In this document: piece after piece, positions 1 through 64,000 of the stretch
Position numbering within the stretch: position 1 is the stretch's first letter
Layout of the letters: each line of letters opens with the position of its first letter
Source: Trypanosoma brucei
Taxonomy: Eukaryota
Reading direction: 5' to 3'
Assembly: GCA_000002445.1 (NCBI GenBank)
Contig: CM000208.1
Span: 512,001 to 576,000, forward strand
Length of the DNA stretch: 64,000 bases
Translations under genes and position numbers: made by a program
The notes under the pieces: model-generated
The model's input: only the letters and a program-made list of their open reading frames with translations
Database searches by the model: none
Told to the model about the DNA's origin: nothing

Positions 1-535
1 GCGTTTGCGTCGCTCAGATGTTGAGACATTGTTATACCACCCGAAGGGTAGTTTGGTATTTCAGCAGTTCCTTCGTGCTGGAGCCGCGCACCATCCACAA
101 GGAAAGAAAGGAGGTGAGCAACAGCAAGAACAACAACGGGTGGAGACGATGATCCCATTGAGTTTCATGCGACGTATCTCCCCACTTCTGCCACGGTTGG
201 TGGTTAATACGTACGCCGCGTACGTGATAGAGGTGCTATACGATGTTGGGAGCTTTGAGGTGAAAGAAGAGCTCGTCAAGGCACTTTTGCCAATATACAA
301 TGAGATGAAACGTAGCCATGAGGAGAAACAACGAGAGGTTAGAGAAGCAGCGAGCCGAAATGATCCATCCGCTAACCCAAACAACTTTCACATGTCAGAA
401 TTTATCACACGGAAAGTAATGACAAAGTGTCTTGTAGAGATGTACTCCCATAGGCCTGATGATTGGGCGAAGCTCGCGAGACGGCAGTGCCAGGTTCAGC
501 GGCTTTTGCAACGTATGTCTTCTGTAGCATTTTGA
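1..535 (+). CDS. Hypothetical protein, probably truncated at the 5' end by the window edge (the frame is open from the window start; an internal ATG at 149 is an alternative start)
   Basis: Open frame from the window start to the TGA at 533-535; protein-like composition; followed by a pyrimidine-rich intergenic spacer. The track's start at 5 is a TTG. No recognisable domain. Confidence 0.35.
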   Translation, partial: RLRRSDVETLLYHPKGSLVFQQFLRAGAAHHPQGKKGGEQQQEQQRVETMIPLSFMRRISPLLPRLVVNTYAAYVIEVLYDVGSFEVKEELVKALLPIYNEMKRSHEEKQREVREAASRNDPSANPNNFHMSEFITRKVMTKCLVEMYSHRPDDWAKLARRQCQVQRLLQRMSSVAF

Positions 536-910
536 GAGAGGAGTGCGAGTGCGCGTGTTCGTCCGTGTGAGACAATCTAATGAGTTACTAACTTACCTCT
601 TCGTCATTCACTAGTAAGGATTTGGTTTGGTATTCTAACTTTTTGTGATTCGTATAATCGCTAACGTTTTTGTTTACCTTTTTTTTCTAAAAGACTTTCG
701 ATGGCTTGGTGCCGCGTCGCACAAACTGGGAATATGTTAAGACGAGAAAGTTTTCATCTGTGCCCTTCGCTTTCCTTTCTCTTATTATCTTTCACTTGCC
801 CAAAATGAACACAGGACGGAGTGTAATTAGATTGAGTCCGGCGAGTAGTGGTCAAATACGGTTGTTGGGCTGTGTGTTGGTTGTTGGTGTCGCAGGTAAG
901 TAATTTGGAG

Positions 911-3900
911 ATGGCCCAACCGGTGGATCTATGTGAACTGTACAGTTCTTACTGCAAGGAGGAAGGTTGTAAACCAAATACTGCGGTTTTGCAATACATT
1001 ATCGACTGTGGGCGCAGGTATCCACTAGAAAAGTTGATACTGGGTAACAATTACTTGGGACCACGAGGCTTACGACCGATTGTTCGCCTGGTGGACTATT
1101 GTCCAACAATGATGCATCTCAACATCGATGAGAACGGGGCTGATAACGACACCGTATCACTCCTCTGTGATGTGCTAATGACACACAAAGGCATGCAGAC
1201 AATCAGCCTACGCGGTAATCCAATCACGGCCACCGGTGGGAAGAAGTTGCTCGCACTTGCGGAGAAGAACCCTAAAATCACTCATATTGATCTTGATAAC
1301 ACGGACGTTTTTCAGGCACTCTTGTTGAAGATCTACGCCGCAACGAAAGCGAACCGTGATCGGATTGGGAGGGGGGCGGTACACCTTATTCCAACCAGTA
1401 TGGACGAGAAGGAATTAATGGCTATTGTGAGCAGCGCAAATACGAAGATGACACACACGTTTACAGAGAAGCCGGTGATTAGACAACTCCCCAGCGTCAA
1501 AAAGGGTGAGCCAACTCCTGTGGAGAGTTCCGTGTCACCCCGTGTAGTGTCACCGGTGGAGCGCTCAACAACTTTCCCAAAACCTGGTAGGGCCTGGGGT
1601 GGTGGTCAACCTTCCTGTGAAACCAAGTCTCCCCTTGCACGCAGGAAGGGGAGGGCTCGGCCACCTATTCCTCCCATTACGTCTCGTTTGCCGGAGTCTC
1701 AACGACTAGAGTTGCAGAAGGAATACCGTCAAAGGGCAATGATCCTACGCGAAGTGAATACGAGCCAAGCGAGCAAAGTAGCCAATCGCGTTCGTGAAGA
1801 GTTGATGCTATTAGAGCGTAACTTTAGGAGTGAGCCCTCCACCCAACTCGGTTGGAACGTGGAAGCTGCGGGAACGGAGGCCGGAGAAGGTAAGGGGGAC
1901 CACAGTTTCGACCAAGATTTGGAGGCTATTGAAGGATATGTGGACACCAACCAGGAGGAGACGGAGCATGGTGCTCAGCCGCAAATGCAGCATGTAGAGG
2001 AAGGCTCCGCGGATAATAGTCGACCTGAGGGGCTTATAAATCGCTCATCAAATGGTGCTTTCGGCCCTCCACCGAACTTCCGTGAGCCACAGCAGCAAGT
2101 GTTGTTGCGAAGGGATGAAACATCTCCCGAAGTACCATTCGGCAATGCCGGAGGGGTGACTTCGCTGAAGTCCATAAATTTGAGCGCAATTTCCCCATCT
2201 TCTAATAGCCCTGATTTCACTGGGAAAATTGTGTTGCAAAGTGGTACTCCGAACACGAATACGGAGAAGGAGAGCGAAGACAACGTACACACATTTATGG
2301 AGAGTCCTGCTTGGATGACGCTCGGAAGCGGCGAAAAATTGCAGTACCTCTTTAACAGTGGCTGTCGTGCGTACGTAAGCCAGAAGTTTGACACTTCGTA
2401 CATGGCATGGAAGGAGGCAATGTCCATTGCCACTTCAGTGAAGGACAGACAGTGGATGGCAGTGCTTTCTAACAATTTGCAGCGACTGAGCTATGAGATG
2501 CTAGTACGTGAAGGTACCGAGTTCCTAGATGAATTTAAGCTAGAAGATGCGGACGTAGCCTTTCAGCGTGCTCTTGAAGTTGCCCGTAGGGCAAATAACG
2601 CAAAATGGGAGTCAGATATGCATAAAGCACGTCGGGATGTACAGGTGGCTATTTTCCACAAAACTGATGAGGCTGCGTTGCGTATGTTCGAAAAAGCACA
2701 AACCACGGAGCCGCGAAAAGTGACGAGTGACGATTATTTTGTCGTTGCGGGCTCCGATGTACTTATACAGCACACCGAGGCGTACGTGAACGAGTGGGCT
2801 TGCATGTTGCTGGTAAAGGAGGCTGTCGAGTTGTGGGCGGCGGCCATCCGCGTCACTGAGCGAATTGGGGGAACTGCTTCTCATACACTTCAAGTTTCTG
2901 TGAAGGAGTCGCTGACTACAGTTTCGTACTTTCTCGCGCAGAGGTGTTTCGATGTGGAGGACACACAGTCGTTGAGTTGGATGTCCACTTCCCGCTACAA
3001 CTACCATGAGTGTATTATGCTCATCAAACTGTGGACGGACATGACGTCCAGCGCCGATTTTCGCGAAAATCATAAACTCTTCGCAGCCATTGCCGCGGCT
3101 CAGATAGGGAATTTGTACCTAGCTACGAACCAACTGAAAGAGGCGGAGGCGCAGTTCTCAGCGCTTACATCTCTCGGTGAAGAACTTCGTGATTCAATCC
3201 TAATCGCTGCCGGGCACACTTTCCGGGCACTTCTCAACTGGCAGTGTGCGCGGTATCCAGCAGCGGAGGAGCACTTTCGTACGGCCGTAGCGCGTTGGGG
3301 TGCACTACGCGATGTGGTGAGACGGGAACGACTGGAGCAGAACAGCTTCGTTGGAAATACCACTGGTGTCAACTCAACATCAAATTCCAGCAGTAACGTA
3401 GTCGATAGTCTGACCAAGGTGACCACCGGCCGTTATCACGTGGATGGAGTTTCAGATGCTGTGTTTTCCCGCTGTAATGAGTTGTCAAGGCTACTGTTGC
3501 TGCTGCCACGTGGATACGTGTCGATGATGGAGTGTGTCAGCTACAACTACCTTGTTTCGAGTCTCGCATGCAAATACCGATACAGCGAAGCACTGGAGGT
3601 GTTGGAGTGTGGCTTGGTTTGTAAGTATCGTGACATGCTCTTTGACAAGCTCGAGATGAACTTTAGCACTCGGCCTACTTTTGCACAAATCACGGCCACA
3701 CCTTCACTGGTTCACTCACCCCTGGTTTATTATTTGACGACAAGGCGTTATGAATGGAGCTCTACAAAGTGCTCCTACGACGTGGAGGAGAGTTTGCTAA
3801 CGTGGATTGTTCCACAGGTGGGTGACATGCGTTTTATTGAGATCCCTTTGATGAAGGAAATGAAAGTGTTGTCCGTTGACAGTCTTGTGCAGAGGGTGCG

Positions 3901-5128
3901 TAAGTCACTTTTGCTTGCCCCCCTTGATAGGCTGGGAGCAAACAATGCTAGGAGTGGCGGAACCAGCGGTGACTCCTGTGGGGGCGAAAAGGCGGTGGAT
4001 GCACCTGAGATAATTACGGAGCTTCCTAATAAAACATGGGTGGAACCACTCAAGACGCTTTACAACATTTTCATCGAGCCCATTGCAGCCTATATCCGCT
4101 CGTCGGACCCGCGGCTCCTGGCAAAGAACGGTGTCGTAACGATAATTCCCACGGATGGCCTGTGGCTCGTCCCATTCAATGCCCTCATGTCACGGAACGG
4201 GAATTTCGTTATTGAGGACTTTGCTTTTCAGTTGGGGTTCAGCGCTACACAGTGTCGTCTCGCTGCGCTGAGTGCGAAGCGAGTGCAGCAGCGGTGTTTG
4301 TTTCAGAACTTGGTGCTCGTACAAAAACAGGCGGACGCTACCGAGCAGTTGATGTCGCACTTGCTTTTTCCTCTTGATGCTCACCGCTCAGAGAGTGAAG
4401 GTGCTGTAGTCATGCAGACGCTTGCTCAGAACAAGCGGCACGTCCGACACCAGTGTAATTCCTACGTGACAAGCGAGATAACGAGCAGCGAGGTGCTCCT
4501 GCACGACATCGAGAAACTGAAGGAACACTTGCCGCGCAGTCGCACAGTTCATATCGCCGCCTCCACCACAAGCGGCTTTCGGAATGAGGATGCAGGTGGA
4601 GGTGCCATTTGTATAGCGGGGACAAAGGGCGACTTACAACTGTTGCGTTCCTCTGATATTGCGCGCATGGAATTATTCGCTGAGCACGTGATTCTTAGCA
4701 ACGCTAATATGTCACCCTCTGGCATCGTTGGCACGCACGACGATGTACTTTGTCTCACCCGCGGCTTCCTCGCTAGCGGGGTGCCATGCGTTATTACATC
4801 GCAGTGGTGCACACCCGACATGGTGCCAGCGATGCTCTTCTCACGCTTTTACCAACACCAGTCCGCGCCCAATAAACGCACTCGAAGCTCGTTGCTGTCC
4901 CGTGATTCCATTGGACTGCTCCCTGCATCGGGTACTCAACAGAATGCATTGTCTAGGAAGGAGGAGGGGAGTGATCGGTGTAACGACAACTTAAACTGGC
5001 ACAAGGCACTTTTCCTTGCGCAAGCCATCCGGGGGTTATTGGAGGACGACACATTCCGTTACTCACCGCGTTCGTGGGCGGGGTATTATTGCATTGGGTA
5101 CGGGTTGATGCCGCCGGGGGAGGCCTGA
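911..5128 (+). CDS. Large multidomain protein: N-terminal leucine-rich repeats (ribonuclease-inhibitor-like), central TPR-like helical region, C-terminal CHAT (caspase HetF-associated with TPRs) peptidase-like domain
   Basis: 1426-aa ORF (the track starts at a GTG at 848; first ATG at 911, MAQPVDL...). LRR signature: LGNNYLGPRGLRPIVRLVDYCPTMMHLNIDENG...ISLRGNPITATGGKKLLALAEKNPKITHIDLDNTDV. C-terminal block matches CHAT architecture: ...VVTIIPTDGLWLVPFNAL..., ...TVHIAAST..., ...HVILSNANMSPSGIVG..., ...DVLCLTRGFLASGVPCVITSQWCTPD..., ...FSRFYQH... Confidence 0.8.
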   Translation: MAQPVDLCELYSSYCKEEGCKPNTAVLQYIIDCGRRYPLEKLILGNNYLGPRGLRPIVRLVDYCPTMMHLNIDENGADNDTVSLLCDVLMTHKGMQTISLRGNPITATGGKKLLALAEKNPKITHIDLDNTDVFQALLLKIYAATKANRDRIGRGAVHLIPTSMDEKELMAIVSSANTKMTHTFTEKPVIRQLPSVKKGEPTPVESSVSPRVVSPVERSTTFPKPGRAWGGGQPSCETKSPLARRKGRARPPIPPITSRLPESQRLELQKEYRQRAMILREVNTSQASKVANRVREELMLLERNFRSEPSTQLGWNVEAAGTEAGEGKGDHSFDQDLEAIEGYVDTNQEETEHGAQPQMQHVEEGSADNSRPEGLINRSSNGAFGPPPNFREPQQQVLLRRDETSPEVPFGNAGGVTSLKSINLSAISPSSNSPDFTGKIVLQSGTPNTNTEKESEDNVHTFMESPAWMTLGSGEKLQYLFNSGCRAYVSQKFDTSYMAWKEAMSIATSVKDRQWMAVLSNNLQRLSYEMLVREGTEFLDEFKLEDADVAFQRALEVARRANNAKWESDMHKARRDVQVAIFHKTDEAALRMFEKAQTTEPRKVTSDDYFVVAGSDVLIQHTEAYVNEWACMLLVKEAVELWAAAIRVTERIGGTASHTLQVSVKESLTTVSYFLAQRCFDVEDTQSLSWMSTSRYNYHECIMLIKLWTDMTSSADFRENHKLFAAIAAAQIGNLYLATNQLKEAEAQFSALTSLGEELRDSILIAAGHTFRALLNWQCARYPAAEEHFRTAVARWGALRDVVRRERLEQNSFVGNTTGVNSTSNSSSNVVDSLTKVTTGRYHVDGVSDAVFSRCNELSRLLLLLPRGYVSMMECVSYNYLVSSLACKYRYSEALEVLECGLVCKYRDMLFDKLEMNFSTRPTFAQITATPSLVHSPLVYYLTTRRYEWSSTKCSYDVEESLLTWIVPQVGDMRFIEIPLMKEMKVLSVDSLVQRVRKSLLLAPLDRLGANNARSGGTSGDSCGGEKAVDAPEIITELPNKTWVEPLKTLYNIFIEPIAAYIRSSDPRLLAKNGVVTIIPTDGLWLVPFNALMSRNGNFVIEDFAFQLGFSATQCRLAALSAKRVQQRCLFQNLVLVQKQADATEQLMSHLLFPLDAHRSESEGAVVMQTLAQNKRHVRHQCNSYVTSEITSSEVLLHDIEKLKEHLPRSRTVHIAASTTSGFRNEDAGGGAICIAGTKGDLQLLRSSDIARMELFAEHVILSNANMSPSGIVGTHDDVLCLTRGFLASGVPCVITSQWCTPDMVPAMLFSRFYQHQSAPNKRTRSSLLSRDSIGLLPASGTQQNALSRKEEGSDRCNDNLNWHKALFLAQAIRGLLEDDTFRYSPRSWAGYYCIGYGLMPPGEA

Positions 5129-6356
5129 GTTGTGTCAGGTCTTATTTCTTTTTTTCTTTCTTCAGTTTTTTCTTTTCTTCGGCGTTTATTGATCCGACTT
5201 TCCGCTTTGGTGTGGGTCACTTCCACTCTTCCTTATATGTATATGTATGCGTATGTTTACATCGCGTGCTTTGCTTGTTTGATTGTGCACATGCGCTAAA
5301 CTTTTTGTTGTTGTGGTATTTTCTTGACAGTCAGGTGTTTGCATGGCAATATATGACGGGGGAGGGATTGAACGCACGCTTGTAGTGGATTTGGCATCAA
5401 CTGAAGGTAAGTTGAGATCATGTGGAAATGAGGGAAAAGATAAGAGGCACGGGCGTAGTGTATTTTTATGAAGAGATTGCAAAAGAGTGGGTGATGTAGG
5501 GAGGGGGGAGGGAACAGTGCAAGAAAAGGTTGCTATGATTTTCCCCTCATTTTATGGTCATCCCTCCTTGGATATTTATTGTACAGAAATGTGGTGTCTT
5601 TTGTACTGCAACCAGTTGCTGCGTGTTATAGGAGCCTTTACTGATGTAAAATATGATAGAACAAGCGAGGGAAGGAAAGAGTCACACCCACATACACTTG
5701 CGGAAGTACAAGTACGCAAATACACAACAAAATGGAGGGAGACGGTAAAGAAGAATGTACTTTAAATGCAGAGTAGGCTCACAAGAAAAAAGTTTATAAG
5801 TTGTAGCTTTTTGTCCCCTATCCTCTTTTCCCCTTTCGCTATTTTTTTTTTCGGTGTCAGCTTTCCATCTGCACCGCACCTCTGCACATTATTTTCTTGG
5901 TCACATCTCTTTATTTTCTCATCTTGCACCGGGGAAACTATTTCTTCCTTGCCTCACTTCCTCGACTTGTTTGTTTCCCTTCTTCTATGTATGAGGGCTG
6001 CGAAGGAAGAGAGATACCGCGTCCGAGCCACCGCCACCGGAGCAAACTGGAAAAAAAAATAGAAGTAGAATTTTTTCTTTTTTAATAACCGGTGGCAGCG
6101 TTGCCGTGTTGTTGAAAATAGAGAGAGCGAAGAGAAGGATAGCGGTCAACGCTTGGCTGCGCAACCGAATACAGTGGTGGACGGGAGGGGAAGGAGAGCA
6201 CAGGAATTAAGAATTCTGGCAGAACCCAAAACTGAGGATTGAAGGTAAAGGGATAATCAAGGAAGAAGAAGCTTCAATAAAGATTGTGCATATAGGCGAC
6301 AGCACTCGTACACACAAGCACCAACACATATATAAATATACATTTACACGGGGTAA

Positions 6357-8477
6357 ATGACCGATAATAAGGTTCTCTACGTTGGTTGCGTTGTTGTCAC
6401 CCTGAAAGAGGTTCGCGTCTGCGGGAAGCAGCTGGAGTGTGAAGCGACCCGCAGTGGTGGCGCCCAGTTCTGCGTGCGTACTGCCGTGGCCGTGGCAGAG
6501 ACTGCAAACCACAGCATACATGAGCGTTTCTGTGAGCGCGTCAACTCCAGCATATACTCCTTTAAAAACAGCACGATGATGGAACAAATGGTGGTACCGG
6601 TGATGCTGTTGCGTTCCCCATCAACCATCGCCACGATGAACGGGAGCAAACACAATGACAAGGTCAATACCAACGGTAGTGCCGATCGCGTCAGGAATGG
6701 TAACAGCGATGTGACTGATCTGGGAGCGAACGGGGAGGATATGGATGTAGGGCTAGATCTGTTTTTGGATATCAGTTTCTTGCATGGAGAATCTATGGTA
6801 TGGAGTCTGCGACGCCGAGTTGAGGTGGAGTCATTGGACGCAATCGCCTCGCAGAATTGTGGAGTTGCAGTTGCGCGCGTGAGTACCGATGTCCTGCAAA
6901 GCAACGGTGTGTTGCCGACTTCAGAGGCTGTACGGGGCGGTTCCGCCGCGTGTGATGCCAGCGATGGACGTGAGGATGATGAATGGTCAGGGTTAGAGTT
7001 GCACGTCATTGTGCGGTCCATGGACATGTCCGAGCCGATTCGGCTGATGGTTGCCGCAGAGCGGGAGGCGAGCGCGTTTCTGGACTTACCTCAGAGAGAA
7101 CCCCAAACAGTATTCTTGTTACCGCTGCGGCATGCCATGCCATACAACGCGCTTCCGCTTGAGGTACTGTACCAGTTTTATTGCTGTTTCTATGAGTATT
7201 TCTTTAACAAGCCTGTTAAAGTCTTTGGGCACGTGGTGAATATGCTGCGTACCCGGCAACCTGGTGGAATGGGTGACAACAAAACACGCGGTGGTGCTGT
7301 TACAGAAGGACGCTGGAGCGAGTTACGCTCCGCTGACCTACGTCCCTTACTTCTCGGTGAAGATGCATTAGCGCCGGTACTGGCCACACTGTTTCACTGC
7401 CCAGGGTTACGTGAGTTACTGTTGGACCAAAACAGTTTGAGTGATATAACGTGCTACCGTATTAGATCCCTGTTTTACCGCCACCGCCACTTAGAGACGC
7501 TGTCCATCGCAAGGAATAATATACATGAGGGTGGCGGCGAGCAGCTTGTGCGCCTCATACGTCGGAACAAGCGTCTTATTGATGTGAAAGCCTCTGGCAA
7601 CCATTTCACGCACTCTATGTCGTCGCGGATCCAGCGTGTGGCGAGTCTCAACGAGGAGTACATAAGGGGGGACCCTTACAATGTCTTTTCATCTGCGTAT
7701 TCGTATGTTGTGTCTCCCACATCGTTCCCGGCTAGCATTATAAAACAAGCACTAGCTGTTTGGGCGATGCTCTCAGCGGCGCCGGTAAGCACGGTAATTG
7801 TAGACTGCGTCCCTAACAGCACTTTTGGGATAGACTTAATGGGTTCTCCCAACAATATGAAAAGCAACGGTTCCCTCCACGGCTCTGCACTTGACAACGG
7901 TGTTGTGGAAGCTACTGATAAGGCGTTGGAGTCCAGCCAAGCTACTTCAATTCCCCATTGTGCGCTCTCGCCTCTCCTGAATGAAGTGATGCGGACTGTT
8001 GCACTACGAATGTCGTCCATTTTACACGACCCGTGGGCACTCCTTGTGTTCTCTGATATTGAAAGTCATTGGGAACGGTGCACCATAACACTGAGGGAAC
8101 AGAAGGAAAAATGCAGCAAACAGGACGCCCAGGCCGCCGCAGACGGGCGAGAAGATGGGCCTGCAAGCATAAGACATGGTGAGGCAGCGTTGTGCGAGGT
8201 GGAGGACTTGTACGCCATATCATTTCTTCACCTTGTGGTAGTGACAATGCGAGCCGTTGGAAGGGCAATGGACTGGGAAGACGCGTCTTCGGTGCTTCGC
8301 GATATTGGAAGGAAGCAGATGGCTATAGGCATTTTAGAAGAAAACTACCGTGATGCTATCCAGATCTTTGTCCAGTCACTTGCAGTGGTGTGTGGGAAAG
8401 ACGAAGCTGACGTTGAGCACTCCGCAGCATTCCTTCAGTGCCTCGCCTTAGGCGTCAGGACTGCAGTAGCAGCGTAA
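6357..8477 (+). CDS. Hypothetical leucine-rich-repeat protein (706 aa)
   Basis: ATG at 6357, TAA at 8475-8477. LRR segment: LRPLLLGEDALAPVLATLFHCPGLRELLLDQNSLSDITCYRIRSLFYRHRHLETLSIARNNIHEGGGEQLVRLIRRNKRLIDVKASGNHF. Same strand and spacing as its neighbours. Confidence 0.65.
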   Translation: MTDNKVLYVGCVVVTLKEVRVCGKQLECEATRSGGAQFCVRTAVAVAETANHSIHERFCERVNSSIYSFKNSTMMEQMVVPVMLLRSPSTIATMNGSKHNDKVNTNGSADRVRNGNSDVTDLGANGEDMDVGLDLFLDISFLHGESMVWSLRRRVEVESLDAIASQNCGVAVARVSTDVLQSNGVLPTSEAVRGGSAACDASDGREDDEWSGLELHVIVRSMDMSEPIRLMVAAEREASAFLDLPQREPQTVFLLPLRHAMPYNALPLEVLYQFYCCFYEYFFNKPVKVFGHVVNMLRTRQPGGMGDNKTRGGAVTEGRWSELRSADLRPLLLGEDALAPVLATLFHCPGLRELLLDQNSLSDITCYRIRSLFYRHRHLETLSIARNNIHEGGGEQLVRLIRRNKRLIDVKASGNHFTHSMSSRIQRVASLNEEYIRGDPYNVFSSAYSYVVSPTSFPASIIKQALAVWAMLSAAPVSTVIVDCVPNSTFGIDLMGSPNNMKSNGSLHGSALDNGVVEATDKALESSQATSIPHCALSPLLNEVMRTVALRMSSILHDPWALLVFSDIESHWERCTITLREQKEKCSKQDAQAAADGREDGPASIRHGEAALCEVEDLYAISFLHLVVVTMRAVGRAMDWEDASSVLRDIGRKQMAIGILEENYRDAIQIFVQSLAVVCGKDEADVEHSAAFLQCLALGVRTAVAA

Positions 8478-8866
8478 CCTAGTGTGTTATTGCTCGGTGC
8501 CCTACAGTTGTTTGTAGCAAAACTCGGTACACGTTCCTACTTCACTTGCCTACTATGTACACACGAAAATATTCACCCAAACACTTTGTTGAGAGACAAT
8601 TCTTACATCATCCATTCGGAAAGTACAAATAATCACCAAACCGTAATGGAAAAAATCCGAACCCTTTCCCTATTTGTTTCAATAAAATACCCTTTCTCTC
8701 TTTAGCTTGCGCGAAGTTTGTATTCGTGCATGTCCCATTGGGCCCATTTGACTCTTATGTCTTTGGAGCAATCAAGCAAATAAAAGTCAAGGATTGAAAC
8801 CTTTTTTGTGTGATAGTATCGCTGTGTGTACGTGCCTAAGTATCTGAGGTCGGTAGGTAGTGAGAG

Positions 8867-11458
8867 ATGGTGGACAAGGAGAATCAGGTGATTAGGTTGC
8901 GACCTTATGAATATATTCATGTAATGGACAGGAACACTTGTGAGGTGATGCTTGTGGAGGGCCCGCGCTCCTTCACGATGTTGGACCACCACATAAGTCT
9001 CCACGACAAGGTGCAGAACCACGTTGTTGTTCCACCGGGCCACTACTGCGAAGTAGAGAACCCCGTGGTGAAGCCGACTGCAAGCTCATCTGTGGGGACC
9101 CTGTGTAATGAGATGGGCCACCGTGAAGTGCGTTTGAGCCAGGACCCGTTCCCGCTGCACCCTGGCGAGAAACTCGTGACGGAACCTCAGCCGATGCGTA
9201 TTCTGGCTGCTAACGAAGCGATTGCGGTGCGTGCGTTGAAGGAATTCACATACTCCGTCCCCGCTCTGGGCGGGAGTAACAACGGTGAGAAGGGTGACAC
9301 CACTGGAGTTGCAGTACGCCGTCGTGCCGTAGGAGAGGTTTGGTTGGTGCGTGGTCCCTGCGAGTACGTTCCGCGTGTGGAGGAGGTGGTGGAGGGCAAT
9401 GTGACGCCCATTTTTCTATCTGCGGGTCAGTCGCTCGTCTTGCGTGCGAACTGCAATTTCACGGATATTAACGGCGTAAAACGGTCACGGGGTGATGTGT
9501 GGGCCGTTACCACTGCGGGCATGCACTTCCCCGATCCGTCGGCGAGCGTCGTGCGTGTGCATGAAGGCGTAATCCTGTCTGCAACGGAAGCGGTGCGTGT
9601 GCGTGCACTCCGCTCGTTCTTCGACCGTCTGGCGGCTGTTGATCGTGTAGCTGGGGAGCGGTGGCTTGTGACACATGATGTCGTGCCGCTGTTTATCCCC
9701 ACAGTGGATGAGGAGGTGGAAGAGAAGATTTCTCTTACAATCGTCGGAGAGCGGCAGTACTGCGAGATACTTAACGTGGTGAAGGGTGGTGTGTGTCACT
9801 ATGGTGTGTGCGAAGTACGCCATGGTCCATGTTCGTTCTTCCTGCAACCTGGAGAAGTCCTGGTAGGTGGAACTGTGCGGGAGGCGCACATTCTCTCCTC
9901 TGACGAGGCGCTTCTCGTCGTCGCCGTCCGTGCCTTTGTGGACGAGGACGGGGTGGAGCGTGAACCTGCATCGCGGTGGTTGGTTCATGGGCCACGGAAG
10001 TACATCCCACCGCAAGGCGTGACCGTGGTGGAGCGCCGGAAGCGGATGGTGTTGAGTGGCAGTGAGGGTGTGTATGTACGTGATATTTGCACTGGCAACG
10101 TGCGGGCGGTGCATGGTGAGGCTGTGTTGCTGGGGCCTGAAGAGGAGTTATGGGAAAAGCCCATCGACCCGCTGGTGCATAAGCTGCTCACTGCCCGCAG
10201 ACACTCCATGTACGCTTCTCGTGTGTGCACAGAAACCTCGGTGGATGTTGGTTCTGAGGGCCATCCGAGGACACACAAGATTGTTATGTTCAAGGTGCCG
10301 CATAATGCACTGGTGCAGCTGTATGACCCGACGACGAACAAGAGCCGCGTGGAGGCCGGGCCACTGACTGTATCACTTGGTCCGAACGAGGAGATTAGTG
10401 TGGTTGTGCTCTCCGGTGGGCAACCGAAGCGGCGTGGTCACATTCACTCACTGTTTCTCTTTTTGGGTCCTGACTTTATGGCTGACAAGATTGTTGTCGA
10501 AACACTTGAGCACGCGCGGTTGCAACTTGAAATTGCGTACAATTGGGAGTTCGACACAACGGATGTGGAGCATATCAAGCGTATCGCCTTCAGCGTGCCG
10601 GACTTCGTTGGCATGGCGTGCAAGACACTGGCGAACCGAATCCGTGCTGCGATTGCCAGTGAACCGTTTGATAACTTCCATCGAAATTCATCCTCCCTCA
10701 TACGGCGGGCCATATTCCACTCACACTCCGGAACGACGGAGCTGCGTGGCGACAGTCTTTACTTTCCTGTGAACGGCCTTGTGATAACAAATGTGGACGT
10801 ACGCAGCGTTGAACCGGTTGAGGTGAAGATGCAAAACGCCCTCACGAAAAGTGTACAGCTCGCTGTGGAGATTATTACCAAGTCCCAGGAAAACGAGGCT
10901 TCCCACCAGGCGATGTTAATGGAGCAGGAGGAGAAGGGTGCGCTAGAGCTGCAACTGATGAAGGACCGCGTGTCGGCAGAGGAGGAGCGAGTGAAACTGT
11001 TGCGTGTTGTTGCCGAAAACACTGCAATCGAACTGTGCGGCGCGAGCAAGGCGCAGGCGTTGGCTGAGAGCGAGGCGCGTTGCGTGGAGTCGCAGGGCGA
11101 ATTGGATGTAACAGGGATAAGATGTGAAGCCCAGTCGCTGATTGCCGCTGCGCAGCTTGCCGGTCTCCGGGAGCGGGTGGAAAGCAAACTCTGCCACCGG
11201 CGGGCTATGGATGAACTTGCTATCGCGAAAGCCAAGGCCCTCTCGGACATCGATGCGACGAAGTATGAGAAGATATTTGAGGCTCTGGGTAAGGGAACAT
11301 TTGAAGCTATTGCGCGGGCTGGACCGGAACTAAAGGCGAAATTGCTGCAGGCGCTTGGTCTCAAGGGATTCCTTGTAACTGATGGTTCAACACCGATTAA
11401 TTTGCTCGGAATTGCAGACTGCGTGCTGCACAAAAATGGGAACGACGCGTTGCCATGA
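8867..11458 (+). CDS. MVP: Major vault protein (MVP)
   Basis: N-terminus MVDKENQVIRLRPYEYIHVMDRNTCEVMLVEGPRSFTMLDHHISLHDKVQNHVVVPPGHYCEVENPV parallels the conserved MVP N-terminus (xxIRIPPYHYIHVLDxNxNVxRVEVGPxTY...PPRHYCxVxNP). Repeated MVP-type beta-repeat blocks follow (VRxxxxxLxxGExLV...). C-terminal coiled-coil cap-helix region is present (QLMKDRVSAEEERVKLLRVVAENTAIEL...). 863 aa. Confidence 0.9.
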   Translation: MVDKENQVIRLRPYEYIHVMDRNTCEVMLVEGPRSFTMLDHHISLHDKVQNHVVVPPGHYCEVENPVVKPTASSSVGTLCNEMGHREVRLSQDPFPLHPGEKLVTEPQPMRILAANEAIAVRALKEFTYSVPALGGSNNGEKGDTTGVAVRRRAVGEVWLVRGPCEYVPRVEEVVEGNVTPIFLSAGQSLVLRANCNFTDINGVKRSRGDVWAVTTAGMHFPDPSASVVRVHEGVILSATEAVRVRALRSFFDRLAAVDRVAGERWLVTHDVVPLFIPTVDEEVEEKISLTIVGERQYCEILNVVKGGVCHYGVCEVRHGPCSFFLQPGEVLVGGTVREAHILSSDEALLVVAVRAFVDEDGVEREPASRWLVHGPRKYIPPQGVTVVERRKRMVLSGSEGVYVRDICTGNVRAVHGEAVLLGPEEELWEKPIDPLVHKLLTARRHSMYASRVCTETSVDVGSEGHPRTHKIVMFKVPHNALVQLYDPTTNKSRVEAGPLTVSLGPNEEISVVVLSGGQPKRRGHIHSLFLFLGPDFMADKIVVETLEHARLQLEIAYNWEFDTTDVEHIKRIAFSVPDFVGMACKTLANRIRAAIASEPFDNFHRNSSSLIRRAIFHSHSGTTELRGDSLYFPVNGLVITNVDVRSVEPVEVKMQNALTKSVQLAVEIITKSQENEASHQAMLMEQEEKGALELQLMKDRVSAEEERVKLLRVVAENTAIELCGASKAQALAESEARCVESQGELDVTGIRCEAQSLIAAAQLAGLRERVESKLCHRRAMDELAIAKAKALSDIDATKYEKIFEALGKGTFEAIARAGPELKAKLLQALGLKGFLVTDGSTPINLLGIADCVLHKNGNDALP

Positions 11459-11935
11459 GCGTAGGGGCATATATGTGGGTACACCTCCGCATGTGTGAAA
11501 ATTTCTTCAGTTACATGTTTCTTGATAGCTATTTATTTTCCTTCCGTTTTCGACGCATTTGTTTCTTCACTGATATGTGAGCGGTGCTAGTGACAGCCCC
11601 TCCCTTCCTCCCTCCCCTGCAGTCCCTTACAGGGTGATAGTGATCCCTGTAGGAGGAAATGCTGGTGGCGCACGCGCCCCACTTGCCTACATGTATATGA
11701 TTAACGTTACATAAATCTCCCTCTTGTTGCCGTGTATGGTGCAATACATCTTGGGAAGGAAGTGAAACCATTGCTGCTGCTTAACCGCACTGCGGTGTAG
11801 TGATATGTCTGTGCTACATGAAGTTGTGATTGGAACAGACGATGCTTGCCGTGACGGCGCGTCGGGCAACGATGTTAGTGGGTTGTTACAGTCGACATTG
11901 GTGCCTACCATATGTGAGAGTGGTGACAACAAATA

Positions 11936-11987
11936 GTTTTTGTTTTGTTTTATTTTTTTACAAATTCTTTTTTTTTGTTTTTTGTAG
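11936..11987 (+). promoter_or_regulatory. Polypyrimidine tract + AG trans-splice acceptor upstream of the actin-related protein gene
   Basis: tttttgttttgttttatttttttacaaattctttttttttgttttttgtag immediately followed by ATG at 11989; canonical kinetoplastid SL-addition signal. Confidence 0.6.
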
Positions 11988-11988
11988 G

Positions 11989-13518
11989 ATGACTGCTGGA
12001 TATCCGGTTCTTGTAGTTGATAATGGTGGCTATATGCTAAAGGCGCTCTACATTACTAGTGACGGTAAGTCCTCTTTTTTGCGTGGTAAAATTGCCGTAA
12101 TACCTAATTGTGTTGGAGCTGCTTCATATGTCGGTCGTGGAATTGTCGGTGAGCAGCTTTTCAAGTTACCGCACTTTCATGGCTTTATGGTTCGTCGTCC
12201 TGTTGATCGTGGTTTTATTGTGGATGCGGGACTTCAAAGCTACATTTGGGAGTACCTTCTTCAACACTTGGCTGTAGCCGATGAAAGTGAAGTGGAGCTT
12301 GTTATGACTGTCCCGTTTGGCGCTCCAAAGCAGGTGGGTGAACTTCTTCACTATTTGGTTGCACAGCGTTTCAGGTTTCGGTCAGTAACATTTGTGAGTT
12401 CGTCATTTCTAACGTTAGTGTCTTCTGTTTCACGCGATTGGCTGTATGGAAAGGCACCGGGTAATGGTAAAAGCAACAAAAAGGTGCGTGAAAAGTCAAA
12501 TTTCGGTTCTGACGGCGTGGGCTCTGAGAGTGTGACCGGGTGTGGGATGGTCGTTGACTTTGGTTTCTCGTCGACAACAGTTGTTCCGTACGTTAATTTC
12601 ATTCCATTGCAGGATTCTATTGTGCGAATTGACGTTGGTGGGAAGCTCTTGTCAAACAGGCTAAAGGAGCTCATTTCATTTACTCAGGTTAACGTGACGG
12701 AAGATGGTTGGTTAGTAAATCACATTATGGAGCAGGCCTGTTATGTGGCTCTGGATCCACTCGTGTCCTTGCGAAAGGCTGAATACGCAAAGCGGTTTGA
12801 TAAGGGGAACGGTGCTTTTGCAGGGTTGCGGTACTACTTGCCTACTGTTCCACCCCTTATGCCCCTTGGTTGTCGTGAGGAGCAGCTGACTCAAATCATT
12901 GGCAAAGACGTTGTGTTGCAGGAGAAAAATTCTTTACAGCATATTGTTTTCCGTCACGAGGCCTTTCTTATCCCGGAGCTTATCTTTAATCCTGTGGATG
13001 TGGGCATTTGCCAGATGGGTGTCGTCGAAGCCATAGTTCATGGGACCTGCTGCAGAGGTTCGCTACAGAACATGCGCACGTTGCACGGTGCAATGATGCG
13101 ACGCATCATTGCGTTTGGTGGTATTACCAAGTTTAAAAATCTTCCTGAGCGACTTTCGACAGAGCTCCGAAAGCATCTGAAGGAGGAGGGAGCATCGAGA
13201 GTGAGTGTCCCACCTGTAAAAGGTTCTGCCCCTCTTCAGGAATTCGTTCAATGGTCGCGCATTGGAAGGGTACGTATCGATCTTCAGTATAATGGCGTTG
13301 GTTATACACCGAGTGACTGTGAACTTCAACCCCTTTTCGGTGCTCTTGCACTTATCACGTGCCCCGTGCTGGAACCTCAGTTGAAATTGGTGCAAAGCCG
13401 GAGTCGTGTGGAGCTCCTGCCGGGAAGCACAGCAAAGGGAAGCCAAAACAGACAACAGGCATCCGCGGGCCCAAGGACTCTTAGTGCGGTTCTCTCGGCG
13501 CTTCAAAATTTACTGTAA
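11989..13518 (+). CDS. Actin-related protein (actin-fold, ARP family)
   Basis: MTAGYPVLVVDNGGYMLKALYITSDG...VIPNCVGAA...GEQLFKLPHFHGFMVRRPVDRGFIVDAGLQSYIWEYLL follows the actin N-terminal pattern (ALVxDNGSGxxKAGFAGDD...PSIVGRP...VGDEA...PIEHGIIxNWDDMEKIWHH). The track's start at 11830 is a TTG inside the polyY tract; the true ATG is at 11989. Confidence 0.75.
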   Translation: MTAGYPVLVVDNGGYMLKALYITSDGKSSFLRGKIAVIPNCVGAASYVGRGIVGEQLFKLPHFHGFMVRRPVDRGFIVDAGLQSYIWEYLLQHLAVADESEVELVMTVPFGAPKQVGELLHYLVAQRFRFRSVTFVSSSFLTLVSSVSRDWLYGKAPGNGKSNKKVREKSNFGSDGVGSESVTGCGMVVDFGFSSTTVVPYVNFIPLQDSIVRIDVGGKLLSNRLKELISFTQVNVTEDGWLVNHIMEQACYVALDPLVSLRKAEYAKRFDKGNGAFAGLRYYLPTVPPLMPLGCREEQLTQIIGKDVVLQEKNSLQHIVFRHEAFLIPELIFNPVDVGICQMGVVEAIVHGTCCRGSLQNMRTLHGAMMRRIIAFGGITKFKNLPERLSTELRKHLKEEGASRVSVPPVKGSAPLQEFVQWSRIGRVRIDLQYNGVGYTPSDCELQPLFGALALITCPVLEPQLKLVQSRSRVELLPGSTAKGSQNRQQASAGPRTLSAVLSALQNLL

Positions 13519-13888
13519 CTTTCAGCGGCGAATGGCGTTACATCTGTGATATTGCACCCACACATTGTTTATGCTGCTGCTTTGCGCTGAACACTTTAAG
13601 GCAACGTATGAGGTCTTCATTAGGTGTGACGGGGATCTGTTGTCGTTACTGTCCTTATGTGATGTTGTTGCTTCTCTTAATTCCTTTCTTTCCCCCTTTT
13701 CTGCTTGCACCGGTGCAATACTGCCGTGTGGATCGATACGCCATAAGAAAGCAATACAAACACAAATAAGTTATATAAAAAACTCTATTTATTACTAAAG
13801 CCAAAACCCCGAGACACATATCATTTCCAGTATAAAGGAAAAAGATATCAGCGTAAGTTTATCACCTCGATATTGGAACGTCCGAGTA

Positions 13889-15304
13889 ATGTCTAGACGC
13901 CTAAACAATATCCTCGAACACATCTCGATCCAGGGAAATGATGGTGAGACTGTGCGTGCCGTTAAGCGTGATGTTGCAATGGCAGCGCTGACCAACCAAT
14001 TCACAATGAGTGTCGAGTCTATGCGACAGATCATGACATACCTCCTGTACGAGATGGTGGAGGGTCTTGAGGGTCGTGAAAGCACCGTCCGCATGTTACC
14101 ATCTTATGTATACAAGGCGGACCCTAAGCGTGCTACTGGCGTCTTCTACGCACTTGACCTCGGTGGTACCAACTTCCGTGTGCTGCGCGTTGCATGCAAG
14201 GAGGGTGCCGTGGTGGATTCCTCTACTTCTGCATTCAAGATTCCCAAATATGCCCTTGAGGGTAACGCCACCGATCTGTTTGGCTTCATTGCATCCAATG
14301 TGAAGAAAACCATGGAAACTCGTGCACCTGAGGACCTCAATCGCACAGTTCCTCTTGGGTTTACCTTCAGTTTCCCCGTGGAGCAGACGAAGGTTAACCG
14401 TGGTGTGCTTATCCGGTGGACGAAGGGCTTCAGCACGAAAGGCGTTCAAGGAAATGATGTGATTGCCCTTCTTCAGGCTGCTTTTGGGCGAGTGAGCTTG
14501 AAGGTGAATGTTGTGGCGTTGTGCAACGACACTGTTGGAACATTAATTTCGCATTACTTTAAGGACCCTGAGGTACAGGTTGGTGTGATTATCGGCACTG
14601 GTTCCAATGCGTGCTACTTTGAGACGGCGTCTGCTGTGACGAAGGACCCTGCCGTTGCTGCTCGTGGGTCAGCACTTACTCCCATCAATATGGAAAGCGG
14701 CAACTTTGACTCCAAGTACCGGTTTGTCCTCCCTACGACGAAGTTCGACTTGGATATTGACGATGCGTCGTTGAACAAAGGTCAACAGGCGCTGGAGAAG
14801 ATGATATCCGGCATGTACCTCGGCGAAATCGCCCGCCGCGTTATTGTGCACCTGTCGTCTATTAACTGCCTTCCTGCGGCACTGCAGACTGCTTTGGGCA
14901 ACCGGGGGTCGTTTGAGTCCCGATTTGCCGGGATGATCAGTGCTGACCGTATGCCCGGACTTCAGTTCACTCGCAGCACGATCCAGAAGGTGTGTGGTGT
15001 TGACGTGCAGTCAATTGAAGACCTTCGCATCATTCGCGATGTGTGCCGCCTTGTCCGTGGGAGGGCTGCGCAACTCTCTGCTTCCTTCTGCTGCGCTCCA
15101 CTGGTTAAGACTCAAACACAGGGCCGTGCAACTATTGCAATTGACGGCTCCGTGTTTGAGAAGATTCCGTCATTCCGCCGCGTCTTGCAGGACAACATCA
15201 ACCGTATCCTTGGCCCTGAGTGCGATGTCAGGGCCGTTCTCGCAAAGGATGGCAGTGGAATTGGTGCTGCATTTATTTCCGCAATGGTGGTGAACGACAA
15301 GTAA
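13889..15304 (+). CDS. HK1: Hexokinase, glycosomal (PTS2-bearing), upstream copy (HK1-like)
   Basis: 471 aa; N-terminal PTS2-like MSRRLNNILEHI; hexokinase motifs LDLGGTNFRV, FTFSFPV, IGTGSNACYFE. Differs from the downstream copy at G/D, GTL/ATM and N/S internally and in the C-terminal tail (...AKDGSGIGAAFISAMVVNDK). Confidence 0.93.
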   Translation: MSRRLNNILEHISIQGNDGETVRAVKRDVAMAALTNQFTMSVESMRQIMTYLLYEMVEGLEGRESTVRMLPSYVYKADPKRATGVFYALDLGGTNFRVLRVACKEGAVVDSSTSAFKIPKYALEGNATDLFGFIASNVKKTMETRAPEDLNRTVPLGFTFSFPVEQTKVNRGVLIRWTKGFSTKGVQGNDVIALLQAAFGRVSLKVNVVALCNDTVGTLISHYFKDPEVQVGVIIGTGSNACYFETASAVTKDPAVAARGSALTPINMESGNFDSKYRFVLPTTKFDLDIDDASLNKGQQALEKMISGMYLGEIARRVIVHLSSINCLPAALQTALGNRGSFESRFAGMISADRMPGLQFTRSTIQKVCGVDVQSIEDLRIIRDVCRLVRGRAAQLSASFCCAPLVKTQTQGRATIAIDGSVFEKIPSFRRVLQDNINRILGPECDVRAVLAKDGSGIGAAFISAMVVNDK

Positions 15305-16934
15305 GTGAGAAAACCATGCTTTTCAAAATTACTTTCACTGTCTGTTCATATTTTGTGTTCTTTTTGTTTTTGAAATGGGCGTTTTTTGTCGCTCTCGGTG
15401 GCAGTGCTCACATGCTATTCGAGTTACCACTCCGTCTTATCCCCAAATCCTTCCGTCAACGGTACCACAACAATTGATGATCCAAAAAGATCAAAAAGAA
15501 AATATTTTCTTTATCGCAGACTAGCGAAAACATAGGCGATAAGAGAGGAAAAACGTTTTTCTCTTGTGGCCTCCCCCCTTACGAAGGTGAGAACCTCTGC
15601 ACTTTGTGTGCTTAACCTCCTTTTTGTGTAATGGTCTGTTTTCTATACTAATAGGTAGTTGTAATATAAGTTACTGCAATTACTTTATCCTCATTTTCCT
15701 CTGGTTACCCTCTCTTTTTTGTTGTTGCTGTTTCTGTGATAAAGCAACTCGGACAAAGAAGGAATAAATGCAGCTAATATATTTTGAATGGGGACGAAAA
15801 GAGAAATTGTTTTACCTATCCTTTCGTGTTTTCTTTTTGTTTATGCTTCATTATTGTTGTCGTCGCTTTCGGTGATAATATTTTTACTGTAAGGTAGTAA
15901 CTAAACATTTATTGTAGTATTACCTTTTTTACTGCGATGAGGCTTGCGCTGTTCTTGTTGTTGTGTTTGCTTCCATGATTTATTATGGACGGAAATGGGA
16001 TCGGAAGGAGAGGGGGAGACAAAAGGTGTGGCGACTATTGCTAAAAAACAAAAGCAAAAAGAACTAAAAAAAAGTGTGAACATTAAGCAGCTGTAAAGTA
16101 AATATTTTTCTGGGTTTTTTTTTCAGTTCTTCTTTGTTTATTTTTATTTTTCGGTGCCACAGTTATGTGGGACTAGGGTTAGGGAATTAATAATAATGTA
16201 AAATGGGGGAATTTACAAATATGGGAGGAGAGGAATCATATAAAGTAAGGTTACCTCATTCATTTAAGGTCACTACTCCATATTTTCCCTTTTCACCAAC
16301 TCTTGTGATATTTTTAGGGAGGACGAAAGGAAAAAAGGAAAAAAATGAAAAGCAATGTGAAATAGGAATGGAGATGAATGAAGGAAAAGTAACAACTGGA
16401 AGAATTGAGAGAGAAATAATGAAAAGGTGTGGAGGATGTGTCACCGGAGGCGGTGAAAAGAGGTATAACGAAAAAAAAACGAACAAGGGAAAGAAATAAT
16501 TATGGGGAAGTGAACTGATACAAAACGTAAGGGGCAAAACGTGAAAAGGATAATACAAGGTTTGGCAGGAGACTCTAAAAGCAAACAAAGGGTATATATA
16601 CACCCACACATTGTTTATGCTGCTGCTTTGCGCTGAACACTTTAAGGCAACGTATGAGGTCTTCATTAGGTGTGACGGGGATCTGTTGTCGTTACTGTCC
16701 TTGTGTGATGTTGTTGCTTCTCTTAATTCCTTTCTTTCCCCCCTTTCTGCTTGCACCGGTGCAATACTGCCGTGTGGATCGATACGCCATAAGAAAGCAA
16801 TACAAACACAAATAAGTTATATAAAAAACTCTATTTATTACTAAAGCCAAAACCCCGAGACACATATCATTTCCAGTATAAAGGAAAAAGATATCAGCGT
16901 AAGTTTATCACCTCGATATTGGAACGTCCGAGTA

Positions 16935-18350
16935 ATGTCTAGACGCCTAAACAATATCCTCGAACACATCTCGATCCAGGGAAATGATGGTGAGACTGTG
17001 CGTGCCGTTAAGCGTGATGTTGCAATGGCAGCGCTGACCAACCAATTCACAATGAGTGTGGAGTCTATGCGACAGATCATGACATACCTCCTGTACGAGA
17101 TGGTGGAGGGTCTTGAGGGTCGTGAAAGCACCGTCCGCATGTTACCATCTTATGTATACAAGGCGGACCCTAAGCGTGCTACTGGCGTCTTCTACGCACT
17201 TGACCTCGGTGGTACCAACTTCCGTGTGCTGCGCGTTGCATGCAAGGAGGGTGCCGTGGTGGATTCCTCTACTTCTGCATTCAAGATTCCCAAATATGCC
17301 CTTGAGGGTAACGCCACCGATCTGTTTGACTTCATTGCATCCAATGTGAAGAAAACCATGGAAACTCGTGCACCTGAGGACCTCAATCGCACAGTTCCTC
17401 TTGGGTTTACCTTCAGTTTCCCCGTGGAGCAGACGAAGGTTAACCGTGGTGTGCTTATCCGGTGGACGAAGGGCTTCAGCACGAAAGGCGTTCAAGGAAA
17501 TGATGTGATTGCCCTTCTTCAGGCTGCTTTTGGGCGAGTGAGCTTGAAGGTGAATGTTGTGGCGTTGTGCAACGACACTGTTGCCACGATGATTTCGCAT
17601 TACTTTAAGGACCCTGAGGTACAGGTTGGTGTGATTATCGGCACTGGTTCCAATGCGTGCTACTTTGAGACGGCGTCTGCTGTGACGAAGGACCCTGCCG
17701 TTGCTGCTCGTGGGTCAGCACTTACTCCCATCAGTATGGAAAGCGGCAACTTTGACTCCAAGTACCGGTTTGTCCTCCCTACGACGAAGTTCGACTTGGA
17801 TATTGACGATGCGTCGTTGAACAAAGGTCAACAGGCGCTGGAGAAGATGATATCCGGCATGTACCTCGGCGAAATCGCCCGCCGCGTTATTGTGCACCTG
17901 TCGTCTATTAACTGCCTTCCTGCGGCACTGCAGACTGCTTTGGGCAACCGGGGGTCGTTTGAGTCCCGATTTGCCGGGATGATCAGTGCTGACCGTATGC
18001 CCGGACTTCAGTTCACTCGCAGCACGATCCAGAAGGTGTGTGGTGTTGACGTGCAGTCAATTGAAGACCTTCGCATCATTCGCGATGTGTGCCGCCTTGT
18101 CCGTGGGAGGGCTGCGCAACTCTCTGCTTCCTTCTGCTGCGCTCCACTGGTTAAGACTCAAACACAGGGCCGTGCAACTATTGCAATTGACGGCTCCGTG
18201 TTTGAGAAGATTCCGTCATTCCGCCGCGTCTTGCAGGACAACATCAACCGTATCCTTGGCCCTGAGTGCGATGTCAGGGCCGTTCTCGCAAAGGGTGGCA
18301 GTGGTGTCGGTGCGGCACTTATCTCCGCTATCGTTGCTGACGGGAAGTGA
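16935..18350 (+). CDS. HK2: Hexokinase, glycosomal, downstream copy (HK2-like) with divergent C-terminal tail
   Basis: 471 aa, ~98% identical to the upstream copy; C-terminus ...AKGGSGVGAALISAIVADGK. Assignment of HK1/HK2 to the two copies follows the known T. brucei locus order and is not certain from sequence alone. Confidence 0.93.
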   Translation: MSRRLNNILEHISIQGNDGETVRAVKRDVAMAALTNQFTMSVESMRQIMTYLLYEMVEGLEGRESTVRMLPSYVYKADPKRATGVFYALDLGGTNFRVLRVACKEGAVVDSSTSAFKIPKYALEGNATDLFDFIASNVKKTMETRAPEDLNRTVPLGFTFSFPVEQTKVNRGVLIRWTKGFSTKGVQGNDVIALLQAAFGRVSLKVNVVALCNDTVATMISHYFKDPEVQVGVIIGTGSNACYFETASAVTKDPAVAARGSALTPISMESGNFDSKYRFVLPTTKFDLDIDDASLNKGQQALEKMISGMYLGEIARRVIVHLSSINCLPAALQTALGNRGSFESRFAGMISADRMPGLQFTRSTIQKVCGVDVQSIEDLRIIRDVCRLVRGRAAQLSASFCCAPLVKTQTQGRATIAIDGSVFEKIPSFRRVLQDNINRILGPECDVRAVLAKGGSGVGAALISAIVADGK

Positions 18351-18629
18351 AGGTGAGTGTCCGCGAACGTAGTGTAATTTTCTGTTATTTTTTAAAAATT
18401 TGTTAGTTAGCGTGAAATTCTTCTGAAAAGCAGCAGTTGACAAAAAACTTTCTGTCTGTCTGTATTGATTTTTTTATTTTTCGTTATTATGCGTTTTTTT
18501 GTGATGACACTGCTATGCTATTTCGGCAATATAGCGTCGGTTTTGCAACTTAAACGGACTTACCGTGGCCTCAGCGACTTTTGCATTTCGTTTTTTCTAG
18601 TATTTTTTTCTGATGTACTTTTGTTTCTT

Positions 18630-18634
<5 letters not shown>

Positions 18635-18667
<33 letters not shown>
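18635..18667. repeat. (AT)n microsatellite (~16 units)
   Basis: atatatatatatatatatatatatatatatat in the HK2 3' intergenic region. Confidence 0.95.
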
Positions 18668-18671
<4 letters not shown>

Positions 18672-18883
18672 TGCTTTATTGTTATAACTGAGCGGGGGAG
18701 CCGAATACACATATGTATGTATGCGTCTGTTTTCGTCGATGCAAAAAGTTTGCGGTATTCTGCTTCCCTCTGTTTTCCGTATGAGAAGGTATTTACCCCG
18801 TTTTTTGCATTTTCTTCCGGTGAACAAGGTAGCGGCTTTTCGGTGTTTCTAGGATACGTGAAAAATAGGAATCCAAGCGGTTA

Positions 18884-20725
18884 ATGCGGAGAGCCTTGTG
18901 GCTCACTGCAGGGGCTATTAATCGGTGGACGAGAGAAGATAATATTCTCCTTTTGGGGCATCGGGGATCTCACACGGAAGCAACTGTGCAGCTGCCGACG
19001 TTGTCACCGCTTGCCCGTGTAATAGGATGCATGGAGAGGAAAGACTTCGATGGGGTAGTGCGGTTCTACGAATCAGCTTTCCGGGAGGGTAATGTTACAC
19101 TGTGGGAGTTTGCAGGGGGCATTGTTCACGCGAGGGACATGGCACTCTGTCTCATGCGAACCTTTACTGAGTTGGGTCGCATGGATCGCGTTCGTGAAGT
19201 GTTCATGCTGGGACTCAGAGATCTACGGCCCGTCCATACTGTGGTGTCGTCCTCAATAACAGGGGCGAGGGAAGCATCGACAAGCCTTTCCTGTGGGAAA
19301 ACTGTGCCTTTTTCACTTGTCAATGCAAATTTCTTCAATGCGTATTTGGAGGTGCTCACAAAACGCAAAAATTTCTCCAGTGATGAGGTTGCATTTGTGT
19401 TGAAGGAGATGAAAGCAGCGGATGTGTCCCCCGATGCCCTAACGTACCACTACCTCGTTGAATTGCACATTCGAATGGGTGTTGATCCCACAGGATTGTG
19501 GAATGACATGCGGCAGGACTTTACGGTTCGGCCCCTTCCTTGCACTGTTCATACACTCCTCCTGCATGTAGTTCCTTCGGTAGCAGATCCCTCCTTTGTT
19601 GTGGATGTAACTCGTGAAGCCCTTCGGCATGGGAGTAGTGTGATGGATAAGCGGCTGATTTCAGAGATGATGGAACAATGGCTGCACAACGCGCAAGATT
19701 ATCCACCAGAGTATGTACTGTGGCTCATGTTTGAGCTGGAGCTTCGCTGTGTTGTTGACAAAGCGTCGTTTGTGCAGTTTGTGCAGAAGCGGCACGTAGC
19801 AGAGCTGCTTCAACGGTGTGCCAAGTGTGCGGATGCAGACACGGCCGGGAAAGTGCTTGCAATGATGGACCGCCATGTCATGACGAAGACGGCGGATATT
19901 CTCAGCCTTGTGGTGTGGTGTTGGGCTCAAGCACAGGAATTGGAGAAGGCATTCGACTTGTTGGAACTGATGGCACGTAAGGGACACCTTGAACTAACAG
20001 ATCCTTTTAGGAAATACACAGTCGATTGCCTCCGACAGGCGATGGACCGCCACTTTATGATTGCACTGGCGGATGCCGTAAGCTCTGTTTCCCTTCTCGA
20101 CAGAGTCATTTCACATTTGCGTTGTCGGCGGCAACGGGGGCAGACTGTTTCTGTTCATTCACTCGACCTTCTAGTACTTGCTGCGTCCAAACTGGGCGAG
20201 GAGCGGCGTGCTATGGCGCTTGTGGGAAGCTACGTGGCCGAATGGGGGGTGCAGCAGCGTACGAATACGTACAACTGTCTACTTGTTGGACTTGCCTCCC
20301 GACGCGGTGCGACGTTGCAGCGCACTATTTATGATGCAATGCAAGGGAACGGTGTTACCCCCAACGCATTTACATTCCGTATTCTTATCCGGCAGGCAGT
20401 ACTTGCTGACAGCATCGATGAGGCTATTGAGTTCCTGCAAAAAGTCACTTCTCACACCGGTTTAAGGGTTGAGGTGGAAATGATACTACCGATACTAGAG
20501 CGAGCTGCCCGTGCCGGAGATGCAGAAACTGTTAACCGTATTAGTAAGTTTGCACTTGACTGCGATATTGGCATCGATAGTGTCGTGCTCAACAATGTTG
20601 TGAAGTTGCTGACAGATGCTGGTCAGGATGTGGAGGTAATAAAGGGACACCAGCCACTGCATGAGGCTCTGCGGTCTCGTTCGAAGGCTGGGAGGCAGCG
20701 AGCCCGAAATGACATCGTCATTTGA
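18884..20725 (+). CDS. Pentatricopeptide-repeat (PPR)-like protein, probably mitochondrial
   Basis: 613 aa; N-terminus MRRALWLTAGAINRW looks like a presequence. Consecutive 35-aa PPR-like units, e.g. TYNCLLVGLASRRGATLQRTIYDAMQGNGVTPNAFTFRILIRQAVLADSIDEAIEFLQKV and LTYHYLVELHIRMGVDPTGLWNDM. Confidence 0.5.
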   Translation: MRRALWLTAGAINRWTREDNILLLGHRGSHTEATVQLPTLSPLARVIGCMERKDFDGVVRFYESAFREGNVTLWEFAGGIVHARDMALCLMRTFTELGRMDRVREVFMLGLRDLRPVHTVVSSSITGAREASTSLSCGKTVPFSLVNANFFNAYLEVLTKRKNFSSDEVAFVLKEMKAADVSPDALTYHYLVELHIRMGVDPTGLWNDMRQDFTVRPLPCTVHTLLLHVVPSVADPSFVVDVTREALRHGSSVMDKRLISEMMEQWLHNAQDYPPEYVLWLMFELELRCVVDKASFVQFVQKRHVAELLQRCAKCADADTAGKVLAMMDRHVMTKTADILSLVVWCWAQAQELEKAFDLLELMARKGHLELTDPFRKYTVDCLRQAMDRHFMIALADAVSSVSLLDRVISHLRCRRQRGQTVSVHSLDLLVLAASKLGEERRAMALVGSYVAEWGVQQRTNTYNCLLVGLASRRGATLQRTIYDAMQGNGVTPNAFTFRILIRQAVLADSIDEAIEFLQKVTSHTGLRVEVEMILPILERAARAGDAETVNRISKFALDCDIGIDSVVLNNVVKLLTDAGQDVEVIKGHQPLHEALRSRSKAGRQRARNDIVI

Positions 20726-21368
20726 TGTTGTAAGCGACAATGTCTTCAAGGTTTAGTGCATGTCCGACACTTGTGCTTCATCCACACGGGTGCTCTTTTT
20801 TTACTCCACTGACGTCGTATTCCAAGATTTCCGTTGTTCACCCAAATGATTTCACAGTCGTGTGCTCTTACGTGATACAGCTCAAACGCATATATATGTG
20901 TGTATATGTCCGCGTGAAGAGTGTTGTGCTGTATTCGCTGTGTGTTGGAAGACTTGGGGCGCAACTTCAGGGGTATCCACCCCAGTTTCCACCCCGCAGT
21001 TTTGACCTCCCACGACTTTCAGCTTCCCATAGTCACTGGCGTACGCATTTGTGCGCTCCCATGTTCTAACGTTTGCTATCATTCGGTGTTTGAGTGGAGG
21101 TCGCCGTCTTTTGATTTTGGGCACTTTTTGATGGCTGTAGCGTCAACAATCTCCCATCTGCCGACATATTTCTCACTTCCCTTCTCTTTTGTTTGCCAGC
21201 GGGTTATAAACAAGGTGTCGATAAGGAGAATTCGAGAAGGAAGGGAGTTGCAAGCACCGAATTGTATATTGGAGCTTGGTTAATCCTACTTGGCCGCCGG
21301 ACCCCGCAGCACTGTAAGGCTGGCATCCACAGTATACATATAGGGGTGCTTTTCCACTCACCACCGCG

Positions 21369-23990
21369 ATGCGGGCTAACGACATTGTGAAGGGTAGATA
21401 TTCCACATATCAGTTACAGGACCTTATTGGTAAGGGTGGTAATGCTGTTGTGTACAGCGCCGTCGACCGCAACACCGGGCTCATGGTTGCTGTCAAGAAA
21501 ATGGAGGTTCATGATGATGCAGCTATGGCTACGTGCCGGAATGAAGTGGCCATACTTAGCCACTTGAAGCATCCTTATGTCATCCGCTACATTGATCATG
21601 CACACTCTGGCAAGTCTTTTCTCATTGTTACCGAATTTGCGCTTGAACGTTCCCTATTGCAGAGACTGAAGCGTCACGGCCGGTGTGGTGAGCTGGAGGT
21701 GGCCCGTTTCATGTTTCAGATAACTTCTGCGTTGGCTTACTTGCACAAAGAGAAGATCGTGCACCGTGATATAAAATGCGCCAACGTACTCTTGGGTGCA
21801 GCTGAAGTTGTTAAGTTATCGGATTTTGGTTTGGCTGTGAACCTTGGTGCCGTACACGGAGACACAAATGATGAAGAGGATGGCTTGCTGTCAAGCAGCG
21901 CAGTGTGTGATGGGGATGGTAAATCTGTCGCAGAAGAAGGTATAGTGGGTTCTGTGTATTGGATGGCTCCCGAAGCTGTGCGGGGTGAGCCACCTGCAGA
22001 GAGTTGCGACATTTGGTCGCTTGGGTGCCTTTGCATTGAACTATTGACAGGTAACCCACCCTTCTTTGATCGTAAACCTGCCAACGCATTGTATTGTATA
22101 AGCGAAACGGATGAAACACCAATACCTACCATGGATGTGTCGGAGGAGTGCCGCAATTTCTTGACACAGTGTCTTGACAGGGACGCGTCTAAGCGGCCGA
22201 CCGCAGCGGCGTTGTTGAAGCACGGATGGTTTGGTGGCTTCCTTGCGGAGAACATTGTAAAAACACTCGCAGACACTCAGGTTGATGGCACTACCTCTGA
22301 CCAGGTGGCTAGTAATTCCGAAGCGATTAAGAGTTGGGTGGAGAATAACCTCTTTAACGAGCGTGCGGAGCAACGTGAGGAATGGCTCAGGAGTGGGTGC
22401 CTGAAGAGAGTCGTTGCAGTACTACCGAAGGTGACACCAAAGGTTTCTTTTCACATAATTCGCACCTTTGTTTTTGCCGCACAGCGTTGTCGTACGGAGT
22501 CAAGCTGTTTTCTAACCCGGCTCGGCGAAGCCGATCTGTGGGACAGTGCGCAGCTTGGAGTTCTTGGGAAGGCCGAATCACTTGGCGCGCTTTTTGTTTG
22601 TTGCTGTGAGCGACAAGACCCACGCGTGCTGCAGTATGCTCCTACTCACCCGGGGGCACTCTGGTTCCTTTTGCAGTGTGCGGAGGTTGATGTTGCGATC
22701 ATGTGCATTGACGCTCTGCGCGCCCTGCTCGTAGGAACGGCCGGTGAGGAGGAAGAAAACCGAGCTTCCTTTTCGTCACGCCCCGAGGTTGCTTCCACAA
22801 ACGTGGAGAATATAACGTTTCGTCGCTACGTCTCTCAGAACCGTTTCGTTTCTGACCACGCCGTTTACGCTGTTCAGCGCATTATAGAGGACATATGCTA
22901 CGACGCATTCCGTGGTGACAAGGATCCCGCTGTCGGGTGGCAGAATATCGACAAACTTTTTGAAATACTTTTACAGGTGTACAGGAAGGCAGGAGACGAG
23001 AGTATTATACTAGGCCCGAGTGTGAGTGGTGCACGGCAGGACGACCCTCAAGATTCACCCAAGGGGGGCACAGGTGGTTCTGTGGCTGCCACCGCGACAG
23101 CTGCTGTTGCTGTATCGACTTCCATAGTAGGGGGAGGGGGTGGAGCAGCATCAGCTATGGGAGATCCCGCTGGAAGCGCGGCCACGGCCACAACTAGTGC
23201 GCCCTCATCAGGTGAAGCAGGCAGGAAACCCATCAATCCTCATATCCACTCCCCCTGCAGCCCCAACGCCGGTGGAGTTAACACCAGCAGCGTCGTTGTT
23301 GGCATTGCCAGTGCCTGCGGTAAAGGTGGAAAACCAGCGGAGGAGCTGTGGTTGTTAGCGTTGCAGGAGGCGAGCCGAAAACTCTGTCCGAATGCCATTG
23401 AACTTCTTATGCAGTACGTTCATCTTGCTGCTCGCAATGATCTCAAATCCCTTAACATCGGCGGTAAAGCCATTGCAGGCACGTTTCTTGTCGTTGCTTC
23501 CAACGCTTCTGTTGACACGGCCACGCGCATTACAGTGCTCAAGTGCCTCCCCGCCTTACAATGTGCATCCCCAAAGGCAGCCAACTTTATGAGAGACGTG
23601 CGATGTAGTGTTCCACTCTTAGTGCACACGGCAAAGAATATCCCGGTGCCAGCGGAGGCGCGAGACGATGAGGTGTTGAAGGTCCTTTTCGCTCTCTGCG
23701 AGGACAACAGGGTTGCTGCAGCCTTCGCCTCTTACGGTGCTTTTATTGCGATCGCAATTGACCGCGCTACGCTTGCATGTGAGCGACAGCGCTGGGCGGA
23801 AGTCACTTTAGCTGTGCGGTTTGTAGAGCTTTTGCTCGCGCACGCCACAGACACCTCGTGCATACTAGAGTCCCATGCTTTGCTGCGTTTGCTGCTGAAG
23901 CTTTCCGATGGAGACAAGTTTCCATCGATAGTAACATCTGTGGCGCAGCGATTATTAAACAGTTTGCAGGCACAGACAAATGTGGGATGA
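21369..23990 (+). CDS. Ser/Thr protein kinase with long C-terminal ARM/HEAT-like extension
   Basis: Kinase subdomains: IGKGGNAVVYSAV (Gly loop), AVKKM (VAIK), HRDIKCANVLL (catalytic loop), SDFGLA (DFG), GSVYWMAPE (APE). A Gly/Ala/Ser-rich low-complexity block lies at 23040-23340. 873 aa. Confidence 0.88.
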   Translation: MRANDIVKGRYSTYQLQDLIGKGGNAVVYSAVDRNTGLMVAVKKMEVHDDAAMATCRNEVAILSHLKHPYVIRYIDHAHSGKSFLIVTEFALERSLLQRLKRHGRCGELEVARFMFQITSALAYLHKEKIVHRDIKCANVLLGAAEVVKLSDFGLAVNLGAVHGDTNDEEDGLLSSSAVCDGDGKSVAEEGIVGSVYWMAPEAVRGEPPAESCDIWSLGCLCIELLTGNPPFFDRKPANALYCISETDETPIPTMDVSEECRNFLTQCLDRDASKRPTAAALLKHGWFGGFLAENIVKTLADTQVDGTTSDQVASNSEAIKSWVENNLFNERAEQREEWLRSGCLKRVVAVLPKVTPKVSFHIIRTFVFAAQRCRTESSCFLTRLGEADLWDSAQLGVLGKAESLGALFVCCCERQDPRVLQYAPTHPGALWFLLQCAEVDVAIMCIDALRALLVGTAGEEEENRASFSSRPEVASTNVENITFRRYVSQNRFVSDHAVYAVQRIIEDICYDAFRGDKDPAVGWQNIDKLFEILLQVYRKAGDESIILGPSVSGARQDDPQDSPKGGTGGSVAATATAAVAVSTSIVGGGGGAASAMGDPAGSAATATTSAPSSGEAGRKPINPHIHSPCSPNAGGVNTSSVVVGIASACGKGGKPAEELWLLALQEASRKLCPNAIELLMQYVHLAARNDLKSLNIGGKAIAGTFLVVASNASVDTATRITVLKCLPALQCASPKAANFMRDVRCSVPLLVHTAKNIPVPAEARDDEVLKVLFALCEDNRVAAAFASYGAFIAIAIDRATLACERQRWAEVTLAVRFVELLLAHATDTSCILESHALLRLLLKLSDGDKFPSIVTSVAQRLLNSLQAQTNVG

Positions 23991-25105
23991 GGCGGGTCAT
24001 GATCCTCATAAACTGGAGCGTTGCATCGTGGCGATGGGTAAAAACAGTACCTGTACAGCGGCACCAATTCAAAACCATCCACATCAGATGAAGCTACAGA
24101 CAGGTAGTGACCAATATGAGGTCAGGTAGATGGGCTAAAAAACAATTTGAAAGGAGTGACACACGTGTCGGTGTGCGTTTGTGTGAAAGAGGACGATCGC
24201 GCCCCCTTTCGATGTCGTCTTTTTTTTTTTTTTGACTTTCTGTGCTTCGCCAGTTTTGTTGTTTTCATAATCACTCTTTTTTGATGTCTCCTCGCGTTTG
24301 CACCAGCAACTACGGCCTCTGGGAACGTGGTTTGGAGGAAAGTAGTCATGCTGGCTCCGGTTACAATAAAAATAGAAGAAAGCAGTAAGTGAACGAGGGT
24401 GAAATCCCTGGTTGCGCACACCACTGAATGTGAAGGGGAAGCTGGGTAATCCCTCAGAGGGATGTTGCTCTGTATGAGTTTGTTCACGCCTGTTCATTAC
24501 TAATTATTTTTATTTATGATGTTAGACGGATCGGTTTTAATATATGACGAGCGGTTTCGGCAGCCCTGTAGGCGGCGACCGCACATGTGTAAGATTTGTG
24601 GTTTGGCCAACCCTCCAGTTACATGCATTAACGTACACGTATGCAACATTTATACAAGCTTTCATACGTCTTGACCGATTGTCCACACATCCAGGCTACA
24701 CTTGCCCACTTTGTAGTTGTGAATGGCCACTGATGAGTGCAAAACTCATCGCTTGTAGGTGGTCACGTGCACTTTTTCCCCTTGTCGATATCCGTGAGGT
24801 CCCTCCACCCACCCATCCACACCTCTGCAGAGCTCCATCTAAACCCTTACTCGACTCCTATGTTTTGTACATCTTTCTATGCGTGTTTTTTTTTCTTAAC
24901 CTTCCTTCTTATTGCTGCCTATCACGCTTCCCCGCATCCTCGACAAAATGAGGGGAAGGGGCAACGCGGCGATAGGCTTTCCTTAGTGCCATAGACACAA
25001 ACAACCCCGCATATATACATTAGTTGGTCGGCAGGGTCCCGGTGAACCGCCAGGGGAAAGTTAAAAAGAAGTGGTCTTCGCTGCCCGTATTACCGTGCGC
25101 TCTTC

Positions 25106-26344
25106 ATGTTCCGAGGTAGTGGGGCGCGTAAGTGTTGCTCCTCTTCCTTTCTTTATCGCACCGCCCCCACTTCGGCGGCCACTGGCACTTCCCCACCTTC
25201 GCTGGTGACGGTCCCCCTGCTACGTGCCGCTCTGCTTCTTCGGTGGCGTTTGCTTTCGCTGCAGTTCGATGGAGACTCAAATATGTGTGTTCTCGCAGAA
25301 GACGCCGCCGATGGTCTTCCACGTGGAACACGGCTTGAAATGTACGGTTCAAATGTTCAACTTGTCCGACAGCTCAGCGGTGCTGGCGAAGCATTGCTTC
25401 AACCTTCCGTCATCGGTGAAGTCACCGCAACCCTGGAGGGTGCGCTTACTGACGATACAACGGAAAGGCGAGGGAGGCAGATTGTTGCTGTGTTATCCCC
25501 ACCACACCTCTCGTCATCGCTAGGGGGGCCCGAATTTAAAGGAAATGAAGATGTTGAGGTAATTGCACAGTGGACTCTATCGCGGAAGCGTGTTGAGAAT
25601 GTGCAAAGAGTAACAGACACGACCAAAAGAGACGGGGTCAAAAATGAGGAGCCACCGCCGCTGATGGAGAACGGCATTGTGTTTCCCTCTCCACGTTTTG
25701 CAGGCCTTAGGGTCCTGCGTGCCGCACGGCACTCGTTCGCGCTTTTGCTTGAGAATGAACTGCGGGAGAGGACGGGGGAAAGTGAAGTAGGGAAGGTAGG
25801 ACCACTCGCTGTTCTTGATGTTAGCGAGTTGGATTGCACTTTTAGTCGGGTTGCGGTGCAGATGGCTGTGGAGCGCGGCCTTGTTCTGGAGCAACACATG
25901 CATGTTAATTTTGTTCCTCTCACACCTGCTGCCACTGCTACTGCTGATGAAACTGTCCGAAGTCTTCTCCGCCTTGTGGCGCACCCCACACGCGGCGCTC
26001 ATTTAGATCCACTTCGCCCGCTACAAGCGCGCTGTTTCAAACTCGGATGTTGCACTTTTTGTAGTAAAGGTCGTGGTAGTGCTGCCAACGAAGGCTCGAA
26101 GAAGGATGAAGCCTCTCTGGTTTCGCGGTTGGCGGGTGTGATTTCAAAGATTCACAGCAATGGGACCCTGCTCGTGAACCTTGTTGGCGATGGCATCAAC
26201 CATGAGGAGTTGCGACAAGGTGCAGAAATGCATCTTGTGGAGGCGCTTCTGCGCGCTGACAGGTGTGGTGTGGTAATAGACGAGGTGTTACCAGCGGCCG
26301 ATACACGCGGTACGGCCATATCTTTCGTTGTCTCACTTTGTTGA
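25106..26344 (+). CDS. Hypothetical protein (start uncertain; alternative ATGs at ~25283/25340)
   Basis: 412-aa ORF downstream of a polyY tract (24870-24930). N-terminal ~60 aa are low-complexity. No recognisable domain. Confidence 0.4.
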   Translation: MFRGSGARKCCSSSFLYRTAPTSAATGTSPPSLVTVPLLRAALLLRWRLLSLQFDGDSNMCVLAEDAADGLPRGTRLEMYGSNVQLVRQLSGAGEALLQPSVIGEVTATLEGALTDDTTERRGRQIVAVLSPPHLSSSLGGPEFKGNEDVEVIAQWTLSRKRVENVQRVTDTTKRDGVKNEEPPPLMENGIVFPSPRFAGLRVLRAARHSFALLLENELRERTGESEVGKVGPLAVLDVSELDCTFSRVAVQMAVERGLVLEQHMHVNFVPLTPAATATADETVRSLLRLVAHPTRGAHLDPLRPLQARCFKLGCCTFCSKGRGSAANEGSKKDEASLVSRLAGVISKIHSNGTLLVNLVGDGINHEELRQGAEMHLVEALLRADRCGVVIDEVLPAADTRGTAISFVVSLC

Positions 26345-26774
26345 AGCAATTCCTCGGCAAGAGATGCGTCCTTCCTGTCTTATTTCATTTCGTGCCCGGG
26401 GGAAACCGGTGTCTCTGTCACATATTCGGTTGGTTTCAGTGTTCTCTGCAGACGCCAATCCCTCTCTCGTATTTATTGCATGATATATATATATATATAT
26501 CCTATGCGTTTATACTATCGTCGACAGTTCAAGACTCATTACCCTAGCCCTTCATCTATTGTGTGCACAAGCGCGCATTTACATGTATCTAACATTTTGC
26601 CGTCGATCAACCTCGTTCCCCCTTCCCCTCGTGGATTATTTCAAAACAAGCGTAGTAAGTATACCCGCACCCCCAAATACAGTTACCTCTGTTTGATCCC
26701 GTGTCAACCAACGGAAGGAAGGGAAGAAAGGCGGAGAAACAGGGTACGAGGGTAAGAAGTAGTACATCGTGGCC

Positions 26775-29675
26775 ATGTTGTCGAACACGGGAGGTTACTC
26801 ACGGCATTCCCATGTTCTTGGGTTTCGTAAGGATGCCGCGACATTGCAGTGTGCTCTGTGCCCCGCTCTGCGTGCAAAGGGTCGGTGTAAAGCTTACCAG
26901 TTGGAAACGAGGCTTCGAGCGGAATTAGCGGCTCAGAAAGAACGGGAATTGCGTACGACGGCCATGCAGTTGTACTCATTGCAAGAGGAGATACTTCAAA
27001 GGGGGAGGGAGCAAGGCGTGGACACTTCTGAGGGTGATAAACAAGCGGTTGTGGAAAAAATTGTGGGGGAGTTAAAGAAGGAACAATCATACGTGAGGTG
27101 GAATCTCGATGTTGAGGTCGTTGAGCGCATGACGTTGTTGCGCACCAGGCCCTGTAGGTACTCCCATCAGCGGGATCTCCTCACTGTCCTGAAGCCACGG
27201 AAAGGTACGGCAAAGCTTGGAAGCAAACATATGGAGAAGGCCCAAGGGGAACTTGGCGCAGCGGCCTCCGGTGGGGCGGAGAATCGGCTTTCGGAGGAAC
27301 ATAGACGAATCTTTGAAGGACTTTCACCATTACAGAAGTGTGTCGTTTGCTTACTATGGCAGCGTACCTTTGAGATACCTCAGAAGGTAGTTTGTGATGT
27401 GCGGCGCCAGGTGGAGGTCGAAAGGGGGTACGACTCTGATGACCAAGAAGATGCTGCTGTTGTGGATGCTGCGATTGAGGAAGAGGAGCGGCGTGTTGTG
27501 ACCGTCACAACGTGTCGTTTATCAATCGGTTCCGTTGACCTGTCATCACTCCCATCGGTTGCCGCATACATAGCTCGGCATCCCAACGAGCCTATCATCC
27601 GTACTGAGACTTGGGAGCATTTTACGGTGTGGGATGCGAAGAGCAAATCCAGGCGGTCTGCCTTACTACCATCCAGTTTGACAGAAAAACAGGTGGATCT
27701 CAGCACAGCCGCTTGTGCGCACGAGGTGATGGGGGCTGTTGTGTGGGCGCTACGCACTATGGATGAAGAGAGGAGGCTTCAAAGCGATCCCAATGAACGA
27801 AGGCAGGAACGTTCGAGACAACAGCGCCACACTCAGGGGAAATCGGCAGCTGTAGTTCTTCGAACTTTAACGTTACGTCGATGCTCCATTACAGCAGCAG
27901 ATGCTCTCGTTGCTGCTCTTCGCAAGTACAAGTTGGATACCACGCTTCTCGCACTCGACGTGAGCGACAATAGGCTGATGTGTCTCCGTTTCCTCTTTGC
28001 GCTGCGTGCACACTTTGCAGAACGGTTGCTTCGACTTTCGCTAGCGAATAACCCAATCACCCGCAAACCAGATTACCGAGAACAAGTTCGCAAGTCACTG
28101 CCTAAACTTACGAGCCTTGACGGTGTCGCAATACGGCGCCCGCCGCTGCGGTTTCCACATCCGTCGCTACTCTCGTATACTTTAGCAGGCGGAGCTGCCA
28201 CTGCTTCCGCAACCTCCACCACTGTGCGACCAAAAGAGCACAGTACGATGAGTGACACTGAATTAGAGCAAGTGATGGATGCAGTCTCACGGTTCTTCTA
28301 CATATGGGAAACACGCCGTGTTCCGTGGACAGCCGCGGAACTGCGACACATCAGAGATCAGGGAGGGACCCGATGCCGTGGGAGAAACAAGGTGTCAAAG
28401 AGGCGCCGTGGAGAAGGCACTGGGCTAGCTATTACTTCTTTGGAAGACGGTGAGGAGGAGCCGTGTGTTCCGCCCGAAGAAGACCTCGACGATGACAATT
28501 TTCACCACCGTTATTTGCACCCTTATGCTACGTTCTCGTTGAGCGTTCACGAAGGTCTTTCATTTTTCGCATCAGATATCATGCGAGTAGATGCAGAGGT
28601 GGAGATGGATAAAAACTACACTGGGATGCGCCTCTCATCACTCGACGCTTCTGAGCTTCGGGTATTCGACGTGTCAATGAAGAACAGTAGTCGCAATTTA
28701 CTTTTAGGGCGTTCCGTGTTGCATCGTCACGCTCGGGGATCGCTTAGCTGTTACACGGCGTATAAGTGTACTTTGTATCCGCCCTCGTTGTCTGTGTGCC
28801 ATCACTTCCCCGCTGCTGTTGTCTCAGCGTCGAAAATTATCTGTGCGGCTGTGAATGCAGAGCCACGTAAGCAACAGCGTCAAGAAAAGCAGAATTCTCA
28901 TCGGAAGCAATCAAAGGGAGACACTGGTAATGCACACGAAAGCAAAACAGGCGCTACCGTGTTTTTTCCCAACCGCACCCGTAAGCCGACGTTTTATACC
29001 GTAACGATACACGGTTTGATGACCTGGCGAGCTCCCAGCATGAAGCGGTGTGAATGTGTTCGTGCTGCGTATGACCGTGTTATGACACTCGTGGAGAACA
29101 CAGTGTATGGGGAGGACACCGTTGAGGGTCGGCGGAGCGCGCCACTGTTGATTTTCAACGACCAACTGCATCTTCGCCCAGCAGGGAGATGTGATGACGC
29201 GACTACGGTTTGTCATGTGACGCCAACGCTTGAGTATGTGACACGGCTTGTGGTGGAGTTCGGGTTAGAAGCGTGTGTGGATGGGGCGAGGCTTGTGCGG
29301 GCGGTGGCGGAGCGGTCGACAAGCGACGCCTCGACACACGCCGCGTTGACAGTGTTAGTATTTGGATCTGTGGAGTCATGTGAGAGCAAAGGGGAAGAGG
29401 TGGGATCACCAAATGTGAGTGCTTCTGGTACTGTTCATAGTACTGCTGTTGATCACGATGATCCCACTAATGGCGTCGAGCAAACTCTTCCCCACTTTGA
29501 TATCTATTCAGTGCTTACCTCAGAGAATTGGACAGTAGCGGACAATGGTTGTGCAGTTGTTGAATGCCCACCACATAGGGTGACGCTTGCGGATGTGGAT
29601 GCGGCGGTGGCAGCAAGTAACAGCCGCTACACGTTTTCGTTCAGCGTGGAAAAGGGAGAGTTGGGCGGAACGTGA
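26775..29675 (+). CDS. Hypothetical protein with a leucine-rich-repeat segment (~967 aa)
   Basis: The track starts at a GTG at 26769; first ATG at 26775. LRR-like: LALDVSDNRLMCLRFLFALRAHFAERLLRLSLANNPITRKPDYREQVRKSLPKLTSLDGVAI. Continuous frame of 2.9 kb. Confidence 0.6.
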   Translation: MLSNTGGYSRHSHVLGFRKDAATLQCALCPALRAKGRCKAYQLETRLRAELAAQKERELRTTAMQLYSLQEEILQRGREQGVDTSEGDKQAVVEKIVGELKKEQSYVRWNLDVEVVERMTLLRTRPCRYSHQRDLLTVLKPRKGTAKLGSKHMEKAQGELGAAASGGAENRLSEEHRRIFEGLSPLQKCVVCLLWQRTFEIPQKVVCDVRRQVEVERGYDSDDQEDAAVVDAAIEEEERRVVTVTTCRLSIGSVDLSSLPSVAAYIARHPNEPIIRTETWEHFTVWDAKSKSRRSALLPSSLTEKQVDLSTAACAHEVMGAVVWALRTMDEERRLQSDPNERRQERSRQQRHTQGKSAAVVLRTLTLRRCSITAADALVAALRKYKLDTTLLALDVSDNRLMCLRFLFALRAHFAERLLRLSLANNPITRKPDYREQVRKSLPKLTSLDGVAIRRPPLRFPHPSLLSYTLAGGAATASATSTTVRPKEHSTMSDTELEQVMDAVSRFFYIWETRRVPWTAAELRHIRDQGGTRCRGRNKVSKRRRGEGTGLAITSLEDGEEEPCVPPEEDLDDDNFHHRYLHPYATFSLSVHEGLSFFASDIMRVDAEVEMDKNYTGMRLSSLDASELRVFDVSMKNSSRNLLLGRSVLHRHARGSLSCYTAYKCTLYPPSLSVCHHFPAAVVSASKIICAAVNAEPRKQQRQEKQNSHRKQSKGDTGNAHESKTGATVFFPNRTRKPTFYTVTIHGLMTWRAPSMKRCECVRAAYDRVMTLVENTVYGEDTVEGRRSAPLLIFNDQLHLRPAGRCDDATTVCHVTPTLEYVTRLVVEFGLEACVDGARLVRAVAERSTSDASTHAALTVLVFGSVESCESKGEEVGSPNVSASGTVHSTAVDHDDPTNGVEQTLPHFDIYSVLTSENWTVADNGCAVVECPPHRVTLADVDAAVAASNSRYTFSFSVEKGELGGT

Positions 29676-30010
29676 ATTGATGCGTCGACTGGTAGCTAGA
29701 ATCTTCCATAAGCGAAACAAACTGTGTTAAGTGACCTCTTTTGGCTTGATTCAGTGAACGTAGGAGCGCTGAACGTGGAAGGGAGGCGCTGGTGCAGCTA
29801 CCTTTATTCTCCAATATAAATTGTTACCGAGTAATAAACTTTTTTTTGTATGTCGCAAAGGACATGTCTAATTAGGTGTGCACTTCACTTCTTACATTGT
29901 ACAATCGCTTACGATAACAGTGGTTTGAAAAATATTTTCTTCCTTTATTTTTTTCACTGTTGACACCTTTTTTTATGTTGTTACAATGCTATTAGAGCCA
30001 GCGGGGGCAC

Positions 30011-30610
30011 ATGTCCAGAAAATCTTATCTAACCGCAGTTGTAACTCGCTATGCACGTTCAATATCGAGTTCTAGCGCTTTAGATCGTTCTCTCAATCGC
30101 AACGGCTTCAAAAAGTCAGCGAAACATGAGACGACGGTTCCTCCGAGATCTTTCTTATCGTCATGCTTGAAGTTCACTCCTGTTGCATGGCTCATCCGAA
30201 ATGCCATGGGTATAGCGTTTTACCAATTAGTGTTGGAAGGCATCCTCACGGCCGTATGTTCTTTGATGCTTCTTGGGCATTACACTACAACTGCAGGCAT
30301 AAGGTCACGACTGGAGAGTTGCCATTATCCTTTCACCAGCTTCGTTGACTGGGATGGGGGCCAACACGACCAGAGTTTCACAGTTGGTCAATACCACTTG
30401 ACAGCAGAGGTGCTTACAGCGGCACACACAGCTCACAATATCGCCAGTGGATTGCTTCCTCTTCAATTAGTGGTGCTTGCGCTGACGTTCCCCGCAGCCA
30501 GGCGTGTGTGGGTTGGGGTGTCGACCCGCTCGAAGGCTCTGTGGCCCCACAAAGTTGAGGAGCAAATCTCCAACAATCCCTACGGAAAACGAAGAAACTA
30601 CCGAAGGTAA
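30011..30610 (+). CDS. Hypothetical small protein (199 aa) with predicted hydrophobic segments
   Basis: ATG at 30011 just after a polyY tract (29930-29990) + AG; hydrophobic stretches IAFYQLVLEGILTAVCSLMLLG and LLPLQLVVLALTF. No homology recognised. Confidence 0.3.
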   Translation: MSRKSYLTAVVTRYARSISSSSALDRSLNRNGFKKSAKHETTVPPRSFLSSCLKFTPVAWLIRNAMGIAFYQLVLEGILTAVCSLMLLGHYTTTAGIRSRLESCHYPFTSFVDWDGGQHDQSFTVGQYHLTAEVLTAAHTAHNIASGLLPLQLVVLALTFPAARRVWVGVSTRSKALWPHKVEEQISNNPYGKRRNYRR

Positions 30611-31260
30611 TGCACCACACCTCGCACAAAGGAATGATGTTGCGTATTTATATGTGTGCGTGTGCCAAAATAGCTATCGTGTATTAGACCACCGCTCCTG
30701 TAGACCTAACTATACGCATTGAAGTGCGATATGCGGTTGCCTCGGCGTCTATCGTTTTCCCCTTATTTGTAACCATGGGTGTATTGAGGAGCATGACCTA
30801 ATTGTTGTTGGCTCTCCACCAGCAGCTAATTAACAGGTGAGTATGAAGCACAACTGTTGGCGTCGGCGGAAGTTTTATAAATGTTAATAAAGCTTACTTT
30901 TCCATGTAAGATCTTTTCCACTCCTGTTTGGTTCTTTAGTTCCTCTTTTTTTTTTGATACGTCCCTATTTTTTTCCCCATGGGCACGTGAAAACAAAAAG
31001 GGAAACAAACATTATCAACACAACGCTTGGGAGTGGTGTGCGTTCCAATTAAGCATAGCAGGAGTCATCATTCGTTATTGGTCGTATAAAAGGGTGAAGA
31101 ATAGGTGTAGTTGCTTCGGTCCAGTGGGCAAGTGTTAGGTAGCATCAACGGTTTCCCCTTCCCTTTTGAGCGAAACAACAACAACAACAAAAAAAAAAGG
31201 CATTCGGAGAAACTGGAGGGAGTAGGTGAAGCAGGAGGCGTATCGATAGGCTGTTCGCAC

Positions 31261-32010
31261 ATGCTGTGGATTCAAATATGTACATTTGTAGTGCTTTCCA
31301 CATGTCTTCTCGTTCCTGAGGTGGTGAACGCTTGGAGCTATGGAGAGCTTCTTCCCGTTAGCTTCCACTTACGCCTGAAGCGCACAGCTGCAGCCACAGA
31401 TATTCCCAGAGGAGCAGATGATATGATTGAAGTCAAGGAAACAAAAAATAACCAGTGGCTTATTACTCGTCCGCTTCCACCGGACAACAGTCCTCGTTTT
31501 GCAATTAACACACGAGCTCACCAACCATCCACGAGGCTTTTTGAGTACGCCACCAATGCAACAAAACAAGAAGGTGGCTCTATATCAGATGTTGCTGTCC
31601 GCTTTCAAATTGAGCGTGGCCTGGCCAAATCCACTGCTTGGTACCCCCTGATGAAAACTATCATAAAAAAAATAACGACGGAAAAAAGAAAATCGAAAGT
31701 GGAACACTCAAAGGAAGAACATTATCTAGCTGGCCTCAATTTCCACTTTGGCTATCAAAGCGGAACTTTTCACAAGATTACGTCTTTCAGGGTAGAGCCA
31801 ACGTACTCCAAAGTGAAGAACAACGACCTTGAACTTCATTACCAATGGACAGAGCACCGAACATATAACCCACACATTGCTCTCTGTATATGCTCCCTAG
31901 TCGCAGTTATAGCTGCATCATCTACTTTATCACTAATATTTACAAAAAAGACACACCTTACAAAAGCATTTAGTAAGAAAGAAGTAAGAGTAAAAAATCA
32001 TAAGCAATAG
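31261..32010 (+). CDS. Hypothetical type-I membrane protein (signal peptide + C-terminal TM helix)
   Basis: The track ORF starts at a TTG at 31111; in-frame ATG at 31261 gives MLWIQICTFVVLSTCLLVPEVVNAWSYG (signal-peptide-like) and C-terminal IALCICSLVAVIAASSTLSLIFT (TM) followed by a basic tail. Confidence 0.45.
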   Translation: MLWIQICTFVVLSTCLLVPEVVNAWSYGELLPVSFHLRLKRTAAATDIPRGADDMIEVKETKNNQWLITRPLPPDNSPRFAINTRAHQPSTRLFEYATNATKQEGGSISDVAVRFQIERGLAKSTAWYPLMKTIIKKITTEKRKSKVEHSKEEHYLAGLNFHFGYQSGTFHKITSFRVEPTYSKVKNNDLELHYQWTEHRTYNPHIALCICSLVAVIAASSTLSLIFTKKTHLTKAFSKKEVRVKNHKQ

Positions 32011-32174
32011 CAAAGAAAAAAAAATAACAATATTAAAAAAAGATGAAAATATCATATCAAAAATAATAATAATATTTTACGAAAAAGAAACAAAAAATAT
32101 TTAAATATCCTTCTCCCCACGCTATTTAAGTGTTTATTAAAAGTTAACTCTCACGTGAAAGTAAAGTAACAGCC

Positions 32175-33525
32175 ATGGGAAAGGAAAAGGTGCACATGAA
32201 TCTTGTGGTGGTGGGCCACGTCGATGCCGGTAAATCCACTGCAACGGGTCACTTGATCTACAAGTGCGGTGGTATTGACAAACGTACGATCGAGAAGTTC
32301 GAGAAAGAAGCTGCCGACATTGGTAAGCGCCTCATTCAAGTACGCATGGGTGCTGGACAAGCTGAAGGCTGAGCGCGAACGTGGTATCACGATCGACATT
32401 GCACTGTGGAAATTCGAGTCACCCAAGTCTGTCTTCACTATTATTGATGCTCCTGGGCACCGTGACTTCATCAAGAACATGATCACCGGCACATCGCAAG
32501 CCGACGCAGCCATCCTCATCATTGCCTCTGCGCAGGGTGAGTTCGAGGCTGGTATCTCCAAGGATGGACAGACCCGCGAGCACGCGTTGCTGGCCTTCAC
32601 TTTGGGTGTGAAGCAGATGGTTGTGTGCTGCAACAAGATGGACGACAAGACTGTGAACTACGGACAGGAGCGGTATGACGAGATTGTGAAGGAGGTGTCT
32701 GCTTACATCAAGAAGGTTGGGTACAACGTGGAGAAGGTGCGCTTCGTCCCCATCTCCGGATGGCAGGGCGACAACATGATTGAGAAATCCGAGAAGATGC
32801 CATGGTACAAGGGTCCAACGCTCCTGGAGGCACTAGACATGCTGGAGCCACCAGTGCGTCCGAGCGACAAGCCCCTGCGTCTGCCACTGCAGGACGTGTA
32901 CAAGATCGGTGGTATTGGCACCGTGCCCGTTGGTCGTGTGGAGACCGGCGTGATGAAGCCTGGTGATGTGGTGACGTTTGCCCCCGCCAACGTGACGACC
33001 GAGGTGAAATCGATCGAGATGCACCACGAGCAGCTCGCTGAGGCGACCCCCGGTGACAACGTCGGCTTTAACGTGAAGAACGTTTCTGTAAAGGACATCC
33101 GCCGTGGCAACGTCTGCGGTAACACCAAGAACGACCCCCCAAAGGAGGCCGCCGACTTCACGGCACAGGTGATCATCCTGAACCACCCCGGACAGATTGG
33201 AAACGGTTATGCGCCCGTGCTGGACTGCCACACATCGCACATTGCCTGCAAGTTCGCGGAGATCGAGTCGAAGATCGACCGTCGCTCTGGCAAGGAGCTG
33301 GAGAAGGCTCCCAAGTCGATCAAGTCTGGCGACGCCGCGATCGTGCGCATGGTGCCGCAGAAGCCTATGTGCGTGGAGGTCTTCAACGACTACGCGCCAC
33401 TCGGCCGCTTTGCCGTGCGTGACATGCGCCAGACCGTCGCTGTCGGTATCATCAAGGCCGTGACCAAGAAGGACGGTTCTGGTGGTAAGGTGACGAAGGC
33501 TGCGGTGAAGGCTTCGAAGAAATAA
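32175..33525 (+). pseudogene. TEF1: Elongation factor 1-alpha, copy 1: disrupted by a 1-nt insertion (+1 frameshift) near codon 52 (pseudogene or sequence error)
   Basis: Copy 1 reads ccgacattggtaagCgcctcattcaag, copies 2/3 read ccgacattggtaaggcctcattcaag (extra c at ~32328). The frame-1 product stops after 65 aa (..[19 protein letters not shown]). The rest of the EF-1alpha sequence continues in another frame (track ORF 32269-33525) and is otherwise identical to copies 2/3. Confidence 0.8.
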
Positions 33526-34225
33526 ACAATGGTCCCTACCGCGTCACAGCGTATGAAGGCCACATTGCAATTTAGCGTGGGACATTGCATAAATGACGGT
33601 GGTGGGGGTCACTGTTTGAGGGCGTGTCTTAAGCTGGATTGAATGATGTGGTGACGGATCCAAGGAGGTAGAAGAGGATGTAAGGGGTATGAAGGGAAGA
33701 GAAATGGGAAAAGAGATTAAATGATATTAATAGGAAAATGAAAATGATATTTTAGTGCAAAGAAAAAACTATAACAATTAACACTGAATAACTACGGAAA
33801 AGAAAATGAATACTCAATAATAACAATAATAACCAGAATACCACGACTCTGAGCGGAGGTAGATAATATGCTGAGACGAACACAGGAAAAGAAACATAAT
33901 GAGGAGTGGTAATAAGCAATCGTAATGCATCATGATAAAATATTTGTGGGTAGATGACTGCGGAAAAACGTAACACAGCTGGGTTGGTGCTTTTGAAGGA
34001 ATGCTGTTGGCTGCTGTAACGTGAAAATAATGGTGCACCGAGTACAAACCCGCAAGGTGCAAAGGGGGAGTGCAATAAATGAGAAGCTGTAACTCCTAGG
34101 CACAGCTCGACGGTCTCTTAAGTTTGGCATTGCCTCCTCCTTGAATTGGATACGTACACACAAGCCCTTGTGCCGCCGCTTGACGGTGGTGTGGACACGT
34201 ATACCCATATGCATGTCACTGCGCC

Positions 34226-34291
34226 ACTCTTCTTTCTTCTTGTTTTTTGTTATCGTCTATTGTGCGTACTGCCGTATACGTTGTTTACTAG
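34226..34291 (+). promoter_or_regulatory. Polypyrimidine tract + AG trans-splice acceptor of EF-1alpha copy 2 (the same element recurs at 36405-36474 for copy 3)
   Basis: cactcttctttcttcttgttttttgttatcgtctattgtgcgtactgccgtatacgttgtttactag, then 60 nt of 5' UTR to the ATG at 34352. Confidence 0.6.
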
Positions 34292-34351
34292 GTCTTCGCT
34301 ATTTAAGTGTTTATTAAAAGTTAACTCTCACGTGAAAGTAAAGTAACAGCC

Positions 34352-35701
34352 ATGGGAAAGGAAAAGGTGCACATGAATCTTGTGGTGGTGGGCCACGTCG
34401 ATGCCGGTAAATCCACTGCAACGGGTCACTTGATCTACAAGTGCGGTGGTATTGACAAACGTACGATCGAGAAGTTCGAGAAAGAAGCTGCCGACATTGG
34501 TAAGGCCTCATTCAAGTACGCATGGGTGCTGGACAAGCTGAAGGCTGAGCGCGAACGTGGTATCACGATCGACATTGCACTGTGGAAATTCGAGTCACCC
34601 AAGTCTGTCTTCACTATTATTGATGCTCCTGGGCACCGTGACTTCATCAAGAACATGATCACCGGCACATCGCAAGCCGACGCAGCCATCCTCATCATTG
34701 CCTCTGCGCAGGGTGAGTTCGAGGCTGGTATCTCCAAGGATGGACAGACCCGCGAGCACGCGTTGCTGGCCTTCACTTTGGGTGTGAAGCAGATGGTTGT
34801 GTGCTGCAACAAGATGGACGACAAGACTGTGAACTACGGACAGGAGCGGTATGACGAGATTGTGAAGGAGGTGTCTGCTTACATCAAGAAGGTTGGGTAC
34901 AACGTGGAGAAGGTGCGCTTCGTCCCCATCTCCGGATGGCAGGGCGACAACATGATTGAGAAATCCGAGAAGATGCCATGGTACAAGGGTCCAACGCTCC
35001 TGGAGGCACTAGACATGCTGGAGCCACCAGTGCGTCCGAGCGACAAGCCCCTGCGTCTGCCACTGCAGGACGTGTACAAGATCGGTGGTATTGGCACCGT
35101 GCCCGTTGGTCGTGTGGAGACCGGCGTGATGAAGCCTGGTGATGTGGTGACGTTTGCCCCCGCCAACGTGACGACCGAGGTGAAATCGATCGAGATGCAC
35201 CACGAGCAGCTCGCTGAGGCGACCCCCGGTGACAACGTCGGCTTTAACGTGAAGAACGTTTCTGTAAAGGACATCCGCCGTGGCAACGTCTGCGGTAACA
35301 CCAAGAACGACCCCCCAAAGGAGGCCGCCGACTTCACGGCACAGGTGATCATCCTGAACCACCCCGGACAGATTGGAAACGGTTATGCGCCCGTGCTGGA
35401 CTGCCACACATCGCACATTGCCTGCAAGTTCGCGGAGATCGAGTCGAAGATCGACCGTCGCTCTGGCAAGGAGCTGGAGAAGGCTCCCAAGTCGATCAAG
35501 TCTGGCGACGCCGCGATCGTGCGCATGGTGCCGCAGAAGCCTATGTGCGTGGAGGTCTTCAACGACTACGCGCCACTCGGCCGCTTTGCCGTGCGTGACA
35601 TGCGCCAGACCGTCGCTGTCGGTATCATCAAGGCCGTGACCAAGAAGGACGGTTCTGGTGGTAAGGTGACGAAGGCTGCGGTGAAGGCTTCGAAGAAATA
35701 A
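34352..35701 (+). CDS. TEF1: Elongation factor 1-alpha, copy 2 (intact, 449 aa)
   Basis: [35 protein letters not shown]...; GTP-binding motifs [14 protein letters not shown] and NKMD are present. Confidence 0.97.
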
Positions 35702-36534
35702 ACAATGGTCCCTACCGCGTCACAGCGTATGAAGGCCACATTGCAATTTAGAGTGGGACATTGCATAAATGACGGTGGTGGGGGTCACTGTTTGAGGGCG
35801 TGTCTTAAGCTGGATTGAATGATGTGGTGACGGATCCAAGGAGGTAGAAGAGGATGTAAGGGGTATGAAGGGAAGAGAAATGGGAAAAGAGATTAAATGA
35901 TATTAATAGGAAAATGAAAATGATATTTTAGTGCAAAGAAAAAACTATAACAATTAACACTGAATAACTACGGAAAAGAAAATGAATACTCAATAATAAC
36001 AATAATAACCAGAATACCACGACTCTGAGCGGAGGTAGATAATATGCTGAGACGAACACAGGAAAAGAAACATAATGAGGAGTGGTAATAAGCAATCGTA
36101 ATGCATCATGATAAAATATTTGTGGGTAGATGACTGCGGAAAAACGTAACACAGCTGGGTTGGTGCTTTTGAAGGAATGCTGTTGGCTGCTGTAACGTGA
36201 AAATAATGGTGCACCGAGTACAAACCCGCAAGGTGCAAAGGGGGAGTGCAATAAATGAGAAGCTGTAACTCCTAGGCACAGCTCGACGGTCTCTTAAGTT
36301 TGGCATTGCCTCCTCCTTGAATTGGATACGTACACACAAGCCCTTGTGCCGCCGCTTGACGGTGGTGTGGACACGTATACCCATATGCATGTCACTGCGC
36401 CACTCTTCTTTCTTCTTTCTTCTTGTTTTTTGTTATCGTCTATTGTGCGTACTGCCGTATACGTTGTTTACTAGGTCTTCGCTATTTAAGTGTTTATTAA
36501 AAGTTAACTCTCACGTGAAAGTAAAGTAACAGCC

Positions 36535-37884
36535 ATGGGAAAGGAAAAGGTGCACATGAATCTTGTGGTGGTGGGCCACGTCGATGCCGGTAAATCCACT
36601 GCAACGGGTCACTTGATCTACAAGTGCGGTGGTATTGACAAACGTACGATCGAGAAGTTCGAGAAAGAAGCTGCCGACATTGGTAAGGCCTCATTCAAGT
36701 ACGCATGGGTGCTGGACAAGCTGAAGGCTGAGCGCGAACGTGGTATCACGATCGACATTGCACTGTGGAAATTCGAGTCACCCAAGTCTGTCTTCACTAT
36801 TATTGATGCTCCTGGGCACCGTGACTTCATCAAGAACATGATCACCGGCACATCGCAAGCCGACGCAGCCATCCTCATCATTGCCTCTGCGCAGGGTGAG
36901 TTCGAGGCTGGTATCTCCAAGGATGGACAGACCCGCGAGCACGCGTTGCTGGCCTTCACTTTGGGTGTGAAGCAGATGGTTGTGTGCTGCAACAAGATGG
37001 ACGACAAGACTGTGAACTACGGACAGGAGCGGTATGACGAGATTGTGAAGGAGGTGTCTGCTTACATCAAGAAGGTTGGGTACAACGTGGAGAAGGTGCG
37101 CTTCGTCCCCATCTCCGGATGGCAGGGCGACAACATGATTGAGAAATCCGAGAAGATGCCATGGTACAAGGGTCCAACGCTCCTGGAGGCACTAGACATG
37201 CTGGAGCCACCAGTGCGTCCGAGCGACAAGCCCCTGCGTCTGCCACTGCAGGACGTGTACAAGATCGGTGGTATTGGCACCGTGCCCGTTGGTCGTGTGG
37301 AGACCGGCGTGATGAAGCCTGGTGATGTGGTGACGTTTGCCCCCGCCAACGTGACGACCGAGGTGAAATCGATCGAGATGCACCACGAGCAGCTCGCTGA
37401 GGCGACCCCCGGTGACAACGTCGGCTTTAACGTGAAGAACGTTTCTGTAAAGGACATCCGCCGTGGCAACGTCTGCGGTAACACCAAGAACGACCCCCCA
37501 AAGGAGGCCGCCGACTTCACGGCACAGGTGATCATCCTGAACCACCCCGGACAGATTGGAAACGGTTATGCGCCCGTGCTGGACTGCCACACATCGCACA
37601 TTGCCTGCAAGTTCGCGGAGATCGAGTCGAAGATCGACCGTCGCTCTGGCAAGGAGCTGGAGAAGGCTCCCAAGTCGATCAAGTCTGGCGACGCCGCGAT
37701 CGTGCGCATGGTGCCGCAGAAGCCTATGTGCGTGGAGGTCTTCAACGACTACGCGCCACTCGGCCGCTTTGCCGTGCGTGACATGCGCCAGACCGTCGCT
37801 GTCGGTATCATCAAGGCCGTGACCAAGAAGGACGGTTCTGGTGGTAAGGTGACGAAGGCTGCGGTGAAGGCTTCGAAGAAATAA
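36535..37884 (+). CDS. TEF1: Elongation factor 1-alpha, copy 3 (intact, 449 aa; identical protein to copy 2)
   Basis: Identical translation to copy 2. Confidence 0.97.
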
Positions 37885-38438
37885 ACAATGGTCCCTACCG
37901 CGTCACAGCGTATGAAGGCCACATTGCAATTTAGCGTGGGACATTGCATAAATGACGGTGGTGGGGGTCACTGTTTGAGGGCGTGTCTTAAGCTGGATTG
38001 AATGATGTGGTGACGGATCCAAGGAGGTAGAAGAGGATGTAAGGGGTATGAAGGGAAGAGAAATGGGAAAAGAGATTAAATGATATTAATAGGAAAATGA
38101 AAATGATATTTTAGTGCAAAGAAAAAACTATAACAATTAACACTGAATAACTACGGAAAAGAAAATGAATACTCAATAATAACAATAATAACCAGAATAC
38201 CACGACTCTGAGCGGAGGTAGATAATATGCTGAGACGAACACAGGAAAAGAAACATAATGAGGAGTGGTAATAAGCAATCGTAATGCATCATGATAAAAT
38301 ATTTGTGGGTAGATGACTGCGGAAAAACGTAACACAGCTGGGTTGGTGCTTTTGAAGGAATGCTGTTGGCTGCTGTAACGTGAAAATAATGGTGCACCTA
38401 GTAATTTTTTTATTTTTTTCATTTTTTAGTTTTATAGT

Positions 38439-39023
38439 ATGAGTGATAGTTTTGCTTTGGATGATGCTAGGCGAATTAAGAGGCGGCGACGGCTTAGTAG
38501 GATGTCGATAGAAGGGCGTCGGCGGCAGCTTCAATATCGTCGCCGTCACAATGAACGCGATGGTCGATTGTTGTATTGTGATTATTGTGATTTGTTTGTG
38601 TGTAGTTCTCTCAGAAGCTGGGGTGAACATGTTATAAGTGAACGGCACATGGAGAATATGGAATGCTATTATGCTATGGTTGAGGCATATGAACCTTCTT
38701 GGTTGGGTAGTATTTGTGACGATGTTTCTCGTGCCCATGTTGAAAATCATGTGAGGCGTCATCAGAGTGTGTCGGGAAAGGGCTCGAGTGTCCCTATTCC
38801 TGCTGTTGTTGCTGGACGTGTTGATGATCAGGAGATAATCGTGGGTGGTTTGCCAAAACCGTCACGTACTGCTGCGGAAACTTATAATAATAGTTGCAAT
38901 ATTGCTGGTACTCCGTCGGTACGGGTTGCTGGAGTGCTTGTAGCTAGTGCTGCTCCTCCCGTGGTAAAGGTTGGTAACAAACCAGTAACGCCCACACCAC
39001 TTTCGGTCACGAAACGTGAATGA
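38439..39023 (+). CDS. Small basic protein with a U1/matrin-type C2H2 zinc finger
   Basis: 194 aa; Arg-rich N-terminus (RRIKRRRRLSRMSIEGRRRQLQYRRRH) and C-x2-C-x(12)-H-x(5)-H: YCDYCDLFVCSSLRSWGEHVISERH. The ATG lies 43 nt past the end of the EF-1alpha repeat homology. Confidence 0.55.
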   Translation: MSDSFALDDARRIKRRRRLSRMSIEGRRRQLQYRRRHNERDGRLLYCDYCDLFVCSSLRSWGEHVISERHMENMECYYAMVEAYEPSWLGSICDDVSRAHVENHVRRHQSVSGKGSSVPIPAVVAGRVDDQEIIVGGLPKPSRTAAETYNNSCNIAGTPSVRVAGVLVASAAPPVVKVGNKPVTPTPLSVTKRE

Positions 39024-39387
39024 CGTGACGGTGTAATGTTCTAAAGCAGTGATGGTGCTGACTGATGTTGTGACGTTTTTTTTTGTTTCTAGCTTGCCGT
39101 AGAATTGAGTTTCTAAATGGGGAGTTTTCAGAGTTTCTACCGTCTGTTTCTGAATTATTTTTGTATATCACCACTTTTCTATTATGTGTACTGGAATAAC
39201 TGGTTCACACTGTCGGTATCGCTTTTCCACCCTCTTATTTCCTTGCGTGTGTTTGCCGTTGTGGATCCAGGGACGTGTATTCGTCAAAAGTCTAACAGGT
39301 AGAGGGGAAGGCGCATACAGGTGCGTTCGTATCATTGGCGTTTTAACATTTTTGCTTTTTGTTCGTTTTCCTAGGTTTGTTAGCGGA

Positions 39388-41913
39388 ATGAAAACAAACA
39401 ACTTGGAGCGTCGCAGACAGATCCGGCAACAACTTCGTGCCTTCTACGGCGATAATTTAACGGCGAAGGATGAACCCGTAACCCGTGAGAGCGGCGAACC
39501 GGATCACAGCAGTGTCAGTATGAACACACGAGTAAATAGTATCCCGCCAGGGTTGGACATGGACTCCGATTCCTTCGACGTGGGGGAGTATACCACGGAG
39601 CTGTTCCGCGTTAAGTCTCTTAAAGGTGTTGTAGAGACGGATGCTTGGCTTGCGCGTACCGCCAGCCGTCTGGAGACGGAGCTGCGTGAACTCGTTTACC
39701 GCAACTATTCCAAGTTTATTTCGGCAACCGACACGATACGAGAGATAAGATCTGATGTCACGGAAATGGGTGGCAGGCTTCACGCCCTATCAGGAAATGT
39801 GGAAAATATTGACGATGTGTCGAAGGACGTGAGCGGGAAACTTCAGGAACACCGAAGTCGCATTGAGAAGGTGATCACAAAACACCGGATGCTCCGGAAG
39901 GCTCAGTTTTTGGTCGGACTTGCCGACACCATGCGGCTCCACATGGAGCGGAAAGAGCACAGTGAGTGCGTGCGCAAATGGGTAATGGGCGACAGCTTCA
40001 TTGCTAAGCACGCAAACATTCCAAAGATGGCAATTGTTCACAAGGAATGCAAAGAGCTTGCTATGCATCTGTATGGTGTTTTACGAGAGGAGGTGCTAAG
40101 TGTCTCCATGGAAAATCCTGACGCCTCAGAGGTAATCCGTCGGATCGTGGGAGAGCTACGTCTCTTGCGAGCTACCTCAATATTTGGTGAAGATAAGGAG
40201 ATAACGCCTCATGCAGGTACAGATGGCGCGTTGGCCCCGTTTGAGGAGGAAATATTGAGTGTCTTGAAAATAAATGTTAGGGAAGCTTTTGTCGTTGCTG
40301 TTCGGAGCTTTAATGCCACCATAGAAGCGGCGCTGCTAATTCCGGGTCTTTCTGAAATGCACCTTGAAGAGAGAGCAGGTGTCCTCATGCGCCCACGGTT
40401 GCAGGAGGCTTTGGCGCAGTTGAAAAGTTCACTTGCAATTTTTCACTCCGGCAGCGAGCAGCTGTGTAGTTTGTTCAATCAAAGGGATGAATCTGCTTTC
40501 TCCAAGTATATTATCGAAGAGGTGGAGCCGGTCCTGACGGATACTATTGTGGCAATTACAACACCCCTTGGTAACCTGCTTGTTGCCATTGTGGATGCTA
40601 TCGCAAAAGACGGCAGTAGCCTGTTAGGTTCACCTGCCACGGTGCAGACTGATCTCTCAACGGTTTTCACCACCCTCGCTAAACATCTCATGCACTACTC
40701 AACAACAATGAAGGGACTGGGCGTCACATACCTCAACAGTGCCATGAACCAACATAGTGAAAAGTATGCCGAGATGGTCGACAAGTCCGTGTTGGGCGTC
40801 TTACTCAAGTTTGTGAACTACTTGGAGACGCATGTTACGGAGACAAACGATGCACAAAAGACGAAATTGGGTGATGATAATGCAAGTGATCCACAAAAAC
40901 AACAGGAGGTATGCTTTAATATGTGCCTCTCGCGGTTTGTACTCGCCAACGCAGCTGTGGCGGCGGATCTGAAAAGCGTTTCAGCCATTATTGAAAGTGT
41001 TACCTCCAGGCGATCTGAGTTGATTGACCTTCAGAAGAAAAACGCTCGCCTCACCCGAGCTCTCTTGCGACGCGGCATTGTGCTCTCTGGTCAATTTTTC
41101 CTCAACTCTGCGCTGCCTGCCTTTTCCCCAGCAACCGCAGTTGATCCCTCAGCGAGCACAGCCTCCGAGCATGGAGGTATTGCCGTGTGCCTGCGCAACA
41201 CCGTTGTGAGGTTAGGCGAACTATACAACTTTTTGAAACAAGGTGTTGTGCCGAGCGTTGACGACGGCAACACCAAATGTGCCTCCCCACCTGCAGAGAA
41301 ACATCGCGGAAACGACAGCGCAAGTGGAAGCACGGCTGGAGGAAGCCAGTTATTATATAGCGCACCCGGTAGTGGACGCAATGCTGGAGCCACGAGGGCG
41401 ACACGGTTGGCGGTATGCTTTACGCGAAAAAAAGAAGATGCCCTACAAGCCAGTGTCGAGCGGATTTTCTCAAAGCAGTCACAGAACAATGCGGTACTTC
41501 AGACGATGCCACTTGAGTTCCGCGCGGCCTCCGTTGTAGCGGCAATTGCGGTTTATCTGGTGAAGGGTATTGTTGAATATGTGCGACGGGTGACCTTTAC
41601 GCGCTGTGGATTCCAGTGCGTGCAGACAAGCTGCACGTTTTTGCTCCATGCTTTCACCCCCACGGCACTGACATCGTCATCACCTGCTGGGACCAGTCAG
41701 AGTTTAAAAGTAACTGTCTCATTGGAGGAGTGGCTAAGTGATTGTGGCGATGAGCGGCTGTTGAAGGGGTTGCCATTTCTTCTTAATGAATGCTGTACCT
41801 GCGCATATGAGCGTTGTGGAGAGAAAGTACCTCTCACGGCGGTGGTGGTTGAACGGTTAGTGCGGTCTGTCTTGGAAGAGATGGAGGGCGTGTCGGTATC
41901 TGCCGAAGCCTAA
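39388..41913 (+). CDS. Vps51/Vps67-like (GARP/COG/exocyst-type) vesicle-tethering complex subunit, putative
   Basis: The track ORF starts at 39184; ATG at 39388 follows polyY...ctag. The N-terminal region FDVGEYTTELFRVKSLKGVVETDAWLARTASRLETELRELVYRNYSKFISATDTIREIRSDVTEMGG resembles the Vps51/Dor1/Sec5 family signature (..Y+NYskFI.AtdtI..m). Long helical body follows. Confidence 0.45.
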   Translation: MKTNNLERRRQIRQQLRAFYGDNLTAKDEPVTRESGEPDHSSVSMNTRVNSIPPGLDMDSDSFDVGEYTTELFRVKSLKGVVETDAWLARTASRLETELRELVYRNYSKFISATDTIREIRSDVTEMGGRLHALSGNVENIDDVSKDVSGKLQEHRSRIEKVITKHRMLRKAQFLVGLADTMRLHMERKEHSECVRKWVMGDSFIAKHANIPKMAIVHKECKELAMHLYGVLREEVLSVSMENPDASEVIRRIVGELRLLRATSIFGEDKEITPHAGTDGALAPFEEEILSVLKINVREAFVVAVRSFNATIEAALLIPGLSEMHLEERAGVLMRPRLQEALAQLKSSLAIFHSGSEQLCSLFNQRDESAFSKYIIEEVEPVLTDTIVAITTPLGNLLVAIVDAIAKDGSSLLGSPATVQTDLSTVFTTLAKHLMHYSTTMKGLGVTYLNSAMNQHSEKYAEMVDKSVLGVLLKFVNYLETHVTETNDAQKTKLGDDNASDPQKQQEVCFNMCLSRFVLANAAVAADLKSVSAIIESVTSRRSELIDLQKKNARLTRALLRRGIVLSGQFFLNSALPAFSPATAVDPSASTASEHGGIAVCLRNTVVRLGELYNFLKQGVVPSVDDGNTKCASPPAEKHRGNDSASGSTAGGSQLLYSAPGSGRNAGATRATRLAVCFTRKKEDALQASVERIFSKQSQNNAVLQTMPLEFRAASVVAAIAVYLVKGIVEYVRRVTFTRCGFQCVQTSCTFLLHAFTPTALTSSSPAGTSQSLKVTVSLEEWLSDCGDERLLKGLPFLLNECCTCAYERCGEKVPLTAVVVERLVRSVLEEMEGVSVSAEA

Positions 41914-42120
41914 CTTTCCTTTGTGACCGCTTCTTCATGCTATTTGATTTTCTGCTTTTACTCATTTACGTAGTGGTATTCTGTCATCTAATCTGCAGAG
42001 GGCAGAATATCATTCATTACTTCCGTTAGTCCCTTGTTGCTGTTGGTGAAGGTGATTTGGACTCATTGTCTCATGTTTTTGTTCCAGTGGAACGCTTCCC
42101 GCGGCGTCCGCCGTCTAACC

Positions 42121-42169
42121 TTTTTGTTTTTCCCTCTTGCTTGCAAAAAAATTTGGTTCAGCAAAGTGG
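42121..42169 (+). promoter_or_regulatory. Polypyrimidine tract + AG upstream of the M16-family gene
   Basis: tttttgtttttccctcttgcttgc...ttcagcaaag; the first ATG downstream is 42304. Confidence 0.4.
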
Positions 42170-42303
42170 GGGAAATTGCGAAGGGGAAAGTCTGATCAAA
42201 GCGTTTGCAGTTGGTTTTGCTTGCAGGTGAGGATCCAGTCAATCGTTTCGCAAGTTGAAGAAAGGAATTAACGGAAAAGAAAGTACATATATTATTGGAA
42301 AAA

Positions 42304-43743
42304 ATGTACCGTACAACCCCATTCCGAGCCATTTCACAATATAACTTTGGGCAGCCACCTTTATAGCAGGGATTTCGTTTCCTTTCTGTGGAACGCTCTC
42401 CTGTTGTCGCCGGCCAACTACAGGAATCAAGATCGTCAAACGGCGTACGTATTGTTTCTCATGATTTTGACGGTGCCCACACAGCAGTTGCAGTATACGT
42501 CGATGCTGGTCCGAAATACGACCCACTTGCCTGCCCCGGACTCAGTTACGTGATGCAGTATGCGCTGCAAACATCAAACACGAATAGTTCCCTCTTCCAG
42601 TTGGACCGCACAATGCGTTCCACGGGTAATGCTTATGGACATGGTGAGGTTCGTAAGCGATTCCTCACCTGGAAGGCGGAGGGCCGACGTGACATGTGGG
42701 AACGGCCATTTGAGATGATCGCTACTGGGGTGGTGGCCCCACGTTTTCACGAAAGCGATGTGGAGAGGTTCCGTGATACCATGGACAATCAACTTGAGGA
42801 ACTCCGTTGGCAGAACCCACGAGAGTACTGCACCGACGCCGTTGAAACGGTTGCCTTCTTCAAGGAACCACTTGGTTCTCCGCGCATGGTATCGACAGCG
42901 GCCAACGGGCGCTGCGACGGGAAGGCGCTTTTGAATCACTAGGCAACCCATTTTCATCCCAGAAAAGTGACTATCGCCGCAGTAAACGTACAACACGACG
43001 CGCTACTAGCGGCGTATGAGGCGCTTCCGTTTCCCCACAGTGCCGAAGCTCCGCACCATGCGGCGAGCCCTGCATCAACCCTTTCCCATAAAGGCGAAGC
43101 CCAACAGTTCCACCCCGGTCGCCACGAAGTGATCTATGAGGACCGTGCCAAAGTTATGGGAACTCTACCGGATATGAACGAGGACGTGATCGCGGCTATA
43201 GCGGTACCAACTTATGGTTGCGACGAGGATGTAAAAAAGTATGTGTTAGCGCTGGTAACGTACGAAATTTATCAAGTCACTGTTGAACGGACAACGCCAG
43301 TCGGTGCAAATCCGGTGAAGGGCGTGAAGGCGTTCTACCGTCCGTATGCGTCTACCGGTCTTATTGGGTGTACGCTTCGTGGCTCACCTGATGAGATGGA
43401 CGGTCTCCTACACCTAGCGGTTGAGAGTCTTCCAATTAGTGTGTCAGAGGCTGACGTAAAATTAGGTCGCACCCGCGCAATAGCTTCCTTCAAGCGCGCC
43501 CACTTGGAGACGATGGGTGATTACTGTGACTTTATCGGTACGTCATACTTTGATCAAAAGGGACTCATTGAAGAAATTGGAAAAGTAACAGTGGCGGATT
43601 TAGAGGTGACGCTGAACGCAACTGCCTCGGTTGCGCCCGCTGTGTACGTGATCGGCTCAACCTTTACATTTCCGAAACTGCGCAGCCTCAAAAGGGTAAA
43701 GCAGTCTGACTATTATAACTTTATTGGACGATTTGGCGGGTGA
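42304..43743 (+). pseudogene. Non-catalytic M16 peptidase-family protein (mitochondrial processing peptidase alpha / cytochrome bc1 core-protein-like) interrupted by two in-frame TAG codons
   Basis: Single frame from ATG 42304 (MYRTTPFRAISQYNFGQPPL, presequence-like) through TAG at 42364-42366, then ...GVRIVSHDFDGAHTAVAVYVDAGPKYD...GLSYVMQYAL (degenerate HxxEH)...ALLNH, TAG at 42940-42942, then ATHFHPRKVTIAAVNVQHDALL..., to TGA at 43741-43743. The track splits this into 42388-42942 (GTG start) and 42967-43743, both in the same frame. Confidence 0.65.
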
Positions 43744-44367
43744 CATTAAAGTGTCACAAAGGAAGAATCTCAAGGGCTTCAGCTTACTTGTTTATTTTTT
43801 CTCACATTGAAAGCGACCAGTGGTCCACGCTTGATGAATTATTGTTTTCTTGGGCGCGTTCGATTTAACCGTCCACCCTTATTTGTTCACTCAATTTTCA
43901 TGCGACTTGGATCGCCGTAGTTGTTGACTCCTTCCTCTGGCCGTCGGTTCGTTAGTACGCACAATGTCCAAGTGACTGTTTGTCTAACTAAGTTCAAATC
44001 TCTCAGTTATGGATACAAGCAAACACTTTGGTGAATCCTGTTGTATATATTTTTTGGCTCGGTATAATCACTAGTTTATTTACATCTTTCGCATCGGCAA
44101 ACTTACCGTCTCCCCCCATCTGTATATAAAGATAAACATGTGTCGACATATTTCGACATATATATTATATATTTTTCCCAAGTGTGTATTCCACGAATAT
44201 GCGGCTTTTCTTCCCTCGTCGTCCCTTATTTTGTTGTTTGTTCCCTCCCTACTAACTACCTGTGCGTTGGTTTGATTCTTTTTCATCATTGCAGGGGCGG
44301 AGGTACTCTTCGCCCTAGGAGCCCTGGTGCTGACAGCGGAAAAAGTGAAAACTCTGTTGGCTCTTTC

Positions 44368-45012
44368 ATGGTTGGAACAGTATTACGCGTATATACACAC
44401 CGCACTCGGTGCATCGGGGAACTGTGCAGTGTCGCACCATTGTGCGTTATTTTGGAACAGAGAAGACCGGGCCCTTCCTTCGGTATTAGGAGCCAAAGTA
44501 GAGAAGACAATAGTGTACATTTTCTACCTTGCGAAGGGGCAGTGGACCTATCGTTGCGGGCGCTCTCTACGATTGAAGGTCTGCGAAATTATCGTGAGCA
44601 TCGCCTTCGCCCACAGCTGCTGGTGAAGAGGGCTGAGCTGCGTCAAGCAGATGACGTTAAGACACGGTGCGACGCCTTGGGATTGCGTTATGCCGATCGC
44701 TGCATTGCCATAGCTGTCGCTCTAATATTAATTCGTAATGTTGTTCTCTTCTACTGGGTCTACTTTCTATTTGACTGGAACCTCGTGGAGCCCATCACAT
44801 ACCTGTTAGAGCGTGGTGCAGTGTGTCTGGGTTTCTTATGGTACGGTGCAACGAGCAGCGATGCTCGTTTTGAATCTTTCCGACAATTCCTCGTGTCCCG
44901 TCGGACGCAACGGCTTTATGCGCAGCACAACTTTAACGCTGGACACTGGAAGGAGTTGGTGGTGGAGGTGGAGGGGCTTGAAGAGCAGCTGCGCGGGCTG
45001 GAGACTGTTTGA
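44368..45012 (+). CDS. Hypothetical membrane protein (about 214 aa)
   Basis: PolyY tract 44200-44285 + AG at 44290-44291; first in-frame ATG of the track ORF at 44368; hydrophobic helices CIAIAVALILIRNVVLFYWVYFLF and GAVCLGFLWYG. No homology recognised. Confidence 0.3.
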   Translation: MVGTVLRVYTHRTRCIGELCSVAPLCVILEQRRPGPSFGIRSQSREDNSVHFLPCEGAVDLSLRALSTIEGLRNYREHRLRPQLLVKRAELRQADDVKTRCDALGLRYADRCIAIAVALILIRNVVLFYWVYFLFDWNLVEPITYLLERGAVCLGFLWYGATSSDARFESFRQFLVSRRTQRLYAQHNFNAGHWKELVVEVEGLEEQLRGLETV

Positions 45013-45854
45013 AGCCTCCATCACATTGAAGGTTCGGAGGTGGACTGTCCTATCTTCTTCTTGCATTCTGCCTGTTGCACAACTTTAAGTTACAAAGAAA
45101 AGCTCATCGTGTGCTTCTTCATGTATCAATCTTACTTGCCTGTTTGTTTTGGTGCTGAGTCAGGTGGGAAACCTCCGACCTCTTGCTCACTGTTAGATCG
45201 TTTCGGTATTTCCTCGTTTCTTGCCAATTTTTCTTCTCTTTAATTCTATTTCACCTTACTGCAACCGCGAAAACGTTGCGCTTCCACTTACCCCTCAATC
45301 ATCCTGAGAGAGTGACTGGGTGGGCGGTCGACGAGTGGTTCCTCTTTCCTCTACTGCTGTTTCAGGTTGTAATGGCCAGTGTGATGAAGATGTGTGACTA
45401 AACGGTCATGATTGAGTGCTGGAATGAAGAGGGAAAGCGAAGAGTCGTACGCTTTTTTTTTTATTGGGAAGGGGGAGCCGACGGGATATATTCACTGCCG
45501 CATCGTTGTTCGTAACCTTTCCCTTCGTTGCTGGCTTTACAGTTGCAGCCGTCCCCACCAACTCACCCTAATACGATTGTGCATAGTTTCCATTGCTCTC
45601 AATGTGCTTCATTGCATTTTTCTCACCTCTATCTGTCATTAAGGAAGAAACAAAAAGAAGAAGCGCAAGAGCAACTGCACGGTTAGGTAAGTTTTCCAAC
45701 CGGTCAACTCGTAGAGGGAAGTACCGTCAGGAACGCAAGGTAGTTCACTACCTGTCGATTGCAGCACCTCTCTACGTCAGAAGTTAGTATATTTGAGCTC
45801 TGTGAGTATATATTAAATTTTTGTTGGAGCAAAGTTCTTTTGTGTAGCGTAGAA

Positions 45855-46370
45855 ATGGATGCGGAAGAGTACCTGCATATGAAGGAGCGGGAGATGATGG
45901 AAGAATATGGCGCAGTGATTTTGTCGCAACGCAACGAGATTGAACAGCTTCAGCGGCGGTGCAGCGAACTGCTGCATGAACGGAGTTTCATGAGGGCATC
46001 TGTGGCGGAGGATGTGCGTCAATTCTGTGTGGGGCACTTACAGAGGCAGCAGGCACAGCAGCAACGAGCATCGGGCCGGTTAGCAACTTCCAGTGCCTGC
46101 GTACAATCCATTCCTGTACTGCACTTACTGCAGTTTCTCCACCAGTACACATCAGGGGTTGTTCCGGTAATGGAGACGGAGAAACGCAAGCGCCCACGTG
46201 AAACCGGAACCGGTGGGATATGCCCCAATACACCACATCAGCAGAGACTCGTGCAGCGGATGATAACTCGGCGGCGCTTGTGCATACGGGAAGGTGATAG
46301 TGAGGAGTCTCTCCAGGGTATTGAAGTGCAATCGGCCGAACAACCCATCTGTGCGGATCAAGTTCATTGA
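45855..46370 (+). CDS. Hypothetical coiled-coil protein (171 aa)
   Basis: ATG at 45855 (MDAEEYLHMKEREMMEEYGAVILSQRNEIEQLQRRCSELL...); heptad-like charged sequence. The track ORF starts earlier at a non-ATG codon. Confidence 0.4.
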   Translation: MDAEEYLHMKEREMMEEYGAVILSQRNEIEQLQRRCSELLHERSFMRASVAEDVRQFCVGHLQRQQAQQQRASGRLATSSACVQSIPVLHLLQFLHQYTSGVVPVMETEKRKRPRETGTGGICPNTPHQQRLVQRMITRRRLCIREGDSEESLQGIEVQSAEQPICADQVH

Positions 46371-47407
46371 CTCTCTCGTTCAAGTAGAAGCTGAGAAGTA
46401 TTTGAAGGGAAGGGAATAGACGCGCATATTAAAGCTGCGCTCTCTTTCATTTCCATTTTTCCTTTGGTGATTGCCACCTGCAGGTTGCTAAGCAACAACC
46501 GAGAAATGAGAGGGAAAGGGATGGGAAAGGAACGAAAGGAAAGGAAAAGAAAAGGAGGTGGGAAAAAGGCAGAGTTGAAGTCAAGTGAAGAGAACAGAAC
46601 GTGAAGTGAAGGAGGATTGAGAGTGTAAAGGATGCTTCATCCCTCTGTTTGGTCAGATGCCGCTGTGAAGGTATTGGTGATTAGAGAGGGATGAGTAAAT
46701 GTACGCAGAGGAAGAAGGGTTTACCAGTGAGGGGAGCATTATCAAATAGTATGTATGTATACACGTATGCATATGTATTATACACGCAAGAGGAAAGGTG
46801 AGGGTTTAAGTTGTGTGGAAACAGAGGAAAGAAAAACAGTAGAAGCGTACTAAGGGGGAAAAAGTGCAAGAGCAATCTGATCGCATTCTTTTCTGTGTGT
46901 ATGTGTGCCTACATTTCAGAGTTACCTCCAACTTCTACGTTTGTATTCTCGATTCAGTTGGGTTTGCATACAGGACTCTGCTTTGGAGGCAGCGATCACC
47001 GATCATAATGTCCATTACTTTGTTTGTTGACTTTATTTATTTTATTTTTCGTTTCCTCTCAACACACCACTGTAACCTTTCTTTCACGTGGGGTCGGCGC
47101 GACGATCTCCGCTTTGACACGGCTCCCGTTCTCTCTTCACAGGCGCGCGGAAGGATAGAGGCCGAGTTTAAACAAAAACCTCTTTTATTAATATCATGAT
47201 GAAAAGGGGGGGGCGACGCGAGATGCGCCCCAACAAGTACATAGGTATATTACTAGTTTTACAACTCAACTATTCTCTTTGCCGTATTTCGACTGATTTT
47301 TTTATTCATAACACTGCCTGACTAATCTACCCACCACTGTCAACTTCTCCTTTCGCGCTGCATGATGGGCTAGTTATACATAATAGTGCCGAAAAGCGGT
47401 GGGCAAC

Positions 47408-48832
47408 ATGTCTTGCGGTGGCGCATGGGAGGCGCTCATTGACAGAGCTGCGATGGAGGTGTCAAAGTTCCTTTCCGCAACAAAAGATGCATTTCATCAG
47501 GACTCCCCTACCGCTGAGTGGATGCTCAATTTGCTAGACGACAATGCCCTGAGGGATGTTGTCATGGAGCGCAATTTTAACGCCCTTTGCGGAATGGTGG
47601 GCTGCGCAGCTATGCCACCAGCTGCGGTGGGAAGGGTTGAGGGGCAACTGCGGCAGGAGGCGATAGGGACGGGAAAAAATATATTGAATAGAAACGATGA
47701 AGAAGACACCGTCTCGGATGGTGAGGATGATGGTGGTGACGCTGCCGATGCGTTCCGTCGGTACGAAAAGTATCGCGAACAGATTTGCGCGGGCAGGGAA
47801 GCGGCAACGGCGTTGAGTGGCGTCGACATGACCAAGTGTTTCTGCTCTCCCGATTGCGCGGAGCAGTTTGCCGCGATGCTGGCTAAGGTGCCGAGGACAT
47901 TAGTGTACTCTCGGGAGGGTTTAGTTAATTCCGTCGGTGGATTGTTTCCAAACATGCAGTTTTCCGTGTTGCAGCAGTTAGCGGGAGCGGAGGCCACGGT
48001 GGTGCCTGATATACGAGAAAAGGAGGTTGTTGAGGGTCAAGAAAAGAAACTTGACCTGCCTATTCCCTCCATCGGGAATGAAGAAAATAAAGACCACAAA
48101 GTGAAGCTGAGGGAACTGCTGGAGAGCATTCAGGCGGTTCAGCCCGTATGGAGTCGGGGTGTGCAGGAGGTCCGGCCTTTTGACACACGAAAGGGAACTA
48201 TGCAGAAAATGCCTATTCCACTGATGGTTTACGACTGGCTGGGAACCGTATCGACGGATAAAACAAAGTCCATTTTTGCTAGCGTATGCTATAGCAACAC
48301 GAGGAAAAGCGATAGATTCCCATGCGTTGGCGGTGGACGTTCTACAAACTTGTTTGTCCGTTGTATGCAACCCGTCTTGGATGCATGCATTCGGAAAGGA
48401 AAGGAACTGTCTGAAGGGCGAGCTGCCGACGAGGGATGTGCCGAAAACCCTTGCGTGGACCCCGCACTTCAACACCAGCGGCTAACACTCTTTGTCCGGC
48501 ATGTGTTTTCCGGCGAAACATCAGCAACACTCTCACGGTTGTTGATGTACGATCAGGCCACGCTGGAACGTGCGTGGGGTGCTTGGAACTCCACAGGCCT
48601 CCTCGCAAGTCTTAGTTTTCCTTCGGCGGTACCCGGTGATTTCACCTGCGGTGGGGGGTCTCCAGCGAGGATTTATCTTGCCGTTGTTTTGACAGCAGCA
48701 GCGGCGTTATGTGCCCCTGCCATTTGGGTGGAGTGGCTTCAGGAAGACAACGGTCTTGCTGAAGTGTTGGAGGCTTTGGGATGCACAAGTGATGACTTCA
48801 TTGCATGCGTCCGCGCGTTGGTAGTCGAATGA
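47408..48832 (+). CDS. Rtr1/RPAP2-like zinc-finger protein (putative RNA polymerase II CTD phosphatase family), tentative
   Basis: The track starts at a GTG at 47399; ATG at 47408. Motifs ALCGMVGCAAM ... KCFCSPDCAEQFAAML resemble the Rtr1/RPAP2 Zn-binding signature (CGYPLC ... FCSxxC) near the N-terminus. Confidence 0.4.
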   Translation: MSCGGAWEALIDRAAMEVSKFLSATKDAFHQDSPTAEWMLNLLDDNALRDVVMERNFNALCGMVGCAAMPPAAVGRVEGQLRQEAIGTGKNILNRNDEEDTVSDGEDDGGDAADAFRRYEKYREQICAGREAATALSGVDMTKCFCSPDCAEQFAAMLAKVPRTLVYSREGLVNSVGGLFPNMQFSVLQQLAGAEATVVPDIREKEVVEGQEKKLDLPIPSIGNEENKDHKVKLRELLESIQAVQPVWSRGVQEVRPFDTRKGTMQKMPIPLMVYDWLGTVSTDKTKSIFASVCYSNTRKSDRFPCVGGGRSTNLFVRCMQPVLDACIRKGKELSEGRAADEGCAENPCVDPALQHQRLTLFVRHVFSGETSATLSRLLMYDQATLERAWGAWNSTGLLASLSFPSAVPGDFTCGGGSPARIYLAVVLTAAAALCAPAIWVEWLQEDNGLAEVLEALGCTSDDFIACVRALVVE

Positions 48833-49416
48833 TAACCGCCGACAGTTGTGACGACTAAGGGAAGAAAAAGGTTATGGGACTGATGGAGGTATGATGTTGT
48901 GTGCATAGTCAAAGGTGCTGTAACTCGTCTGTGCATTTGTTCGCCGAACAACAAAACCGTACGCTCTCCTCTATGGTATTCTGTTATTACTGAAACCCCA
49001 TGAAGTGACCACTTTGCAATATTAGGCATGGTTCCTCTTCGAATTTTTCCTCTTGCGCTTGGTAGTGTACGCGTGTTCATGCTTCGACTATTATCTACGG
49101 ATGCATCTTATTTTTTTGTTTCGCTCATTCTATTTTCCCCCTTTTTTTGTGTACGTTTTTTTCATGTATGTATATTCCGAGAGATATCGGGGAAGCGCCA
49201 CGTATATCAAAGAAGGGGCGACATCTGAAGGGATCAAACAGATTTGAAGCTACGGAAGGAATACGTTTTAACAAAAAAAAGAGTGATAAGACTGAAGGGG
49301 TGATTAACAACAACTGTATAAAAAAAAGGTACATAGTACATTGTCCGTGTTATACACGAGGACGAATAGATAAATAAATATATACTTGTTTGTTTGCACT
49401 CGAAAAGGTCCAACAT

Positions 49417-50301
49417 ATGTTCCACAACAGTTACCAGTCGGGGTTTCTTTCCATTCTCTACAGCATTGGATCCCGTCCTCTGCAAATATGGGATACAAAA
49501 GTACGTAATGGCCACGTCAAACGCATTACCGATGAGGATATTCAATCGTCTGTCCTTGAGGTGGTTGGAAACAATGTGAGCACATGTTACATTACTTGCC
49601 CAGTGGATCCCAAGAAAACACTTGGTATTAAGCTTCCTTTCCTCGTGATGATCATCAAGAATCTCAAGAGATATTTCTCTTTCGAGGTGACGATTCTCGA
49701 TGACAAGGGCATTCGTCGTCGCTTCCGTGCCTCCAATTACCAAACAACAACACGGGTGAAGCCGTTTACCTGCACGATGCCGATGCGTTTGGATGAGGGG
49801 TGGAATCAGATTCAATTCAACTTAGCGGACTTCACGCGGCGTGCGTACGGTACGAATTATCTCGAAACGCTACGCGTGCAACTTCATGCGAACTGCCGCG
49901 TTCGCCGGTTGTACTTCAGTGACCGCCTCTACTCTGAGGAGGAGCTGCCACCGGAGTTTAAGTTGTTCCTCCCTATTGCACAGCAGCAGCAACAGCAACA
50001 GCAACAACAGCAACAGCAGCAACACATGCAGAAACAAGCGCCTCCTGAACCTCAACAGCAACAACATCACCAACAACAACAGGTGCATTCGGAGGCTCAC
50101 CAACAGCAACAAGCGCCCCCGGAAGCTCAACATCAACAGGCGCATTCGGAGGCTCACCAACAGCAACAGTACCAACAGCAAGTGCAGCACTCACAGTTTC
50201 AAGATGCCGCACCACCGTCCCAACAGCAGACACATGAGGAAATGCCTCAGGGTGAAGAGGAGGAACAGCAGCAACAAACGTCACCAGTAGAGGGCGCTTA
50301 G
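49417..50301 (+). CDS. CFAP20: CFAP20 / BUG22 (flagellar/ciliary associated protein 20, DUF667) with a long Gln-rich C-terminal extension
   Basis: [186 protein letters not shown] is near-identical to the metazoan/Chlamydomonas CFAP20 core. About 110 aa of Q/H/A-rich tail are encoded by CAG/CAA repeats (49981-50280). Confidence 0.92.
49981..50060 (+). repeat. Imperfect (CAG/CAA)n coding repeat giving the poly-Gln tail of CFAP20
   Basis: cagcagcagcaacagcaacagcaacaacagcaacagcagcaacac... Confidence 0.9.
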
Positions 50302-52863
50302 AGGGGAACATATAAAAATGGTGCGCAGACTGTTTTTTTTTGTGTGTGTGTGTGTTTATGCGCTCGCGTGCGAGTTTCTGTGTGTGTGTGTGTGTGCGTG
50401 GAGGGAGAGATTTTTGGCGCTTCCTCATTGTTGTGTAGGCTGTGGCCGTTATTTATGGAGTGCGTTTCTGCTCCTATGTTCTTTCTTCGGTTGTTTGTTT
50501 GTTTTCGTTTTTGTTCCTCTTTTTTTCCTTCTCTCTCTACACGCACAATCTATCACTTTTACACATGCCTATACGCATGTTCTCATACCCGCACTTACAG
50601 GCAAACGAAAATAAACTAAATTCGTAAGGTGCGGCATCTAGAAGCGTTTTGTTTTCGAAAATGAAACAAACGCAGAAATAAGAAAAATGAAGAAAGAAGG
50701 TATGTAACTGTGCATGAAACAGAAGTGGAACGCGTCACACAATCACATGGAAGAGGTAGAGGAGTGAAAAGTGATTTTTTTAAAAAAAAAGAAAGGAGAG
50801 AAGAAAATAACTGTACATCTGAAATAGATGATAGAGAGAAAGAAAGAAAGAAAGAGGAAATACGAACATAAAGACCGCGTCAGATGTTGAGTGCACACCT
50901 ATGTCTGTGGGTGGAAGAGGGAAATCGAATTGAAGGGTTTCAGGTAATGCAATTGTGATCTCTCGTCCGAATTTTTCTCATTCTCATCTTCTCTTCAATC
51001 CTTTTCTACATTATTCGAAGCAGGTATCTTTCTTTAATTCTGTTTGTAGACGTGTGCGAACTCTCCCCCCTTTATTTTGCTCTAAATGTTGGGTTTATTT
51101 CCTCTTTAAGTCCGTTTGTCCTCCTCTTTTCAACCTTTTCATTTCATGACTGCATCACAACTCGCGCAATGAATGAATGCATGATGAAACTAATTGAGCA
51201 GAAGGGAAGGATGGTTAAGTATCCCATCTTTTTTATTTTTCGGTCATGATTCTTTCCTTTCCTTCCCGTTCTGCTTCGTTCGAGGTTTGACGGATGAGTG
51301 AGAAGGTGCTGAAAAGACCCAGGGTTGATGAAACGCTTTTATGGGAAACCTATTTTTTTTTTTATTTCTTCTCAGTTAAACCGAGAAGGAATAAAAAACT
51401 TGTGACGAGTCAGCGGACGGAAGGGATTGGTGTATGTAGCGTTGTCCACTCCTTGTGTGGGAGCAATTAGACATAACCGTAACACCACTACTTACACCAA
51501 TCCCGTCCGTACAAATGCACATACACACACATACACACTCACTCACATTATGATCCCATAATAAATGTATAAGATGGAAGTTATTTGTGTGTCAGATGTG
51601 GGTGTTGTCGTATATATGTATAATCCAAACTTGGGCAAAAGGGCAAAGGGGGGAGAGGAGGGAGAGCAGGAAGAAAAGGAGGTTGACGGAAGGAAGGAAT
51701 TGGCTGAAGGAGTGAATGAAGGAAATAGAAGAGAATAAACGAATCATTTATTTACATACGTGCCTGAAATGGGATTTACTTTTACCTGCATCGCATGCCA
51801 TGGAACTCTCAGCCGGTGTGACCAAGTTAACAATGTGCGTTTTGTACTTGATGGGTTACCGTGCCGTCACACCGCATTTCCAACGTTTGTTCGCATTTTC
51901 TCATTTCTAGTTTTCTTTGCTTTTCCTTTACATTTTGTGAAATTGTGTCATCACCCATGATGTGTTCGCATGCATTTGTTTTCTTTCTATCTATCTTTAA
52001 ATGATGTATATTGATGTTCCAATGTTTAAATAGTCGCCCCGCATTGGGGAATAGAGAAGAAGGGGCAGAGAAAGAAAGTGAAGGAGAAAAATGGTGGGCT
52101 ACCTTGAGTCTCACCATGTATCCGCATATTGCTACTGTGAGCATGGCGGGATATTGCCTTTTTCTTCTGTTTCCACCCCAACGAAAAAAAAAAACATATG
52201 CTCCTTCTATTTCTCTTTTTTTCCCTTTGCTTCTTGTTTTTCTTGTTGACGCGTTCCTAGACGAATCGGCTTGAATTGGACGGCTGCAGCGCAGCTTTTT
52301 AAATCGAGTAATAATAATTATATATATATATACTACTTTTCAGCTATTAGGACACGATATACGAGGTAGCAAAATTAAATAAAATTTACAGCCTACACAA
52401 ACGCATCTAACTCGCCATTGCCACCTTCTAAGGGTGAAGAGGGGGAGCGATCGTTTGCACATTTTTCAGTTAATCATTACACAGATCATAGAGAAGCTAC
52501 AGGCTAGATAGAATTTATTATCATAGTCATACGCCTCTTTGTCTTCTTTGCCAACCGCTGGCAACAAAGAGGCTTATTGAAAGCACATATATTCTCACAT
52601 AGAAAGCGAGAGCGGAGTGTGAAGTCTCTTAGCGCGGTATACCACCAGACGTGTTAGCGCAATCGCGCGTGGAAATCAACTTCTTTTCCCGCGTTTTTGA
52701 GTTTGTGAAAATAGTAAAACACACGTAAGGTACAGTATCAATTATCCACGCGTGTGTCTGTGGCGTATTTGGCGGCGGTAAAATTTATCATTTTCAGTTT
52801 GAAGCAACGGAGAACAGGGGGGAGGGGAAATTGTAATATTTCCAACAGAGGAGCGGACTATCA

Positions 52864-53880
52864 ATGAGCCGTGTGCCGCATCCTTCTGGGGTTGACATTT
52901 TATTCGACAGCAAATGGCATCAGTACAAAATCGGCAACTGTGCCCTCCGCTCCGTCTCAAAACTTCTCGACAAACACTTTCCATTTGATGAGAAGCGAGC
53001 TCTTGCGGCGGTGGCTAAGAAGACAGGTCAGACGACAGAGGAGGTGAAGGCCAGTTGGAATAGGCAGGCGCTTCTGGGGAAAAATATCCACGAATACATT
53101 GAGTGTAAACTGCGCGGCCTTCCACCCCCAACCTGGACACTGTTACTCAAGAAAAAGCGGAGGAAGGAAGATGTGTTCCGCCATCAGGACATCCGAGAAG
53201 GCAGCAAAAAGAAGAAAAAGGACAAGAAAAGTGATGGTGACTCCGAAGGGTCTGAGGGAAGTGATGGGAAGAAACATGCATCGCGAGGAAGCAAAAGCCT
53301 TATTGATACGCTGTTGCATGGAGAGGAGGAGGCTTATATGGTGGTAGCGGATCGTGTGGTGGAAACTATTGAGTGCAATTATGATATCATAGCCGTTGAG
53401 CAAGTTATTGCTAGCGTGCCGTGGGGAATAGCGGGGACGGTAGACCTCATCGCACGCAACAAGCGGACTGGTAGATTACTTATTGGAGATTGGAAAACAA
53501 GCGGCACTGTCGCAAGCAGCTTTCGTTTCAGTCCCTTCGAAACACCGTGCACTGGATGTCTCCTACATTTGCCCAATAGCCGGTTTCATCGTTACGCCAT
53601 GCAAGTTGCCATCTATGGTGAGATCCTGAAGAATGATCAGTACTTAGAAAAGGGGTTCTTCGGCAAGAAAATAGAACCTCTGAACAAAGACATAGGGGAG
53701 ATCAACTTAAGTCCTGCGATGGTCAACGAAGCCCTGGAGTACGGCATTGTTCAGATGCAGAAGAATGATGCGGGTAGTGTTTGTGTAGAATTCAAGGAGG
53801 TGAAGGAATCCACCGTTATGCCCGTAGATGCAACTGATTGCACCTTTTTGCAGCTTCTGCACAGCGTTATGCGAGGATGA
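52864..53880 (+). CDS. PD-(D/E)XK-superfamily nuclease-like protein (MGME1/Cas4/RecB-exonuclease-like fold), putative
   Basis: 338 aa. Motif arrangement: VDILFDSKWHQYKIGNCALRSV (N-terminal motif), IAVEQVIASVPWGIAGTVDLIARNKRTGRLLIGDWKTSG (D...E/D-x-K core), HRYAMQVAIYGEIL (C-terminal QxxxY-like motif). Lys/Glu/Ser-rich insertion KKKRRKEDVFRHQDIREGSKKKKKDKKSDGDSEGSEGSDGKKH. Confidence 0.45.
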   Translation: MSRVPHPSGVDILFDSKWHQYKIGNCALRSVSKLLDKHFPFDEKRALAAVAKKTGQTTEEVKASWNRQALLGKNIHEYIECKLRGLPPPTWTLLLKKKRRKEDVFRHQDIREGSKKKKKDKKSDGDSEGSEGSDGKKHASRGSKSLIDTLLHGEEEAYMVVADRVVETIECNYDIIAVEQVIASVPWGIAGTVDLIARNKRTGRLLIGDWKTSGTVASSFRFSPFETPCTGCLLHLPNSRFHRYAMQVAIYGEILKNDQYLEKGFFGKKIEPLNKDIGEINLSPAMVNEALEYGIVQMQKNDAGSVCVEFKEVKESTVMPVDATDCTFLQLLHSVMRG

Positions 53881-54941
53881 TGATTCGTTAAATCATATAT
53901 GCGTATGTGCATATATATATATATATATAACAACGAAAGGACAATGAAGTATGAGCAAACATCAGTGGTGTAGCGATTAGGCATTTTGAAGGAAGTGTAG
54001 TGGCTGTAGTAAGGTTCTTGAAAATAGAAATACAGATGCGTGGGTATTCTCTTCCCCGTCAGCAGATAAATATAGAAAAAAACATTAAAGCTCCCCCTCT
54101 GCTCTATCGTCCGTTGGTTTTGTAGTCTCTCTATATTTTACCTTGTTATTTTGTCGTTGTACGAAGTATGAAGTGGTGCATTTCACATCACTGTTTTCTC
54201 CCCTACCCTGTTGCATACATATTCTTGTTTCTATCCTTCTCTTAACTATGTTTTCTCCCCTTTTTTTTATTTCTTTGATCTAATTCCTTCGGTTTGCGTC
54301 ACAATCGTTACGAAGGGGGTGTAACGCAACCTTCCGGCTGTTCCATACGACTGCTGTAGCATAAAAAGGCGTAGGAATCTTAGGGGCATACCATAACAAC
54401 GAAAAAGGGGCTGCTGTAGGGGAAGGCAAAGCGGGAGTGCAAGAAAGAAAGAAAGAAAGAAAGAAGGAGGCGAAGAAAAAAATAAAATAAAGGAATCAAA
54501 ACTGCTTAAGAGACCCTGGTAGTGGCTTCGCAACATAAACAAACGCACCTTTATTTTTTTACATTGGAGTTATTAGGGGAAGTTGTTATTGTACGTGGGC
54601 GAAGCGCGTGCATACTTGTGCGAATTTTGTCTTCATTTTTTGTTTCAGTTATTTTTTTCTTTTTGTGACTAAATTACTTCGTTTTATTTGTTTTCCAGCT
54701 CACCAGGATACCTGCTGACGGTATTTATTAAATTTGTCTTCACTGCACGATATTAGTAATATTGTGATTGTTATTGTTATTAACGTTATTATCGGATCTG
54801 GTTACTGAACCGGTGTCTGCGCACAAGGACCAGTCACCTCTTGGTTCTCCGTTCCATTCGCTTTGCGCACTATACTTCCAACCGGAGAGAAGTTCCCCGA
54901 AAAAAAAAGAAAATTAATTTAAATTAAATTAAAAAACGGAA

Positions 54942-56930
54942 ATGGGGGGAAGTTATTCCACGGTTAAAACGCAGCGGGAGTTGAGGAATGCTGACTTGAA
55001 GGTCTCACCTAAGTCTCCAAATTCATTTGGAAGAGGCGATGTGCGACCAACTCCATCAAAGGCACTCCCGAGTGCCGCAAGAGGTACGTTGCCTACACGC
55101 GTTGCTCAGGTTAAAGTCCAGCGAGAGCAGGGGCAAGATGAGGGCGCATCGCGAGCACAGGAGTCATCATTTCAGGCTTTGCCTCATCTTCCTACTTCAC
55201 GGAGCCAATCCTTTTCGAATGTAGCACAAAAGTGTGGTCCGCTATCGGGTACACCAAATACGCCATCAACGTCGTTGTACCGAAGCAACATTCTGTCACC
55301 TTCTTCCACCACAGTAAATGGTGGTGTGTTCGGTTCTCCCTCGACCACCGCCATACCGACGCGTTCATCACCCTCTCAGACGCAATACTTGGAAATCAGT
55401 GGTTATCCAGTGGGATTGGAGAACTATGGTAACACCTGTTACTTCAATGCAGTGCTGCAGTTGCTTTACCACTGTTCTCCACTGCGCATGCGTATGCTAG
55501 AGCTTAATGCGATATACGAGAAGAAAAAGGGCAGTTCGCGGTTCGATAGTAGCACCATACTTGCGCTCACAGCAGACCTTTTTGCGAAGATGCATAAAGT
55601 GAACAATAACAAGAAGCGGCAAAAGGGTGTCCCGACACCGCGGGGTTTGCTCAACAGAGTGCGGCAGCTCAACTCTATGTTCAACAACAATCATCAACAC
55701 GATGCACATGAGTTTGCCATGTTTCTCCTGAACGAACTTGTTGAGACTGAGTCTCATTTGATGTCTGACGAAAGGAATCGGACACTCTTCATGCGGGATG
55801 AGGGAAAAGAATCGAAGACATCACAATGGTTTTCTTCCCTCTGGTCTCGTCGACAGAAAGAAACCAAAAAAGGTGCGGAAAGATCACAATCCGATGTGAA
55901 GGAAGCAAATGAGTCATGCACAACGGTGGACTGTCTTGAACTCCCGCGAATCTTTAGCGAGGGTGAGGTGTGTGCCATGAAACTCCCTTCATTGACGAGG
56001 TTGAAGAGCAGTGACTTTTCAGACGGGGTTGGTGGCACAAGTTTGTACTCCACTTCTGGTTGGGATTGGGGCGCTCCACCTTCTCTGGAAAAGATTTTAA
56101 CTGGTCAGTTTGTATCGCTTACGGGATGCTGCGAGTGTGAGAATGTGTCCGTTACCCGTGAGGCGTTCATTGATATTGGCCTGAATGTCGTGCAGGGTTC
56201 ATCGCTGCGTCGGTGCGTGGAAGAGTTGAGTGTCACGGAGGTTTTTGATGGAGAAAACAAAATGAATTGTGAGCGGTGCGGAAAAAAAGTTGCAGCACGG
56301 CGTGCCATGTGGATTAATCGGCTGCCTGAATATGCTTTGTTGGTGCACCTCAAGCGCTTTCACTACGACGAGAAGACTGGAAAAATGAGAAAACGAAGCG
56401 AGCACATCGCCCTCCCGCGGGAGATTGATGTTGTGGAATATGAACCATGTGGAGAAAAGTGCAATGAAGCGGCTGGTGATGGATCATTTTGTTGCGAAGA
56501 GGACACCTCTGGACCGGAATTCCGCCGCCCCTTGACATCTTCTCCCGTACAATCGACATTAGCAGGGATCGCATCTTCAAATGATGCGGGTTGTAGTAAC
56601 AGCTGCATTGGCTCCAGCTGCGGTGATATCAATAGTACAACCACTACGTCTGAGCCACATTTTCGGCTGCTTCAGAAGTTGCATGTCATGCCGCGTTGCA
56701 AAGGCCGCTTTGCTTTAAGTGGTTTCGTCGCCCACCGTGGAAGCGGACTCAGCTCTGGGCATTATTTTACATGTGTTCGTCATGAAAGTGCGTGGCGCTG
56801 CTTCGATGACAACAACGTGACGGAACTAACGGACCGCGAGATGCAGCGTTTCTGGGGCACGCCAGTGGATTTGGGCGAAGTTGTCACCACCACCACGGCA
56901 TATTTGCTTCTGTACGAGCGAGTTGCGTAA
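54942..56930 (+). CDS. Ubiquitin carboxyl-terminal hydrolase (USP/UBP family cysteine peptidase C19)
   Basis: Cys box GLENYGNTCYFNAVLQLLYH, QQDAHEF-like NNHQHDAHEFAMFLLNEL, His box SGHYFTCVRHESAWRCFDDNNVTEL. The N-terminus MGGSYST fits the N-myristoylation consensus (M-G-x-x-x-S). Confidence 0.88.
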   Translation: MGGSYSTVKTQRELRNADLKVSPKSPNSFGRGDVRPTPSKALPSAARGTLPTRVAQVKVQREQGQDEGASRAQESSFQALPHLPTSRSQSFSNVAQKCGPLSGTPNTPSTSLYRSNILSPSSTTVNGGVFGSPSTTAIPTRSSPSQTQYLEISGYPVGLENYGNTCYFNAVLQLLYHCSPLRMRMLELNAIYEKKKGSSRFDSSTILALTADLFAKMHKVNNNKKRQKGVPTPRGLLNRVRQLNSMFNNNHQHDAHEFAMFLLNELVETESHLMSDERNRTLFMRDEGKESKTSQWFSSLWSRRQKETKKGAERSQSDVKEANESCTTVDCLELPRIFSEGEVCAMKLPSLTRLKSSDFSDGVGGTSLYSTSGWDWGAPPSLEKILTGQFVSLTGCCECENVSVTREAFIDIGLNVVQGSSLRRCVEELSVTEVFDGENKMNCERCGKKVAARRAMWINRLPEYALLVHLKRFHYDEKTGKMRKRSEHIALPREIDVVEYEPCGEKCNEAAGDGSFCCEEDTSGPEFRRPLTSSPVQSTLAGIASSNDAGCSNSCIGSSCGDINSTTTTSEPHFRLLQKLHVMPRCKGRFALSGFVAHRGSGLSSGHYFTCVRHESAWRCFDDNNVTELTDREMQRFWGTPVDLGEVVTTTTAYLLLYERVA

Positions 56931-56984
56931 ATATATATACATTTTTTCTTGTGGGTAGTGCCGCCCCATCCGCCCATGCACATA

Positions 56985-56985
56985 T

Positions 56986-57023
<38 letters not shown>
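56985..57023. repeat. Compound (CA)n(TA)n microsatellite
   Basis: cacacacacacacaca tatatatatatatatatatatat just 3' of the USP gene. Confidence 0.95.
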
Positions 57024-58563
57024 GTACGTACATGCAGATAAAGGAGTGTTAGTGTGGAGTAATTGGTGTAACATGGGTTGCTCAACAAAAGAATAATAGT
57101 GAGAGAATAAGTAAAGCAAGCGGGAAGTTGTATTATTAGTTTTTTGCAGTTGTCGCTCGATGTCTTCTTATTTTCTTTTCATTTACCTCCATCGCTTATC
57201 CTTTTTCGTTTCCATGAGTACTTTCCGGTTTTGTTGTTGTTCTTGAGTGTGTCAGTGCACGGGTACTTTCATGACATTTTGTAGCCTCATTCTTTTCTTC
57301 TCTTCATTTCTCGCCATCCGTTAGAATCGTCCGAAAATCTGCTGCGCCTACTGGTCGTATTTTTTCTTTTTTCTTTTTTATAGAGTTAAGGCCATCAGTG
57401 CTGCTGCTCCGACGCACCTTTACGCAGTAATTAAGTAAGTAATGAACATAAGGGCGAGGAAATGGGTGGGGATTTGCGTCAGTGCTTTTGTGCTGCTGCC
57501 GAGCGTTTCCTCACGCGAGTGAAGTTCTACGCATTCATGTGATATTTAAATTTTTCCCTTATTTATTTATTTCTCTATCTGATTTCGACGCACGGCATGC
57601 AGCAGTTGTGTGTGTGTTTCGCCGTTGACGGAAGGGGACGATGTTGTGGTAAGTGACGGAGTGAAGCGGGGAGAAAATGAAAGTAAGAGTCAAACTGATG
57701 TTGGAGGATATTAGCTAAAGAGAAGAGGTGAAAAAGGATGGGACAACGGGTTATTTTCTTTTAAACAACAATCTACACACACACAAAAAAACAAACAAAC
57801 ACGTATTTCTTTATATTTTATCGGCATAATTATCATTTTTTTTTCCTCTTGACTACACTGTAGCATCTGTACATAGTCCTCCATTCGTTGCGTTGAGCGT
57901 TTTTTTTACTTTTTAAAAGTTTAACACGGACCTCGCTGCACGTTGTGCACGTGCATGTTTTAATTGCGATATTTTTTCGGTCACCTTGTGTTGTTTTCGC
58001 TTTTGCTTTTGTTGTTGTCGTTTTTTTTCTTTTTACTACTTACTTGGTTTATTCTGCTCTCCTCACGTTTTCATTCATGCGTTTCTTTGCTGAGTGTCAA
58101 CATGAGTGTGTTTCGGGATGTTGTTGCCTAAGAGCTTTTTATATATGGTACATGATACACAAATGAAAAAGTAAATAATAAATATATTTATTATTTATTT
58201 ATACTAGTGGTGCCTATTTATGTGTGTGTTTAGTGATAATGCATCGCGTTCGTTTTACACCCCCTCGTATTTTTTTCTGCGCACACGTTTTCATACCTCT
58301 TTGTGTCGATGAATATGTTGTGCTGCAACTCAACGGGGGTGGTGGTGGGCAAATTATACTAAAAAAATAAGTAAAGACACAGACGCATTGGCGAATAGTT
58401 AATATGGAAATGAATATATGCACATCATGTATTTACCTCATGTTCCCTTTCATTCTACTCTTTCTCCATGAATTTCCGTTTTTGCAACATGAAAAATAAA
58501 TAAGAGAAGCGGCACAAAGGTCTACGTGAGAAGGGGGGGGATCGAAAAAGAAAAGAAAACGAC

Positions 58564-61500
58564 ATGATGCGGAGGACTCTTCGTTGTATGATTCCCGCTG
58601 CTTCCAGTTCATCCACCTCCATTGCAGCGATTCGGAGGCGGCAGCAGCAGCAGCGACATCATTCTCAAGGTCAAACTAACTGGAGATGTGCTCCAACTTT
58701 TAATGAGTCGAATGTGTTAACTGAAACTAACGCGTCTGCTGCCGTAAGGTCTGGCAGTTCAAAGTCCTTATGGCTTTGTGAGGCGCGTCAGGTGACACTG
58801 TCCGATGTCAAGCGTGACTATATCAGCAAGCGGTTGTTGGATAAGAAGACGCGTTTTGTTGTGCGACAGCGGCTTCGTGAGGGAGGTGCAACATCAAATT
58901 TCTTTCCGTTACTTTTTAGCCAACCCATCGTATTGTACTCATACGAAATCGAAGCCACACGCCGTCCTTTGCACGCATTGAAAGCACCCAGTGGGGAGGA
59001 AGTGCCACCACAGTGTAGCGGAGGTAAAACGGGAAAGACAAGGAAGGGGAAAAGTAAAATTACAGCACCTGAAAAAATATCGTCGGTACCTGTGAGACGG
59101 GTGGAGTGCTCTCGGGCGTGGAGGGCTGTGCAACGGTACCTAAGGCGTTGCCTCCCAAATGCACCGCCGCTTGTTAATCTCCGGCAACAAATTTACACAA
59201 CCGCTCCACTTCCAGTTGTTGCTCTGCAGCTACCACCCGAGTGCCTGGACTTAGGATGGGTGGAGTGCAAGCTGCATTTCAGGGGAAAGACCAAACTTAC
59301 TGAAATGGATTCTGCGGAAATGCAGGAGACTGTCAATAAGATTGTGTTGTGGGCGCTGAGGAATGGTGGGTCTAACCAAAAAGGACATCAGTTTTGCGTG
59401 GCGAGGGAAGCTAATGGGAAGGTTGTTCATATACACGACGCTGTGTCGGTGGACGGCCTCCGTGTTTTCAAGGGGACTTTGATTCGGGCCACGTTTGTTA
59501 GCTCTGGAGACGATGCAGAAGATGTGCCGTCGCCGGCTGTTGTACTGCCACCGTCGACCGCTGTGCTTAAGACATTAGCAGCAGGTGATTATGGTGCCAA
59601 AAAACTGCGTTTCGTCGTGGAGGAGTTTGTGCGAGGTTTCGTCTTCAAGGAGCGAAACGTGCATAGCTACAAAATTGCTGACGCCTCCGGCACCACGCAG
59701 GCATCGCTTTGGGATGCAACGGAGGAGACGAAGCTAAAGGTCGGTTGTATTTACGAGGTGACAGACTACCGCGTGCGGGTGTTTGAATCTCATAATGGCA
59801 TGCGTCTCGTGGAGATGACAGTGGGGAAGACAGGTTTCAACGTTGTTATGTCGCAGCAAGATGAGGTTACAACAGGAGAAGAGGCGGACGATAACGGGAA
59901 GGCTAAAAGCAAGGAGAGCCGAAAGGATGTTAAGAAACTCCGTAGTAAATGTGGTAAGGAGGCGTCAGCAGGCGAGGAGAGAAAGCATCAGCATCAACAA
60001 ATTGAAAAGGATGAAGCAAAACGGACAATGAAGAATACTAGTGACTGTGGTTCATTACCTCACTGCACAGGGAAACTTACTCTCAAAATTGATACCAAAT
60101 GCACCGTTGCAACCGAACTTTCATTATGGGAGGAGGTCAAACAGCATTTTGGCAGAGGCCCGTACGACCCAGCGATGGAGGAGCGAATTGCGCGCTCAGT
60201 TCAGGGAACCCCTGTGGTAATATCCACGACTCTAAGACACTCTATTGTCCGTCTCGTTAGATTTAACATGGTTGCAACTGAAGTGAATCTCGAGCCCACG
60301 CTGCAGCACTTAATACGAGAGTTAGAACCAGGGCAACCGTATGCCGTACTCGTGGACTATTCCGTCGTACCGCTTCAAGCCCTACATTGCTGTTACGACC
60401 CGCGAACGCGATCCTGGCAAGATACCAGCGTCACCGCCTGCTCTTTCATGCCTTCACAACGCCTTGAAATCCTTGAGCTGTTTCGTGCCAAATTGGAGAG
60501 CGCTATGCAGCCGTGGGGTATTACGGTTGCACCAAAACCACTGTTATCAAAGGCGCTCTCCCTCTTACCGGCGCCACAAAAGGTTTCTCCATTTGCGAAG
60601 AAACAGACGAATGACACTTCCATTGTTAACGACAACAGCAACGGCCGCCTCCGGAGTGTCGCTCCGAGTGGTTCCGTACCGCTGCGGCATCCTCCTCCCC
60701 CATCGTCACCCACAACAACTGCTGTTGTTGGAATTATTGCCTCTCACGCAAGCGAAGAGGAATCAAGTCGTGTGAAGCAGACAACGCAAGCCATAGGTCG
60801 TTACTGTCGTAGCACTACTGTCATCACAGTTCCTGATGAGCAAGAAGCGGTGCGCTACCTTGTGCAGCAGTTAATCAGTGCTGGCACAGAGGAATTGCGG
60901 GACCCCAACACTGCTGCTGTCATCGTTACGAACGAACGGGAAACACGGTTGGTAAGGTGGATGCAGGCGGAGTGCCTCACGCGTGGGATTTTGCCCCTTT
61001 TTGTGCCCCCCTGTGCTTCACCAAAACAACAGCAATTGCGTTGTGAGAACATTCGGTTGCGATTGCGTACAGTGTTTGCTACCGACCCTCTGCGTGGTGT
61101 TGATCTACAGCGTGAGGTTCCAGCAGTTGCTCAGCGACGTGTGCTTCTTGTCGGCGTCGATTCTTGTCACACACCAACTGTAAGCACTGGCAGCGTTGTG
61201 GGGATTTTGTGTACTGCGGAACGTAATCATTTGTTACCGTTCTTCTGGAAACATGAGAGACGTGGCCAGGAGGTGGAGCTAGTCTCAGAGCACTTTGAAG
61301 TTCTCATTAGCCGCGCCATGGAGTTATATGACGGTTTGGATGACGTGGTGGTTTTTCAGGATGGTGATGTTTACAGTGAGATGTCGGCAATGCAGGCACA
61401 TCTTCCGGTGGGCTGCGGTTTCACTTTCGCATGCCTTCACAAGCGTTCGGACGTGCGATTTGTCCACGAATTTCGGGGTGAAGCCAACACTTCCGGTAGC

Positions 61501-61872
61501 AAAGTTGCGGCAGGGAATGTCGTGAAGGGCACTGTCGTACAGGCCTTAACAATTCAGCGTGCGAGTGAGGATCCATTACTGGGGAATGCCGTCAACTCAT
61601 TTTATCTTCAGAACCACGATTGTGAGACATCCACTGCACGGACGGTTCAATACACGCTATATTGCACGAGCCCCACGCTGGATGTTTCAGATGTGCAGCA
61701 GTTGTCACATGTGCTTGCGCATGCGATGGCGACCCGTGCGACAAAACTCCCGATGCCAACAAGATGTGCTCATCGCCTGGCAAGTATCGTGGAGAGATTA
61801 ATTGATGCCGTTCCACCGCTGCAGTGCTCAATGATTCCCAAACCTTTGAATGAAAGACTGTGGTTCTTTTAA
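58564..61872 (+). CDS. PWI1: PIWI-domain protein lacking an N-terminal RGG box and a recognisable PAZ region (PIWI-like 1 type)
   Basis: C-terminal PIWI/RNase-H-fold signatures: RVLLVGVDSCHTP (cf. GADVTHP), VVVFQDGDVYSEMS (cf. RDGVSEGQF), LPMPTRCAHRLASIVERL (cf. IPAPAYYAHLAAFRAR). 1102 aa; N-terminus MMRRTLRCMIPAASSSST has no RGG repeats. Confidence 0.8.
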   Translation: MMRRTLRCMIPAASSSSTSIAAIRRRQQQQRHHSQGQTNWRCAPTFNESNVLTETNASAAVRSGSSKSLWLCEARQVTLSDVKRDYISKRLLDKKTRFVVRQRLREGGATSNFFPLLFSQPIVLYSYEIEATRRPLHALKAPSGEEVPPQCSGGKTGKTRKGKSKITAPEKISSVPVRRVECSRAWRAVQRYLRRCLPNAPPLVNLRQQIYTTAPLPVVALQLPPECLDLGWVECKLHFRGKTKLTEMDSAEMQETVNKIVLWALRNGGSNQKGHQFCVAREANGKVVHIHDAVSVDGLRVFKGTLIRATFVSSGDDAEDVPSPAVVLPPSTAVLKTLAAGDYGAKKLRFVVEEFVRGFVFKERNVHSYKIADASGTTQASLWDATEETKLKVGCIYEVTDYRVRVFESHNGMRLVEMTVGKTGFNVVMSQQDEVTTGEEADDNGKAKSKESRKDVKKLRSKCGKEASAGEERKHQHQQIEKDEAKRTMKNTSDCGSLPHCTGKLTLKIDTKCTVATELSLWEEVKQHFGRGPYDPAMEERIARSVQGTPVVISTTLRHSIVRLVRFNMVATEVNLEPTLQHLIRELEPGQPYAVLVDYSVVPLQALHCCYDPRTRSWQDTSVTACSFMPSQRLEILELFRAKLESAMQPWGITVAPKPLLSKALSLLPAPQKVSPFAKKQTNDTSIVNDNSNGRLRSVAPSGSVPLRHPPPPSSPTTTAVVGIIASHASEEESSRVKQTTQAIGRYCRSTTVITVPDEQEAVRYLVQQLISAGTEELRDPNTAAVIVTNERETRLVRWMQAECLTRGILPLFVPPCASPKQQQLRCENIRLRLRTVFATDPLRGVDLQREVPAVAQRRVLLVGVDSCHTPTVSTGSVVGILCTAERNHLLPFFWKHERRGQEVELVSEHFEVLISRAMELYDGLDDVVVFQDGDVYSEMSAMQAHLPVGCGFTFACLHKRSDVRFVHEFRGEANTSGSKVAAGNVVKGTVVQALTIQRASEDPLLGNAVNSFYLQNHDCETSTARTVQYTLYCTSPTLDVSDVQQLSHVLAHAMATRATKLPMPTRCAHRLASIVERLIDAVPPLQCSMIPKPLNERLWFF

Positions 61873-63205
61873 TAGACCATTTCAACTGTCCAGTGACTTG
61901 AGTTTGGGATAAAAGAAAACTTTGACAGATTTTGTGTGTGTGTGTGTGTGCGCTGCATGATTTAACACACATCACGTTTCATTTTTAAATTTTCTTTGGT
62001 CCTCCGCATGGTTTTCGTTATGTTACCTCTAACAATCATTTAGTTGTTTGTTTTATCAATGCTCCGTTAATTTTTTTCTGCGAATATCGTGGAAAAACAG
62101 TTGTCAACCCTTCCCAGTTTTTTTGTCTTCACAACTAAAAAAAACCTTATTTCACTTTCCGCTAACATGCAAGTTGGGCTCCTTTCTTCTGTCGCAACTT
62201 AATTAATTGGCTCAGCAGGCGACTTTACGGATCCATATAATTGTTCAGAAGGGTGAGAAGTTGAGGATCACTGATGAGGAATTACCTTTAAGTTTATTTG
62301 CATCGTGTTTTTATGTTTTGTTCATATTTTATCTTCTTCTTTCGGTTCCTTCATTTCTCCATCGTTGATCCGTTGCAGCAATGCGACGCGGGAGCGAGTA
62401 AAAAAGTGTGATAAGTGGTGTTTTCTACCATTCAGGAGCCACTACCTTTGTTTGGCAATCCATTTTTGGTTACTATTTCTTCGTGATAATAGTAATAATA
62501 CCATTATTATTATTATTATTATTTGTCAACGTTGCTGATAATAGCGGGAGGAAATGCACGAATATTTTTTTGAAAAAGATGAAGAATGCTTCACCACGGC
62601 GTACCGTGTCTGGAAGAGAGTTGCACCAGTTTGCCTTTTTCTTTATATTTTGCATCGCCGCCGCCGCTCAGGCGAGTGACATGTCCTTCACGCATTTGCT
62701 GCTCCGGGGAATTAGGTTCTGAGGCTGTTATGCCCATGACAAGGGAATATTATCATGTCCTTTTTGTAATAATTTTTTTTTAATTATTGTTTGCAACTTT
62801 TTTGTTTTATTTTTCCTTTGGATGCAAGGCACTGATTGCTTTTGCTGTGACCAAAAGACGCACCTAGTAGCCACTTTTGAAAACTGTATTCCATGTGATG
62901 GCGAGTCGCTACGCATTTGCACTCTGTACTGGTTTGTTTGCATATTTACTCTTCCTTGCCCTGTTGTGTGAAATGAATCGTGCGTGTTTACCCTAAAATA
63001 GACAAACACATATATTAATAAGCACTAATTTGTTTATTAATATATTTATTAGGTTCACTTTTGTTTGCGGTCAGTTCATCGTAGAAATATGCTCTTGCGG
63101 CGGAGCCACATGCGGCGTTGCCTCAAGCCCGGCGTACCGCGTCACCCACCCCTCTCGTGCGCAAGTGCATCGCCTTTACAACACACTGATGTAACTTCAG
63201 CACCA

Positions 63206-64000
63206 ATGAAAACGCAAATTGCCGTCGTGGGGAGTGGCCCAAGTGGTTGCTATGTGGCACAGCAGCTTATTAAAAAGCGTGACGACATTCACGTAGATGT
63301 GTTTGAGCGTCTCCCCGTGCCCTTCGGTTTATGTCGTTATGGCGTCGCTCCCGACCATCCCGAGGTGAAGAACGTGGAGCAGCAGTTTCTTTCCATGTTT
63401 AAGAGCGGTCGTGTGACGTGGATTGGCAACGTCGATGTAGGGAGACAGTTACCAATTGACACCCTTCTCAATAACTACGCAGCTGTGGTGCTGGCCACAG
63501 GCGTGGATAGCGGTAAAAAGCTCAACATTCCCGGTGAGGACCTCGGTGGCGTTGTCCGTGCAGCTGACTTTGTACGTTATTACAACACATATCCTTTTCC
63601 ACATGGTTCCCCGCGTTTCTGCCCGTTTCAACTGGGGATGGCCCACGAAGCCGTCGTTATTGGAAATGGTAATGTTGCTTTGGATTGTACTCGTGTCTTA
63701 GCCGCATCATACAAATATTTCTGCCCCACCGATATGAATTGTGCAGCAATAAAAGAGTTCATGAAGAACCACATCCACCGCATCCACGTGGTGGGTCGGC
63801 GAGGCCCTGAACACAGTGCCTTCACCATCGCGGAGTTTAGAGAGTTGACAAAATATCAGCAAGACACAGTGCGGGTTACCGTCGACGCATTCAATCCGGA
63901 GGAAGCACGTCGTGCATCAACGGAAAACCCGCGTGCACGTCAACGCCTTTTCGAACTTATGGGGCGTCACATTGTCAAAAGCGATGACCCTGAGAGTCAA
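63206..64000 (+). CDS. Adrenodoxin/ferredoxin-NADP(H) reductase-like FAD oxidoreductase (ARH1 family); 3' end beyond the window
   Basis: MKTQIAVVGSGPSGCYVAQQL (FAD GxGxxG), FERLPVPFGLCRYGVAPDHPEVKN, ILGNGNVALDCTRVLA (NADP GxGxxA). The frame is open to the window end, so it is absent from the ORF track. Confidence 0.8.
   Translation, partial: MKTQIAVVGSGPSGCYVAQQLIKKRDDIHVDVFERLPVPFGLCRYGVAPDHPEVKNVEQQFLSMFKSGRVTWIGNVDVGRQLPIDTLLNNYAAVVLATGVDSGKKLNIPGEDLGGVVRAADFVRYYNTYPFPHGSPRFCPFQLGMAHEAVVIGNGNVALDCTRVLAASYKYFCPTDMNCAAIKEFMKNHIHRIHVVGRRGPEHSAFTIAEFRELTKYQQDTVRVTVDAFNPEEARRASTENPRARQRLFELMGRHIVKSDDPESQ

Follow-up and report, generated by a model that had tools for sequence, protein, structure and literature searches.

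A Trypanosoma brucei LRR-TPR-CHAT protein lacking both residues of the clan-CD catalytic dyad is a probable pseudoprotease

One gene in the window, the 64,000-nucleotide stretch of Trypanosoma brucei DNA analyzed here, encodes a protein with a CHAT domain in which the His and the Cys of the clan-CD catalytic dyad are both substituted. Judged from its sequence, the protein is probably a conserved pseudoprotease whose CHAT domain, TPR-like solenoid, and LRRs would act together as a noncatalytic interaction scaffold. The original prediction had described a pseudopeptidase fused to interaction repeats from the missing Cys; the loss of the His as well strengthens that reading, and we infer the scaffold function.

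The reading frame is unbroken from position 848 to 5128 on the forward strand. Its first ATG, at 911, is the start shared by all orthologues in the orthologue alignment and gives a product of 1405 aa, 100% identical to the T. brucei TREU927 protein and listed as "CHAT domain-containing protein" (Table 1). From gene order and TriTrypDB numbering, the gene is probably Tb927.10.1970. Its setting is a eukaryotic polycistronic unit with housekeeping neighbors (major vault protein, an actin-like protein, two hexokinases, and two EF1a genes). PADLOC defense-system models gave 0 matches for the CHAT protein, and its surroundings do not form a defense island. The literature searched contained no experimental, functional, or localization reports on Q38C46.

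Table 1. Positions in the window of the coding sequence and of the modules and motifs discussed in the text
Feature	Position (nt)	Strand	Residues (aa)	Remarks
Complete CDS	911..5128	+	1405 aa + stop	XP_822452.1 / EAN77624.1 / UniProt Q38C46
Four ribonuclease-inhibitor-type LRRs	1025..1360	+	39-150	Exact 28-aa register
Conserved Pro-rich motif RPPIPP, then helix	1646..1825	+	246-305	
TPR-like alpha-solenoid	2306..3310	+	466-800	
Pre-CHAT helices and long three-stranded beta element	3491..4030	+	861-1040	Packs with CHAT
CHAT domain	4043..5098	+	1045-1396	Caspase/separase-like fold
His strand, SRTVHIAAST	4538..4567	+	1210-1219	
Cys loop, HVILSNANMS	4685..4714	+	1259-1268	
QWCTPD loop	4802..4819	+	1298-1303	Counterpart of canonical SLWsVpD

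That the C-terminal region is a CHAT domain, as had been proposed, is clear from its match to PF12770 (E = 9.4e-58; score 196.4 bits, cutoff 24 bits), which covers nearly the full profile (positions 2 to 288 of 289); the orthologues match PF12770 too. The model has a separase/Craspase-like fold. It is of the caspase/hemoglobinase type and can be superposed on CHAT proteases of solved structure. Pairwise identity to bacterial CHATs is only 24 to 29%, and outside Euglenozoa the protein is closest in sequence to TPR-CHAT proteins of the bacterial type.

The dyad columns were determined from a phmmer-anchored alignment of 157 relatives, an independent MAFFT alignment, and a conservation table, with Myxococcus DdvA as the anchor through an hmmsearch alignment to PDB 8rot_B. 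Because the columns are tied to the DdvA catalytic dyad, H862/C907 (PMC11506125), it follows that both dyad residues are gone from the T. brucei CHAT. The catalytic His column is occupied by S1218 (TCC, nt 4562 to 4564) and the next column, canonically Gly, by T1219. The His of TVHIAAST had been taken for the catalytic one; this has to be corrected, as H1214 is the first, noncatalytic His of the canonical H-x-x-x-H-G (aRiIHLATHG in canonical CHATs). At the Cys loop, HVILSNANMSPSG (aa 1259 to 1271), the canonical LSAC has become LSNA and the catalytic Cys column is A1265 (GCT, nt 4703 to 4705), bearing out the predicted replacement of the nucleophile. Among 120 bacterial-type CHATs, the Cys column is Cys in 99% and the His column His in ~85%. 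Among 23 kinetoplastid-type sequences, Thr occupies the Cys column in 61% and Ala in most of the remainder, no residue exceeds 26% in the His column, and the Cys loop has a consensus of its own, N-[T/A]-N (E1258 in 87%, N1264 in 74%, and N1266 in 87%). The flanking motifs align without gaps (R..H.A, aE.VvLS, and D.V.gL.R.f..aG.p.v..s.W..pD). Each dyad substitution is at least two nucleotide changes away from the canonical residue, and five T. brucei-group sequences share both. In the model, the His strand is E351-360 (pLDDT 97) and the Cys-loop site comes directly after strand E400-405 (pLDDT 96 to 97; both in model numbering); S1218 and A1265 thus lie at the C-terminal ends of neighboring beta-strands, as clan CD expects.

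The cysteines of DDVLCLTRGF and CVITSQWC had been named as those that could overturn the prediction by falling at the nucleophile column, and neither segment places one there. C1281, in the first, sits opposite the Gly of canonical DGViGLSRsF, and most orthologues have Gly there; the second has C1293 and C1300, which belong to the strand and loop that follow (SViVSLWsVpD). W1299, C1300, and D1303 are each present in 100% of the 23 kinetoplastid-type sequences. W1299 and D1303 are canonical residues that have been kept. The invariance of C1300 is confined to the kinetoplastid-type clade; bacterial CHATs have Ala, Ser, or another residue there. In the model, the loop with C1300 and the former active site lie at one and the same edge of the sheet.

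The modules in front of the CHAT domain also fit the earlier description of ribonuclease-inhibitor (RI)-type LRRs followed by helical repeats. RI-type LRRs are defined by repeats of 28 to 29 residues in the pattern LxxLxLxxNxLgxxG and by a profile resembling that of RI/NLR LRRs, and on this definition the T. brucei repeats belong to the type. They sit within a conserved N-terminal module (aa 1 to 165), and a profile of the orthologue family searched against the PDB matches FAP101 (6.9e-17), NOD2 (1.1e-14), and ribonuclease inhibitor (1.7e-6), as well as the LRR proteins RSP15 and DRC5; LRR matches are also obtained with the single T. brucei sequence as the query. Pfam LRR_6 stays below its cutoff in the T. 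brucei protein, at 13.8 bits. Identity of this module to orthologues runs from 64% (T. congolense) down to 31% (Bodo). The solenoid is modeled as paired helices (residues 1 to 340, model numbering; pLDDT about 85 to 90), and Foldseek with its confident part finds the TPR arrays of LGN/Pins, Tom70, and OGT (E = 5.5e-6, probability 1.0). The family profile reaches the Rap phosphatase TPRs at 0.002; Pfam TPR models are below cutoff in the T. brucei protein, and TPR_12 falls just short in the Diplonema orthologue (26.9 bits against 30.1). With a TPR-like solenoid N-terminal to CHAT, the protein has the TPR-CHAT architecture. The pre-CHAT region, kept across the orthologue family, is modeled (model numbering; pLDDT >90) as helices at 8 to 75 and strands at 79 to 91, 96 to 108, and 115 to 120. 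Pfam and NCBIfam scans found no NTPase family (NACHT or NB-ARC P-loop); the interdomain stretches are nonconserved linkers that hold no central NTPase domain, so that the protein is not of the NLR/STAND type.

The full architecture, four 28-aa RI-type LRRs followed by the TPR-like solenoid and then CHAT, is present in T. congolense, T. vivax, T. melophagium, T. rangeli, Leptomonas, Phytomonas, and Bodo saltans, and also in Diplonema, Lacrimia, and one eukprot transcriptome entry labeled "Hpha." The LRR-TPR-CHAT orthologue group is ancient and euglenozoan. A distinct kinetoplastid family had been suggested; it is indeed a conserved family, but since diplonemids have it, it is wider than the kinetoplastids. 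Structured modules are 55 to 70% identical among trypanosomes and the linkers 5 to 20%. All kinetoplastid orthologues examined show the dyad loss, and their Cys column is always Thr or Ala. In the diplonemid orthologues the canonical Cys is still there and Glu stands in place of the catalytic His, a halfway state, and because the Cys is kept, the ancestral protein may have been active.

These features suggest the following picture of the pseudoprotease. A separase/Craspase-like TPR-CHAT module at the C terminus, with a short RI-type LRR domain in front, has lost its dyad within the CHAT fold while the rest of the fold has stayed under purifying selection from trypanosomes to Bodo and the diplonemids. 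With Ser1218, Thr1219, and Ala1265 in the dyad positions, peptide cleavage by the known family mechanism is excluded, and the missing dyad points to a protein with no peptidase activity. Among the residues retained are R1284, G1290, W1299, P1302, and D1303, in the strand and loop bordering the substrate groove of active relatives. Partner proteins or peptide motifs would bind to each of three modules joined by disordered linkers (the groove of the dead CHAT, the solenoid, and the LRRs), much as in other caspase-fold pseudoenzymes; the former active-site groove would then bind partners in a scaffold role. The Cys-loop consensus and the invariant W1299 and D1303 argue for a retained surface function rather than decay. 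Conservation of the block from 1277 to 1306 could instead reflect core packing and not ligand binding, since active CHATs conserve this block too. Some residual chemistry might persist in the CHAT domain.

[quoted passage not shown] Csx29 has the dyad H585/C627 where Ser1218 and Ala1265 stand here, and separase has H2003/C2029 (PMC9729208). The T. brucei protein differs from bacterial TPR-CHAT proteins in its added N-terminal RI-type LRRs and long disordered linkers, and from Craspase in being eukaryotic, without CRISPR or defense context. Relative to separase (MEROPS C50) it lacks the dyad, is much smaller, and carries LRRs. As the likeness to separase is at the fold level only, and the Pfam scan (E ≤ 10) returned only CHAT plus subthreshold LRR and TPR matches with no Peptidase_C50, we rejected its identification as a trypanosome separase orthologue. 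DdvA of Myxococcus xanthus (PDB 8rot) is a TPR-CHAT anti-sigma factor that, unlike the T. brucei protein, has kept its dyad (PMC11506125) and is periplasmic, membrane anchored, and dimeric. Caspase-fold pseudoenzymes include the protease-like domain of c-FLIP, the caspase-like domain of Raptor, and the T. brucei metacaspase MCA4. All three belong to other, distant subfamilies (caspase, metacaspase), and none is an LRR-TPR-CHAT protein. MCA4 has been reported as a Cys-to-Ser pseudopeptidase. Because pseudoproteases are common, one built as LRR-TPR-CHAT is useful rather than surprising, interesting but not unprecedented.

Craspase, SAVED-CHAT, and gasdermin activation have lately drawn attention to CHAT proteases, whose eukaryotic cousin is separase; to our knowledge, eukaryotic CHAT proteins besides separase are essentially unstudied. 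Of the two T. brucei proteins annotated as CHAT, one belongs to an orthologue group that has long kept the whole LRR-TPR-CHAT body and discarded both catalytic residues. Q38C46 should therefore be left out of counts of kinetoplastid cysteine proteases and should not be targeted as one in these parasites. The group offers a natural series for studying the passage from TPR-CHAT protease to binding module, and the groove residues W1299 and D1303 provide a handle for finding what the dead CHAT module binds.

The alternative that survives best, though we think it unlikely, is a prozyme-type regulator, in which the dead CHAT would pair with an active clan-CD protease of the same cell, or compete for its substrates, and so control it, by analogy with c-FLIP and caspase-8. 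Separase, a metacaspase, or Tb927.9.15290 would be the candidate proteases; separase and the Craspase TPR-CHAT act as monomers (PMC11506125), which speaks against such pairing. Such a regulator would fall under the pseudoprotease explanation, as one form of it. Tb927.9.15290 is the second T. brucei CHAT protein.

Less probable still is a structural flagellar protein of the axoneme or central apparatus, a kinetoplastid analogue of FAP46/CFAP46. The latter belongs to the C1d projection of the ciliary central apparatus and likewise joins helical repeats to a separase/CHAT-like fold, but it is about twice the size of the T. brucei protein and the likeness is at the fold level, without detectable sequence similarity. 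The family profile matches none of the FAP46/CFAP46 chains in the PDB (E ≤ 0.01), and outside Euglenozoa it is the bacterial-type TPR-CHAT proteins, rather than CFAP46, that come closest in sequence. Several axonemal-complex entries do hold LRR proteins that were matched; the CHAT protein itself is in no PDB entry, and RI-type LRRs are generic. Other C1d subunits, FAP54 and FAP221, are listed as absent too.

It is marginally less likely again that the protein is still an enzyme whose catalysis, or some other covalent chemistry, has shifted to noncanonical residues, for example C1300 with H1214 or another base. The same slight chance attaches to the specific form in which the nucleophile of a rewired CHAT would have moved in kinetoplastids to C1300 in the QWCTPD groove loop, a noncanonical clan-CD site. 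C1300, found in 23/23 kinetoplastid-type sequences and different in bacterial CHATs, is missing from two of the four diplonemid sequences, which keep the canonical Cys; it lies three residues past strand E434-438 (model numbering), on the sheet edge shared with the former dyad. Lacrimia, however, has a Cys adjoining the canonical site as well as a C1300 equivalent. The two cysteines thus do not strictly replace one another, which counts against C1300 as a relocated nucleophile. H1214 is conserved in 91% of kinetoplastid-type sequences, but it is equally conserved, and noncatalytic, in active CHATs, and its conservation therefore needs no new role. The oxyanion/Gly context is lost as well (HG, and TG after the Cys), and we know of no precedent in clan CD for a relocated nucleophile. 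In a weaker version, the groove would have become a receptor that does not cleave but traps a substrate-like motif with high affinity, and in this way regulates an active clan-CD protease.

Gene decay or a misaligned dyad, which the low identity to bacterial CHATs would in general allow, has a negligible chance and was ruled out by the intact ORF with length and architecture kept across Euglenozoa, the identical register obtained independently with two alignment methods and again with the PDB anchor, and the confident model placing both dyad columns at strand ends.

Outside the three putative binding modules, the Pro-rich segment is conserved in its own right: aa 246 to 305 are 58 to 65% identical among trypanosomes against 5 to 20% in the adjoining nonconserved linkers (aa 166 to 245 and 306 to 465), and P252, P254, Q264, L268, R295, L298, and E302 are invariant in the orthologue alignment.

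The canonical catalytic dyad is absent from the well-folded, conserved CHAT domain of the protein encoded at 911-5128. That the region is a CHAT domain, as the original prediction held, was borne out by the profile HMM: Pfam CHAT (PF12770) matched aa 1045-1396 with an E value of 9.4e-58 and 196.4 bits (cut-off 24) over nearly the full profile length (positions 2-288 of 289), and the database label of the protein is already "CHAT domain-containing." In the alignments, the canonical CHAT motifs read aRiIHLATHG (His) and aeLVVLSACdTGrG (Cys), and their T. brucei counterparts read SRTVHIAAST and AEHVILSNANMS. Alignment of a small profile (A3) to Myxococcus DdvA (8rot_B) equated the AtHg His with DdvA H862 and the LSaC Cys with DdvA C907, which form the DdvA catalytic dyad (PMC11506125); the corresponding residues are H585/C627 in Csx29 and H2003/C2029 in human separase (PMC9729208). 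The T. brucei protein has Ser1218 (TCC, nt 4562-4564) in the His column, with Thr1219 in place of the next Gly, and Ala1265 (GCT, nt 4703-4705) in the Cys column. Neither substitution can arise by fewer than two nucleotide changes, and five T. brucei-group sequences share both of them.

The predicted structure is in line with these assignments. The CHAT half of a first model (aa 470-1405, 7 sequences) had a pLDDT below 50 and was unusable; in the model rebuilt with 83 sequences, S1218 ends strand 351-360 and A1265 directly follows strand 400-405 (model numbering, to which 859 is added for protein numbering), with a local pLDDT of 96-97. As modeled, this placement at strand ends is the clan-CD topology of the dyad. 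The nucleophile Cys is thus missing, as originally proposed, with A1265 in its column in two alignments anchored on DdvA C907. The Cys residues that had been named as possible substitutes lie elsewhere: C1281 occupies the column of a canonical Gly, and the next strand and loop take in C1293 and C1300. The reading of the His in TVHIAAST as catalytic has to be given up: this residue (H1214) is the noncatalytic upstream His of H-x-x-x-H-G, with a conservation of ~91% whether the CHAT is active or not, and the catalytic column is S1218.

The family came to light because the search used was exhaustive. HMMER with aa 1000-1405 as the query returned 2,410 relatives at E ≤ 1e-3, while a word-indexed search reached six trypanosome sequences and one fragment, even with a 20-sequence profile. 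We aligned 157 fetched proteins to the query and, separately, eight sequences with MAFFT. Against the PDB, single-sequence phmmer with the whole protein, the CHAT region, or a canonical bacterial CHAT gave no CHAT matches; only the small A3 profile reached DdvA, its single solved match (E = 3.4e-7). Matches to a profile of 83 sequences (A4) were dominated by bacterial TPR arms and were uninformative on Csx29 and separase.

Of 120 bacterial-type relatives, 99% have Cys in the Cys column and ~85% have His in the His column, the latter value falling short of 100% because of small alignment shifts. A motif census of the fetched proteins P0035-P0157 found both dyad motifs in 119 of 123. The four exceptions include the Diplonema orthologue P0058 as well as P0137, a bacterial-type and otherwise canonical-looking protein that has lost both dyad residues (HLATYNSAD and LSSSSSALG), and dead CHAT domains therefore also occur sporadically outside Euglenozoa. 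Across 23 kinetoplastid-type sequences, there is no constraint on the His column (the commonest residue, Ser, reaches 26%), and Thr (61%) or Ala occupies the Cys column between the conserved N1264 (74%) and N1266 (87%), so that in this alignment the predicted Cys loss is conserved in the kinetoplastid orthologues. Kinetoplastid members come from T. congolense, T. vivax, T. melophagium, T. rangeli, Leptomonas seymouri, Strigomonas, Angomonas, Phytomonas, and Bodo saltans; diplonemid members come from Diplonema papillatum, Lacrimia lanifica, and a transcriptome entry labeled "Hpha," which we take to be Hemistasia. Several environmental sequences also belong to the family. Four diplonemid proteins (P0058, P0031, P0034, and P0033) have a Cys at or next to the nucleophile position (LPACNHS) and Glu in the His column, and diplonemid orthologues carry a His (TPH) where T. 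brucei has D1303. The diplonemid pattern of a retained Cys and a His-to-Glu change is possibly an intermediate state.

Full-length phmmer delineated four structured modules common to all family members (see the table). Identity among trypanosomes is 55 to 70% in the modules and only 5 to 20% in the linkers (166-245, 306-465, 801-860, and 1321-1360). Judged from its sequence, the gene is functional and under purifying selection, not decaying. Residues 39-150 form four LRRs in an exact 28-residue register (LxxLxLxxNxLgxxG), and a family-only profile (A5) matched ribonuclease inhibitor (RI)-type LRRs in the PDB (FAP101, 6.9e-17; NOD2, 1.1e-14; ribonuclease inhibitor, 1.7e-6), as well as RSP15, DRC5/TCTE1, and the LRR proteins of entries 9y6s and 9e5c. 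The helical domain was confidently modeled as paired helices that Foldseek matched to the TPR arrays of LGN/Pins, Tom70, and OGT (E = 5.5e-6, prob 1.0); Pfam TPR models all fell under threshold on this domain. Together with PF12770, these matches uphold the description of the protein as LRR plus TPR-like plus CHAT. Beyond CHAT, the Pfam scan of the protein gave just subthreshold LRR and TPR, and the NCBIfam scan gave no match. An NLR-like identity was rejected, since neither scan found an NTPase, and a defense-system CHAT protease was rejected for want of a match to the PADLOC models.

By sequence and fold, the protein thus belongs to the CHAT family, but it differs from active CHAT and other clan-CD peptidases in lacking both defining features, the catalytic His and Cys, and it is not separase. 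We infer that peptide-bond cleavage by the family mechanism would be lost and that the protein would instead work by binding, as, by analogy, other caspase-fold pseudoenzymes do. The most conserved stretch of the CHAT domain is 1277-1306, which in active relatives comprises the post-Cys helix and the SLWxVpD strand/loop beside the active site. In the conservation table, R1284 is conserved at 96%, and G1290, W1299, P1302, and D1303 are each at 100% (over the 23 kinetoplastid-type sequences for W1299 and D1303); this conservation may be partly structural because the block is also conserved in active CHATs. In separase, Asp D2151 recognizes the P1 Arg (PMC9729208), and D1303 might, by analogy, still bind a basic residue.

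It is unlikely that the protein acts in the manner of a prozyme to regulate an active clan-CD protease. T. brucei also encodes Tb927.9.15290, a second protein annotated as CHAT domain containing, which is listed among the RNA-associated/regulatory proteins that change in abundance upon PRMT1 knockout (PMC6299225). A structural role in the flagellum, like that of FAP46, seems quite improbable. Literature searches on central-apparatus CHAT, kinetoplastid CHAT proteins, and inferred gene IDs yielded nothing specific, and the literature searched contained no statement of the dyad loss and no characterization of the protein. It is likewise quite improbable that the protein is an enzyme rewired to use C1300: this residue is clade invariant, but Lacrimia carries both its equivalent and a Cys beside the canonical site, which also weakens the idea of strict complementarity between C1300 and the canonical Cys across clades. 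Gene decay (a pseudogene) or an alignment artifact is effectively refuted by the conservation of the family and the agreement of independent alignments.

The gene lies on chromosome 10 of T. brucei brucei TREU927, and its translation is 100% identical to XP_822452.1/EAN77624.1/UniProt Q38C46; from the gene order and TriTrypDB numbering, it is probably Tb927.10.1970. The frame is open over 848-5128 on the + strand. Its earliest ATG, at 911, is the start shared with all orthologues, hence the length of 1,405 residues. In one public assembly, a gene called in prokaryote style (P0011, 1,426 aa) starts at an in-frame GTG at 848, 21 codons 5' of the ATG; this start is an annotation artifact and not an N-terminal extension. 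Long polypyrimidine tracts 5' of the ATG (640-800, e.g., ~660-690 and ~760-800) would fit a region of trans-splicing acceptors. An upstream ATG at 805 opens a short frame that is out of frame with the CHAT ORF.

Modules of the CHAT protein and neighboring genes in the window
Feature	Position	Unit	Strand	Remark
LRR (with Pro-rich helix 246-305)	~1-165	aa		phmmer
TPR-like	466-800	aa		phmmer
Pre-CHAT + CHAT	861-1405	aa		phmmer
LRR-containing ORF, next downstream of CHAT gene	6357-8477	nt	+	706 aa, no Pfam family
Major vault protein	8867-11458	nt	+	
Actin-like protein	11830-13518	nt	+	
Hexokinase tandem pair	13889-15304, 16935-18350	nt	+	471 aa each
EF-1alpha tandem pair	34352-35701, 36535-37884	nt	+	449 aa each

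The 22 large ORFs (at least 250 aa) of the window all lie on the + strand, consistent with a single trypanosome polycistronic unit. In the ORF next downstream, an RI-type LRR stretch (aa 333-436) resembles the CHAT-protein LRR (22% identity across 104 aa; BLASTP E = 1e-9), and one repeat type is therefore found in two adjacent genes.

What the first reader, a model, noticed from the sequence alone, without database searches (positions are those of the whole stretch)
32118..38395. EF-1alpha triple tandem array whose first copy carries a +1 frameshift and lacks the polypyrimidine tract of the other copies
Copies 2 and 3 are identical and intact. Copy 1 is identical in nucleotide sequence except for one extra C (~32328, ggtaagCgcc versus ggtaaggcc), which truncates the frame after 65 aa. 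Copy 1's upstream region shares only ~57 nt with the repeat unit. It also lacks the long polyY tract (cactcttctttcttcttgttttttgtt...) that precedes copies 2 and 3; it has only a short tccttctcccc run before an AG. Near-perfect identity elsewhere argues for ongoing gene conversion, so a true inactivating mutation would be expected to be erased or to spread. A collapsed-repeat assembly or base-calling error is therefore a live alternative. The array also shows unit boundaries precisely: homology begins at 32118 and ends at 38395.
Basis: seen in the sequence. Interest (0 to 1): 0.5.

Follow-up and report, generated by a model that had tools for sequence, protein, structure and literature searches.

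The report
Known trypanosome EF-1alpha array, one-base oddity
This is the well-known three-copy elongation factor 1-alpha gene array on chromosome 10 of the Trypanosoma brucei TREU927 reference genome; the extra C in the first copy occurs only in this reference sequence and is already annotated there, so the finding is ordinary.

Summary
There are three head-to-tail EF-1alpha units. CDS 2 and 3 are identical, at 449 aa. CDS 1 is identical except for one extra C at 32328, which leaves a 65-aa ORF. Copy 1 shares only 55 nt of 5' flank with the unit and lacks the long polypyrimidine tract.

The window is T. brucei TREU927 chr10 (v4 512001-576000). Copy 1 is Tb10.70.5680/Tb927.10.2090. GenBank already models it as a 348-aa truncated "elongation factor 1-alpha" (XP_822464.1), which starts at the first in-frame ATG after the frameshift.

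The unusual 5' flank of copy 1 is a conserved array-edge feature. It is present, with an intact copy 1, in T. b. gambiense DAL972 and T. b. equiperdum. It is also present in T. equiperdum OVI, although a gap there interrupts the link to the coding sequence. It is therefore not linked to the frameshift.

RNA contigs carrying the spliced leader place the acceptor AG of the internal copies 5 nt upstream of where copy-1 homology begins. Copy 1 must therefore use its own short tract and a downstream AG.

The extra C is absent from all 12 copies in the other three genome assemblies and from three RNA-derived contigs. Whether it is a consensus error in the 2005 assembly (slightly favoured) or a recent, possibly allelic, mutation cannot be settled without reads. 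Interest is low, and the feature is already known.

The parts
31261..32010 (+). Upstream neighbour: a 249-aa hypothetical, T. brucei-specific ORF (EAN77635.1 / XP_822463.1). Its stop lies only 164 nt from the copy-1 ATG. Its 3' end and the spacer are 22-25% GC and A-rich.
   Evidence: no Pfam hit
32108..32118 (+). Short 11-nt pyrimidine run (tccttctcccc), the only polypyrimidine element in front of copy 1. It lies in the unique flank and is conserved, with 1-2 substitutions, in three other T. brucei-group assemblies.
32129..32130 (+). First AG downstream of the short tract, with A at -3, so no excluded G. This is the inferred trans-splice acceptor for copy 1. It lies inside the shared 55 nt, with identical counterparts at 34306 and 36489.
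   Evidence: acceptor rules from PMC2936537; actual use is inferred, not shown
32120..34296 (+). Repeat unit 1 (2177 nt).
32175..33525 (+). EF-1alpha copy 1 (Tb10.70.5680 / Tb927.10.2090): 1351 nt, identical to copies 2 and 3 apart from one inserted base.
32328..32328 (+). The extra C, inserted between two G's inside AGGCCT, so it is not a homopolymer extension. It is absent from every other copy examined.
32175..32372 (+). 65-aa ORF left by the frameshift. It covers positions 2-42 of the 188-position Pfam GTP_EFTU profile, which includes the N-terminal GHVDAGKS nucleotide-binding motif.
32479..33525 (+). 348-aa ORF from the first in-frame ATG after the frameshift. This is the GenBank/GeneDB gene model XP_822464.1 / EAN77636.1, 'elongation factor 1-alpha'. 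It lacks the first 85 positions of the GTP_EFTU profile.
34040..34296 (+). 257-nt segment found only between units (second copy at 36216-36479). It holds the major poly(A) site of the internal units, the long polypyrimidine tract and the acceptor AG. It is absent at both ends of the array.
34227..34251 (+). Long polypyrimidine tract in front of copy 2 (15 nt pure, 25 nt with two purines).
34290..34291 (+). Trans-splice acceptor AG of the internal copies (counterpart at 36473-36474). The 5' UTR is 60 nt and starts GTCTTCGC at 34292. Copy-1 homology begins 5 nt downstream of the equivalent position.
   Evidence: three RNA-derived contigs (L007-L009) join the 3' end of the spliced leader directly to GTCTTCGCTATTT. 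The identity of the leader sequence is supported.
34297..36479 (+). Repeat unit 2 (2183 nt), with a 7-nt insertion at 36404-36410 in its polypyrimidine tract and the private A at 35752.
34352..35701 (+). EF-1alpha copy 2 (Tb10.70.5670 / Tb927.10.2100), intact, 449 aa.
36480..38403 (+). Repeat unit 3, partial (1924 nt). It ends 514-519 nt after the stop codon.
36535..37884 (+). EF-1alpha copy 3 (Tb10.70.5650 / Tb927.10.2110), intact, 449 aa, identical to copy 2.
34143..34143 (+). Published major poly(A) site of unit 1, 618 nt after the stop. The equivalent site of unit 2 is at 36319. The last copy uses 38322, 438 nt after the stop.
   Evidence: Kolev et al. 2010, Table S13. The coordinates convert to window coordinates with a constant offset of 512000. 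Reads in identical sequence cannot be assigned to one copy.
38439..39023 (+). Downstream neighbour: a 194-aa ORF preceded by a T-rich tract at about 38405-38435. It marks the conserved 3' edge of the array.

Best explanation
The region is the TEF1 (eEF1A) tandem array of Trypanosoma brucei brucei TREU927 chromosome 10. Its genes are Tb927.10.2090, .2100 and .2110, formerly Tb10.70.5680, 5670 and 5650.

How it works. It is an ordinary trypanosome dosage array. Same-strand copies sit in a polycistron and are kept identical by gene conversion or unequal crossing-over. Each internal copy is processed through a long polypyrimidine tract and an AG 60 nt before the ATG, which is shown here. That signal also sets the upstream copy's poly(A) site about 85 nt before the tract; the site is published and the coupling is inferred.

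The array edges. They are fixed and conserved across the T. brucei group. At the 5' edge, homology begins 5 nt inside the 5' UTR. The first copy therefore has to be spliced through its own 11-nt pyrimidine run and a downstream AG at 32129, which is inferred. This is the 'terminal UTRs curtailed' pattern already described for T. brucei arrays. It has nothing to do with the frameshift.

The extra C at 32328. It is private to this reference sequence. I judge it slightly more likely to be a consensus or placement error of the 2005 Sanger assembly, which is a haplotype-collapsed and possibly copy-collapsed array, than a fixed property of the strain. Either way it has no demonstrated biological role. 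It is already embodied in the public annotation as a 348-aa truncated EF-1alpha model.
For: Identity of the locus.
- PMC3275919 names the tandem TbEF1A genes Tb927.10.2090 and .2100 on chr10, separated by an intergenic region of about 825 nt.
- The poly(A) table of Kolev et al. gives stop positions 545525, 547701 and 549884. These equal window positions 33525, 35701 and 37884 plus 512000.
- Exact-sequence look-up returns XP_822464.1 (348 aa) and EAN77637/EAN77638 (449 aa), all from TREU927.
- The mass of 37784 reported for Tb10.70.5680 equals the monoisotopic mass of the 348-aa ORF.

The array-edge pattern is conserved.
- The same 5' junction is present in DAL972 and T. b. equiperdum with an intact copy 1, and in T. 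equiperdum OVI up to an N gap.
- The same 3' junction is present in all three.
- Jackson 2007 describes the curtailed terminal UTRs.

Acceptor site. Spliced-leader junctions are present in L007-L009.

The extra C is private.
- It is absent from 8 copies in T. b. equiperdum, 3 in DAL972, 1 in OVI and 3 RNA contigs.
- OVI differs from the window by only 0.5-1.4 substitutions per kb in the flanks.

Assemblies do introduce one-base indels in this array.
- The 8-copy long-read array has single-G deletions in copies 7 and 8, and in intergenic homopolymers.
- The DAL972 and OVI arrays contain N gaps.
- The TREU927 assembly is a haplotype-collapsed mosaic in which at least one gene appears wrongly split.
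Against: The insertion does not extend a homopolymer, so it is not the commonest type of base-calling error.

The same assembly resolves two other private differences between units: the A at 35752 and the 7-nt insertion at 36404-36410. These look like genuine variation, so the finishers may have had read support for all three.

Flank indel and substitution rates between TREU927 and its closest relative make one real new mutation in 1.35 kb of a redundant copy unsurprising.

No reads were available. The error-versus-real call therefore rests on priors only.
Confidence: 0.55

Rival explanations
1. The extra C is real. It is a recent, TREU927-lineage-specific, possibly heterozygous, one-base insertion that has inactivated the edge copy of the array and has not yet been erased or spread by gene conversion. 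Because trypanosomes appear to lack nonsense-mediated decay, the mRNA would persist and yield at most a 65-aa peptide.
For: Two other private differences between units in the same array suggest that homogenisation is not instantaneous. The neutral expectation from flank divergence against OVI is of order 0.1-1 mutation per 1.35 kb. The sequence is finished Sanger sequence, and the change is not a homopolymer miscount. Allele-specific premature stop codons exist in T. brucei and do not lower transcript levels (PMC8445201). The remaining two or more intact copies would cover the dosage need.
Against: The C is absent from all 12 other genomic copies, including the near-identical OVI relative. The CDS is otherwise free of even synonymous change, both between copies and between strains whose flanks differ by 0.5-0.8%, which shows very efficient homogenisation or selection. 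An insertion that does not duplicate a neighbouring base is an uncommon type of spontaneous insertion (general knowledge). No product carrying the frameshift is on record in any other assembly, although that look-up has little power.
Confidence: 0.41
2. The frameshifted copy is functional. It would be decoded by programmed +1 ribosomal frameshifting at AAG-CGC-C to give full-length eEF1A, or it would express the 348-aa GTPase-less fragment (domains II and III) with a separate role.
For: The 348-aa ORF keeps complete domains II and III. One proteomics table lists Tb10.70.5680.
Against: The frameshift is not conserved in any relative, whereas programmed frameshifts are conserved. The site does not resemble the +1 frameshift sites known from other organisms (general knowledge). 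The proteomic hit came from a gel band listed together with a protein of about 49.7 kDa and rests on peptides shared with the full-length protein, so it is not evidence for a 38-kDa species. The 348-aa product lacks the first 85 positions of the GTPase profile. Its start codon lies about 350 nt from any plausible cap-proximal position, behind the 65-aa ORF.
Confidence: 0.02
3. The closeness of the array boundaries to the mRNA ends means that the copies arose, or are homogenised, through an RNA intermediate, either by retroposition or by RNA-templated conversion.
For: The 5' homology boundary lies only 5 nt inside the mapped 5' end of the mRNA.
Against: There is no spliced-leader remnant upstream of copy 1 and no A-tail at the 3' boundary, where the sequence turns T-rich. 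The 3' boundary (+514 to +519) matches neither mapped major poly(A) site (+438, +618). The internal spacers carry 257 nt that span the gap between the poly(A) site and the acceptor AG and are therefore largely absent from mature mRNA, yet this segment is homogenised too. The copies are strictly head-to-tail at one locus.
Confidence: 0.02

Closest known systems
T. brucei TREU927 TEF1 array: Tb927.10.2090 / .2100 / .2110 (GenBank XP_822464.1, EAN77637.1, EAN77638.1)
   Same: It is this very locus. The products are identical in sequence and the published coordinates match, with a window offset of 512000 in chr10 v4. The 348-aa truncated model of copy 1 follows directly from the extra C.
   Different: Nothing differs. 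The public record calls copy 1 'elongation factor 1-alpha' and does not flag the frameshift. The papers I could read treat it as one of three TEF1 genes.
Invariant tandem gene arrays of T. brucei under concerted evolution (Jackson 2007, PMC1855330)
   Same: The copies are head-to-tail in one polycistron. The coding and intergenic sequences are identical apart from variation in repetitive-tract length. The terminal flanks are identical to the internal spacers but curtailed to roughly the UTRs.
   Different: The paper's main text does not mention EF-1alpha. Here the 5' curtailment is mapped to within 5 nt of the experimentally supported acceptor site. The 3' edge (+514 to +519) lies between the two published poly(A) sites rather than on one.
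Apparent frameshifts created by collapsed or mosaic assemblies of T. brucei (Cosentino et al. 2021, PMC8445201), together with the truncated EF-1alpha models in the T. b. equiperdum long-read assembly (RHW69813.1, 168 aa)
   Same: In both cases a one-base indel in an otherwise perfect gene copy produces a truncated gene model. In the 8-copy array two such indels sit in the last two copies.
   Different: Those indels are deletions within homopolymers in long-read data. Here it is an insertion outside a homopolymer in a Sanger-era assembly, so the analogy is weaker.
Coupled trans-splicing and polyadenylation directed by polypyrimidine tracts in trypanosomatids (LeBowitz 1993 and Matthews 1994, as cited in PMC2936537)
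   Same: The internal copies have a long tract with an AG 39 nt downstream and the upstream poly(A) site about 85 nt upstream. The last copy's poly(A) site moves to about 80 nt before the next gene's T-rich tract.
   Different: Copy 1 has only an 11-nt tract, 11 nt before its first AG. Whether and how efficiently that acceptor is used was not measurable here.

Membership tests
eEF1A / EF-1alpha translational GTPase | Three-domain architecture: the GTP_EFTU G domain, domain 2, and domain 3 / eEF1A C-terminal domain. | tested here: met
   For copies 2 and 3: PF00009 (1.5e-56, profile positions 2-186 of 188), PF03144, PF03143 and PF22594 all score above the curated cut-offs. The product is identical to the Swiss-Prot-named EF1A1_TRYB2 cluster.
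eEF1A / EF-1alpha translational GTPase | An uninterrupted reading frame that encodes the complete G domain, assessed for copy 1 as written in the window. | tested here: not met
   The frame breaks after codon 51. The 65-aa ORF covers only profile positions 2-42. The 348-aa ORF covers only positions 86-186 of the G domain, plus domains 2 and 3. As sequenced, copy 1 is a pseudogene or a sequence error, not an intact family member.
T. brucei tandem gene array under concerted evolution (Jackson 2007) | At least 2-3 same-strand head-to-tail copies with (near-)identical coding and intergenic sequence. | tested here: met
   Three units of 2177, 2183 and 1924 nt show only three differences in 6.28 kb. 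The CDS is also identical to all intact copies in three other assemblies, whose flanks differ by 0.05-0.8%.
T. brucei tandem gene array under concerted evolution (Jackson 2007) | Terminal flanks identical to the internal spacers but curtailed. | tested here: met
   The 5' flank is shared for 55 nt and the 3' flank for 514-519 nt. 257 nt of the spacer are present only between units. The feature is described in PMC1855330.
Processed (retro)pseudogene | A spliced-leader remnant at the 5' end, a poly(A) remnant at the 3' end, and a dispersed location. | tested here: not met
   The 3'-terminal 12 nt of the spliced leader do not occur anywhere in the window. The 3' boundary is followed by T-rich, not A-rich, sequence. 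The copy is in register within the tandem array.
Programmed +1 ribosomal frameshift gene | The frameshift is conserved in orthologues or other strains. | tested here: not met
   All 12 other genomic copies and 3 RNA contigs lack the extra C.
Trans-splice acceptor region of T. brucei | An AG preceded by a polypyrimidine tract, with no G at -3, and an experimentally observed SL junction. | tested here: met
   For the internal copies: tract at 34227-34251, AG at 34290-34291 with T at -3, and SL-joined RNA contigs L007-L009. The rules are taken from PMC2936537.
Trans-splice acceptor region of T. brucei | The same signals, assessed for copy 1. | tested here: inconclusive
   Sequence signals are present (11-nt tract at 32108-32118; AG at 32129 with A at -3) and are conserved in relatives. 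No SL junction at this AG was available. The stored acceptor-site tables of Kolev et al. are truncated before chr10. The AG is not unique to copy 1.

The most novel reading that the evidence does not exclude
The extra C is real in TREU927 and copy 1 is trans-spliced through its own weak edge-specific signal. An abundant, NMD-immune mRNA would then carry a frameshifted eEF1A ORF. This would be a natural, datable example of an array-edge copy escaping concerted evolution in a trypanosome. It could produce a 65-aa N-terminal peptide that carries the GHVDAGKS nucleotide-binding motif, or, by reinitiation, a GTPase-less eEF1A fragment of domains II and III.
Probability: 0.04. Interest if true: 0.3.

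Novelty: already known. Interest (0 to 1): 0.08.

Why it matters
It matters little for biology. The practical value lies in annotation hygiene.

- Tb927.10.2090 / XP_822464.1 is a 348-aa artefactual gene model created by a single base. Users of the TREU927 reference for proteomics databases, RNAi design or copy-number counts should know that it is either a pseudogene or an error.
- The array is probably under-represented. One T. b. equiperdum long-read assembly has eight copies.
- The analysis also gives a clean worked example of how the first and last genes of a trypanosome array borrow processing signals from unique flanks. The family's mRNAs are therefore expected to differ in UTR ends by position in the array.

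Tried and rejected
1. Independent sequence carrying the frameshift. I ran exact-product look-ups for the 65-aa ORF, the 418-aa GTG-start ORF and the 348-aa ORF in the assembly/Logan gene-position index. Nothing is on record. The reference assembly itself is not in that index: the window's 909-aa neighbour is also absent. Power is low, because a minority one-base variant inside a repeat would be popped as a bubble in short-read contigs. For the same reason I did not spend a 5.8-billion-protein search on the frameshift peptide.

2. Published splice-acceptor maps for copy 1.
- Nilsson 2010 supplements have no entry.
- Siegel 2010 has no supplements held.
- In Kolev 2010 the acceptor-site tables (S4, S12) are truncated in storage. 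Only abundance and poly(A) data were retrievable.

3. Origin of the 257-nt inter-unit-only segment. A sensitive blastn against the whole window found no other copy, so the origin is unexplained.

4. Retroposition and programmed frameshifting. Both were considered and rejected; see the rival explanations.

5. My own misidentification. I first took GCA_003543875.1 for Lister 427 from memory. NCBI's names identify it as T. brucei equiperdum, and I corrected this.

6. Other features. Rfam, tRNA and tandem-repeat scans of the window found nothing relevant.

Full report
**What is in the sequence**

The window holds three head-to-tail direct repeats with start-to-start spacing of 2177/2176 nt and then 2183 nt. 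The ORFs 34352-35701 and 36535-37884 are identical at the nucleotide level and encode a 449-aa protein.

The first copy, 32175-33525, is 1351 nt. A global alignment shows a single difference from the other two: one inserted C at 32328, giving GGTAAGCGCC where the others read GGTAAGGCC. It closes the frame after 65 codons, 51 native and 14 out of frame.

An alignment of the three whole units finds only three differences in 6.28 kb:
- the extra C at 32328;
- a C/A difference 51 nt after the stop (33576 C, 35752 A, 37935 C);
- a 7-nt insertion at 36404-36410 in the second polypyrimidine tract.

Upstream of copy 1 the match to the unit is exact for 55 nt, from 32120. Downstream of copy 3 the match ends at 38398, or at 38403 with one mismatch. 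In front of copy 1 there is only an 11-nt pyrimidine run (32108-32118). Copies 2 and 3 have tracts of 15 and 22 nt, which extend to 25 and 32 nt if two purines are allowed.

**What the locus is**

The overall GC content of about 49% pointed to a trypanosome. Three lines of evidence fix the identity.

1. [quoted passage not shown] The window's first spacer is 826 nt.
2. Table S13 of Kolev et al. 2010 lists poly(A) sites and 3' UTR lengths for Tb10.70.5680, 5670 and 5650. These imply stop codons at 545525, 547701 and 549884, exactly 512000 more than the three stops in the window. The window is therefore Tb927_10_v4:512001-576000.
3. Exact-sequence look-up finds the 449-aa product as EAN77637.1 and EAN77638.1, and the 249-aa upstream ORF as EAN77635.1, all from T. 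b. brucei TREU927.

The same look-up also finds the 348-aa ORF that begins at the first in-frame ATG after the frameshift (32479-33525). It is EAN77636.1 / XP_822464.1, 'elongation factor 1-alpha [T. b. brucei TREU927]'. A 2011 proteomics paper lists 'EF-1alpha, Tb10.70.5680, 37784 Da', which is the monoisotopic mass of that 348-aa ORF (37783.6).

The frameshift has therefore been in the public reference since the original annotation, hidden inside a truncated gene model. Pfam scoring shows that this model lacks the first 85 of the 188 positions of the GTPase-domain profile. The 65-aa ORF covers positions 2-42 only.

**Comparison with relatives**

Looking up the 449-aa product returned four kinds of sequence:
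- chromosome-scale records of T. b. equiperdum (GCA_003543875.1; loci L001-L004);
- T. b. gambiense DAL972 (L006);
- a T. equiperdum OVI contig (L005, L010);
- three short RNA-derived contigs (L007-L009).

None carries the extra C. That covers eight copies in the T. b. equiperdum array, three in DAL972 and one in OVI, where the array is collapsed.

The CDS of every intact copy is identical, base for base, to the window's copies 2 and 3. Yet the unique flanks differ from the window by 5-8 substitutions per kb in T. b. equiperdum and DAL972, and by 0.5-1.4 per kb in OVI.

The 5' junction, meaning the A-rich unique flank, the short pyrimidine run and then the shared 5' UTR, is conserved in all three assemblies. 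In DAL972 and T. b. equiperdum it precedes an intact first copy. In OVI an N gap follows the flank. The 3' junction is conserved as well.

The missing polypyrimidine tract is thus a fixed property of the array's edge. It is not a companion symptom of decay in copy 1.

**How the array is processed**

Contigs L007-L009 begin with the last 12-18 nt of the trypanosome spliced leader (…AGTTTCTGTACTATATTG). That sequence appears in SL-trapping and SL review papers. In the contigs it is joined directly to GTCTTCGCTATTT. This places the acceptor AG of the internal copies at 34290-34291 and 36473-36474 and gives a 60-nt 5' UTR.

Copy-1 homology starts 5 nt downstream of that point, so copy 1 has neither this AG nor its tract. 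The first AG after copy 1's own 11-nt tract is at 32129, with A at -3. That is compatible with the rule of an AG, an upstream pyrimidine tract and no G at -3 (PMC2936537). Its use is inferred, not shown. The same AG exists in copies 2 and 3 (34306 and 36489), so a splice there would not identify copy 1.

The published major poly(A) sites lie 618 nt after the stop for units 1 and 2 (34143 and 36319). Those positions are inside the inter-unit-only segment, about 85 nt before the long tract. For the last copy the site lies 438 nt after the stop (38322), about 80 nt before the next gene's T-rich tract. This fits the known coupling of polyadenylation to the downstream splice signal, with the caveat that reads in identical sequence cannot be assigned to one copy.

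The pattern of terminal UTRs that are identical to the internal spacers but curtailed was described for T. brucei arrays by Jackson 2007. One oddity remains. The 257 nt at 34040-34296 exist only between units and nowhere else in the window. A simple duplication of a single segment does not predict this.

**Is the extra C real?**

This could not be decided, because no TREU927 reads were reachable.

Points for an error:
- The C is private to one assembly and absent from the near-identical OVI relative.
- The CDS is otherwise under such strong homogenisation or selection that not even synonymous differences exist between strains.
- Assemblies of this array are demonstrably fragile. DAL972 and OVI have N gaps. 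The long-read T. b. equiperdum array has one-base deletions in copies 7 and 8 and in its spacers, and NCBI turned one of these into a 168-aa truncated model.
- The TREU927 reference is a haplotype-collapsed mosaic in which at least one gene appears wrongly split (PMC8445201).
- Eight copies in one relative suggest that three may be an undercount.

Points for a real mutation:
- The insertion is not a homopolymer miscount.
- The same finished sequence resolves two other private differences between units.
- Flank divergence makes one new mutation in 1.35 kb unremarkable.
- Allele-specific premature stops are known in T. brucei and are tolerated at the transcript level.

I put this at about 55% error, about 41% real and possibly allelic, and a few per cent for anything more exotic.

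**Rejected readings**

Programmed +1 frameshifting, or a functional 348-aa fragment, is rejected for two reasons. The frameshift is not conserved, and the fragment lacks the N-terminal part of the GTPase domain. The proteomic mention of Tb10.70.5680 comes from a gel band listed together with a protein of about 49.7 kDa and rests on peptides shared with the full-length protein.

An RNA-mediated origin of the array edges is also rejected:
- There is no spliced-leader or A-tail remnant at either edge.
- The 3' edge matches neither published poly(A) site.
- The spacer DNA between the poly(A) site and the acceptor AG is homogenised too.

**Verdict**

This is a correct observation of an already annotated, ordinary locus. 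Its only residual value is as a curation flag for Tb927.10.2090 and as a tidy illustration of array-edge mRNA processing. Interest is 0.08, and the novelty class is 'already known'.

Noticed in passing
window 13549-15309 and 16594-18357: A second tandem duplicate, 98.4% identical over 1765 nt with spacing 3046 nt. It carries two 471-aa ORFs (13889-15304 and 16935-18350) that differ mainly at the C-terminus. From my own knowledge these look like the T. brucei hexokinase pair HK1/HK2; I ran no family search on them.
   Followed up: partly
window 34040-34296 and 36216-36479: A 257-nt segment (264 nt in the second copy) is present only between EF-1alpha units. It is absent from both outer flanks of the array and has no other homologue in the window. 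It contains the internal poly(A) site, the long polypyrimidine tract and the acceptor AG. A simple duplication of one segment would not leave such an inter-unit-only piece, so a later deletion or replacement at an array edge, or filler DNA at the original junction, is implied.
   Followed up: partly
window 31900-32110: A stretch of 22-25% GC, strongly A-rich, lies in a window that averages about 49% GC. It spans the 3' end of a T. brucei-specific 249-aa ORF (31261-32010, EAN77635.1, no Pfam hit) and the 164-nt spacer before copy 1. That spacer is unusually short to hold a 3' UTR, a splice signal and a 5' UTR.
   Followed up: partly
L001-L004 (GCA_003543875.1 CM010681.1, about 524909-541484): The T. 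b. equiperdum long-read assembly has eight EF-1alpha units. Copies 1-6 are identical to the window's CDS. Copy 7 lacks one G of a GG at CDS position 717, and copy 8 lacks one G of ATGGG. Three spacers show one- or two-base deletions in short runs. These are probably long-read indel errors, and NCBI models one of them as a 168-aa protein (RHW69813.1).
   Followed up: yes
L005 9647-9656; L006 12790-12889: The T. equiperdum OVI and T. b. gambiense DAL972 assemblies both have runs of N inside the EF-1alpha array. OVI is collapsed to a single copy, and DAL972 copy 2 is cut to 166 aa. Copy number in those records is therefore not informative.
   Followed up: yes
L007 (SRR2089768 contig), 3' end: After about 535 nt of 3' UTR this RNA-derived contig continues into the reverse complement of the inter-unit segment (…ggtgcaccgacaaggaggaggcaatgcc…). 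It looks like an assembly chimera or fold-back artefact.
   Followed up: no
window 35752 and 36404-36410: Two further variants are private to this assembly's array. One is an A where every other unit, the 8-copy array, OVI and the RNA contigs all have C. The other is a 7-nt insertion (TCTTCTT in the alignment) in a polypyrimidine tract, seen in no other spacer examined.
   Followed up: partly

What the first reader, a model, noticed from the sequence alone, without database searches (positions are those of the whole stretch)
42304..43743. M16-family (MPP-alpha/core-protein-like) gene with two in-frame TAG codons but an otherwise uninterrupted 1.44-kb frame
The ATG at 42304 is the first ATG after a polyY-AG splice signal. 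The frame then runs without shifts through recognisable M16 N- and C-terminal domain sequence to the TGA at 43743. It is broken only by TAG at 42364-42366, inside the putative presequence (MYRTTPFRAISQYNFGQPPL*QGFRFLSVERSP...), and by TAG at 42940-42942. The second TAG sits exactly where M16 proteins usually have an aromatic residue (..LLNH[*]ATHFHPRKVTIAAVNVQHD.. versus the family pattern ..h-Y..p.r.v.aavG.v.H..). Both stops are TAG, and there are no indels. No other gene in the window is interrupted this way, and TAG ends CFAP20 normally. The options are a very recent pseudogene, two base-call or strain errors (TAG versus TAC/TAT/TGG), or programmed readthrough of UAG.
Basis: seen in the sequence. 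Interest (0 to 1): 0.65.

Follow-up and report, generated by a model that had tools for sequence, protein, structure and literature searches.

The report
Known dead M16 gene in T. brucei
This is the already-annotated Trypanosoma brucei pseudogene Tb927.10.2140, a recently inactivated copy of a conserved mitochondrial M16 "core-protein-2-like" gene. Its two TAG stops are real, shared by four genomes, and followed by neutral decay, so it is ordinary rather than a case of stop-codon readthrough.

Summary
Window 42304-43743 is a 480-codon M16 frame broken only by TAG at codons 21 and 213.

- **Identity.** The window is T. brucei TREU927 chromosome 10. The gene is Tb927.10.2140, annotated as a pseudogene and mentioned as one by Mach et al. 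2013.
- **The stops are not errors.** T. equiperdum OVI, T. b. equiperdum BoTat and T. b. gambiense DAL972 carry both stops and have no indels.
- **Orthologues.** Intact 464-467 aa orthologues sit in the same Vps51-M16-MCU position in T. grayi, T. theileri, T. cruzi and L. major. Codon 213 is TGG (Trp) in all four.
- **The frame now evolves neutrally.** Between the TREU927 and DAL972 haplotypes, 14 of 17 differences change an amino acid (pN/pS about 1.5). Several hit residues that are invariant elsewhere.
- **Inactivation was recent.** Long-term divergence equals that of the functional paralogue cp2.
- **Expression.** Published ribosome profiling shows normal mRNA but about 5% translation efficiency.
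- **Other lineages.** T. vivax lacks the gene at this locus.
- **Family.** The family lacks both the zinc motif and the glycine-rich loop, and is closest to bc1 core protein 2.

Sequencing error is excluded and functional readthrough is very unlikely. The feature is already known and of low interest.

The parts
42304..43743 (+). Tb927.10.2140, unitary pseudogene of an M16 core-protein-2-like gene. The conceptual frame is 480 codons including the terminal TGA.
   Evidence: [quoted passage not shown]
42364..42366 (+). Premature TAG at codon 21. Orthologues have GCG, ACA, ACG or AAG here, a variable position.
   Evidence: Present in all four Trypanozoon genomes.
42940..42942 (+). Premature TAG at codon 213, derived from TGG (Trp) by one G>A transition.
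   Evidence: TGG in T. grayi, T. theileri, T. cruzi and L. major. Trp in all trypanosomatid orthologues. The stop is present in all four Trypanozoon genomes.
42469..42888 (+). Stretch matching the Pfam Peptidase_M16 N-terminal domain (codons 56-195). It has no HxxEH zinc motif.
   Evidence: residues 35-174 of a query that starts at codon 22.
43702..43704 (+). CAG at the position of the ancestral stop codon (TAA in T. grayi and T. theileri). Its loss gives a 13-codon C-terminal extension.
43741..43743 (+). Present terminal TGA of the frame.
42127..42161 (+). Pyrimidine tract (42127-42138) and the first downstream AG (42160-42161). Likely trans-splice acceptor region; this is inferred, not mapped.
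   Evidence: mRNA is present at normal level in Jensen et al. 2014.
39184..41913 (+). Upstream neighbour Vps51-like gene (Tb927.10.2130), used as a synteny anchor.
   Evidence: 100% identical to the TREU927 protein. Synteny.
44368..45012 (+). Downstream neighbour, MCU-domain gene (Tb927.10.2150), used as a synteny anchor.
   Evidence: Synteny.

Best explanation
The feature is a unitary pseudogene, meaning the ancestral copy died in place with no replacement copy at this locus. It is T. brucei Tb927.10.2140. It descends from a gene conserved across kinetoplastids that encodes a roughly 466-aa non-catalytic M16 protein. That protein's closest relatives are the cytochrome bc1 core protein 2 (cp2) family.

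In the lineage leading to the Trypanozoon subgenus the gene acquired two nonsense mutations: TGG>TAG at codon 213 and a TAG at codon 21. It also lost its original stop codon. All three changes are fixed in the four genomes examined.

Since then the frame has drifted neutrally. The locus is still transcribed, as expected inside a polycistronic unit, and it yields a stable mRNA. I infer that ribosomes terminate at codon 21, so no M16 protein is made.

Shown here: the stops, their fixation, synteny with intact orthologues, the neutral substitution pattern and the recency of inactivation. Inferred: the order of the mutations, termination at the first TAG, and the dispensability of the protein's function in bloodstream-adapted salivarian trypanosomes.
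For: 1. **Identity.** The neighbouring 909-aa protein is 100% identical to a TREU927 protein on a 4,054,025-bp contig. The 1440-bp CDS is listed as Tb927.10.2140 '(pseudogene)' in Jensen et al. 2014 Additional file 3. Mach et al. 2013 call it 'a single putative pseudogene'.

2. **The stops are real and fixed.** T. equiperdum OVI (L001), T. b. equiperdum BoTat (L008) and T. b. gambiense DAL972 (L009) all have stops at codons 21, 213 and 480. None has an indel across 2454 bp.

3. **Positional orthology.** The order Vps51-M16-MCU is conserved, with an intact 464-467 aa gene, in T. grayi, T. theileri, T. cruzi and L. major. Eighty homologues were found and none comes from a salivarian trypanosome for this paralogue.

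4. **Neutral evolution now.**
   - TREU927 vs DAL972: 14 nonsynonymous and 3 synonymous differences (pN/pS 1.46).
   - TREU927 vs BoTat: 16 and 3 (pN/pS 1.67).
   - Replacements hit residues invariant in the orthologues: E165K, T303N, V318I, A392T, M93T and A314V.
   - Given the gene's long-term omega of about 0.06, 14 or more of 17 has P about 3e-9. It fits omega = 1 (P = 0.39).
   - pN (0.013) is at least as high as pS (0.009), the neutral expectation. Pooled neighbouring genes give pN/pS of about 0.4.
   - Private hits at constrained columns number 2 and 3. Full neutrality predicts about 2.6 (my calculation).

5. **Recent inactivation.**
   - dN on the T. brucei branch is not accelerated relative to the neighbours.
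   - 21 of 205 constrained columns are changed, against 21 of 208 in the functional paralogue cp2 of T. brucei.

6. **Expression.**
   - mRNA is 365-725 RPK, a normal level. Ribosome footprints are 15-47 RPK, below the paper's 50-RPK 'very low, if at all' line.
   - Mean translation efficiency is 0.052, against 0.79 (Vps51) and 0.44 (U1C).
   - The stretch before and including the first TAG is 63 nt of 1440, or 4.4% of the CDS.
Against: - The direct test of the syn/nonsyn ratio against the four neighbouring genes is not significant (Fisher p = 0.17 and 0.058). Counts are small, and one neighbour, RPAP2, itself has pN/pS of about 0.9.
- Gene-level footprint counts cannot show where ribosomes stop. 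The functional neighbour MCU also has low translation efficiency in procyclics (0.04-0.10).
- The first TAG is followed by CAG GGA, which fits the yeast-type readthrough context CARNBA. That motif is from my own knowledge and was not tested.
- Only four Trypanozoon genomes were examined, and two of them share a haplotype. T. congolense could not be reached.
Confidence: 0.93

Rival explanations
1. Sequencing or assembly error. The two TAGs would be base-call mistakes in the reference, and the gene would be intact.
For: Each stop is one substitution away from a sense codon. The reference has at least one other suspicious single-base lesion nearby, in EF1-alpha copy 1.
Against: Three further independently produced assemblies show both TAGs at the same positions. 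They are T. equiperdum OVI, T. b. equiperdum BoTat and T. b. gambiense DAL972, and they include a haplotype about 1.2% diverged in the CDS.
Confidence: 0.01
2. Programmed UAG readthrough, or another form of recoding. A full-length M16 protein would still be made and would function.
For: The frame has no indels and only two stops, both TAG. The context of the first stop (TAG CAG GGA) fits a known yeast readthrough consensus (sequence, motif from my own knowledge). The mRNA is abundant.
Against: - pN/pS is about 1.5, with replacements at invariant residues downstream of the stops. No selection is maintaining the protein.
- Translation efficiency is about 0.05, roughly the fraction of the CDS upstream of the first TAG.
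- The second stop (TAG GCA ACC) has no such context.
- TAG is a normal terminator in the same window, for CFAP20.
- There is no tRNA gene in the window. This is weak evidence, since it covers 64 kb only.
- The missing indels are expected at only about 1% neutral divergence.
Confidence: 0.02
3. Segregating null allele. Functional alleles would persist in unsampled T. brucei populations, so the gene would not be lost from the species.
For: Only four genomes and two clearly distinct haplotypes were sampled. Inactivation is recent.
Against: Both stops sit on both diverged haplotypes, across three named subspecies or species. Both haplotypes have independently accumulated damaging replacements since they separated. 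The stops therefore predate the coalescence of the haplotypes.
Confidence: 0.04

Closest known systems
[quoted passage not shown] 2013, PMC3673636; Jensen et al. 2014, PMC4210626)
   Same: It is the same locus: 1440 bp at Tb927_10_v5 555186-556625, lying between Tb927.10.2130 and Tb927.10.2150.
   Different: Nothing differs. This work adds fixation in four genomes, the neutral substitution pattern, the recency of inactivation, the ancestral codons, and the absence of the gene in T. vivax.
Cytochrome bc1 core protein 2 of trypanosomatids (T. brucei Tb11.02.1480 = XP_828477; L. major XP_001681831)
   Same: It is the closest paralogue: 35-38% identity over 95% of the length (identities confirmed). 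Both share the N-terminal M-x-R...QYxFGQxPL motif and more than 100 invariant columns. Neither has HxxEH or a glycine-rich loop.
   Different: cp2 is about 520 aa, with an insertion of roughly 27 aa. It forms a separate trypanosomatid-only clade in a crude NJ tree. It is intact in T. brucei, T. congolense and T. vivax and was found in the respirasome (Mach et al. 2013). Whether the 466-aa paralogue is part of complex III in other species is unknown.
Euglena gracilis complex III core protein 2 (PDB 8iuf chain QB)
   Same: It is the best solved relative of the intact T. grayi orthologue: E 3.4e-21, aligned over residues 41-445 of 466, with a similar length of 474 aa.
   Different: The relationship is distant, and the comparison was by sequence only. 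No kinetoplastid structure of either paralogue is in the PDB copy.
Canonical alpha-MPP (T. brucei Tb927.2.4110; yeast Mas2, PDB 1hr6_A)
   Same: Both are non-catalytic M16 subunits. The database name of the orthologues is 'MPP alpha subunit'.
   Different: The defining glycine-rich substrate-recognition loop is absent from the pseudogene and from its orthologues. Tb927.2.4110 did not appear among the 80 homologues, so it is more distant than cp2.
Stop-codon readthrough and reassignment systems (TMV/yeast-type UAG readthrough; Blastocrithidia stop reassignment). These are from my own knowledge.
   Same: In-frame TAGs in an otherwise open frame. The first TAG has a CARNBA-like 3' context.
   Different: There is no purifying selection downstream of the stops, TAG is used as a terminator nearby, and footprint density is very low.

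Membership tests
Peptidase M16 (insulinase/pitrilysin fold) | Significant match to the M16 N-terminal domain profile (PF00675) | tested here: met
   E 4.5e-08 and 33.6 bits, against a cut-off of 22.3. Orthologues carry a precomputed PF00675 hit.
Peptidase M16 (insulinase/pitrilysin fold) | Catalytic zinc motif HxxEH, which defines the active members (beta-MPP type) | tested here: not met
   No HxxEH in the conceptual protein or in the T. grayi, L. major or Bodo orthologues. The protein therefore belongs to the non-catalytic subunit class.
alpha-MPP | Glycine-rich substrate-recognition loop | tested here: not met
   No window of 12 residues with 5 or more Gly in the pseudogene, its orthologues or cp2. 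Mach et al. 2013 assign the loop to Tb927.2.4110.
bc1 complex core protein 2 (cp2) | alpha-MPP-like M16 protein lacking both the glycine-rich loop and the zinc motif, with closest homology to known core 2 proteins | tested here: met
   the closest paralogue is XP_828477, cp2; the best PDB hit is Euglena core 2.
bc1 complex core protein 2 (cp2) | Physical membership of the intact orthologue in complex III | not testable with these tools
   No literature was found on the L. major orthologue XP_001682967 / Q4QCI1 beyond a figure legend.
Unitary pseudogene | Disabling mutations at the ancestral syntenic locus, with intact orthologues in related species | tested here: met
Unitary pseudogene | Disabling mutations fixed rather than artefactual | tested here: met
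   Four genomes carry them. A wider population was not sampled.
Unitary pseudogene | Loss of purifying selection (dN/dS about 1) | tested here: met
   pN/pS of 1.46-1.67. Omega of 0.3 or less is rejected (P<=0.005) and omega = 1 fits. The contrast with the neighbours alone is not significant.
Unitary pseudogene | No full-length protein product | tested here: inconclusive
   Gene-level translation efficiency of 0.052 is consistent with termination at codon 21. Codon-resolved footprints and proteomics were not available.
Programmed stop-codon readthrough | Purifying selection on the coding sequence downstream of the stop | tested here: not met
Programmed stop-codon readthrough | Readthrough-promoting 3' context at the stops | tested here: inconclusive
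   The first TAG (CAG GGA) fits CARNBA. The second (GCA ACC) does not. The motif is from my own knowledge, and no trypanosome readthrough signal is known to me.

The most novel reading that the evidence does not exclude
Low-level readthrough of both UAGs could still yield traces of a full-length M16 protein with residual function in T. brucei. The first stop has a CARNBA-like context. A weaker version is that the normally abundant pseudogene mRNA, or its conserved 20-residue N-terminal peptide, has acquired a role of its own. The neutral substitution pattern and the footprint density of about 5% argue strongly against the protein-coding version. Codon-resolved data were not available to exclude it outright.
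Probability: 0.02. Interest if true: 0.7.

Novelty: already known. Interest (0 to 1): 0.1.

Why it matters
The finding matters little in itself. The locus is already annotated as a pseudogene, and the exotic reading (UAG readthrough) does not hold.

There are three modest points of value.

1. It is a clean, datable example of recent unitary gene death. The protein is otherwise conserved from Bodo saltans to Leishmania. Long-term divergence is indistinguishable from that of a functional paralogue, while within-clade evolution is neutral.
2. The same gene is absent from the syntenic site in T. vivax. This suggests that salivarian trypanosomes lost this core-2-like paralogue more than once. That is a lead on how complex III and MPP-related proteins were remodelled in these parasites.
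3. The orthologue family is widely labelled 'MPP alpha subunit', but it lacks the glycine-rich loop and is a sister of cp2. One published figure legend appears to use the L. major member as 'alpha-MPP'. Annotators may want to revisit the name.

Tried and rejected
**Dead ends**
- An exact look-up of the window's own Vps51 protein returned nothing, so the source genome could not be fetched directly.
- The T. congolense Vps51 protein (P0082) has no contig on record, so the T. congolense locus could not be examined. No T. congolense protein of this paralogue appeared in the homology search. That is only weak negative evidence.
- The Vasquez et al. 2014 ribosome-profiling supplements do not list Tb927.10.2140.
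- A literature search for the L. major or L. infantum orthologue accessions found only Mach et al. 2013. A search for 'Tb927.10.2140' found only the same paper.
- ARAGORN found no tRNA, and hence no candidate suppressor, in the window.
- tblastn and blastn found no remnant of the M16 gene in the T. vivax Vps51-MCU spacer.

**Analyses that gave limited information**
- Synonymous divergence between T. brucei and the other species is saturated, so between-species dN/dS was unusable. I used dN and constrained-column counts instead.

**Interpretations considered and rejected**
- Sequencing error, rejected.
- An alternative downstream start that bypasses the first TAG. The next ATG is at codon 84, inside the M16 domain, and the second TAG would still truncate the product.
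- A relocated alpha-MPP whose function moved to Tb927.2.4110. The family has no glycine-rich loop and is closer to cp2.

- I first took ORF 38439-39023 for CFAP20. It is U1 snRNP C (Tb927.10.2120). CFAP20 is at 49390-50301.

Full report
**Observation.** Window 42304-43743 (+) translates as one 480-codon frame. It is interrupted only by TAG at 42364-42366 (codon 21) and 42940-42942 (codon 213), and it ends at TGA 43741-43743. The other five frames of the same stretch carry 17-27 stops, and 21 are expected from base composition. This is therefore a former coding frame and not a chance ORF. Pfam assigns it to Peptidase_M16 (PF00675) at E 4.5e-08 and 33.6 bits, above the 22.3-bit cut-off. The ATG at 42304 is the first ATG after a pyrimidine tract (42127-42138) and the first AG at 42160. 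It aligns with the invariant first Met of all orthologues.

**What the locus is.** The upstream 909-aa ORF is 100% identical to a T. brucei brucei TREU927 protein on a 4.05-Mb contig. The window is therefore TREU927 chromosome 10. The supplementary gene table of Jensen et al. 2014 lists a 1440-bp CDS between Tb927.10.2130 and Tb927.10.2150. [quoted passage not shown] Mach et al. 2013 mention it as 'a single putative pseudogene' when listing the T. brucei MPP/core-protein genes. The feature is already known and annotated.

**Are the stops real?** I fetched the same locus from three further assemblies by exact look-up of neighbouring proteins:
- T. equiperdum OVI (GCA_001457755.2).
- T. b. equiperdum BoTat (GCA_003543875.1).
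- T. b. gambiense DAL972 (GCA_000210295.1).

All three have stops at codons 21, 213 and 480, and no indel over 2454 bp. OVI is nearly identical to TREU927. The other two carry a haplotype that differs at 17-19 positions of the CDS. Sequencing error is excluded.

**Orthologues.** A homology search returned 80 proteins.
- The best are intact 464-467-aa proteins from T. grayi (66% identity), T. rangeli, T. theileri and T. cruzi (62-63%). Leishmania, Leptomonas and related genera follow at 54-56%, with progressively more distant homologues down to Bodo saltans (41%).
- No salivarian trypanosome contributes a member of this paralogue.
- The gene order Vps51-M16-MCU-(RPAP2) holds in T. grayi, T. theileri, T. 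cruzi and L. major. These are therefore positional orthologues.
- Codon 213 is TGG (Trp) in all four species, so one G>A transition made the stop.
- Codon 21 is a variable position (GCG, ACA, ACG, AAG).
- T. brucei has CAG where T. grayi and T. theileri have their TAA terminator, which adds 13 codons.

In T. vivax, Vps51 is followed by MCU after a 790-bp spacer with no trace of M16.

**Is the frame still under selection?** Between TREU927 and DAL972 the CDS has 14 nonsynonymous and 3 synonymous differences (pN/pS 1.46). Against BoTat the counts are 16 and 3 (pN/pS 1.67). Several changes hit residues that are invariant in the orthologues: E165K, T303N, V318I and A392T on one haplotype, and M93T and A314V on the other.

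The gene's long-term omega is about 0.06 (T. grayi vs T. cruzi: dN 0.139, dS about 2.2). Under that constraint, 14 or more of 17 nonsynonymous differences has P about 3e-9. Omega = 0.3 gives P = 0.005 and omega = 1 gives P = 0.39.

pS in the pseudogene (0.0088) equals that of the neighbouring genes (about 0.010), but pN is about three times higher. The direct Fisher test against the neighbours is not significant (p = 0.17 and 0.058). Counts are small, and RPAP2 is itself fast-evolving. I rely on the contrast with the gene's own history rather than on that test.

The two haplotypes have 2 and 3 private changes at the 205 columns that are invariant in ten trypanosomatid orthologues. By my calculation this is what full neutrality predicts: 205 codons × about 2.3 nonsynonymous sites × about 0.005 gives roughly 2.6.

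**When did it die?** dN on the T. brucei branch is not accelerated relative to the functional neighbours. The ratio of the T. brucei branch to the stercorarian branches is 2.7 for M16, 2.9 for Vps51, 2.4 for MCU and 1.2 for RPAP2 (from the distances).

A closer control is the functional paralogue cp2. T. brucei cp2 differs at 21 of 208 columns that are invariant in ten non-salivarian trypanosomatids. The pseudogene differs at 21 of 205. Overall identity to T. grayi is almost the same, 65.9% against 65.5%.

So the gene was under normal constraint for nearly all of the time since the split from the stercorarian trypanosomes. Inactivation predates the coalescence of the two Trypanozoon haplotypes but is otherwise recent. 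This also explains the absence of indels and further stops. It implies that the T. vivax loss is independent.

**Expression.** In Jensen et al. 2014 (column layout verified) the locus gives mRNA of 365-725 RPK in all nine libraries. This is within the middle quartiles quoted in the paper.
- Ribosome footprints are only 15-47 RPK, below the authors' 50-RPK 'very low, if at all' line.
- Translation efficiency is 0.030-0.086 with a mean of 0.052. The means for Vps51, U1C and MCU are 0.79, 0.44 and 0.20.
- The part of the CDS up to and including the first TAG is 63 of 1440 nt, or 4.4%.

This fits termination at codon 21, but gene-level counts cannot prove where ribosomes stop. MCU also has low efficiency in procyclic forms. 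Persistence of the mRNA is expected for a gene embedded in a polycistronic unit; that expectation is from my own knowledge.

**Which family?** The conceptual protein and its orthologues have neither the HxxEH zinc motif nor a glycine-rich loop. They are therefore neither beta-MPP-like nor canonical alpha-MPP, despite their database names. The closest paralogues are the proteins of about 520 aa (35-38% identity). Cluster look-up shows that these include T. brucei XP_828477 (Tb11.02.1480) and L. major XP_001681831, the cp2 subunits of Mach et al. 2013.

The two families share a conserved N-terminal M-x-R...QYxFGQxPL motif and more than 100 invariant columns. The best solved relative of the T. 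grayi orthologue is Euglena complex III core protein 2 (8iuf_QB, E 3.4e-21).

In a crude midpoint-rooted NJ tree the 520-aa cp2 clade contains only trypanosomatids among the named sequences. The roughly 470-aa clade also holds more distant homologues, including Bodo saltans and a Trypanoplasma borreli transcript. I treat the order of duplication as unresolved. The function of the intact 466-aa protein is unknown, and I found no literature on it.

**Readthrough.** The first TAG is followed by CAG GGA, which fits the yeast CARNBA context (from my own knowledge). The second (GCA ACC) does not. TAG terminates CFAP20 in the same window, and no tRNA gene lies in the window. The neutral substitution pattern downstream of the stops is the main argument against readthrough: nothing is preserving the protein. 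I put functional readthrough at about 2%.

**Verdict.** This is an ordinary, already-annotated, recently inactivated unitary pseudogene. The option that motivated the high interest is not supported.

Noticed in passing
window 32175-33525 (insertion at about 32328): The first of the three tandem EF1-alpha copies (Tb927.10.2090) carries one extra C (GGTAAGCGCCTC against GGTAAG-GCCTC) relative to copies 2 and 3, and is otherwise identical in that stretch. This shifts the frame after about codon 51. It could be a reference error or a disabled array member. Copies 2 and 3 (34352-35701, 36535-37884) encode identical proteins.
   Followed up: partly
L002 2773-3563 (T. vivax, GCA_019425475.1 contig NLFJ01000857.1): T. 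vivax has Vps51 followed directly by the MCU-domain gene. The 790-bp spacer has no protein- or DNA-level remnant of the M16 gene. No T. vivax or T. congolense protein of this paralogue appeared in the homology search, which suggests repeated loss in salivarian trypanosomes.
   Followed up: partly
L007 8001-9404 (L. major; protein XP_001682967): The L. major positional orthologue of the T. brucei pseudogene is the accession that the Fig. 2 legend of Mach et al. 2013 lists as 'L. major alpha-MPP'. In my alignment it has no glycine-rich loop and groups with the cp2-like family. Either the legend's accession or the family's 'MPP alpha' name may need revisiting. I could not see the figure itself.
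   Followed up: partly
L008 2789-3376 (T. b. equiperdum BoTat), equivalent to window 43156-43743: In the BoTat annotation a 195-aa C-terminal fragment of the pseudogene, starting from the Met at codon 285, is called as a protein-coding gene. This is probably an annotation artefact.
   Followed up: no
window 47408-48832 (RPAP2/Rtr1-like gene): This functional neighbour shows 11-12 nonsynonymous against 4 synonymous differences between TREU927 and the DAL972/BoTat haplotype (pN/pS about 0.9). That is unusually relaxed or fast-evolving for an intact gene.
   Followed up: no
window 38439-39023: This 194-aa ORF is annotated as U1 snRNP C (Tb927.10.2120) and gets no Pfam hit at E<=0.001, although its orthologues show a weak zf-U1 match. 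In T. equiperdum OVI (L001) no gene is called across the roughly 5.3 kb between it and MCU, although the Vps51 ORF lies there.
   Followed up: no
window 42304-42363 and the N-termini of P0127 and P0121: The first 20 or so residues (M-x-R-x...I-x-QY-x-FGQ-x-P-L) are conserved between the 466-aa family and cp2 across kinetoplastids. This is unusual for a cleavable mitochondrial presequence and unexplained.
   Followed up: no
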